Assembly: GCA_044892525.1 (NCBI GenBank)
Contig: CM097885.1
Location: forward strand, 1,178,001 to 1,242,000
Length of the DNA: 64,000 nt
DNA from: Schmidtea polychroa
Lineage: Eukaryota
Reading direction: 5' to 3'
A program made the translations under genes and the position numbers. This document shows positions 1 to 64,000 of the stretch, in pieces. Below the pieces are notes generated by a model, which made no database searches, had not been told where the DNA came from, and was given only the letters and a program-made list of their open reading frames with translations. Within the stretch, counting starts at the first letter, position 1, and each line of letters starts with the position of its first letter.

Positions 1-12084: not shown

Positions 12085-12582
12085 AACAGTTTATACGGTA
12101 AAACTGTGGAAAACTTGAAAAAAACGTATAAATTTGAGATTTTGCAACAAAAGCAAAAGATTGATAACTTATTGTAGTCATCCTATGTTTCGTCGTAGCA
12201 TCAAGATTGCGGATGATCTCATTGCTGTTATACTCAATAAGGAATATGTGTGCTTAGATAGACCAATGTATATTGGACAAACCATACTTGATTTATCTAA
12301 ACTTCGCATGTACCATTTTCAATATAAAGAACTACAGAGTTATAGAGAAAATTCAATTGTCAAATTAATATTGTAGCCGGTGACACAGATTCCTTCTTTC
12401 TAGAGTGTAAAAATGTAGATTTACGCTTACAACTGTATCCAAAAATGATTGAAGATGGGCTCTTAGATACTTCAAATTATCCAGTGACCGATCCGTTGTT
12501 CTTTGATGAAATTTGTTCTGTAATCGGGAAAGTTAAGGATGAGAATAAAGGAAATCAATATAAAGAATGGGTGTTTCTTTGA
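12085..12582 (+). pseudogene. polB: pPolB fragment (motifs B-C), subfamily B
   Basis: NSLYGKTVENLKK, CLDRPMYIGQ, AGDTDSFF, GKVKDENKG. Confidence 0.9.
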
Positions 12583-14818
12583 CCCATCAGTTAAATTTTA
12601 AATAAAAATTAATTTTTTTTTAATGACTGTTAGGTTAATAATTAAGTAATTGGTTTAATTTTAGAAGACTTTGAAATGCATTTGACTAAATAATTTTTTT
12701 CAATAATTTTCTAAGAATATTAACACATTGATGAACTTTTTTAAAAAAACATAAGGTAAGAAACCAGTTAACCTTATCAAGAACTTTAAATTTACTTGAT
12801 AATTTACGGAAATAATATACAAAATTTAATTTACAGAAATAATTTACAAAATAATAATACAGAAATTTATGATTAAGTTTGCTTTTATGAACAATCAATA
12901 TATATCATCTCTAGTTAGGTATTTGATAGGTGAAATATTTGTAGTAAATAATAAGTTTATTATGTCTTTGTTACATAACTCGACTTTAGCGTCAAAATAT
13001 GTTTTTAAAATAAATTTTAATTTTAAAATACCGCAATGTAATATATTAATTTTTTCCTACCCTTCCTTGATTTTGATTGGTTAGAATTTGTTCCTATAAA
13101 CAATAATAATCTATAAACAATAATAATCTATAAACAATAATCAATCATTAGTCACATTTAACAAATAATTAACCTTTAAAAATGAATTCTTTAATAGAAA
13201 ACGTTATGAATGTTCGAGAAAAAATTCAGGAATTTGGTAAAATTTAATTTATTTATTAATTAATTTATTAATTAATTTAGATAATATTAATGAAGACAAT
13301 TTAAAATCGAAGATTAAAGGAAATTTGAAAAGAAAAAGTAAACATAATTTTTAATTTATTAATTTAATTAATTAATAATTTAGGTAATACGAATAAAGAG
13401 AAAAAATATGTCAATGTGTCAATAAATCGAAATGAAAATTTACAATGTAAGTTTTGATTACATTTTATAATTTAAAGGAAATTTAATATAATTTTTTATT
13501 TAAGTAAATGTTAATATTTTTAATTTAGTAAATTTTTATTTTTTAGTAAATAAAATTTGTAAAATAATAATAATTTGCAAATTTTTGCGTAAACATTTAT
13601 TAAAATCTTTCATTTAAATTATATATTTTTAATAAATTTTTATTTTATAGGTATACTTTATCCAAATTATTGTTCATCGAAAAAACATGATAATAATTGC
13701 CATTCTATAATGGAGAATTACTACACGAAAAAATATTATAATAAAACTTATTTTATATGTCCCGTATGTAAGACTAGTGACCCTGTAACATATAGCGTTT
13801 TTTATAATAAACATAAAAATCATTTAGATAGGTTTAATTTAAAAAAAGATAGTGTTTTTAAAAGACCCTCAACTATAGAAAAAAATAATACAAATAAAAA
13901 AATTAAATTAGATACTTCTTCTTTTGAATCCCAGGTCGGATTAGAGGTTGAATCCCAGGCTGGATTGTCTTTTGTTGAATCCAATGATGGATTGGTTGTT
14001 GAATCCCAGGACGGATTGTCTTTTGTTGAATGCCACGTCGGATTGGTTGTTGAATCCAATGATGAATTATTCACTTCCTTTGATTCTTGGGATGGATTTA
14101 ATATAATACAAATAGGTGGAAATGTATCGACAGTATAAAAAGATTTAAGAGGTACCCATCAAATATTAAGCTTAAATACAGCGACTTAAATATAAAAGAA
14201 GTAATATTTCCTGAACAACTAATAATAAAATTACGAGATATTATTAACGAATAAGGCTCCGTCAAAATTCAATTCGGAATAATAATCGAATTTGAAAAAG
14301 ACTGGGAAATAAAGGTTAATAATATCTCAAATTATGCAAAGCCTTTAACTGCATCATTTTTTGATCAAGGCATTAAGGAACTAAATGAGAAAATTACTAA
14401 TATTACTGAGTTAGGAAGCAGTTGGAATATAAAAAATATTACTGAAATACATTTCACCATAACAAAAATAAGTAGGTTAAGTTGATTAAGTGGTAGGAGT
14501 TTCATTGAAACACCTACTTATCTAAAAAATAAATATTGTTTAATTAATATAAAAAACACTGATGATTCATGTTTTTTATATAGCATTTTAGCTATTTTAA
14601 AATATGATGAAGTTAGTAGTTATGCTAGAAATAGGACATCGAGTTATAATTTATCTGACTTAGTATACGACCCGTTAGAATTACCTATGAAATTAAAAGA
14701 CATTAGGAAATTTGAATCTAAAAATTCGGGTTTAATAATTAATGTTTTTTCATATGATAATAGCAAACAATTAACTGATAATTATGTATTAAAACATTCA
14801 CATTTAGATATTATACAT

Positions 14819-17114
14819 CAGGGGTGCCCACTAATTTTTCTAGGAGTGCTACATTCACATCCAAAATGTGTATGCGATCTACTTTTTTAATACTTACATA
14901 ATATTTACCTACAATGCAATAAATTCATCACAATAGAACAAATATATGTCAAAATATGGAAAATTAAACTATGTAACTATTTATTATAAAAAAATGTAAC
15001 TTAGGAAATCAAATTTAATGAAAATTATTGTTATATAGAACTTTTCGATGTTGATGCTCTACATTGGGTTGAATCCACTAGATTTTTGTAGTTTGGGATA
15101 TAAGTGCTAAGACAACTTCTTAGGCTGGATTCCAAATGGTCATCTGTTAATGTTGCTCGGTACTTTGACTTAATAATTTTCATATGTGAAAATGCAGACT
15201 CACATAAATAAGTTGAACCAAAAAGAAGATACTAAATTTTCGAAGCATTTTTTCAAGTTTGAATATTTATCCTCTGATAGATATTTCCATACATTTGGTT
15301 CGGAAGATCTTGATTTAATGAAGATATCATTTTGAAGTGTGATTATTTCCATTTCAAGTATAGGGATATCCATTTTAAACAAAGTTGAAATTGAATCTGC
15401 AACAATTTCTGGCTTTATTTTTGGATTAAACGGAAAGGACATAAATGCAGCCACAATTTCAAGTTTCTTGAAGTCTTGAAAACGTCTCTCGAACTCTAAA
15501 ACCAAAATTTTGATCTGTTCGGCATATCTCGTAATATTAAAGTTGACATTTTCAGATTCTTTTAATTGTGACAACATATTTGGAAAATAACTTAAATTTT
15601 TGTCTTTTAATTTTGGTAATAAGTAAATGAAGCTTTTGTATAAATGCAATGATTGAACTTATCATATCGAATATCAATTTATCCTTACGATGTAAGTCGA
15701 GATTTAATTCATTCAGAATTGCAGTAATATCTACTAAAAATGCCAAATCCAAGAGCGAAACATCATCTTCCAATTGCTTGAACTCATCACCTCTTGGGGC
15801 AAGGAACAACTTAATCTCAGAAAGCAAATCTCTAAATCTTTGTAAGAATTTTCCTCTACTTAGCCACCTTACATCTGAATGCATCAGTAATTCAGCAGGA
15901 CCTTCGCTATTACTTTCTTCAATTTGTAATTTGAAAAGTCGTCTCTGAAGACTTCTTGCACGAATCGAGTTAGCAATTTTGAATGTTATTTCCATAATAT
16001 CTCTCATATTCAGAATTTTAGCACACAAGGCTTGTTGATGAATAATACAGTTGTAGGAAAGAAAATCTGGGAATTCACAATCATTCCTACAATATGCTAT
16101 AAATCCGTTGTGACGCCCTGTCATAGCTGGTGCGCCATCTGTTGTTATTGATACAAGCTTACAAATTTGGAGCTGAATGCTGTTGGCATAAGCTTTAAAA
16201 TTCTGAAATATATCTTCACCTCGAGTTTTACTTTTGAGTGGTATAATTGTTAATAATTCTTCCTTCGTAGAAAAATCTTTAAAGACCATTCGAATAAAAA
16301 TTATAAGCTGCGAAATATCAGCCGCATTAGTTGATTCGTCTGCTTGCAATGAAAATGCAGTACAATTTCCTATGTCTAACATTAACTGATATTTTAAATT
16401 GGTACTTATTTCTTGGACTCTCCGTGTAACTGTATTACGGGACAATTGAATATCAGTAATAGCAGAAATTATATCTGATTTATTTTTAAAATCACAAAAT
16501 AATGATTCTGCCGCTTCTAAAAATGCTTCTTTTACAATTACTCCATCACTAAAAGATTTCTTATTTTTTGCCAGAATGTAGCTTACTCGGAAAGATGCAG
16601 CTGTAGCTGACTTTGATTTGGATGCTAGCTTCGTAAAAAATGACTGTTGAAAAAAAATGCATGTTTTCAGTTCCATGATTTTAGACTTGCGTAGTTCACT
16701 GTCAAGTGGATAATCAACTGCAAAATTCTTATGAATTGTCTTGAAATGCCTTTCCAAATTCCATCTTTTTGGTAATGAAATAGTAGCTTTACAAATTAAC
16801 CAACAACATTTACCTTTAATCATTACAAAAAAGTACTCCTTCTCCATTTCTTCGCTATAATGATAAGTCTTGGCTTTTCTATTTAGCATTTTTTATTTAG
16901 CATTTTTTATTTAGCATTTTTAAACAAAATTAATTTAACAAAAAAGCTTAAGAAAATTTTTCACTTTGTTACACAAAAATTTAAGCATAAAACAGAAATT
17001 TTATATAAAATCTAAATTTATATAAAAAATATTTAAAAAATATTTATGAAGATCTACTAAAAAATCCTTCGCGATCTACCGGATAGATCGCGATCGAACT
17101 TATGGGCACCCCTG
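14819..17114 (-). mobile_element. hAT-superfamily DNA transposon (Buster/SPIN/Charlie, GTF2IRD2-like) with both ends intact
   Basis: 12-bp TIR CAGGGGTGCCCA (14819-14830; inverted at 17103-17114); 8-bp TSD TTATACAT (14811-14818 and 17115-17122); subterminal GATCTAC motifs. Confidence 0.97.
15031..16889 (-). pseudogene. hAT transposase with two frameshifts
   Basis: BED-like finger (C..C...NLERHFKTIH), FSLQADESTN, SITTDGAPAM, CIIHQQAL, VRWLSRG and C-terminal STYLCESAFSHMKIIKSKYR, spread over ORFs 15552..16889, 15200..15649 and a third frame ending at 15031. Confidence 0.95.
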
Positions 17115-20100
17115 TTATACATCGTTCCTAAGTTTCAAATGGAACTGTAATTAATTTACTACTATTAAATAAAGGAAACAATTTCCATTACGTTGCTATA
17201 AGTAATTTAAATAGGTTACTGAATTGTGGTATCAACACTAGTTGTCCTACACGCATACGTTCATTATGGTGCCATCGGTGTTTGAATGGGTTTAGGTATA
17301 AACACGCACTGGAAAAACATGAAATATTATGTAAACGTAATCAATTAGGAACAACTCTTTACACTTTCCCTCAAAATAAATTATTGCAGTTTACTGACTG
17401 GTCGAAAACAGTAACTCCTCCTTTTGTAGTTGATGCCGATTTTGAGGCTATTTTACCTTCTGATAATGTTCATTTCCAACGACACATGACAATATCTGCT
17501 GGTCTTTTACTTGTAAATAACTTTGACGGATCTAAATCTTATCAACAGTTCATAGGTTTAGATTGCGTCGAGAGTTTTTTAAGTGCTATAGAGGATATAG
17601 CATTAAATAAGTTTCTTCCTTTTTATTATAAAATGGGTAGGAAACCTATGATTAAATTAACGAAAATTGAACAACGTCAATTTGTTAGTGCATCTGTTTT
17701 TTATCTTTGTATGAAATCTATCGTTGATCCTGTTAGAGATCACGATCATTTTACGGGGAAATACTTGGGTGCAGCTTGTAGCACATGTAACAAAAATAAG
17801 AAAATAAATAAAATTTTGCCTATCGTATTTCACAACTTGAAGGGATACGATATGCATCATATACTTAAATACGGATTAAATAAATTTAAAAATTGGACTT
17901 TAGGTTGCATCCCAATAACGACTGAAAAATTTATTTCTTTGATTGCGCATTTAGGCAAAAGAATTGATTCTTATCAATTCATTGATTCTTATCAATTTGT
18001 TAATGATTCTTTAGCTAAAGCAGTCAAAACTTTGAATTCTTAGCCTTTTACTAATTCTGTTTTTTCTGGCACTATAGTTTCTGAAAAAGGAATCTTCCCT
18101 TATAATTTCGCTACATCTTTAGATATTCTCCAAACTACTTATGAATTACCACCAATCTGGGAGGGTGTTACTGTGCTTTAGTATGAAAAAGCTCAGGAGA
18201 TTTGGGTAGAAACTATTTGCCTAATTTTATTAGATTATATGATGATCTACTTAAAACTTGATTGTTTTCTTTTGGCTGATTTCTTTCATCAGTTTCGGTT
18301 GAAATCTATTGCTCACAATAGATTGGAACCATTGAATTATTTCGGAATTCCAGGTATGTCTTGGTCTTCTGCATTAATGTCTTTAAATGAACCAATTGAG
18401 CTCATAACTGAAAACGAAATGTTTAGCTTTTATGAGGGTGGAATAAGAGGCGGTATTACTTTTGTGAATAAGCATTACGTAAAAACCGATGAGAACACCG
18501 AGTTACTTTATATAGATATTAATAATCTTTATGGTTGGGCTTTAAGTCAATCATTACCTTGTGGTGAATTTAGTTGGGTTCTTGTTGGATTTGATTTAAT
18601 AATGGATGAAAGTAGGAATTTAAATCTTGATTCTTTGTCTTATGGATACACTCTTGAAGTTGATCTTGTAATTTCTTCTGAGCTAAATGAGAAGTTGGAT
18701 GATTTCCCTGAAGCTGCTGAAATATTGGGCATGTAAGATTAAGTGAATTAAATATTGGAGAAAATGTTGGAGAAATTGTTGGAGAAAATGTTGGAGAAAT
18801 TGTTGGAGATGAATTTGATGAAAATGTTGGAGAAGATTTTGGAGAAGATGATATCGATATCGATGACGTTATTTTGTCTGATGAGGACTAATTTTATTAA
18901 ATAAAAGTTTATATATACATTTGTTATTTTTTTGGTAAATATTTATGTTTTTTATGTGTCTAGTTAATGTTTATATGTTTTGTTATGTGTCTAGTTATTT
19001 TTATGTGTTTAGTTAATTTTTTATGTGTTGTATAGTATTTGGTTGATATATTATTATTATTATTTTTATTATTATTTCATAAACATTTCCATTAAAAATT
19101 ACCATTGAAAAATATTTCATTAAAATTTCTATTAAAAATTATTCATAAAAAGTTATTTCATAAAAACTTTCATTAAAAAATTTCAATTGTTAATAAATTT
19201 AAAAATCTTACTTTAATTTACTTATTTAACTTTAACTTTTTACCATTGATTACTTAATTTTAAAATTTGGACCTTAATTAATTTTAATTTAATTTTTTAG
19301 AACCTTAATTTAGTTATTTGTGCCGATGAGAACACCGAGTTACTTTATATAGATATTAATAATCTTTATGGTTGGGCCTTAAGTCAATCATTACCTTGTG
19401 GTGAATTTAGTTGGGTTCTTGATGGATTTGATTTAATAATGGATGAATGTAGGAATATAATCTTGATTCTTTGTCTTATGGATACACTCTTGAAGTTGAT
19501 CTTGTAATTCCTTCTGAGCTTCATGATAAGTTGGATGATTTCCCTGTAGCAGCTGAAAAAATGAAATCTGCTGGGTCTAAGGTTAAAAAAGTATTATTAA
19601 CTCATCTTCCAAAATCTATTTATGTGATTCATTGGAGATTATTAAAATTATATTTGGAACTTGGTGTTAAAGTAACACGTGTAAATAGGGGTGTAAGATT
19701 TAAGCAATCTCCAATTTTTAAAAAATATATAGATACAAATACAGAATTAAGGTCAAAAAGCATAAATAATTTAGATAAAAATTATTATAAATTGTTAAAT
19801 AACAGTTTATACGGCAAAACAGTTGAAAATTTAAAGAGAAGAATGAATCTTCGTCTTTGTACAACTGCCGGTAAATAAGTAACATATTCTTCAAAGCCGA
19901 CTTTTAAAAAACTATTAAAATAGATGATAATTTAATTGCGGCATTAGTGAATTCAGATTCTATATGTTTAGATAGACCAAGTTACATTGGTCAATCTGTA
20001 CTTGATCTATCTAAACTTAGAATGTATGTATTACAATATATTATATTGAATATAAGGATCTAGAATCATTTTGCAATGAGTTTAATAATAAAATTAATAT

Positions 20101-20752
20101 CGTTGCAGGTGATACAGATTCTTTTTTCCTCGAAGTCATTAACTGTAAACTTGAGGTTCTTTTACCTGCAATGATTCGAGATAATTTATTAGATACTTCC
20201 AATTACAATAGTTGTCATTCCTTATATAGTAAGAACTTTGATTCAGTCATTGGAAAGTTCAAAGACGAGAATAAAGGTCTTAAATATAAGGAATGGGTTT
20301 TTCTTAGACCTAAATGTTATAGCTTGTTGGGTGATGAGGAAACAAAAAAGGCTAAAGGTGTAACATTGAAAGGTAGTGACATAAAACATCAGTCATACCT
20401 GGATTGTTATAACACTAACCAGATTTTTTCGGTTCCTCAGACTAAAATAACAAGCAAAAATCATCAAATTTTTACAATTAAAAATACTAAAATAGCACTA
20501 ACTAACAAAGATGACAAAAGGGTTTGGGTGGGAAAAAATACTAGTCTTGCATATAGGCATGTAAGATTAAGTGAATTAAATATTAGAGAAAATGTTGGAG
20601 AAATTGTTGGAGAAAATGTTGGAGAAATTGTTGGAGATGAATTTGATGAAAATGTTGGAGAAGATGAGGAAGAATTTATTGAAGATGTTGGAGAAGATTT
20701 TGGAGAAGATGATATCGATATCGATGACGTTATTTTGTCTGATGAGGACTAA

Positions 20753-21825
20753 TTTTATTAAATAATAGTTTATATATATACATTTGTTATTTTTTTGGTA
20801 AATATTTATGTTTTTTATGTGTCTAGTTAATGTTTATATGTTTTGTTATGTGTTTAGTTAATTTTTTATGTGTTGTATAGTATTTGGTTGATATATTATT
20901 ATTATTATTTTTATTATTATTTCATAAACATTTCCATTAAAAATTACCATTGAAAAATATTTCATTAAAATTTCTATTAAAAATTATTCATAAAAAGTTA
21001 TTTCATAAAAACTTTCATTAAAAAATTTCAATTGTTAATAAATTTAAAAATCTTACTTTAATTTACTTATTTAACTTTAATTTTTTACCATTGATTACTT
21101 AATTTTAAAATTTGGACCTTAATTAACTTTAATTTAATTTTTTAGAACCTTAATTTAGTTATTTGTGCCCATTCATTACTTTAATTTAAAATTTTGGACC
21201 TTGATTTACTTTATTTTAATTTTTTAGAACCATTATTTACTTTAATTTAAAAATTTGAATCTTACTTTACTTAGTTGAGCCCTTAATTAACTTTAATTTT
21301 AAATTTTGAACCATTATTTACTTTAATTTAAAAATTTGAACCTTAATTTAGTTATTTGAGCCTATTCATTACTTTAATTCAAAAATCTTAGCCCATAATT
21401 TACTTTAATTCAAAAAAATCTGAACCTTGATTTACTTAAATTTAATTTTTTAGACCCATAATTTGCTTTATTTTAAAAATATACTATGCGTTTTTAATGT
21501 AAACCACCTTTTCTATTGAAATTCTCATGACCAAGGAGACCCCCTCACTGTAGTCTGAAAAATCCATGCTTTTTTATTGAAGACTACCTTTTTCTATTGA
21601 AATTCTCAGGACCAAGGAGACCCACCCAAATAATATTTATACTTGGCTTGTTTATTGAAAAAATAATTTTTTGTATTTAAAATCCCAGAAAAAATACATT
21701 GGAGCGTACGGCAACAATTATGTATTCAAAAAATGTCTACGGCAAAAATTATGCAATCAAAAGTTTGCAACATTTTTACCCCCCCCCCCCCCCCTATTTT
21801 TCCCGCGGGCCCCTAACTACCTACT
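20753..21825. repeat. Polinton subfamily A right terminal region, AT-rich subterminal repeats ending in ...CCCCTAACTACCTACT
   Basis: Reverse complement AGTAGGTAGTTAGGGGCCCGC matches AGTAGGTGGTTAGGAGCCCGC at 34479, 38939 and 43419 (19/21); AG/AGT-rich ends are typical of Polintons. Confidence 0.75.
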
Positions 21826-21975
21826 CGCGCATCAGAAAAGATGCAATCCAGCAGAGTATTGTTTTCAAGACAACCATCTACTGGTTTCAATCCCTTCTGT
21901 GCATTCGAATCCCAACGGCAACTACTTACTTTTGCCACTAAGATCTTATTAAGTGTCCTAGTTAACACTGAGTTA
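21826..21975 (-). pseudogene. R2-like reverse transcriptase fragment (motifs 2/2a)
   Basis: Minus-strand translation SVLTRTLNKILVAKVSSCRWDSNAQKGLKPVDGCLENNTLLDCIFSDAR. Confidence 0.85.
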
Positions 21976-22027
21976 ACGGAAAAAAAATAAAAATCACCTG
22001 GATTTTTAGGGGTTTCTACTTTTAGGA

Positions 22028-22548
22028 TTAATGAGGTTCGTGCTGTCTTTTAAGGTCATGAAATATGTCTGGAAATGGGCGTGGGGCTTGTGAGTTCTCC
22101 ATCGCCTGCTCCAGGCCCATCTCCTTCATCCTGTCTTCTAACTCTTTAAAAACTGCTTTATATTTTTTATTATCTAGGTGCTTGCGAATAGATTCCTTTG
22201 AAAGTTCCAACATCCAAGGTGAAGTATTTCTAGAAGGTGAGAGGAAGACTGTAACGATTTTTAAGGTGAAGTGGAGCCATGAAGAGCTCTTCTTCATTAC
22301 TTTAGTAATAAGCAAGATTTTTTGTATAGTTTCCTCAAGATAGTCTCAATACGTAAGGTGCGATGGGCTTTAGATATATGGACTCCACGTCCCCTCAGCG
22401 TTAAGAAAGGTAAAAAGCAATATTCACAGACAAACTACTGTTCCACATCCCTCTCCAGTTTTGTAGTGTTGTTATTTCCTGTCATTTCATATTTATTTTG
22501 TTCGTGGAAGTTCATTCGTGTTGGATATCCTCCAACATGATACCCAAC
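22028..22548 (-). pseudogene. R2-like element 5' fragment (pseudoknot, C2H2 finger, degraded Myb domain)
   Basis: VCEYCFLPFLTLRGRGVHISKAHR and SKESIRKHLDNKKYKAVFKEL; homologous to ~56550-57057. Confidence 0.85.
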
Positions 22549-22989
22549 TGGCCAACAAGTAAAAATAGTAAAAGGGGACCTCACGAATGAAGTGGTGTGG
22601 GGAATAAAGAACAAAATGCGACGAGGGCTAATATATCAATAGTAAACTTTAGTAGTCAAATAAAAAAAATTTAAATTTAAACTTTTAGTTCATAAAACTT
22701 CATATCTTAAAAAAAAACAAAAACAAAAAATATTTTTTAAAACTTTAAAAATTAAAACTGTACTGTCATTCTTGTCATCGCGGGATTGATGACATTTTAT
22801 AAGCATATAATAATAATAGTAATGATAATAATAATAATAATTATAATAATATTAGTAATAATAATAATAATAATATTAGTAATAATAGTATTAATAATAT
22901 TTCAACTAAATACTAGGCAACACACAAAATTTAACTAGAACAAAAGTAAAGATAAAAAATTTATTCAATAATATTCTTCATGATCTGTT

Positions 22990-24720
22990 AATATGACCTC
23001 TTCTATAATCATCGGTTTCTGCATCAATTTCTATTTGTTCATTTTCTCCATCGGTTTCTCCATAATTAACCTTTTATAATCTTACATGTCCATATGCAAA
23101 ACTAGTATTTTTCCCCACCAAAACCGTTTTATCATCTGCATTTGTAAGAGCTATTTTTTTATTTTTTATTGTATATATTTGATGATTTTTTGATGTTATC
23201 CTTAATTGTGGTATTGAAAAAATTTGTTTTGTATTGTAAAAATGTAGATATCACTGATGTTTTAAGTCATTACCTTTCAATGTTACTCCTTTTGCTTTTT
23301 AATTTCATCTTCACCTAACAAACTATAATATTATGGCATAAGAAAACCACATTCTTTATATTTAAGACCTTTATTCATATCTTTGAATTTTCAAATGACA
23401 GAATCAAGGTTCTTACTGTATAAGGGATGATTTGGGTTATAATTTCAAGTGTCTGGAAGGTTATCCCTAATCATCATACATTATTTAATAGTAAATTGTT
23501 CCTATAATAATCAAAACTATTCATAAAATTGTTGTTGCTAAATCTTATTCAAATTTTACTTATAGGTTTCCTACCCATTTTTTAATAATAAATGTAAGGT
23601 TAAATCCTCTACAGCACCTAACAGTATTACAAAATTACAAACTAAAATTTAATAAAACTTTTTAATAAATTTAATAAATTAAAACTTTGATTAGCATGCA
23701 TCCAATCAAAATTTAATAAATGAAAATATTTAATTATCTAAATTTAAAAAATGTCTAATAAAAATAGCACTAATATAAATAGAAAATAGTACATCTGTTA
23801 TTGGAATGACATGTAAACCTCCTGTTCATTACCTTCAATATAATATGTAATATTCGAAATATCCTATTGCTTATTCTTTTAAGGTATTTATTTTTAATTA
23901 TCTCTATTGATTTTTGGTTGGAACAAGTTAATTTAAAAGCCTAATCAAAAGTCTATCAATATTGCAATGTTCAACAATGTCCTTGAATAAATTTACTGTA
24001 TAAGGAATGATTTGGGTCATAATTTGAAGTGTCTAGTAGGTTATCTCTAATCATCACAGGTGAAAGAATATCAAGAGAAAAAATTTTAATTTCCAAGATT
24101 AATAGATATCAATGTCCCCCAGCAACGATATTAATTATATTACAATATATTTTTGTAACTCTTCATGATGCAGCTGATATATTCTAAGTATCGATAGATC
24201 AAGTGCAGATTGTCCAATGTAACTTGGTCTATTTAAACATATAGAATCAGGATTTAACAATGCTGCTATTAAATTATCATCGATTTTTATTGATTTTTAA
24301 ATGTAGGTTTTGATGTACACGAGACTATAAAACTTCTTCCGCTTAACCTACTTATTTAATTATTTCAGTGATAGTGAAATGAATTTCTGTTATTTTATTA
24401 ATTAACAAGCTACTTCCTTGTGATTTTTTAATACTTGTGATTTATACTTGTTATTTGTGAAATTCTTTTTTAGATTTTTTCATTTTTTCATTTTATTCCC
24501 TAATTTCTTCATCGAAAAATGTATCAGTTAAAGGTTTTGCATTATTATACGTAACCTTATTCGTTAATGATATATTAATTTATCTATTAGTGATTCAGGA
24601 AATATTATTTCTTTAATATTTAAGTCACTAGTGTTAATACTTAATATTTGGTGGTAACTCTTAAATCACTTAGAACAATTGGTAAATTTTCTCCTATTTG
24701 TATATTATTTAATAGTAAAT
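22990..24720 (-). pseudogene. polB: Older, degraded pPolB fragments
   Basis: Diverged antisense matches to ALTNADDKTVLVG, KEWVF, CLNRPSYIGQSALDLS and N-terminal KPLT regions, interleaved with AT-rich DNA; ~23500-23960 is partly duplicated at ~24710-25090. Confidence 0.7.
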
Positions 24721-25969
24721 TGTTCCTATAATAATCAAAGTTATTCATCAAATTGTTGTTGCTCAATATTAGTCAAATTTTTAAAATTTTATAAAAAATT
24801 ACAATCTAAAATTTAATAAAAACTTTTAGTAAATTTATTAAATTAAAACTTTAATTAGCATGCATCCAATCAAAATGAAAATATTTAATTATCTAAATTT
24901 AAAAAATGTCTAATATAAATAGAAAATAGTATATCTGTTATTGGTATGACATGTTAACCTCCTGTTCATTACCTTCAATATAATATGTAATATTTGAAAT
25001 ATCCTATTACTTATTCTTTTAAGGTATTTATATTTCATTATCTATATTATTGATTTTTGGTAGGAACAAGTTAATTTAAAAGTCTATCAATTCAGTATTC
25101 AAATTGATATTATTTGGGATGAAAATAGAAAATATCTTGGAGAAATTCTTCGATTAATTAATAAAGACAAGTATTTTAACTAAAAACTTTCATTTATCAA
25201 CTGCGAAAAAGATTGTAAAATTAAGATAGTTGAAGGTAAAAAATCTAAAATTCAGATACTTATTCAAGGACTCAAGATAAATGGAGTTATAATTAAACCA
25301 ATTTGGAAAATTAAAAATGTCTATGAATAAATTTATGAATAAAATTTGAGTTTTTTATTGTTATTTAAAATATATTTTAAAGAAATCTATAATTTGGTTT
25401 ATAAAATTATTAGTTGTCTGTAAAGTTAATATTTGACTATAAAATTAAGATTTTTAATTTGTCTATAAAAGTTTAATGTGGACAATATATAATTAAAATA
25501 CTCTAAAATTATCATAATAATTAATAAAATGGAATAAAAAAAATTTTGCATAGGATATGCTCTTATAAAAAATTTTATCAATTCAAAAATATATGTAGCA
25601 TAAGATAAATCATTTAAAAAAATTTAAATAAATTATAATATATAAAAAAATCCAATTAAAATATTTATAATTCAAAAATATATAGCATAAAATAAATCAT
25701 TTAAAAAAAATGAATTAAAATTCAAAAAAATATATACATTTGTTTTCATCTTTTTCTTTCTTGTTTTTCTTGTGTTCATTTTTTTCATGAAAATTTTCTG
25801 TCAAAGTTTCATGAATATTTTAAGCTATATTTATCTAAAAAAAATTTTAAATTTAATTCTTTAACAAAAAGATTATATATTTACCATCGTTATGAAAGAG
25901 CTTTATTTCGCCAAAAATCCAGAACATATGAAAAATTAATGAATAAACAACAATAAAATACAAGGTACA

Positions 25970-26234
25970 TGATATAAATCTTTATTTATAGTAAACGACA
26001 ACGTCTAACTAAATGATCATAAGCAGATAAGCACGGAATACAGTTAAAGTAGTCGAATTCGTGGATTCGATAATGGTTCGACTTCCCAGAAACTACTACT
26101 ATTCGCATCGGCAAAGAGAGTGTCCAGAAACCCTTTCTCCCAGCGTGTTCCTGCCACTGGGATTACCCGATATTTGCTAGACTTTTCATAGAGTTGCATA
26201 GGTTTCACGAAAGTATAGCATGAAGTGTACCACA
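25970..26234 (-). mobile_element. Possible solo LTR
   Basis: GC-richer ~265-bp island reading TGTGGTAC...AATAAAGATTTATATCA on the minus strand (TG...CA ends, poly(A) signal near the end); no TSD found. Confidence 0.3.
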
Positions 26235-26634
26235 GAGATGAATAGGGTTGTATAGTTTTTATTTAAAAAATAGATTAAATGAATGAAATTGAAAGGAAAT
26301 GAAAAGTTTAATTAAAAAGGAAATTAAACAAAAACTAAGGTTGGTGGATTTTAAAGATGAAGCAAATCAAGTATGGAGAAAAGTATTATGTAGTGTCCAC
26401 ATAATAATAATCAAGTTTTTTTTACATTTATTAAATGGAAGAGTCGTTTGGATTTGCAGTAAAATATAATAACGTTGACCCAAACATATTGATAAAAACA
26501 GCCGAACTTAAAAACCTAAATGAATTTCAACAAGTAAAAACTGCATCTCCTAATAGGAATATGTACAAGCACCCTTAAAAGACTTAAATTAGATCCTAAT
26601 TGTTCTAGTTTTTATAGATATGACATTCCATTAG

Positions 26635-27235
26635 AATAGTATATAGTGAGGACTCCAGTGCACTTTCAAGGTCATGGAATATCAAGATCAAATATAGACC
26701 AATCGAATCATTTATTTTTTAAATTAACATTTTATTTAATTACTTCTTTTTAAATTTTTTCTTTTTAATTTTATTAATTAATTATTTTATTATGTTTTAT
26801 TTTAATTTATTACATTTAATTAAATTATTAGTTTATTAATATTTTATTTTAATTACTTACGCTATTTAATTATTATTATTATTATTATTATTTTTAAAAT
26901 ATTTATTTATTTTTTAATTTAAATTTTATTTAATTACTTCTATTTAATTTTTTTTCTTTTAAATTTTCTTAATTAATTATTTTATTATGTTTTTATTTTA
27001 GTATTATTTAATTTATTTATTTATTATTATTATTATTATTATTTTTTAATTATACATTTACATTATATTCTAACAAGAGGTAAATTATAACAATAATATT
27101 TCAATTTCTAATTAAAATTTTATTCAAATTGAATAATTACTAATTAAAATTTTATTCAAATTAAAATATTATTGTTATAATTTAACTTTTGTTAGAATAT
27201 AATGTAAATGTAAAATTTAAAAAAAATAATAATTT
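26635..27235 (+). mobile_element. Collapsed Polinton subfamily B derivative: left terminal repeat fused to the inner end of the right terminal repeat
   Basis: Starts AATAGTATATAGTGAGGACTCCAG (inverse of the 33834 terminus); inverted repeat ~27050-27105 vs ~27165-27215. Confidence 0.6.
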
Positions 27236-27246
27236 TAAAAAATAAA

Positions 27247-27860
27247 AGGTCAAGGTCAAGGTCAATGTCAAGGTCAAGGTCAAGGTCATTTTTTTAAATA
27301 AGTGATCCTGAGGGCCCATACTTTTTTTCATCCCAAAGATTTATGTTCCCGCCAACAGATTTTATTGATCGATAGCTCATCGTAAAGCACAGTGCAAGAC
27401 CTTTAAGTTGAATTAAAGATTCCTATCATCCGATGACTCATTTTAGAACAAAGACAATGACTCATTAAGGTAATTCTATTTTTAGTAATAAAGACATCCA
27501 TTTTTAGTAACATTTGAATCTATTTTTAGTAACATTTTTGAACAAAGACAATGATTTAACCGAGGACTCATCGTTTTTAGAACAATGAATCAGCCGGTGA
27601 CTAATCAGATTTTAAGAACGATGACTCATTCGATGACTCATCAAAATTTTAGAACAAAGACAAAGGCTCACCCAATGACTCATCACATTTTTAGAACGAT
27701 GACTCTTCATAGTTTTAGAACGATGATTCATACGGTGACTCATCATATTTTAAGAACAAATATAATGACTCATCATTATTTTAGAACGGTTACTCATTCG
27801 ATGACTCGTCAAGGTCATTCTATTTTAAGTAACAAAAACATCTATTTTTAGTAACATTTC
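27247..27860 (+). repeat. (CAAGGT)n tract, one unit of the ~214-bp repeat family and a GATGACTCAT...TTTTAGAAC minisatellite
   Basis: Visible directly; homologous to 61945..62930. Confidence 0.8.
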
Positions 27861-27977
27861 GATCCGATGTTTAATTATCGATAATAATTTAATTTATCAT
27901 TATTATTTGGAAAGATATTAACCCCCGCGTGGAAGATGTTATTTTCAAAATTATTATTATTATTTTCAAAGTTCTAT

Positions 27978-28039
<62 letters not shown>

Positions 28040-28482
28040 TGCAATTATTCATAAAACTTAATTTCTACATCAATTTCATGATTTTCAACATTTTCATCAT
28101 TTGCATGAATATTTTAATAATTTTCAATATTTTTCAATATTTATTTACTATTATTATTATTTTAAATTATATTTTCAAAGTTATTTTCAAAGAATTATTA
28201 TTATTATTTGCAAAGTTGTAATTATTATTTTTTTTAGAAGTTTCATTATTATTATTTACTTACATATTCATAAAACTTAATTTCTACGTCAATTTCATGA
28301 TTCTCAACTATTTCATCATTTGCATTTTTTAATAATTATCAATATTTTCATAATTTTCTACATTTTCAATATTTTCACAATTTTCATGATTTTCAACATT
28401 TTCATGATTATTTCAGGAACTTTTTCATCAAATATTGTTCAAAGTATTATTTTCAAAGAATTATTTTCAAAGTTTTAATCAA

Positions 28483-28540
<58 letters not shown>

Positions 28541-28786
28541 GCAAATAATAGTCAAAAACATAAAATATTTTTACACACACACAACCCATTAACAGTTATT
28601 ATTATCAATATTAGTGAAAACCTAAAATAATTTTTACACACTAAGTTATGGGGTAGAGAATTATTATATGTTTGCAGTATTCTGTGTTTTCCTTTACAAG
28701 AAATTTTTGATAAGGAGCGAATAATTCAATTTTACATATACATTCTATATACACATACATTGTTTAACACGGGTGTATATACTCCT

Positions 28787-28868
28787 AGTCTATCCGACAA
28801 GATATTCTGTCCCCCTATGGGTATTGCTAGCAAGGGTACTACTCACATTCAACATGTCGCAAGGGTAT
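28787..28868 (+). repeat. Dispersed ~85-bp repeat (also at ~30657-30740, ~63080-63155, ~63302-63398)
   Basis: Shared core TATCCGACAAGATATTCTGTCCCCCTATGGGTATTGCTAGCAAGGGTACTACTCACATTCAACATGTC. Confidence 0.85.
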
Positions 28869-29624
28869 ATTAATTAAGGTTAGTAAATAAAACTTATAAC
28901 ACATACTATTTTTAATAATATTTAAACGATAAAAATCAAGACAAGAGAGGACAAGGCAAAGTTTATGCATTTAGTATTGCCAGGCCTAATGAGCAGTGAC
29001 CAAATATCTGTGCCTGAAAGACACGGTGGATATTTGTTCGCGTCCACAAAGGTCGTGGAGTCAGAAGAACCTGGGCATTATAGTTTTCTGTACGGAACAT
29101 TACGCCTAGCATGGGTAGTCAACTACCAGCACATTCGAAACGTATAAAATTACATTACAAAATACATGCGTCATTGGCACTATGACCAAATTAATTAATG
29201 TTTTCACTAACAACAATATATATTTACAGAGGCCTCCCACTAGTTGGATTACAACCGCCCATCACGACGATCAGCTTCTAAATATATATTAATTAAGGGA
29301 TAAAGAGCACCCACCCAACCCTATTATATTTAATTTACAAAGGGTTTCTCGCTCTTCTGCTGGTAATCTATCTCAAAATTATTATCTCCATCGGGGCATT
29401 TGATATTGATTTCATGGAATACATCTTGCAAATTGGACGTATTTCATAGTTTCTGATGCTGCGTCAACTTTCATTGCTAACATTTGTATTGCTTTAAAAG
29501 CAATTAATTTACATTATCTAACATTTTATCGTCACAGGCTTGATAAATTAGGCAACTGTTATTTGTGGTATAATTTATCAATATAATTTCTTATCAATTC
29601 CCACCATAAAACACAGATACCTAA

Positions 29625-29626
<2 letters not shown>

Positions 29627-29675
<49 letters not shown>
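29627..29675. repeat. (TA)n microsatellite
   Basis: Visible directly. Confidence 0.95.
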
Positions 29676-29678
<3 letters not shown>

Positions 29679-30821
29679 GAATTAATTCATGTCTTACATT
29701 AATAATAATATTCTTCAGGACTGACGAGTACTTTACTTAATTGCTAAAACGTCGATTTTTCCCATTTTTCTTGACCTTTGTTGAAAGAAAGTTTACATAA
29801 TTTAAGTCTGATAAGTAAACATTCATGTTGAAGGACACCCACAATCAGCTAATTTATTTAAAAAATCCAGAACATAACTCCTTTAGTGTTTCACTATTTT
29901 TTCTGGTTCATCTTCTTCATAATCATACAAATCATTTTCTTCATTACTAAGTAAAATAATTAAAATATTGTAGTAAATTCTTTATTTACTTACTTTATGG
30001 ATACTAAAACGAAAGAAATAAAGTTATATCAAAAGTATATTTAAATAATTTAAATTTAAATAATTTAAATTTAGTTATTTAAATATATTTAAACAATTTA
30101 GTTATTTAAGCATATTTAAACATTAATATTATTATATAGTATAATTTTATATAATTTTATATATTCTAAATTTAATAAATAAAATTAATTAATTATAATT
30201 AATTAATAATTTAATAATAAAAAATTTATAATGAAGATTCTTTGAATTAAAAAATATTCTGTTAGTATTTCCAGGCAGAAAAAAACGAATTCAATAATTA
30301 AAATCTTAATTTTCAAGTTATATATTTAGGGTTGTGGCCAGAAGTTAATCGCCATCTAATCATTTGTTTTCAATTTCGCTCATTTTTGTTCAAAACATTC
30401 AGGTGAGTTGTTATCTGAAAAGTTTCTTTGAGCTCAGTTTTGTTAAAACACTCACGGTATTTTTGAGGGACGTGACACTGGAAATAAATTAACAATGAGT
30501 GGTCATCCATACATGTTGTTGGTCTGAGCTATCGATTTAATTTAGAAATAGGTATATTAAAAACATTTAAGGTATCATTCAGTAAAATAATATAGTATTT
30601 TTTAGTTAATTTATAAATAACAGTATTTTGATATATTAATAAAGACCATATACTCCGAGTTTATCCGACAAAATATTCTGTCCCCCTATGGGTATTGCTA
30701 GCAAGGGTACTGGTCACATTCAACATGTCGCAAGAGTATATTAATCAGTTAGAAATTCTTAGGTAATTTAGTGAGATGATCAGAAATTCGTGAATATTTT
30801 AAATGTAACTTTAAACTAATG

Positions 30822-31378
30822 TCAAGCGACTAATTTATTGGTTAACTTTGTAGTCATTTAAAGCAAAACTTAATTTATTCATCTAATGTTCGTTACAATA
30901 GTTAATAATATGAGAAAAATATGGTCATTATTCATTGATAATTTTAAATTCTTTATCATTTGTAGTAAATTTGATTGAGGCAAAAATAATTAAAGGAGTC
31001 ATAATAGAAATATGGTTAGAAATAGAAATAATTTTAGACCTTAATTTACTTAATTGAAATTTTAGACCTTAATTTACTTAAGTTTAAAAATATATACCAT
31101 AATTTACTGTAATTGAAAAATTTGGACCATAATTTACTGTAATTTAATTTTTTAGAACCATAATTTACTGTAATTGAAAAATTCGAGCGACTAATTTATT
31201 GGTAAACTTTGCAGTCATTTAAAGCAAAACTTAATTTATTCATCTAATGTTCGTTACAATAGTTAATAATATGAGAAAAATATGGTCATTATTCATTGAT
31301 AATTTTAAATTCTTTATCATTTGGAGTAAATTTGTTTGAGGCAAAAATAATTAAAGGAGTCATAATAGAAATATGGTT
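30822..31378. repeat. ~195-bp direct duplication (~30825-31018 and ~31186-31378) flanking Polinton-type subterminal repeats
   Basis: AGCGACTAATTTATTGG...GAAATATGGTTA is repeated. Confidence 0.8.
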
Positions 31379-31866
31379 ATCATTTAACCAATTAAGGGGC
31401 TTATTAGTTAGAAATATATATATTATAAAGTAACAATTATTTTCTAATTTAATTAGATGATCATTAGACGTAATATATCTTTGCGAGAAATTTAAAATGT
31501 TTGAGTAACCAAAACATGGATATTTTGTGCGATAAATTTATGAATATTGGTTAATTTTGTTATTTTTAGTCATTTAAAATAATATTTAGCAAAGGTAATT
31601 TAGAAAAATATCGTTGTAAGATTTATCCACCCGATAACAATATTCCTTCAATAGATTAACTGATATTCAACCTATTTAATTTCTGGAAATATAATTAAAA
31701 TCATAAATTTCCTTCAATAAAGTTAAATCAAAAACGCAAGAGACGCTCAAGCAAATCAAGAATTAAAAAATAAACACATTGCAGAAACAGAATTTATATA
31801 AAGTCAAACCCTGACTCCTACAACAGGTTCAAGTCTAAATAAAATTCAATCAAAAGCAATAACACT

Positions 31867-32138
31867 AGTAAGTAGGACTCCAACCCACTTTCAAGGTCAT
31901 GAAATATGTCCAGATCAAATATAGGTCAATTGAATCATTTATTTTTAAATTAACATTTTATTTATTTACTTCTTTTTAATTTTTTCTTTTTAATTATATT
32001 AATTAATTATTTTATTTTGTTTTATTTTAATTACTTACTTTAGTTAATTTTTAATTTATTAAATTAATTAATTTCTTAGTTTATTAATATTTTATTTTAA
32101 TTACTTACGCCATTTAAATATTATTATTATTATTATTA

Positions 32139-32188
<50 letters not shown>

Positions 32189-33834
32189 ATTATTATTATT
32201 ATTATTATTATTTATTTTATTTATTTCTTTATTTTTTCTTAAATTTTACATTTACATTATATTCTAAAAAGAGAGTTAATTATAACAATAATATTTCAAT
32301 TTGTATAAAATTTTAATTAGTAATTATTTAATTTATTATAAAATAAAACGCTGTGTTAATTTTAAATAAACTGGATATTAATTTTTTGGAAAAAATAAAT
32401 AAATAAAATAGTCTAAAAGATTAAATTATGGTCTAAAATTTAAAATTTAAAAATTGAAAATTGAAAATTAAAAACTAAACTAATCAAACTAAATCAAACG
32501 CTATAACCTTAATTCAAGAATTCACTAAAGTAGATCAGAAGATATTAATTATCAAAATGTAACAAAGACTCTGAAATTCATCAATTTCATCTAATGACCT
32601 GGTGATATTCAATACCATTCTCAAGAATGCTAAAGTCGGGAATTCTTTGAATTTAACAATTTCATCTAACTATCCGGCGATATTCGATCCGATTCTATAA
32701 AGTATTTATCTTTGTAGTTGATTAAAAGTTTATTGTTGATTATAGTTTATCATTAATTATTTTTTTGTTAGGGGTGTTAAAGAAAATACTTGACTGATTC
32801 ATTTTTCTCAGATAAAATTTGTTCTGTAATCGGGAAATTCAAGGATGAGAATAAAGGAAATCAATATAAAGAATGGGTGTTTCTTCGTCCCAAGTGCTAC
32901 TCACTCCAAGGCGATAAAACACTCAAAAAGCCAAAGGAATAAGACTTACAAATTCTAATATCACCCATGAAGCTTATAAAAAAAGTGTATACTGATGGTG
33001 GAACAGTGAGCATCCCATTAAAAAAGAATAGGAAGTGTCAATCATCAGTTGTATACTTTCATGACAGAAAAACGAGCTCTCCAATGTTTGGACGATAAAA
33101 GGCATTGGTACAATTGTAATGAAAGCTATGCCTACGGTCACTATAAGATTCGTCACATGCATATTGCAACTTCTATGTCTAGAAATGAATGCAAATCGAA
33201 ACAAGCACTTTAACAATTAAATTTATGCGAATAATAAAATATATATTGTGAATTATTTGACTTCGTTAATAAAAATATGTTTTATCATTTATTAATTCAT
33301 TTGTCCAAATAATTTAGATAATTAGTTTTAAGTAAGAATTATTATTTATCATGAAAAACTTTGCTTTGTTTTGAAAAATTAATGCCCATTTTATTTTAAA
33401 TTAACACAGCTTTATTTTATGATAATTACTAATTAAAATTTTATTCAAATTGAAATATTATTGTTACAATTTACACTCTTGTTAGAATATATTAAATGTA
33501 AATGTAAAATAATAACAATAAAAAAAAAATAATAATAATAAATAAATAAAAATTAAATTAAAAAAAATATTAATTAAATAACGAAAGTAATTAAAATAAA
33601 ATATTAATAAATAATTAATTAATTAAATGTAATAAATTGAAAATTAACTAAAGTAATTAATTAAAACAAAAAACATAATAAAATAATTAATTAATAAATT
33701 TAAAAAAAAAAATTAAATAGTAGTAATTAAATAAATTTAAAAAAAAATAAATAGAAATGATTCTATTGACCTATATTTGACCTGGACATTGGGATGACCT
33801 TGAAAGTGTCCTGGAGTCCTCACTATATACTACT
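31867..33834 (+). mobile_element. ~2-kb Polinton subfamily B deletion derivative: two terminal inverted repeats around a pPolB C-terminal fragment
   Basis: Left end AGTAAGTAGGACTCCAACCCACTTTCAAGGTCA; right end reverse complement AGTAGTATATAGTGAGGACTCCAGGACACTTTCAAGGTCA; inverted similarity extends ~500 bp; pPolB tail at ~32790-33220. No TSD seen. Confidence 0.7.
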
Positions 33835-36800
33835 AATTATAATCATTATTTTCTTTAATTTAACCCTTTATTTACTTAATTTAGCCCTTGTTTACCGAAT
33901 ATAGAAGTTTAAAATATAGACCATTGATTACTTTAATTTAAAAATGTATCCCTTAATTTACATAATTTCCATCTAAAATTATTTCAAAAAAATTTTTTTT
34001 CTAAAATTGTCATTGAAAAATATTTCATAAAAGTTTTCATTTAAAATTTTCATTGAAAAATATTTCATAAAAATTTTTTTTAAAAATTATCTTAAAAATT
34101 ATTCCATAAAAATTTCCATCTTAAATTACTTAAAAAATTATTTCATAAAAATTTTCATTAAAAATTTCAATTCTCAAACACCTTCTATTATTTTGTTAAT
34201 AAATTTAAAATCTTACTTTAATTTGCTTATTACATTACTTATTTAAAAATTATTACTTTAATTTACTTATTTAAAATATTTGACCATTGATTACTTAATT
34301 TAAAAATTTGGACCTTAATTAACTTTAATTTAATTTTTTAGAACCTTAATTTACTTTAATTTTAAATTTTGACCCTTAATTAACTTTAATTCAAAATTTG
34401 GACATTAATTGAAAATTTTAGACCATACTTTTCCATAAAATTGTCATTGAAAAAATTTTCATTTCTCAGGCGCCGTTTAGTAGGTGGTTAGGAGCCCGCT
34501 TCAAATGCAAGCCGTTTTTTTGCTGCAACATTTGATTGCGCAATTGTTGCAACTTGTTTTTTTTTCTATTGAAAATACTAGAAAAAAAAAATAATCGTAG
34601 CTTACTGTACAACAAAAAAAATGAGTTGCAACAATTGCGTAATCAAAATTTGCAGCAAAAAAAAAGTTGCCGCAGAACCCCTCACCCCCCCTAAAATTTT
34701 CAATTAAGGTCTAAAATTTTCAATTAAGTAATTAAGGTCTAAATTTCTCAATTACAGTAAATTATGGTTCTAAAAAATTAAATTATAGTAAATTATGGTC
34801 CAAATTTTCAAAAACAGTAAATTATGGTATATATTTTTAAACTTAAGTAAATTAAGGTCTAAAATTTAAAAGTAAAGTAAATTTCAATTAAGTAAAGTAA
34901 GGTCTAAAATTTTCAATTAAGGTCTAAAATTTTCAATTAAAGTAAATTAAGGTACAAATTTTGAATTAAAGTTAATTAAGGGTCAAAATTTAAAATTAAA
35001 GTAAATTAAGGTTCTAAAAAATTAAATTAAAGTTAATTAAGGTCCAAATTTTTAAATTAAGTAATCAATGGTCAAATATTTTAAATAAGTAAATTAAAGT
35101 AATAATTTTTAAATAAGTAATGTAATAAGCAAATTAAAGTAAGATTTTAAATTTATTAACAAAATAATAGAAGGTGTTTGAGAATTGAAATTTTTTAATG
35201 AAAATTTTTATGAAATATTTTTCAATGACAATTTTAGAAAAAAAAATTTTTTGAAATAATTTTAGATGGAAATTATTTAAATTAAGGGATACATTTTTAA
35301 ATTAAAGTAATCAATGATCTATATTTTAAACTTCTATATTCGGTAAACAAGGACTAAATTAAGTAAATAAAGGGTTAAATTAAAGAAAATTATGATTATA
35401 ATTATAATTAGATTTAAAGAATAATTACCTTTTCATTTAACACTACAGTGTTAATTCTTACCATTTTAGAATAATATTTTTTATCAAAGTTCTTATCTTG
35501 ATTTATTTAATTTTAATTGAAAGTAATGACGAAATAGAACGTGTTGTCTTCAATTTTAATGAATTAATTTGAAATATTATTTAGATAAATATTTGTGTTT
35601 AAGGTATTCCTTAGTAATATTTTTTTTAGAGTTGATGGTTTTTGTGAATTTTTATCATTTTCATGAATTTCATGTGGATAGAATGAATATTTAAAAATTT
35701 TAAGTTAGTTCTAAGATAAATTTAATTAATTTCTTGATAATTGGATGCATTTTTATTGATTGGTTTTTTAATTTTAAATAAAAATTATTTTTAATGACAG
35801 TTAGGTTAATAATCACGTGATAGGATATGACTTTGTAATAATATTTTTTTTCATATATTTTCTAAGAATTTCATGTAGATTTATTTAAAAATTTAAAGTT
35901 TTAATGACGATTTTATTTGAATTTCTTGATAATTTGTTAAATTTTAAATAAAAATTAATTTTTTTTAATGACTGTTAGGTTAATAATTAAGTAATTGGTT
36001 TAATTTTAGATGACTTTGTAATGCATTTGACTAAATAATTTTTTTCAATAATTTTCTAAGAATATTAACACATTGATGAACTTTTTTAAAAAAAACATAA
36101 GCTAAGAAACCAGTTAACCTTATAAAGAACTTTAAATTTACTTGATAATTTACAGAAATAATATACAAAATTTAATTTACAGAAATAATTTACAAAATAA
36201 TAATACAGAAATTTATGATTAAGTTTGCTTTTATGAACAATCAATATATATCATCTCTAGTTAGGTATTTGATAGGTGAAATATTTGTAGTAAATAATAA
36301 GTTTATTATGTCTTTGTTACATAACTCGACTTTAGCGTCAAAATGTGTTTTTAAAATAAATTTTAATTTTAAAATACCGCAATGTAATATATTAATTTTT
36401 TCCTAACCTTCCTTGATTTTGATTGGTTAGAATTTGTTACTATAAACAATAATAATCTATAAACAATAATAATCTATAAACAATAATCAATCATTAGTCA
36501 AATTTAACAAATAATTAACCTTTAAAAATGAATTCTTTAATAGAAAACGTTATGAATGTTCGAGAAAAAATTCAGGAATTTGGTAAATTTTAATTTATTT
36601 ATTAATTAATTTATTAATTAATTTAGATAATATTAATGAAGACAATTTAAAATCTTTATTTTTTCTTAAATTTTACATTTACATTATATTCTAAAAAGAG
36701 AGTTAATTATAACAATAATATTTCAATTTGTATAAAATTTTAATTAGTAATTATTCAATTTGAATAAAATATTTATTAGAAATTATTTAATTTATTATAA

Positions 36801-39800
36801 AATAAAACGCTGTGTTAATTTTAAATAAACTGGATATTAATTTTTTGGAAAAAATAAATAAATAAAATAGTCTAAAAGGTTAAATTATGGTCTAAAATTT
36901 AAAATTTAAAAATTGAAAATTGAAAATTAAAAACTAAACTAATCAAACTAAATCAAACGCTATAACCTTAATTCAAGAATTCACTAAAGTAGATCAGAAG
37001 ATATTAATTATCAAAATGTAACAAAGACTCTGAAATTCATCAATTTCATCTAATGACCTGGTGATATTCAATACCATTCTCAAGAATGCTAAAGTCGGGA
37101 ATTCTTTGAATTAAACGATTTCATCTAATTATCCGGCGATATTCGATCCGATTCTATAAAGTATTTATCTTTGTAGTTGAATAAAAGTTTATTGTTGATT
37201 ATAGTTTATCATTAATTATTTTTTTGTTAGGGGTGTTAAAGAAAATACTTGACTGATTCATTTTTCTCAGATAAAATTTGTTCTGTAATCGGGAAATTCA
37301 AGAATGAGAATAAAGGAAATCAATATAAAGAATGGGTGTTTCTTCGTCCCAAGTGCTACTCACTCCAAGGCGATAAAACACTCAAAAAGCCAAAGGAATA
37401 AGACTTACAAATTCTAATATCACCCATGAAGCTTATAAAAAAAGTGTATACTGATGGTGGAACAGTGAGCATCCCATTAAAAAAGAATAGGAAGTGTCAA
37501 TCATCAGTTGTATACTTTCATGACAGAAAAACGAGCTCTCCAATGTTTGGACGATAAAAGGCATTGGTACAATTGTAATGAAAGCTATGCCTACGGTCAC
37601 TATAAGATTCGTCACATGCATATTGCAACTTCTATGTCTAGAAATGAATGCAAATCGAAACAAGCACTTTAACAATTAAATTTATGCGAATAATAAAATA
37701 TATATTGTGAATTATTTGACTTCGTTAATAAAAATATGTTTTATCATTTATTAATTCATTTGTCCAAATAATTTAGATAATTAGTTTTAAGTAAGAATTA
37801 TTATTTATCATGAAAAACTTTGCTTTGTTTTGAAAAATTAATGCCCATTTTATTTTAAATTAACACAGCTTTATTTTATGATAATTACTAATTAAAATTT
37901 TATTCAAATTGAAATATTATTGTTACAATTTACACTCTTGTTAGAATATATTAAATGTAAATGTAAAATAATAACAATAAAAAAAAAATAATAATAATAA
38001 ATAAATAAAAATTAAATTAAAAAAAATATTAATTAAATAACGAAAGTAATTAAAATAAAATATTAATAAATAATTAATTAATTAAATGTAATAAATTGAA
38101 AATTAACTAAAGTAATTAATTAAAACAAAAAACATAATAAAATAATTAATTAATAAATTTAAAAAAAAAAATTAAATAGTAGTAATTAAATAAATTTAAA
38201 AAAAAATAAATAGAAATGATTCTATTGACCTATATTTGACCTGGACATTGGGATGACCTTGAAAGTGTCCTGGAGTCCTCACTATATACTACTAATTATA
38301 ATCATAATTTTCTTTAATTTAACCCTTTATTTACTTAATTTAGCCCTTGTTTACCGAATATAGAAGTTTAAAATATAGACCATTGATTACTTTAATTTAA
38401 AAATGTATCCCTTAATTTACATAATTTCCATCTAAAATTATTTCAAAAAAATTTTTTTTCTAAAATTGTCATTGAAAAATATTTCATAAAAGTTTTCATT
38501 TAAAATTTTCATTGAAAAATATTTCATAAAAATTTTTTTTAAAAATTATCTTAAAAATTATTCCATAAAAATTTCCATCTAAAATTACTTAAAAAATTAT
38601 TTCATAAAAATTTTCATTAAAAAATTTCAATTCTCAAACACCTTCTATTATTTTGTTAATAAATTTAAAATCTTACTTTAATTTGCTTATTACATTACTT
38701 ATTTAAAAATTATTACTTTAATTTACTTATTTAAAATATTTGACCATTGATTACTTAATTTAAAAATTTGGACCTTAATTAACTTAAATTTAATTTTTTA
38801 GAACCTTAATTTACTTTAATTTTAAATTTTGACCCTTAATTAACTTTAATTCAAAATTTGGACATTAATTGAAAATTTTAGACCATACTTTTCCATAAAA
38901 TTGTCATTGAAAAAATTTTCATTTCTCAGGCGCCGTTTAGTAGGTGGTTAGGAGCCCGCTTCAAATGCAAGCCGTTTTTTTGCTGCAACATTTGATTGCG
39001 CAATTGTTGCAACTTGTTTTTTTTTCTATTGAAAATACTAGAAAAAAAAAATAATCGTAGCTTACTGTACAACAAAAAAAATGAGTTGCAACAATTGCGT
39101 AATCAAAATTTGCAGCAAAAAAAAAGTTGCCGCAGAACCCCTCACCCCCCCTAAAATTTTCAATTAAGGTCTAAAATTTTCAATTAAGGTCTAAAATTTT
39201 CAATTAAGTAATTAAGGTCTAAATTTCTCAATTACAGTAAATTATGGTTCTAAAAAATTAAATTATAGTAAATTATGGTCCAAATTTTCAAAAACAGTAA
39301 ATTATGGTATATATTTTTAAACTTAAGTAAATTAAGGTCTAAAATTTAAAAGTAAAGTAAATTTCAATTAAGTAAAGTAAGGTCTAAAATTTTCAATTAA
39401 GGTCTAAAATTTTCAATTAAAGTAAATTAAGGTACAAATTTTGAATTAAAGTTAAATAAGGGTCAAAATTTAAAATTAAAGTAAATTAAGGTTCTAAAAA
39501 ATTAAATTAAAGTTAATTAAGGTCCAAATTTTTAAATTAAGTAATCAATGGTCAAATATTTTAAATAAGTAAATTAAAGTAATAATTTTTAAATAAGTAA
39601 TGTAATAAGCAAATTAAAGTAAGATTTTAAATTTATTAACAAAATAATAGAAGGTGTTTGAGAATTGAAATTTTTTAATGAAAATTTTTATGAAATATTT
39701 TTCAATGACAATTTTAGAAAAAAAAATTTTTTGAAATAATTTTAGATGGAAATTATTTAAATTAAGGGATACATTTTTAAATTAAAGTAATCAATGATCT

Positions 39801-42800
39801 ATATTTTAAACTTCTATATTCGGTAAACAAGGACTAAATTAAGTAAATAAAGGGTTAAATTAAAGAAAATTATGATTATAATTATAATTAGATTTAAAGA
39901 ATAATTACCTTTTCATTTAACACTACAGTGTTAATTCTTACCATTTTAGAATAATATTTTTTATCAAAGTTCTTATCTTGATTTATTTAATTTTAATTGA
40001 AAGTAATGACGAAATAGAACGTGTTGTCTTCAATTTTAATGAATTAATTTGAAATATTATTTAGATAAATATTTGTGTTTAAGGTATTCCTTAGTAATAT
40101 TTTTTTTAGAGTTGATGGTTTTTGTGAATTTTTATCATTTTCATGAATTTCATGTGGATAGAATGAATATTTAAAAATTTTAAGTTAGTTCTAAGATAAA
40201 TTTAATTAATTTCTTGATAATTGGATGCATTTTTATTGATTGGTTTTTTAATTTTAAATAAAAATTATTTTTAATGACAGTTAGGTTAATAATCACGTGA
40301 TAGGATATGACTTTGTAATAATATTTTTTTTCATATATTTTCTAAGAATTTCATGTAGATTTATTTAAAAATTTAAAGTTTTAATGACGATTTTATTTGA
40401 ATTTCTTGATAATTTGTTAAATTTTAAATAAAAATTAATTTTTTTTAATGACTGTTAGGTTAATAATTAAGTAATTGGTTTAATTTTAGATGACTTTGTA
40501 ATGCATTTGACTAAATAATTTTTTTCAATAATTTTCTAAGAATATTAACACATTGATGAACTTTTTTAAAAAAAACATAAGCTAAGAAACCAGTTAACCT
40601 TATAAAGAACTTTAAATTTACTTGATAATTTACAGAAATAATATACAAAATTTAATTTACAGAAATAATTTACAAAATAATAATACAGAAATTTATGATT
40701 AAGTTTGCTTTTATGAACAATCAATATATATCATCTCTAGTTAGGTATTTGATAGGTGAAATATTTGTAGTAAATAATAAGTTTATTATGTCTTTGTTAC
40801 ATAACTCGACTTTAGCGTCAAAATGTGTTTTTAAAATAAATTTTAATTTTAAAATACCGCAATGTAATATATTAATTTTTTCCTAACCTTCCTTGATTTT
40901 GATTGGTTAGAATTTGTTACTATAAACAATAATAATCTATAAACAATAATAATCTATAAACAATAATCAATCATTAGTCAAATTTAACAAATAATTAACC
41001 TTTAAAAATGAATTCTTTAATAGAAAACGTTATGAATGTTCGAGAAAAAATTCAGGAATTTGGTAAATTTTAATTTATTTATTAATTAATTTATTAATTA
41101 ATTTAGATAATATTAATGAAGACAATTTAAAATCTTTATTTTTTCTTAAATTTTACATTTACATTATATTCTAAAAAGAGAGTTAATTATAACAATAATA
41201 TTTCAATTTGTATAAAATTTTAATTAGTAATTATTCAATTTGAATAAAATATTTATTAGAAATTATTTAATTTATTATAAAATAAAACGCTGTGTTAATT
41301 TTAAATAAACTGGATATTAATTTTTTGGAAAAAATAAATAAATAAAATAGTCTAAAAGGTTAAATTATGGTCTAAAATTTAAAATTTAAAAATTGAAAAT
41401 TGAAAATTAAAAACTAAACTAATCAAACTAAATCAAACGCTATAACCTTAATTCAAGAATTCACTAAAGTAGATCAGAAGATATTAATTATCAAAATGTA
41501 ACAAAGACTCTGAAATTCATCAATTTCATCTAATGACCTGGTGATATTCAATACCATTCTCAAGAATGCTAAAGTCGGGAATTCTTTGAATTAAACGATT
41601 TCATCTAATTATCCGGCGATATTCGATCCGATTCTATAAAGTATTTATCTTTGTAGTTGAATAAAAGTTTATTGTTGATTATAGTTTATCATTAATTATT
41701 TTTTTGTTAGGGGTGTTAAAGAAAATACTTGACTGATTCATTTTTCTCAGATAAAATTTGTTCTGTAATCGGGAAATTCAAGAATGAGAATAAAGGAAAT
41801 CAATATAAAGAATGGGTGTTTCTTCGTCCCAAGTGCTACTCACTCCAAGGCGATAAAACACTCTAAAAGCCAAAGGAATAAGACTTACAAATTCTAATAT
41901 CACCCATGAAGCTTATAAAAAAAGTGTATACTGATGGTGGAACAGTGAGCATCCCATTAAAAAAGAATAGGAAGTGTCAATCATCAGTTGTATACTTTCA
42001 TGACAGAAAAACGAGCTCTCCAATGTTTGGACGATAAAAGGCATTGGTACAATTGTAATGAAAGCTATGCCTACGGTCACTATAAGATTCGTCACATGCA
42101 TATTGCAACTTCTATGTCTAGAAATGAATGCAAATCGAAACAAGCACTTTAACAATTAAATTTATGTGAATAATAAAATATATATTGTGAATTATTTGAC
42201 TTCGTTAATTAAAATATGTTTTATCATTTAATAATTCATTTGTCCAATTAATTTAGATAATTAGTTTTAAGTAAGAATTATTATTTATCATGAAAAACTT
42301 TGCTTTGTTTTGAAAAATTAATGCCCATTTTATTTTAAATTAACACAGCTTTATTTTATGATAATTACTAATTAAAATTTTATTCAAATTGAAATATTAT
42401 TGTTACAATTTACACTCTTGTTAGAATATATTAAATGTAAATGTAAAATAATAACAATAAAAAAAAATAATAATAATAATAAATAAATAAAAATTAAATT
42501 AAAAAAAATATTAATTAAATAACGTAAGTAATTAAAATAAAATATTAATAAATAATTAATTAATTAAATGTAATAAATTGAAAATTAACTAAAGTAATTA
42601 ATTAAAACAAAAAACATAATAAAATAATTAATTAATAAATTTAAAAAAAAAATTAAATAGTAGTAATTAAATAAATTTAAAAAAAAATAAATAGAAATGA
42701 TTCTATTGACCTATATTTGACCTGGACATTGGGATGACCTTGAAAGTGTCCTGGAGTCCTCACTATATACTACTAATTATAATCATTATTTTCTTTAATT

Positions 42801-45545
42801 TAACCCTTTATTTACTTAATTTAGCCCTTGTTTACCGAATATAGAAGTTTAAAATATAGACCATTGATTACTTTAATTTAAAAATGTATCCCTTAATTTA
42901 CATAATTTCCATCTAAAATTATTTCAAAAAAATTTTTTTTCTAAAATTGTCATTGAAAAATATTTCATAAAAGTTTTCATTTAAAATTTTCATTGAAAAA
43001 TATTTCATAAAAATTTTTTTTAAAAATTATCTTAAAAATTATTCCATAAAAATTTCCATCTTAAATTACTTAAAAAATTATTTCATAAAAATTTTCATTA
43101 AAAATTTCAATTCTCAAACACCTTCTATTATTTTGTTAATAAATTTAAAATCTTACTTTAATTTGCTTATTACATTACTTATTTAAAAATTATTACTTTA
43201 ATTTACTTATTTAAAATATTTGACCATTGATTACTTAATTTAAAAATTTGGACCTTAATTAACTTTAATTTAATTTTTTAGAACCTTAATTTACTTTAAT
43301 TTTAAATTTTGACCCTTAATTAACTTTAATTCAAAATTTGGACATTAATTGAAAATTTTAGACCATACTTTTCCATAAAATTGTCATTGAAAAAATTTTC
43401 ATTTCTCAGGCGCCGTTTAGTAGGTGGTTAGGAGCCCGCTTCAAATGCAAGCCGTTTTTTTGCTGCAACATTTGATTGCGCAATTATTGCAACTTGTTTT
43501 TTTTCTATTGAAAATACTAGAAAAAAAATAATCGTAGCTTACTGTACAACAAAAAAAATGAGTTGCAACAATTGCGTAATCAAAATTTGCAGCAAAAAAA
43601 AAGTTGCCGCAGACCCCCTCCCCCCCCCCCCTAAAATTTTCAATTAAGGTCTAAAATTTTCAATTAAGTAATTAAGGTCTAAATTTCTCAATTACAGTAA
43701 ATTATGGTTCTAAAAAATTAAATTATAGTAAATTATGGTCCAAATTTTCAAAAACAGTAAATTATGGTATATATTTTTAAACTTAAGTAAATTAAGGTCT
43801 AAAATTTAAAAGTAAAGTAAATTTCAATTAAGTAAAGTAAGGTCTAAAATTTTCAATTAAAGTAAATTAAGGTACAAATTTTGAATTAAAGTTAATTAAG
43901 GGTCAAAATTTAAAATTAAAGTAAATTAAGGTTCTAAAAAATTAAATTAAAGTTAATTAAGGTCCAAATTTTTAAATTAAGTAATCAATGGTCAAATATT
44001 TTAAATAAGTAAATTAAAGTAATAATTTTTAAATAAGTAATGTAATAAGCAAATTAAAGTAAGATTTTAAATTTATTAACAAAATAATAGAAGGTGTTTG
44101 AGAATTGAAATTTTTTAATGAAAATTTTTATGAAATATTTTTCAATGACAATTTTAGAAAAAAAAATTTTTTGAAATAATTTTAGATGGAAATTATTTAA
44201 ATTAAGGGATACATTTTTAAATTAAAGTAATCAATGATCTATATTTTAAACTTCTATATTCGGTAAACAAGGACTAAATTAAGTAAATAAAGGGTTAAAT
44301 TAAAGAAAATTATGATTATAATTATAATTAGATTTAAAGAATAATTACCTTTTCATTTAACACTACAGTGTTAATTCTTACCATTTTAGAATAATATTTT
44401 TTATCAAAGTTCTTATCTTGATTTATTTAATTTTAATTGAAAGTAATGACGAAATAGAACGTGTTGTCTTCAATTTTAATGAATTAATTTGAAAGATTAT
44501 TTAGATAAATATTTGTGTTTAAGGTATTCCTTAGTAATATTTTTTTTAGAGTTGATGGTTTTTGTGAATTTTTATCATTTTCATGAATTTCATGTGGATA
44601 GAATGAATATTTAAAAATTTTAAGTTAGTTCTAAGATAAATTTAATTAATTTCTTGATAATTGGATGCATTTTTATTGATTGGTTTTTTAATTTTAAATA
44701 AAAATTATTTTTAATGACAGTTAGGTTAATAATCACGTGATAGGATATGACTTTGTAATAATATTTTTTTTCATATATTTTCTAAGAATTTCATGTAGAT
44801 TTATTTAAAAATTTAAAGTTTTAATGACGATTTTAATTGAATTTCTTGATAATTTGTTAAATTTTAAATAAAAATTAATTTTTTTTTAATGACTGTTAGG
44901 TTAATAATTAAGTAATTGGTTTAATTTTAGATGACTTTGTAATGCATTTGACTAAATAATTTTTTTCAATAATTTTCTAAGAATATTAACACATTGATGA
45001 ACTTTTTTAAAAAAACATAAGCTAAGAAACCAGTTAACCTTATCAAGAACTTTAAATTTACTTGATAATTTACAGAAATAATATACAAAATTTAATTTAC
45101 AGAAATTATTTACAAAATAATAATACAAAAATTATGATTAAACTTGCTTTTATGAACAATCAATATATATCATTTCTAGTTAGGTATTTGATAGGTGAAA
45201 TATTTGTAGTAAATAATAAGTTTATTATGTCTTTGTTACATAACTCGACTTTAGCGTCAAAATGTGTTTTTAAAATAAATTTTAATTTTAAAATACCGCA
45301 ATGTAATATATTAATTTTTTCCTAACCTTCCTTGATTTTGATTGGTTAGAATTTGTTCCTATAAACAATAATAATCTATAAACAATAATCAATCATTAGT
45401 CACATTTAACAAATAATTAACCTTTAAAAATGAATTCTTTAATAGAAAACGTTATGAATGTTCGAGAAAAAATTCAGGAATTTGGTAAATTTTAATTTAT
45501 TTATTAATTAATTTAGATAATATTAATGAAGACAATTTAAAATCG
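32225..45545. repeat. Tandem array of three ~4.44-4.48-kb units made of Polinton pieces, each containing a ~1.57-kb imperfect palindrome
   Basis: Identical ORFs at 32974/37433/41913 and 36215/40695. Each unit has a pPolB 3' end, a type-B terminus (33834, 38293, 42774), a type-A terminus (34479, 38939, 43419) and pPolB 5' exons. Confidence 0.95.
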
Positions 45546-45809
45546 AAGATTAAAGGAAATTTGAAAAGAAAAAGTAAACATAATTTTTAATTTATTAATT
45601 TAATTAATTAATAATTTAGGTAATACGAATAAAGAGAAAAAATATGTCAATGTGTCAATAAATCGAAATGGAAATTTACAATGTAAGTATTGATTACTTT
45701 TTATAATTTAAATAAATTTAATATAATTTTTTATTTAAGTAAATGTTAATATTTTTAATTTAGTAAATTTTTATTTTTTAGTAAATAAAATTTGTAAAAT
45801 AATAATAAT

Positions 45810-48300
45810 TATCTAAATGTGGATGTTTTAATACATAATTATCAGTTAATTGTTTGCTATTATCATATGAAAAAACATTAATTATTAAACCCGAATTTTT
45901 AGATTCAAATTTCCTAATGTCTTTTAATTTCATAGGTAATTCTAACGGGTCGTATACTAAGTCAGATAAATTATAACTCGATGTTCTATTTCTAGCATAA
46001 CTACTAACTTCATCATATTTTAAAATAGCTAAAATGCTATATAAAAAACATGAATCATCAGTGTTTTTTATATTAATTAAACAATATTTATTTTTTAGAT
46101 AAGTAGGTGTTTCAATGAAACTCCTACCACTTAATCTACTTAACCTACTTATTTTTGTTATGGTGAAATGTATTTCAGTAATATTTTTTATATTCCAACT
46201 GCTTCCTAACTCAGTAATATTAGTAATTTTCTCATTTAATTCTTTAATGCCTTCATCAAAAAATGATGCAGTTAAAGGCTTTGCCTTATTTGAGATATTA
46301 TTAACCTTTATTTCCCCGTCTTTTTCAAATTCGATTGTTATTCCGAATTGAATTTTGACGGAGCCTTATTCGTTAATAATATCTCGTAATTTTATTATTA
46401 GTTGTTCAGGAAATATTACTTCTTTTATATTTAAGTTGCTGTATTTAAGCTTAATATTTGATGGGTACCTCTTAAATCTCTTTTACTGTCGGTACATTTC
46501 CACCTATTTGTATTATATTTAATCCATCCCAAGAATCAAAGGAAGTGAATAATCCATCATTGGATTCAACAACCAATCCGACCTATGATTCAACAAAAGG
46601 CAATCCGACCTGGGATTCAACAACCAATCCATCATTGGATTCAACAAAAGGCAATCTGACCTGGGATTCAACAAAAGACAATCCGTCCTGGGATTCAACA
46701 ACCAATCCATCATTGGATTCAACAAAAGACAATTCGACCTGGAATTCAACAAAAGACAATCCAGCCTGGGATTCAACCTCTTATCCGACCTGGGATTCAA
46801 AAGAAGAAGTATCTAATTTAATTTTTTTATTTGTAATATTTTTTCTATAGTTGAGGGTCTTTTAAAAACACTATCTTTTTTAAAATTAAACCTATCTAAA
46901 TGATTTTTATGTTTATTATTAAAAACGCTATATGTTACAGGGTCACTAGTCTTACATACGGGACATATAAAATAAGTTTTATTATAATATTTTTTCGTGT
47001 AATAATTCTCCGTTATAGAATGGCAATTATTATCATGTTCTTTCGATGAACAATAATTTGGATAAAGTATACCTATAAAATAAAAATTTAAATAACGTCA
47101 TCGATATCGATATCATATTCTCCAAAATCTTCTCCAACATCTTCAATAAATTCTTCCTCATCTTTTCCAACATTTTCATCAAATTTATCTCCAACAATTT
47201 CTCCAACATTTTCTCCAACAATTTCTCCAACATTTTCTCCAATATTTAATTCACCAAATCTTACATGCCTATATGCAAGAATAGCATTTTTCCCCACCCA
47301 AACCCTTTTGTCATCTTTGTTAGTTAGTGCTATTTTATTATTTTTAATTGTAAAAATTTGATGATTTTTGTTTGTTAATTTTGTTTGAGGAATCAAAAAA
47401 ATTTGATTAGTTTTATAACAATCCAGGTATGACTGATGTTTTATGTCACTATCTTTCAATGTTACACCTTTAGCCTTTTTTGTTTCCTCATCACCCAACA
47501 AGCTATAACACTTGGGTCTAAGAAAAACCCATTCCTTATATTTAAGACCTTTATTCTCGTCTTTGAACTTTCCAATGACAGAATCAAGGTTCTTACTATA
47601 TAAGGAATGACAACTTTTGTAATCGAAGTATGTTAATTTTATTAACAAATTGATAAGAATCAATGAATCTTAAGCTTATTTTGTCTAAATGCGCAATCAA
47701 AGAAATAAATTTTTCAGTCGTGATTGGTATGCAACCTAAAGTCCAATTTTTAAATTTGTTTAAACCATATTTTAGAATATAGTGCATATCGTATCTCTTC
47801 AAGTTGTGAAATACGATAGGCAAAATTTTATTTATTTTCCTATTTATGTTGCATGTGCTACAAGCTGCACCCAAGTATTTCCCAGTAAAATGATTGTGAT
47901 CTCTAACAGGATCGACGATACATTTCAAACAAAGGTAACAAACAGATGCACTAACAAATTGACGTTGTTCAATTTTTGTTAATTTCATCATAGGTTTGCT
48001 TCAATTTTATAATAAAAAGGAAGAACCTTATTTAATGCTATATCCTCTATAGCACTTAAAAAACTCTCGACGCAATCTAAACCTATGAACTGTTGATAAG
48101 ATTTAGATCCATCAAAGTTATTTACAAGTAAAAGACCAGAAGATATTGGCATGTGTCGTTTGAAATGAACATTATCGGAAGGTAAAATAGCCTCAAAATC
48201 GGCATCAGCTACAAAAGGAGGAGTTACTGTTTTCGACCAGTCAGTAAACTGTAATAATTTATTTTGAGGGAAGGTGTAAAGAATTGTTCCTAACTGATTT
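45810..48300 (-). pseudogene. polB: Scrambled inverted pPolB subfamily A fragments (N-terminal ~45810-47085, C-terminal ~47088-47620, exonuclease ~47640-48300)
   Basis: ORFs 47088..47663 (IGKFKDE...KAKGV...DDKR) and 47596..47991 (CYLC...VRDHNHFTG...FHNLKRYD); the rest is the reverse complement of ~13630-14810. Confidence 0.9.
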
Positions 48301-50099
48301 TTTATGTGTTTAGTTAATGTTTATATGTTTTGTTATGTGTCTAGTTATTTTTATGTGTTTAGTTAATTTTTATGTGTTGTATAGTATTTGGTTGAAATAA
48401 TAATATTATTATTAATCTATAAAAAAAAATTTCATTAAAAAAATTTACTTAAAAAATTAATCCACTAAAATTTTCGTTGAAAATTATCTTAAAAAATTTT
48501 TATTAAAGATTTTCATTAAAAAATTTCAATTCTTAATTACTGACTATTATTCCAACTTTTTGTTAATAAATTTAAAAATCTTACTTTAATTTACTTATTA
48601 CTTTAATTAAAAAATTTGAAACTTAATTTACTTATTTCAGCCCATTGATTACCAAATATATCTATTAATTTACTTTAATTCAAAAATCTTAGCCCATAAT
48701 TTACTATATTTCAATTTTTAGACCCTTAATTTACTGTAATTCAATTTTTGAACCATCATTTACTTTAATTTTAAATTTAAGAACCATAATTTACTTTAGT
48801 TTAAAAATTTGAACCTTAATTAACTAATAAAAGTTAAATTATCATTTTCAATTAATATTTTACAAACATAAAATTACAATATTTGAAATTCTAAATATCT
48901 CTATTAACATGTTTGCAATTAATTTTAAAAATACAAAAATTTTACAAAATTTTCAAATTGAATATTAAATATTTTTTTAATTTGCATTTGATAATGTTTA
49001 TTCTTAATAAGATTTTCCCATGAGAAAATTCATATTTGTTTAAATGCAAAACTTTAAATTTAATTCAATAAAAAAATTATTTTTCAAGACGTCTAAAAGC
49101 TCTAGGACAAGAAGAAAATACAGTTTAGAAAGGTAGTGAGTGAATTTCCTAATGAATTACAGAAGGGTATAGGACAAAGTTCCAGTTCTCTATTCTCAAT
49201 TTATCATCAATCAGCAGCGACATTGACAAAGTTTTTCTTAAACAAGCTGCAAATTTATATATAAAATTACATAAAAATTGTTGATAAATTGTTAAAGTTT
49301 TAATAATATATTTCGAATAATAAAAATTTCCCTTGATAAAATTCTGAATATGAAATAAATATTAAAAATTATATTAAAATTTAAAACTGTAAAAATTTTA
49401 AATTTTATTTATAAATTTCATTTTTAAATTGTTTTATTAATCAATTTATTAGAAAATAATCTTAATGAAGCATTTTAAGTATTATTTTAGTTTTAACTAA
49501 TTTTTCTAAATTTTATTTAAATTTATTTTTGTAGTCGTTTATGATATGGAGGCCTTTAAGCAGTTAGTCTTAGTTAACGTAGCTCTCTTTGCTGGTAATA
49601 ATACAAATTACCTTTTACCTTGACTGCATTGATGGAGGTGCTACTCGTCATGAACCTACCTCATGCAGTTATCCATTTGTATGCCGAATGTCCTTTACCG
49701 TCGAACTTCCTGTGGCTTCGTCATAATCGTTCTTATTGGTCTAACAATGTACCGCACTACGTCGATCCCTCTTATAAGGTTTCTGAATTTCAACATTTTG
49801 CTCTTATCATAGCCCATTTTTGACTACTTTGGTGACAACATCAGAGTGCCTTCTTTTATTTTTTACCTTTTTAGGATCTGACCTTCACAGTGGATACATA
49901 AAGATTTTCAGCAAAAGCCTCAGCGATATGTAATTTCATTTATTTCCATTTTCAGCGTAGATTAGACTAGTAATGTCATGTAATTCTGAACACTTCTCAT
50001 GCTTTCTTTCTTTATTTTCAATTTCTAGTTTAATATTTACATCCATCATTTTTATTTGTATTTTTATTTTTATTCTGATATTGCATTTATTATTTCTAT

Positions 50100-50650
50100 G
50101 TAGATAGTTTAATACCTAAATCGGTATTCCTTACTAAATCGAAAGGTTTAAGCGGTCCTTATACATGCATCATACTGATCCCAGTTGGTGTATAAAATAA
50201 ACTGCATTGATGAAGGTTCGAACCGTCATCGTTTTCTCTCTTGCAGTCAGTCATTTGTGTGGACCTTTTCTTTGTCTTTTTTTGCCAGATCCTCTATCTC
50301 AGTGGTAGATAGGCCAATAATCCTTAGTATTGTGTATATTTATCCCAATACCCTAAGGTACCTATTACAAGGACATGTAACGTGTGTGGTCGTTTATGGA
50401 GGTGTCCGATTTCCACTTGTTGTTCCACCGATTGTTCCACTTTACCAACTGTGCTTTAACAGCTTCGTACTCAGCCAGTGAGCTTATCCTTTCATCCCTG
50501 CACTCTTCAATTCGTCAATTCGCCTAACACGCTTCGCAAGTAGAACTTCTGCTACTTGTTTGAATCCTTTCTGTGCATTCGGACCCCAACGGCAACTACT
50601 TACTCTTGCCGCTAGTATCTTTTTAAGTATCCTAGTTAATACTGAGCACG
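50100..50650 (-). pseudogene. Degraded R2-like RT/thumb remnants
   Basis: SVLTRILKKILAARVSSCRWGPNAQKGFKQV is fused directly to AEVLLAKRVRRI (compare AEVLFVKRDRLRRI in ORF 55121..55984); the downstream part is heavily decayed. Confidence 0.65.
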
Positions 50651-51114
50651 CTCTTCCTCTATTTTTGAAGGCTTTCTTAAATCGGCATCCAAGATAGTTC
50701 GCTGGTCATGTTTTCGGTTATTGGGAGTCATTTCCTAATATTTTTGATTTCAAGCTTTGGCTGGGTGCTTTGTTTTGCCTGTGTTTTAATAGAATGGGAA
50801 TAGGTACCTTTTCTCGGAGAGATGCTTTTTCAGGAATGGTGATGTTGAAGTGATGGACTCCTTCTCCTGGTAGTATTCCTCACTATATCTGCGTATATTT
50901 TTGATGTAGCTTCTTTTGCATTCATTTTGTTTTCGTCTAAGTACCTAATGATATAGATAAATATTGAAGTGAAGGTTGAGGTAAGTATATTAGTATTAAT
51001 AGTTAATAGAGGTGTTGATTATAGTATCAATAGTATAATAATAATGATTATAGTATTAATAAAAACAACTAAAAAGACCACCAAATAGGCAGAACCCCTA
51101 CAAGGATTCCTACA

Positions 51115-54100
51115 TTAACCCATTCGGGTACGAAAGGATTTCCAGCATATTGGTGATCTGGAATTACGAAGGATGTTGTTACATAAGGCAAGGATGAGCT
51201 CAAAGTTAGGAGATATCTTTCTCCAATCGCTTAGGGAGATTTTATCGGTACCAGGGGCAGTATTGTCGAGTTGGCAGAAGATACTTTTAATGTCATCAAT
51301 GTCAAAGGGAATGATGGTTAATGATTCAGAGAGTGCTGGGTACTGATAGTTAAGGTTAAATGTGCAATCGGAGGTTTTGCTAGCAAAAAGTTTTAAAATA
51401 TGATCCATATTTGGTGTATGTGTTTTCATTTGATTATTTAAGATTTTTGAAATTTCCTCTTTAGGAGCAAATTTATATTTTTGTCTCTTGGTAAATACCA
51501 GCTCTTTACTAACCTTATAATTTTTGTGAATAATGTCCGATGCTTTCTTTGTGATGTATTTATGAGGATTAATGCTTCCATTAATTCTCTCAATCTCACT
51601 TAAGGCAGCATCGCATTCAATTAGATTGTTATTTAGATTAATAATTAGACAATTGATAAATGGTCGGAATTTCCGCACATCATCATTTGGCAATTTGCAA
51701 TAATTATAATTATTTATACTAGTTTTAATATCATTAATCATATTAGTTACATTAGGGCAAGTTAATTTTTTACGTTTAATAAGGCATTCGATAAAGTGGC
51801 ATATATAGAAAGCTGTAGGTACGAAGCAACGAGGGTATGCAGAATTTTGAAGTACAATTTGGACAGGGCTTACAATTTTTTGGAGATCAAGAATGGTTTC
51901 GAGGATATTCTGAGCTAATAAGAGGTGAGTAGAGAGGCTATCGTCAAGAAGCGTGTCAATGAGTACAGCAAGTTTACGATGTTTGTCAAGTAGAAAGAAG
52001 AACCAGTTGTCTTTACCATCAGACATGGGCATGATAATCTCATTCCAGTGAGCAAATTCAGAGAAAGGAAAGGTGGCAAAGAAGGTTACATAGTTATGCT
52101 GAATAAGTGCATTTCCTATGAATGGGTCTACAAAAATAGAAGAGTTTTTCAAGGCATTTGAAAAGATATATGCCTTGATTGCATGTTGTGACCATCATGT
52201 CGACTCCTTCTCAACATTATTACCGAAGATAAGGGTATCAGGAAGGGGACGTTTGACAATTTCGCTTTCAGAGAAGGTAGCCTCAAATTCTTGCGACTCA
52301 ATAATTGGGCGCAAGTTGTTCACATTTTCAGGGGGCTATCCTGTATCTGGGAGATCACAAGCGGAGTGGGGATATTGCCTGGATACACATAAGGTTCTGG
52401 GTGATATTCGAGGATATGTTGTCGAATAAGGTGATGGGAGATCCATGATCCACAGAAGCAGTATAAAAAGAAGCAGGGTAAAAGATAAGTTTTTTATGTT
52501 TGACCTTTATGTGGTTAATAATGGTCATAAGGGGGGTGTCGATGTCAAAGATGGTTTTACATTTATTGCGATTTTTACTATAGTTGAAGCATATGAGGTT
52601 ATTGGAGGGTGAAATCCGGATTTCAGCGCGGCTCATATATTCCAGGTCGTATTGGTCTATGTGTTGAAAGTGGGTGATGTGATTATAAATTTGTTTGAAA
52701 GTTAATGGATTTGGCGCAAATTTATGCTCACCAGGAGTTCTACATTGAATGCAATCGATAAGAGTATTTTCGTCAATTTTTAATCTATGAAAGTCCCACG
52801 CGTGCTTAAAGATTTTTTTGCGATTATGGACAGAAACAGGACTGCAAAGTGTTGTCCTGCATTTGGACCTGCATTCGATTTTGCCCCTACCATTAAGTTT
52901 GAGAAGTATTTTGTTATCAAGTTCACTCTCATCTGCTGTTTTTGGGACGAAGGTATTGTGTGTGTGTTTGGCCAATGTTATGGGTGTGAGGTATTTAGGA
53001 GATGGGGCAGGGATATTATTCGCAATCACTTGTATTTTTTTATTAAATACTTCCATTTGTGATTGTATTCTTAATGCCTCTTGGATTTCGTTGCATTCAG
53101 ATTCAGAAGGAGTAGGTGCGGTGACTTTAGGTGTACTGCTAAGCTCAGTAGCGTTGGTAGTTTTAGATTGGATAAATTCAGGCGTATTATGAAGACAGGC
53201 AGTTGTCATAGGGTTGTCAGTGTTGTTGTTGGAAGAGGAAGAGGCTGTGGGCTGGAGAGGTGGTTCTTGGTCGATAGAGGCTACACTGCTGCTCGATAGA
53301 TTCACATCATCTATGTCCGAGTTAAAAAGATCATTATTTGGCTGGGGATTTACAAGAGATTGAGATGGGTTTTGAGGAGTTTGAGAATTATACTCATCTA
53401 TTGGAAGGGGGTCAATGGTGTCATCAAGGTCACAGCTGTAGTGTGAAGTGTCAAGAATGTATTCAGAGCAAGAGGAGGACGAGGGGTTAGGAGAGAGATC
53501 AGAGTCATTGTCAATAGTATCATTTAATGGAGAGCGTTTAACATGGGGAAGGGCAATGAGGGAATCATCAGTATTGTTCTCATAATTATTAATTTTATTT
53601 TTATTTTTATAAATAGAGTAGAGGGTTGTGTATTTACCCTTACGTATGATTTTTTTAACAAAACAAGATTTTATTACTTTACTATTGTTATCGTTAAAAA
53701 TTGGAGGAAGGTTTTTAAGATCCTTGGGCTTATGGATGAAATCATTCGGGATAGGCTCAGAATAATGACGTTTCAAGGAAGTTCCAAGGTTTTTATTAGA
53801 AAGAGTTTGAGGTATAGTGTAAGTATTTCGATTGTCAGGTACATAATTAGCCATATTCACAGGAGAAAGAAAGGTATCAGTTGTTTGTGAGTTTGGAGTT
53901 TGATTATAAACTAAGTTGTTTAAGGTAGGTTCAGAACTAACGAGCTTTTCGCTGAAGGTGACAGTCTTTGAAGAGGCGAGTCGGCCGCAGGCCGGCGAGC
54001 TGCGTGTTTTCTCATGTTCCGAAGGAACACGAGAAAAATTATTTTGAGAAAGAGTGTGGTTAAATAAGTGATATTTAAACAAAGAAAAGTCTTTATTTAA

Positions 54101-55066
54101 AATAGATAGTTTATTTAAATTAATAAATTTTGATATATTTTGTATTATAATATTAATTAACTCACTAGAAAATCCATTAAAAGGGACTTCTGTGAAGTTT
54201 GTATTTTTATACTCCATAATTAATTTTTTAATGATATATTTAATTTTATTTTTAAAAAATTTCTCATATTTATAATTAATTTGATTATCACAATAATTAT
54301 TCAAATTCTTATTTAAGTTATCACTATTTTTAAATTTATCATTACAAGTTAAATTATCATTATCATGAGAGTCATAAGTATAATTATTAGAAGGTCTAAA
54401 ATTATTAATACTATAATCTCTATAATAATTTTGATTATGATTACCCTTTTTTAATAAGTGAATCTTTCGAGCTGGGCAAAAAGTTTTCCAAGAGGTGGCA
54501 TATATATCGAGAGTTTCATTCACTTTAGCATTCTTCTCAGAATAGTATCTCTTAGGCATACAGTTCACTTCATTGTTACAGGTAAGAGAACTTCCATTAT
54601 TGATCGGCTCCTTGTGATTAATTGTATCCGTTATTTTAGTACGTGCTGTGGCAAATGTGCCATATTGCTTGAGGATCATCCTAGCCGGGCAGTAAGATCT
54701 GATTTTCCTCGTTTCATATGGATCAGCAGGTGATTCGTCGGGTGGGGTCTCATCGGTTCTATATATATGTTTAGGATGCAATAAATTTACTTTATCGATT
54801 GGTTTATCTCTGGAAGAAGAGCCTCTCCCATGTGGATCTGAGGGGGCCGAAGGAGATACGTGAGGTCGAATATCATCAGCTCTATTAAAAAGTTTAGATA
54901 GTAATAACAATAAGTTGTTCTTAATATTGTCTCCATTATTGGAGCTTCTTCCATCCAGGTAGGTATTTTTATTCCTGGAATCCTGGATTATTTTTGATAA
55001 AAGAAAAATTTTTTGAGAAAGAGTTGTTGTGGGAGTTCTTTCGTGTTAGATATCCTCCCACATGAT
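51115..55066 (-). mobile_element. 3'-truncated NeSL/R5/Utopia-like non-LTR retrotransposon: low-complexity N-terminus, Cys/His finger region, Ulp1-like (C48) protease domain, start of RT
   Basis: ORF 52355..54910 (C..KC...H...H, CIQC...H..H, C...C...H...H) and ORF 51115..52152 (IIMPMSDGKDNWFFFLLD...LIDTL; RT domain 0 NTAPGTDKISLSDWRK...ICWKSFRT). A protease upstream of RT is characteristic of the NeSL clade. Confidence 0.75.
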
Positions 55067-55120
55067 GTTATTGAGTTATTGAGTTATTGAGTTCAATTAG
55101 GTTATTTAAATGAAAATCAT

Positions 55121-57057
55121 TTATATGGTTTTTTCTGCCCAGTGCTCTTGAATGCTATATAGAGTCAATTCTGCTAAGCACTGGTAAACGGCGGGATTCT
55201 CGAATATCTTGTCAAAAACTTTCATTGGTATCATATCGTTCTCGGCCAATAAGCTTATCCTCTCATCCTTGCACTCTTCAATACGTCTAAGCCTGTCACG
55301 CTTCACAAATAGTACCTCTGCCAACAGGGCTGGCACACCCAGCCCCCCATTTTTAATTTTACTATTTATAAATGATGAACAAGTATCGGTTGGCAGGTGT
55401 AACCATTTGCGAACCGCGCCTCTAGTCATTTTATCCAATACCCCTAATTCGGTGGTATCGGTTTCCCCTAGCACAGCCTCATGTAAAATACCTGGTATCA
55501 AAAAGTCACTAAGCACCTCTAACTTTTGTTGCGGCTTAATAGGTGCCCTCGTAATATACTCAAGACGTTTAGTATAAAGATTGGATAGCTTTTTAGTAGT
55601 GCGACCAAGGGCTCCAAATTGGATCCCAAAATACTTATAGTAGTCGTCAGCTGACATGGCAGGGAACTCTTCCCCATCAGCACTTACTTTTTCGCTAGTT
55701 ACCATCCATTTTTTCTGCTTACCGTCCCCTCGCGCTATAATGGAGGCACTCTTACTTGGATTAACACTAAGGCCATTAGAAACCAATTCATTTAAAACCG
55801 TTGTTAACAGGTGTTCTAACACCGCTTTGGTTTCACTAACTATTACTAAGTCGTCGGCATACGCCAAAATGGGATAGGTTATTCCCCCCACCTTATAGCC
55901 AATACCAGTTTCATATGCTTTCTGGATGGCGAGATCGATGACATTGTTGAACAGCGCGGGTGAAAGCGGGTCGCCCTGTTTCACAACTTGAAGAGCGCAG
56001 CATGCGGTATAGTTCTCAAGGCCTTCGCGCTAATGCCGTCAGGACCACTAGCCCTTTTCAATTTCATCTTTTTCACAGCAGCTGCGATCTCCTCCAATGA
56101 GATGTGTGCAGCTACTGACTTATCCTCAGTTGTCCTCTGGACAGGCCGGGTATTGGGTTCAGACTCTTTTTCGAAAACCTGTTTCCAATAGTCCCCTCTA
56201 CTCGGCATTGGATCATCCTCCAACAGCAGACTATCCAGCTTACCTTCAAGGATAGTGCTAGCGGCCGCACTTCGATCCTTCTGGAATAATCTCTGCAAAT
56301 CCCCACAAATAGCTCTCTTCCTAGCTACCTTTATGTGCTTTTTAACCTTTGTACCATCCACGGGGACCTGGTACGTTTGGTTAAACTTGTTTTTCCTCTT
56401 TTTGAGTTTTACTTGAAACTGCTTAGTTACTGATAAGCAATATTCATCAAGCAAAACTCGTTGAGAATTTTCATCTTCAGTAAGGATGATCCTATCCAGT
56501 TGGTCCTCATGCCAAATGCTATGACCCTTGCTTCGAGGGAATTTCCTTAAAATAGTCATGATGTCTGGAGATGGACTCGGGGCTTGTGGGTTCTCCATCG
56601 CATCCTCCATGCCCATCCCCTTCATCTTGTCTTCTAACTCTTTAAACACTGCTTTATATTTATTACTATCTAAGTGTTTGCGAATGGATTCCTTTGAACG
56701 TTTGAAGGCTGAACATCCAAGGTGAAGTATATCAAGAAGGTGAGATTGAGGTCTATAACGATTTTCAAGGTGAAGTTGAGCCATGAGGAGCTCTTCTTCA
56801 TTACTCCAGTAATAAGCAGGTTTATTGGAAAGTTTCCTCAAGATGGCCTCATCACGTAAGGTGCGATGGGATTTAGATATATGGACTCCACGTCCCCTCA
56901 GGTTTGGAAAGGCAAAAAGCAATACTCACAGACAAACGACTGTTCCACATCCCTCTCCAGTTTTGTAGCGTTGTTATTTTTATTTGTACTCATTTTCATT
57001 TTACTGGTTGTTGTGGGAGTTCTTTCGTGTTAGATATCCTCCCACATGATACCTAAC
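55121..57057 (-). mobile_element. R2-like non-LTR retrotransposon, internally deleted and 3'-truncated (one C2H2 finger + Myb + RT)
   Basis: FVCEYC...LRGRGVHISKSH finger; Myb WSNEEELLMA...RSKESIRKH...YKAV; ASGPDGI; KQGDPLSPALFN; LAYADDL; YKYFG; PIKPQQKL; VRKWLHLP; GGLGVP. RT motifs 1-3 are missing at ~55984. Confidence 0.92.
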
Positions 57058-57332
57058 TGACCATAAGAGGCCTCACCAAAGGAAGTGGTGGGGGGAAGAG
57101 AAAAGGGTCCCTATGAAAAAAAAATGCCCTCATCACAAACAGTGATGAGGGCTAATACTTCAATTGTTAATATTTATAAAACTTTATTCAAAAGTATAGT
57201 TTGAAAAGCTAATCAAATATTAAAACTTTAATTAAATTAAAAACAAGAGAAAAGAAAATGTTAAAAAAAAACTTTAATCAAATTAATTTTAATTTAGATT
57301 TAAACTTTAAAAAAAAATGAACATCAAAACTT

Positions 57333-57448
57333 AAAATAAAATAAAATAAAATAACATAGAATAAAATAGAATAAAACAAAATAAAATAAAATAAAATAAA
57401 ATAGAATAAAATAAAATAAAATAAAATAGAATAAAATAAAATAAAATA
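57333..57448. repeat. (AAAAT)n microsatellite
   Basis: Visible directly. Confidence 0.9.
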
Positions 57449-58939
57449 ACATATAAAGTTACCTCCCTCAATTAAGTTAAATCCCTAATACTATTAAAAA
57501 TTCATAAAAAGAAAATATCAAAAATATCAAAAGAAAAACAAATATAAAATAAGATTAAAAAATAGAATAAAGTAAAATTCTTAGAAGACATACCTCCCTC
57601 AACTAAAAAAAAAGATTCCCTAATTATATGGTACCTGAATAAAATTGGTAGGTTAACCACTTTGGCAGACTGATATTATAAATAATAACTTGTCATAGAT
57701 ACTCAGCCTTTTACCAAAGTATATGGGAATTACTTCTTTAAAGCACCCCGTCAGCTCATCCAATTTTTAAAGAATATGAATAATATGAATTATTAAAATT
57801 AAAATTATAAAGTTATAAAACAACATAAAAAATATGAAAAAAAAAGGTCGTAATGGTGGCCCTTACGTGTGCCTAGAATGTTGATCAGATATTCTAGGAC
57901 TTACTACCCTTAGTGAATCATCTAACAGTTGCGATCTGTCTTGATAATTCACCAGGATACCCAACTTTCAAATCGGCGTGGGAAACCATCTGCAATGCTC
58001 CACCATTTGGCAAATACAGATATCGACGTTTCGTTCATTGACCGGCTGTCGACCTTTTGGACCACAAAAAAGGCTTTTCAGTTCTGAAATCAAAACTTTC
58101 TGGTCATTTTTTGTTGGTTGGTCCGGGCCGCACCCTCCTCCGAGCACTTGTCATTACCTGACCAATGGGCATCCAATTTCGGGAGGTTTGGATGCAACAC
58201 CTAGTCCCCTTTGTCTTAAGACATCAGGCCGCCCCCATCTCTGGGCACTTGTCGTAACCTGACCAATGGGCAACATTAAGGCTGTTGACTTTTCCCGTCT
58301 AGTCCACAATAAAGGCTTTCCAGTTCTAAAATCAAAACTTTCCAGTCACTTTTTGCTTGGTTGTCCTAGGCCGCACTCTTTTAAGAGCACAATTGTCGTT
58401 ACCCGACCAGCAGTGGACCGTTTTCGGTGCCCGTAAACAGTTAGAGGGCCTATATCCCCTTTACCAATCACCCAAGGGCAGTTGGTTGTCCTTCTTAATT
58501 GAAGTCACGTCTTTTCAGACTTAAGTATCAAAGCCGCTTTGCAGCCAATAGTTCGTAGCAACCATTGTAAGTGTATCCAGCGGGTGAATCCCCCGCAGAT
58601 CTTCTTACGTCCTATTTAGTTTCTTCCCCACGGTAGCGACCCGTCGTTCCAATACTAAGGACTACATACATTCCATGACATAATTTCCACCTCAAAACTC
58701 AGGGAAAGATCTCTTAAGCAGGACTTTAACCTCGCGAACGATCCTGACCAAGAGTTTCGAACTTAACTTCTGAAGATACCTGTTTAAAGCCCGAAAACGC
58801 CCGAACGGTTTGCCTCAGTAAGTCTGTTTCCATTACTCATGAACCTGCACGTTTATTTGGAGTATGATATTTGAATCTTTTAATACAAAGCAGTTCATTT
58901 TTAGTCCTGGTATTTTTATGGACAATGTCTGCTGGTTTT

Positions 58940-60319
58940 TTAATTTTCTTTTTTTTCCATTTCATTAAGGGCTGTTTCACGGTCCATATTGTCGTTATTT
59001 AAATTAGTTATTAAACCTTTAATAAGTGGGAGGTATTTTTTAATATTATCGTCAGGTATTTTGTAGGTAAAATAGTTTTCCTCAACAGTTCTGATATTTT
59101 TTTGCATAATAGTAATTTTAGGAATGATTAGTTTAGTATTCTTTATCAGGCATTGGATGAGGTGGCACACAAAAAAGGCAACTGGGATATTCATATTTTG
59201 TGAGTGTAATTGCGAGTGGTGAAACGATTTTTTGCAGATCAAGAATGGTATTCAGTATGCTATTAGCGAAAGATAAGTGTATGGAGTGGCTATCGTCAAG
59301 TAAAGGATCTATTATAACAGCTAATTGTCTCTGCTTATCAAGATAAAAGAAAAACCAGTTGTCTTTGCCATTTGACATTGGCATAATAATTTCGTTCCAC
59401 TCTGCGAAGTCTTTGAAGGGGAAGGAGGAGAAGAAGGTTTTGTAATTATGCATGATTAGAAATTTATCAACATAAGGGTCAACAAAGATGGTAGATTTTT
59501 TCATGGCGAAAGAGTAAACGAGTGCCTTTATTGTGTCCTGGGACCATCAAGCTGATTCCTTATCCACGTTATTTGTGAAAAAGCAATCATTTGTTATTTC
59601 TCTACTATAGTTAAAATCAAAACCATTTAGACAATCTTCATCTGATGAAGTTCGTTTCCCTTCCTTCGTGTTTCAAGGTTATCTGCAATCACCTCCTGGG
59701 TGTTTAATACATTATTCATAATATTATAGTCATAATAATATTGTTAGTATTTGGTAGTATTGGGTGGCGTTGAGCTATATGATTGATAATGCCATCTACT
59801 GGGACCCAGCTCCTACATGCACAGTATATATCGGCATTTTTATCAATAATTCCATTTCTATGTTTTTTTGACCTGTGCTCCCATACATATGCCAATGGAG
59901 TGTCCCAATTCCACGTCTTAAAGCATTTTTTGTAGTTCTTATTGTGGCTATTACATGTGAGGTGATTATTTTTGTCGATTTTAATAAATATCATTTTGAG
60001 GGTATCTTTATCATTTTGTATTTCATGCACATATTGTTCGACATGCCTGTAAATGTTTTTGTGCGTAACCGGATATATTACATAGCGTTCGTTGGCCTTT
60101 GCATTGGCCGCAGTCAATGATGGAGTGTTCTGTGATAATGATGTTGTGCGTACTGATCCAATTTTTCCCTATTGTAAATGGAAATCGCTCCAAAAAAAGG
60201 TGTGCGTAAGTGGTGTCTGCATCTACATTTCGCTCTGGAGTTGAAGTAGTAGAGGTTAGGATCTTGCCTGTATTGACTGCATTGCCAATACCAATGGGTT
60301 CAAATCCCATTTCGGTCAA
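58940..60319 (-). pseudogene. Second, diverged NeSL/R5-like fragment (finger region + Ulp1-like domain), frameshifted
   Basis: ORFs 59716..60117, 59133..59504 and 58940..59242 align with 51115..52700 (IFVDP, EWNEIIMPMSNGKDNWFFF, ILDLQKIVSP, DTPL). Confidence 0.8.
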
Positions 60320-61039
60320 TTTTTTTTCAAATTTTTTTTCAACAAAATATTGTACTTTTACAAATTTTTAAGGTGATTGGTCAACGGCAACTCTTGGAAA
60401 TTTAAGATCAAAAACGTTTTAACTTAAGCTACCAATGTACATTAGATAATTTAATTAAATTTACATTACACATTTAACAAATTTGCTAATAACTTTTACA
60501 ATATTAATTGTTACAAAGTAATTTATATATCAATAAATAGATAATTAAATTTACAATATAAATTATATCAAATTTGTTAATTATTGTCAGATTTGAAAAT
60601 TTACTATGTTGGTTTGAAATATTTTACCACCAAGTTAACATTTTGACCAACAAATTTTTAGATTTTTAATATTATTTAAATATTGAAGTACCACAAAATA
60701 GAGAAAAAAATTTAGAATTAGAATCATCTTTGAAAATAAAAATACTATCAAAACTTAATTTTTCATTGGAAATTTTCGAAATCACGTTGCCGAAATTTTA
60801 CCACCGCGGCGAAGTTTTCATTAATAACTTTTTAAATAATAATTATTATAAAAATATTTTAGCACCGCTGGAAAGATAATAAAATTTAGATTATAAATCA
60901 TATGGGAACTTTAAAATACTAGCAAAATTAAAATTATTCTTGGCAAATATTGCAATCCCAATACCATACTAATTAATTAATTACAAAATTAAACTTTTCA
61001 AATTTAAAATTTTGCCAAAAAGTCATAGTAACTCTAACG

Positions 61040-61181
<142 letters not shown>

Positions 61182-61488
61182 TACGATCACTTCAGATTTT
61201 TTTGAAAAATTTTTTTTATTAGCATTTGTACACTAGCCAAAATACTTAGTCGAATTTCTTGGACTATTTCAGATGGTCGTCTCAATTTTTTAAATAAATA
61301 AGCCTATTTACAACAGCAATATACTGTAGTAAATAGGCTTAAAATTTATCTGTGTGATGAACTGGTAAACGGCGGTCTTTTTTACTCCCGCTGTTGACCA
61401 TTTGACTACTAAGCAGTTACTGTTAACCAGTTATTATTCAGTTATATAGAAATTTATCAATAGCACTGCTACCCAGGAATACAAATAT

Positions 61489-61810
61489 AAGTTACCACAG
61501 GGGTAACTGGCTTGTGGTAGTTAAAAAACCGCCAATAGCCAGTTAACTGAATGCAAAAATGCATTGAAAACACTATTACCACTAGGTTAATTGGATTATG
61601 GTAGTTAAAAAACATCCAATAGCCAGTTAACCGAATGCATTGAAAACACTATTACCACGGGGTTAATTGGCTTATGGTGGTTAATAAACATCCAATAGCC
61701 AGTTAACCGAATGCATTGAAAACACTATTACCACGGGGTTAATTGGCTTATGGTGGTTAAAAAACATCCAATAGCCAGTTAACCGAATGCATTGAAAACA
61801 CTATTACCAC
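61489..61810 (+). repeat. 76-bp tandem hairpin array, copy 3 (4 hairpins; first unit closest to 28S rDNA)
   Basis: Begins AAGTTACCACAGGGGTAACTGGCTTGTGG; later units match those at 3183 and 6383. Confidence 0.95.
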
Positions 61811-62930
61811 AGTAGTAGGATGTGTCCCCTCCAGATCATGTCCCCTCCAGATCACATATACCCCTCCCCCCCTCCCCCCCCCCCGGGAAAAAAAAAATTT
61901 TTTTTTAATTTTTTGTTTTAATTAATTGGCCTGGCGGGCTCACACTTTTTTTCATCCCAAAAATTAATGTTCCTGCCAACAGATTTTATTGACCGATACC
62001 TCATCTTAAAGCTCAGTCCAAGACCTTTCGAATGAGCTATAGGTATCATATATATCTTTAATAGTTTTAATGTTATTAACAATTGATGACCACCATCTTT
62101 TCAACGTTAAATTATTATTATTTTCCAAAATATTATTAAGTGATCCAGAGGGGACCTACTTTTTGTCATCCCAAAGATTAATGTTCCCGCCAACAAATTT
62201 TATTGACCGATACCTCCTCTTAAAGCTCAGTCCAAGACCTTTCGAATGAGCTATAGGTATCTTATATATCTTTAATAGTTTTAATGTTATTAACAATTGA
62301 TGACCACCATCTTTTCAACGTTAAATTATTATTATTTTTCAAAATATTATTAAGTGATCCAGCGGGGACCTACTTTTTTTCATCCCAAAAACTATTGTTC
62401 CCGCCAACATATTATATTGATCGATAGCTTATTTTAAAGCTCTGTGCAAGAACTTTCTAATGAGATATAGATTTTTATCATACGATGACTCATCACATTT
62501 TTAGAACAAAGACAATGACTCATCACATTTTTAGAATGATGTCTAATATTTTAGAATGATGCCAAATATTTTTAAAACGATGTCTATTATTTTTAGAATG
62601 ATGTCTAATATTTTAGAATGATGCCTAATATTTTTAGAATGATTACGTCATACTTTTAGAACGATGCCTAATATTTTTAGAATGATGCCTAATATTTTTA
62701 GAATGATTACGTCATACTTTTAGAACGATGCCTAATATTTTTCGAATGATTACGTCATACTTTTAGAACGATGTCTAATATTTTTAGAATGATGCCAAAT
62801 ATTTTAGAATGATGCCACATATTTTTAGAACGATGCCTAATATTTTTAGAACTATTACGTAATCGATGTCTAATATTTTTAGAATAATGCCAAATATTTT
62901 TAGAACGATGCCAAATATTTTTAGAACTAA
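61811..62930 (+). mobile_element. Probable Polinton-type left terminus (third family) with subterminal ~214-bp tandem repeats and a ~21-24-bp minisatellite
   Basis: Starts AGTAGTAGG; shares TCCAGATCA(C/A)ATATA with the 31867 terminus; poly-C tract as in type-A ends; repeats at ~61945-62470 and ~62483-62930. Confidence 0.55.
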
Positions 62931-63008
62931 TAATTTTTGTTTTAATTATCGAATACGTAATAATATAATTTTGTTTAAATCGTTGATTACATATTATTAT
63001 TTTCTAAG

Positions 63009-63068
<60 letters not shown>

Positions 63069-63190
63069 CATATATACACCGAGTCTATCCGACAAGATAT
63101 TCTGTCCCCCTATGGGTACTGTACACAAGGGTACTGCTCATACTCAATATGTCGTAAATTATTATTATTATTATTTCAAATACAAGTTCA

Positions 63191-63257
<67 letters not shown>

Positions 63258-63619
63258 TATTATTACGCGCACGGGGAATATTATTATCATATATACTCTT
63301 AATCTATCCGACAAAATATTCTATCCCTTTATGGGTATTGCTCATATGGGTAATGGTCAAAGGTGTACTACTCACATTCAACATGTCTCAAAGGGTATAA
63401 TATAATTAATATTAAATTCTGACCAACTTAAATCAATGAAGGGGTAGATCAAAAATATATTAAGTTGCGGTATTTTAAATTTAAAAATATTTTAAAAACT
63501 TATTTTGACACTAAAGTTTACTTAATTAACAAAGACATAATTATTGCACATGCTTTGCATAAATATTATTATTTTTTAAATTTTCAATATTTTCTTTTAA
63601 AGTAGTAACACGCGCGGGA

Positions 63620-63670
<51 letters not shown>

Positions 63671-63689
63671 GTTAATGAAAAATCTAAAA

Positions 63690-64000
63690 TATGGTTTACA
63701 CACACAACCCCTCAACCATTATTATTATTATCAGTATTAAAAACCTAAAATATTTTCTACACACACACACACACACACACAACCCCCTCAACCATTATTA
63801 TTATTATCAGTATTAAAAACCTAAAATATTTTCTACACACACACACACACACACACAACCCATTAACCATTATTATTATCATTATTAGTGAAAACCTAAA
63901 ATATTTTTTTACACACACACACAACCCATTAACCATTATTATTATTATCAATATTAAAAACCTAAAATATTTTTACACACACACATACAACTCATTAAAC
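63690..64000 (+). repeat. (CA)n-containing minisatellite of ~65-75 bp (related copy at ~28560-28640)
   Basis: ACACAACCC...AACCATTATTATT...AAAACCTAAAATATTTT is repeated. Confidence 0.85.

Follow-up and report, generated by a model that had tools for sequence, protein, structure and literature searches.

Tandem subrepeats in the intergenic spacers of ribosomal DNA are usually seen as fast-evolving filler or as copies of promoters and terminators, and terminator or fork-barrier repeats, such as the Sal-box repeats of mouse and the terminators of Xenopus and yeast, are found just downstream of the 28S gene. Retrotransposons of the R2 type leave variable 5' junctions with deletions or duplications of 28S sequence, and their enzymes are under development for site-specific gene insertion. 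Amongst planarian elements, the family LIN9_SM of Schmidtea mediterranea has been analysed as a relative of the NeSL clade (Kojima and Jurka 2015, PMC4640811), and in its domain set, as well as in the 28S site and orientation presented in S6 Fig of that paper, it matches the elements described below; 28S-specific families of this kind are mentioned in Kojima 2016 as well. A different link between mobile elements and the spacer is provided by the Pokey transposons of Daphnia, whose repeats, as described in PMC3849761, stem from the rDNA spacer and undergo concerted evolution with the rDNA. The spacer subrepeat considered here can be traced to a specific segment of the 28S gene, and several families of site-specific retrotransposons enter the gene at this segment.

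The sequence analysed (referred to as the window) is a stretch of 64,000 nucleotides from Schmidtea polychroa, in which three copies of a short hairpin-forming array occur. Tandem Repeats Finder reported 76-bp arrays at 3245-3561 and 6429-6745 (4.2 copies, 95-96% matches), and the third array, at 61489-61810, was delimited by direct reading of the sequence. The arrays and their neighbouring features are as follows.

1 to 3097, minus strand: 5' part (ORF1 region) of a NeSL-like element of family W, continuing left of the window
3098 to 3136, minus strand: 39-nt diverged 28S-antisense leader with 3 differences from the species' own 28S, ending in GGTAA, the 5' junction point of the element
3137 to 3182, minus strand: 46-nt stretch separating the array unit from the 28S-antisense leader; the peptide it encodes on translation is found again deeper within the same element
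3183 to 3561, minus strand: array copy 1, with 5 units, the last of which (3183-3236) is cut after CCCCGTG and joined to the 5' end of the retrotransposon
3562 to 3727, minus strand: 3' external transcribed spacer (3'ETS), from the 28S 3' end to the array
3728 to 4322 (Rfam match 3728-4377), minus strand: 28S 3' fragment, 438 bits, unit positions 11822-12416
6383 to 6745, minus strand: array copy 2, belonging to the 3.18-kb tandem duplicate of copy 1 and ending with a unit cut after CCACAA
6912 to 7506 (Rfam match 6912-7561), minus strand: second 28S 3' fragment, tandem duplicate of the first
60275 to 61488, minus strand: intergenic spacer which in rDNA units lies beyond the array, aligned to unit positions 2343 to 1 at 87-96% identity, with deletions among the subrepeats
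61489 to 61810, minus strand: orphan spacer hairpin array of 4.2 head-to-tail units of the 76-nt variant, corresponding to rDNA unit positions 12963-12644 (98.4%)
61489 to 61549, minus strand: the distal and most 28S-like unit (U5) of the orphan array
61811 to 62050, no strand assigned: terminus of a dispersed repeat, cutting the orphan array inside a unit; similarity among copies stops at 61811

All the array copies in the window are orphan rDNA fragments, and the stretch 60275-61810 is a 1.5-kb orphan fragment of spacer. The 28S fragments of the window start at position 2389 of the Rfam eukaryotic large-subunit rRNA model, and the one at 3728-4322 begins at CACAGGGATAAC, 4 nt from the retrotransposon insertion point. 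A 3.18-kb tandem duplication (3199-9550) comprises the array, the 3'ETS, the 3'-terminal 595 nt of 28S and a further 2 kb of ORF-like DNA rich in Asn and Ser, for which no Pfam match was found. The junction at 4322 was considered as a separate event and rejected, as it belongs to a single composite including the array and the 28S fragment, of which seven copies, the two of the window included, are present on one contig arm. The end of the third array at 61810 was likewise considered as a second site-specific insertion; it proved to be the end of a dispersed repeat, which has unrelated flanks elsewhere. A search with this repeat (61811-62050) returned 2489 candidates, of which 40 were scored, and most of these matches cover query positions 1-240 only. 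Elsewhere this very abundant repeat forms inverted pairs spaced 10-15 kb, which points to a large element bounded by terminal inverted repeats. Between 32289 and 45515, the window also holds approximately three tandem copies of a 4.46-kb unit that are 98-99% identical and contain many short AT-rich subrepeats.

Within the canonical intergenic spacer, the array is the subrepeat closest to 28S. In the canonical rDNA unit, for which 18S, 5.8S and 28S were located with Rfam on two extracted segments (L021 and L022; 28S at L022:1515-5208), it occupies L022 5386-5757, approximately 175 nt past the 28S 3' end at 5208, and lies between that end and the next 18S gene. On several contigs it recurs along the rDNA arrays every 12.96-13.46 kb. 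A search of the 781-Mb assembly gave 808 candidates, and the 40 that were scored were all full-length matches with 98-100% identity, so that the array is both present and homogenised across the rDNA units sampled. It consists of five units, four of 75, 75, 75 and 84 nt and a truncated last unit (U5), and this spacing is shared by 19 of 23 rDNA loci outside the window, the other four showing small variants. The number of units differs among rDNA variants (3 or 5): variant rDNA units on one contig (C21:30500-31900) carry 3-unit arrays, with the 76-nt variant that is also found in the orphan copies as their middle unit. Doubled arrays on the same contig were considered as an insertion and rejected, since they result from an 870-bp segmental duplication that consists of the 3' 360 nt of 28S, the 3'ETS, the array and 120 bp of spacer.

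The initial annotation, made from the window sequence alone, had described a 76-bp array at three loci, two of them just beyond the 28S 3' end, and had known of no described satellite with this architecture. The arrays themselves are real, by Tandem Repeats Finder and by direct reading, and so is their placement, with 28S fragments adjoining the first two window copies. They are, however, not confined to three loci but found in every rDNA unit sampled, and the 76-bp period holds for the window copies, whereas the canonical period is 75 nt with the 76-nt form as a variant. The claim of a satellite without precedent falls away, the array being a fixed 28S-proximal subrepeat of the intergenic spacer. 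As a class it is an ordinary spacer subrepeat; unusual is that it is built from coding 28S sequence and that this very sequence is the target of retrotransposons.

On the rRNA-sense strand the array is the reverse complement of the unit as first annotated, and what had been called the first unit is the last one, U5, distal to the 28S gene. The unit reads in rRNA sense as follows.

5' arm, 28S-sense-like: CGGTTAACTGGCTATTGG
loop region: ATGTTTTTTAACCA
3' arm, 28S-antisense-like: CCATAAGCCAATTAACCCGTGGTAA
TAGTG, then the linker: TTTTCAATGCATT

The arm that has remained most similar to 28S is kept by U5 (CCACAAGCCAGTTACCCCTGTGGTAACTT). Read on the window strand, AAGTTACCACAGGGGTAACTGGCTTGTGG (61489-61517) agrees with the species' own 28S at L022:4608-4636 in 28 of 29 positions, in antisense (blastn-short, E 3.6e-8), and the inner units match the same stretch, also in antisense, at 24 of 29. 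When the spacer was compared with the rRNAs across the whole rDNA unit by blastn-short, U5 gave the sole match below an E-value of 0.008. For the antisense arm, the Smith-Waterman score is 53 in U5 against a shuffle maximum of 25, and 31 in U1 against a maximum of 29. The reverse complement of the other arm, CCGCCAATAGCCAGTTA (61529-61545), matches TAACTGGCTTGTGGCGG of 28S at 15 of 17 positions (14 of 17 in the canonical rDNA copy), but taken alone this sense-like arm scores at chance level (20-21 as against shuffle averages of 19-20). Thus the single mismatch to large-subunit rRNA and the 15 of 17 antisense match of the 3' arm noted at the outset were both reproduced, the latter with a score at the shuffle mean, and the origin of the unit from the species' own 28S is supported by its alignment to the rDNA. 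The stretch TAACTGGCTTGTGGCGG was taken in the initial annotation to cover the putative equivalents of U2449 and A2451 in E. coli numbering. Continued 28S homology was considered for the linker TAGTGTTTTCAATGCATT and dropped, since its similarity is to the spacer preceding unit 1. Apart from the 28S piece, no element-derived sequence was found inside an array unit. An A-to-G change (GGGGTAAC instead of GGGATAAC) is common to array unit 5 (61503, L022:5741) and the 28S leader of the window element (3118); as this is a single position, it may reflect either chance or local gene conversion.

The 28S segment copied by the array is a retrotransposon target site. On comparing over-long rDNA units with the standard unit, one insertion was found at the classical R2 site and two, of 5440 bp and 1925 bp, at GAAA/(AG)/TTACCACAGGG (slashes marking the junctions), and the latter point coincides exactly with the start of the 28S homology of the array. 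The 5440-bp insertion contains two long ORFs in antisense to 28S, the second of which matches Peptidase_C48 (E 2.5e-10) and RVT_1 (E 2.4e-32) and shows, by eye, putative CCHC and restriction-enzyme-like motifs at its C-terminus. Judged by their sequences, these 28S-antisense elements with a protease and a reverse transcriptase are NeSL-like (LIN9-type). Two families can be distinguished. Family A is represented by at least 40 near-identical copies, and all 30 of its sampled 3' junctions continue with TTTCTGAC, 29 of them running on as 28S antisense; all 11 sampled 3' junctions of family W lie at the same 28S site, so that 41 of 41 junctions of the two families fall at one site. At the 5' end, four independent copies in true 28S genes have junctions from CCCTG/ to CCCTGTGGTAA/, a scatter of 6 nt.

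The window element belongs to family W and extends into the preceding sequence (contig C1:1172001-1178000). Its ORF2 is 49% identical to that of family A and has one in-frame stop, and at its 3' end the last 25 nt are missing and it abuts a 5'-truncated R2-like element. Complex 5' junctions were seen twice, in an insertion in a true 28S gene (insertion B, contig C202, L033/L034) and at 3098-3182 of the window; in both a 38-46-nt internal piece and a 39-49-nt 28S-antisense leader precede the body of the element, which suggests read-through templates together with template switching. On another contig (C3:696937-872281, L074-L077), 3' ends of family W form a cluster in which they repeat every 3-14 kb, each with just 22 nt of 28S flank followed by unrelated DNA, and the cluster looks like an amplified rDNA-derived segment. 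R2-like reverse-transcriptase ORFs are present at 55121-56925 of the window on the minus strand (RVT_1, E 2.2e-14), and the same protein family occurs at the classical R2 site of a canonical rDNA unit (insertion C, 7626 bp).

The boundaries of the array can be compared with the cut site of these elements. In U5 the similarity to 28S runs out at GGTAACTT, 3 nt past the 5' junction point GGTAA/, and for a 29-nt fragment of a 3.7-kb gene to end within 3 nt of the insertion point the chance is, by a rough estimate, below 1%. A further coincidence concerns the repeat itself: units U1-U4 and U5 diverge directly after GGTAA, and the right breakpoint of the duplication is therefore the junction point of the elements. 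Similarity between the linker and the spacer preceding U1 does not begin before TTTTCAA, leaving TAGTG as filler, and the duplicated block accordingly spans 70 nt, from TTTTCAA.GCATT to GGTAA, plus the 5-nt filler TAGTG. Both boundary coincidences are single events, and the phase in which a tandem repeat is read is partly a matter of choice. Identity with the target is confined to one side of the cut, where the upstream half matches at 28 of 29 positions in U5 and 24 of 29 in U1; downstream of the cut the match to 28S is, by eye, limited to CTT in U5, and nothing matches past TTTTC in U1-U4.

One element is joined to a unit of the array. In the first window copy the last unit stops after CCCCGTG and the 5' junction of the element lies at 3182/3183, whereas at two paralogous loci the unit is uninterrupted past CCCCGTG and continues with GTAATAGTG. 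The joint has the same three parts as the 5' junction of insertion B in a true 28S gene. Its 3' side has been lost to rearrangement and the junction is unique in the genome, and it may therefore have arisen by recombination instead of insertion. The target-like strand of the array is the rRNA-sense strand, so that an element at this position runs with polymerase I, while in 28S the elements are in antisense. Amongst the 41 sampled 3' junctions of families A and W, none lies within an array. The proposal of the initial annotation that the array might be a landing pad for an rDNA-specific endonuclease gains substance from the NeSL-like elements that target the copied segment and from the element joined to a unit, and is weakened by the absence of arrays from these 41 junctions.

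Each unit is predicted to fold into an imperfect hairpin of approximately 48 nt (-19 to -23 kcal/mol, z from -1.7 to -4.1) with a run of six T in the loop, and the 3'ETS and the array folded together give a z of -6.5. Conservation of the stems was assessed on 13 distinct units from this genome: none of 20 pairs was changed on both sides (covariation score 0.000), and 82.7% of the cells are paired as against 82.6% in shuffles. Relative to U5, the inner units show two changes that extend the base of the stem and one that turns a C:G pair into C·A (G·U on the other strand), and unit 4 carries a fixed pair-breaking G-to-T change. The initial impression of stem-preserving drift is not sustained by these figures, the two stem-extending changes and the wobble standing against a fixed pair-breaker with no excess and no covariation. 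Rfam at a permissive threshold returned only sub-threshold chance matches, the best in the array being mir-9 with 19.9 bits against a cutoff of 58.6. Neither compensatory stem changes nor a match to a curated RNA family, the marks of a small-RNA precursor, were found, and the suggestion that the hairpins yield small RNAs antisense to the peptidyl-transferase centre (PTC) is left unsupported. A scan of metagenomes with the hairpin pattern gave no matches, and a run labelled organism B contained the array with no differences, which is uninformative on conservation.

Two sequencing runs, both presumed to be RNA, bear on the 28S 3' end and the array. In run X6, 61 contigs of 28S end at L022:5206-5208 with A-runs and one ends at 5226; provided that the run is RNA, these A-runs mean polyadenylated 28S. 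Coverage in X6 does not extend past approximately 5250, although contigs alone cannot show that the array is silent. Reads of rRNA in oligo-dT libraries are described in a planarian paper (PMC10954484). In run X1, a single 106-nt contig covers L022:5485-5585 at a depth of 20, compared with approximately 90,000 on 28S, and carries the extra C of the 76-nt variant; transcription of the array is not thereby demonstrated.

Considering these observations together, we find it moderately probable that the array is a pseudo-target repeat created and reshaped by cleavage at the 28S site of the retrotransposons. The founder would have been a short antisense piece of 28S which, with a partial inverted copy of itself, formed a hairpin, and it may have been captured during the repair of a break made by a NeSL-like (LIN9-type) endonuclease; such a capture is suggested by the 28S piece ending at the entry site of the elements. 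The 70-nt block from the linker to GGTAA would then have been duplicated in tandem, with the 5-nt filler at the cut position, through further breaks at the matching position of the pseudo-target. Concerted evolution could subsequently have fixed the array and kept it uniform in all rDNA units, where the units would persist as weak half-site pseudo-targets that are occasionally cut or used and otherwise carried along. We infer that both kinds of break, founding and duplicating, were the work of the endonuclease, and that no function of the array is aimed at the PTC. The array is thus probably a by-product of site-specific retrotransposons, not a device against the catalytic centre of the ribosome. 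Of the origins put forward initially, birth by fold-back at a break fits best, to which the present analysis adds that the site of the break would be the cleavage site of a retrotransposon.

Given where the array lies, the main rival to an origin by cleavage is a possible host role in termination or fork arrest. The hairpins, or a palindromic protein-binding site, would then mark a zone of RNA polymerase I termination, 3'-end processing or fork arrest, and the likeness to 28S would be an accident co-opted by the host. The array is the first repeated block after 28S, some 175 nt downstream, is nearly identical in all rDNA units sampled and folds into stable hairpins whose loops each contain a T6 run; in mouse, frog and yeast the corresponding place is taken by terminator or barrier repeats. 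A loose likeness may exist between TTAACCCGT and the yeast Reb1 site. Against such a role, covariation is at 0 of 20 pairs, paired cells are about as frequent as in shuffles (82.7% and 82.6%), unit 4 has a fixed pair-breaking G-to-T, and the number of units varies (3 or 5); we regard such a function as unlikely, though with a chance worth keeping in view. The same lack of covariation agrees with a neutral spacer repeat unrelated to retrotransposons, in which a random fragment of 28S underwent fold-back at an ordinary break and matches the insertion site by coincidence, as do the commonness of fast-evolving subrepeats in spacers and the count of 0 of 41 element 3' junctions in arrays. It would, however, have to accommodate a 28S homology ending no more than 3 nt from the insertion point in a gene of 3.7 kb, for which the rough chance is below 1%, a unit boundary that also falls at GGTAA, and an element joined to a unit at that position, and we give it a rather small chance.

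The remaining rivals, a decoy and an RNA directed at the PTC, are minor. Five pseudo-targets per rDNA unit could divert the endonuclease from 28S, or offer a harmless site in sense orientation with read-through by polymerase I; an element inserted in the array would indeed run with polymerase I, as opposed to antisense in 28S, and one such sense-oriented case is present in the window. Insertions into 28S are nevertheless still abundant, with at least 40 near-identical copies of family A, arrays are absent from the 41 sampled 3' junctions, and the pseudo-targets are degenerate (24 of 29) and devoid of the downstream half-site, all of which makes an adaptive decoy or safe harbour very unlikely. 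A form of host-element accommodation, in which the five-fold pseudo-target array acts as a decoy or safe harbour shaping where elements land and was itself expanded by their endonuclease, we consider to have a small chance. As to an RNA device, small RNAs from read-through, or a cis-antisense stretch, would pair with the PTC region of 28S or pre-rRNA. The hairpins resemble precursors in shape, and the predicted pairing of the U5 arm with the 28S site (-62 kcal/mol) is far stronger than its own hairpin (-20); on the other hand, covariation is absent, Rfam matches are sub-threshold (mir-9, 19.9 bits against 58.6), and in the inner units the match to 28S has decayed (24 of 29), whereas a guide sequence should have kept it. 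This last reading appears extremely unlikely, and the more dramatic idea of an array directed against the peptidyl-transferase centre is removed by the result.

If the endonuclease made and enlarged the array, off-target cleavage by an R2-type enzyme and the ensuing repair would have left a dated natural record in the spacer of this planarian, and the natural set of near-targets (24 of 29, 28 of 29, half-site only) could be used to define what such an enzyme needs for recognition. In the open-access papers searched, we came across no spacer repeat traced to 28S or to the target of a retrotransposon. With known arrays of spacer subrepeats the present array shares the short tandem units, the place as first block after 28S, the presence in every unit, concerted evolution and a variable number of units. 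Unlike the terminator arrays of spacers, its unit is built from 28S coding sequence as an inverted repeat. The comparison with LIN9_SM is close: the 120-nt 28S antisense stretch given in S6 Fig of Kojima and Jurka is, by eye, letter for letter that of L022, the elements described here enter 28S at the identical point and in antisense, and the arm of the array is a copy of the upstream half of that target. It differs from the target shown in the figure in lying in the spacer, in matching at 28 or 24 of 29 positions and in having no downstream half-site, and the 3' ends of the element families found here differ from the LIN9_SM ends displayed there. Like those of R2-type elements, the 5' junctions are variable, scattering over 6 nt and in some cases including duplicated 28S leaders and internal pieces; unlike them, one junction joins a unit of a spacer repeat instead of 28S. 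With Pokey, as far as it is described in PMC3849761, there is in common an exchange of sequence between an rDNA-specific mobile element system and the rDNA spacer, and it is the nearest described parallel found, with the direction reversed: in Daphnia the element carries repeats of the spacer, whereas in S. polychroa the spacer carries the target of the element.
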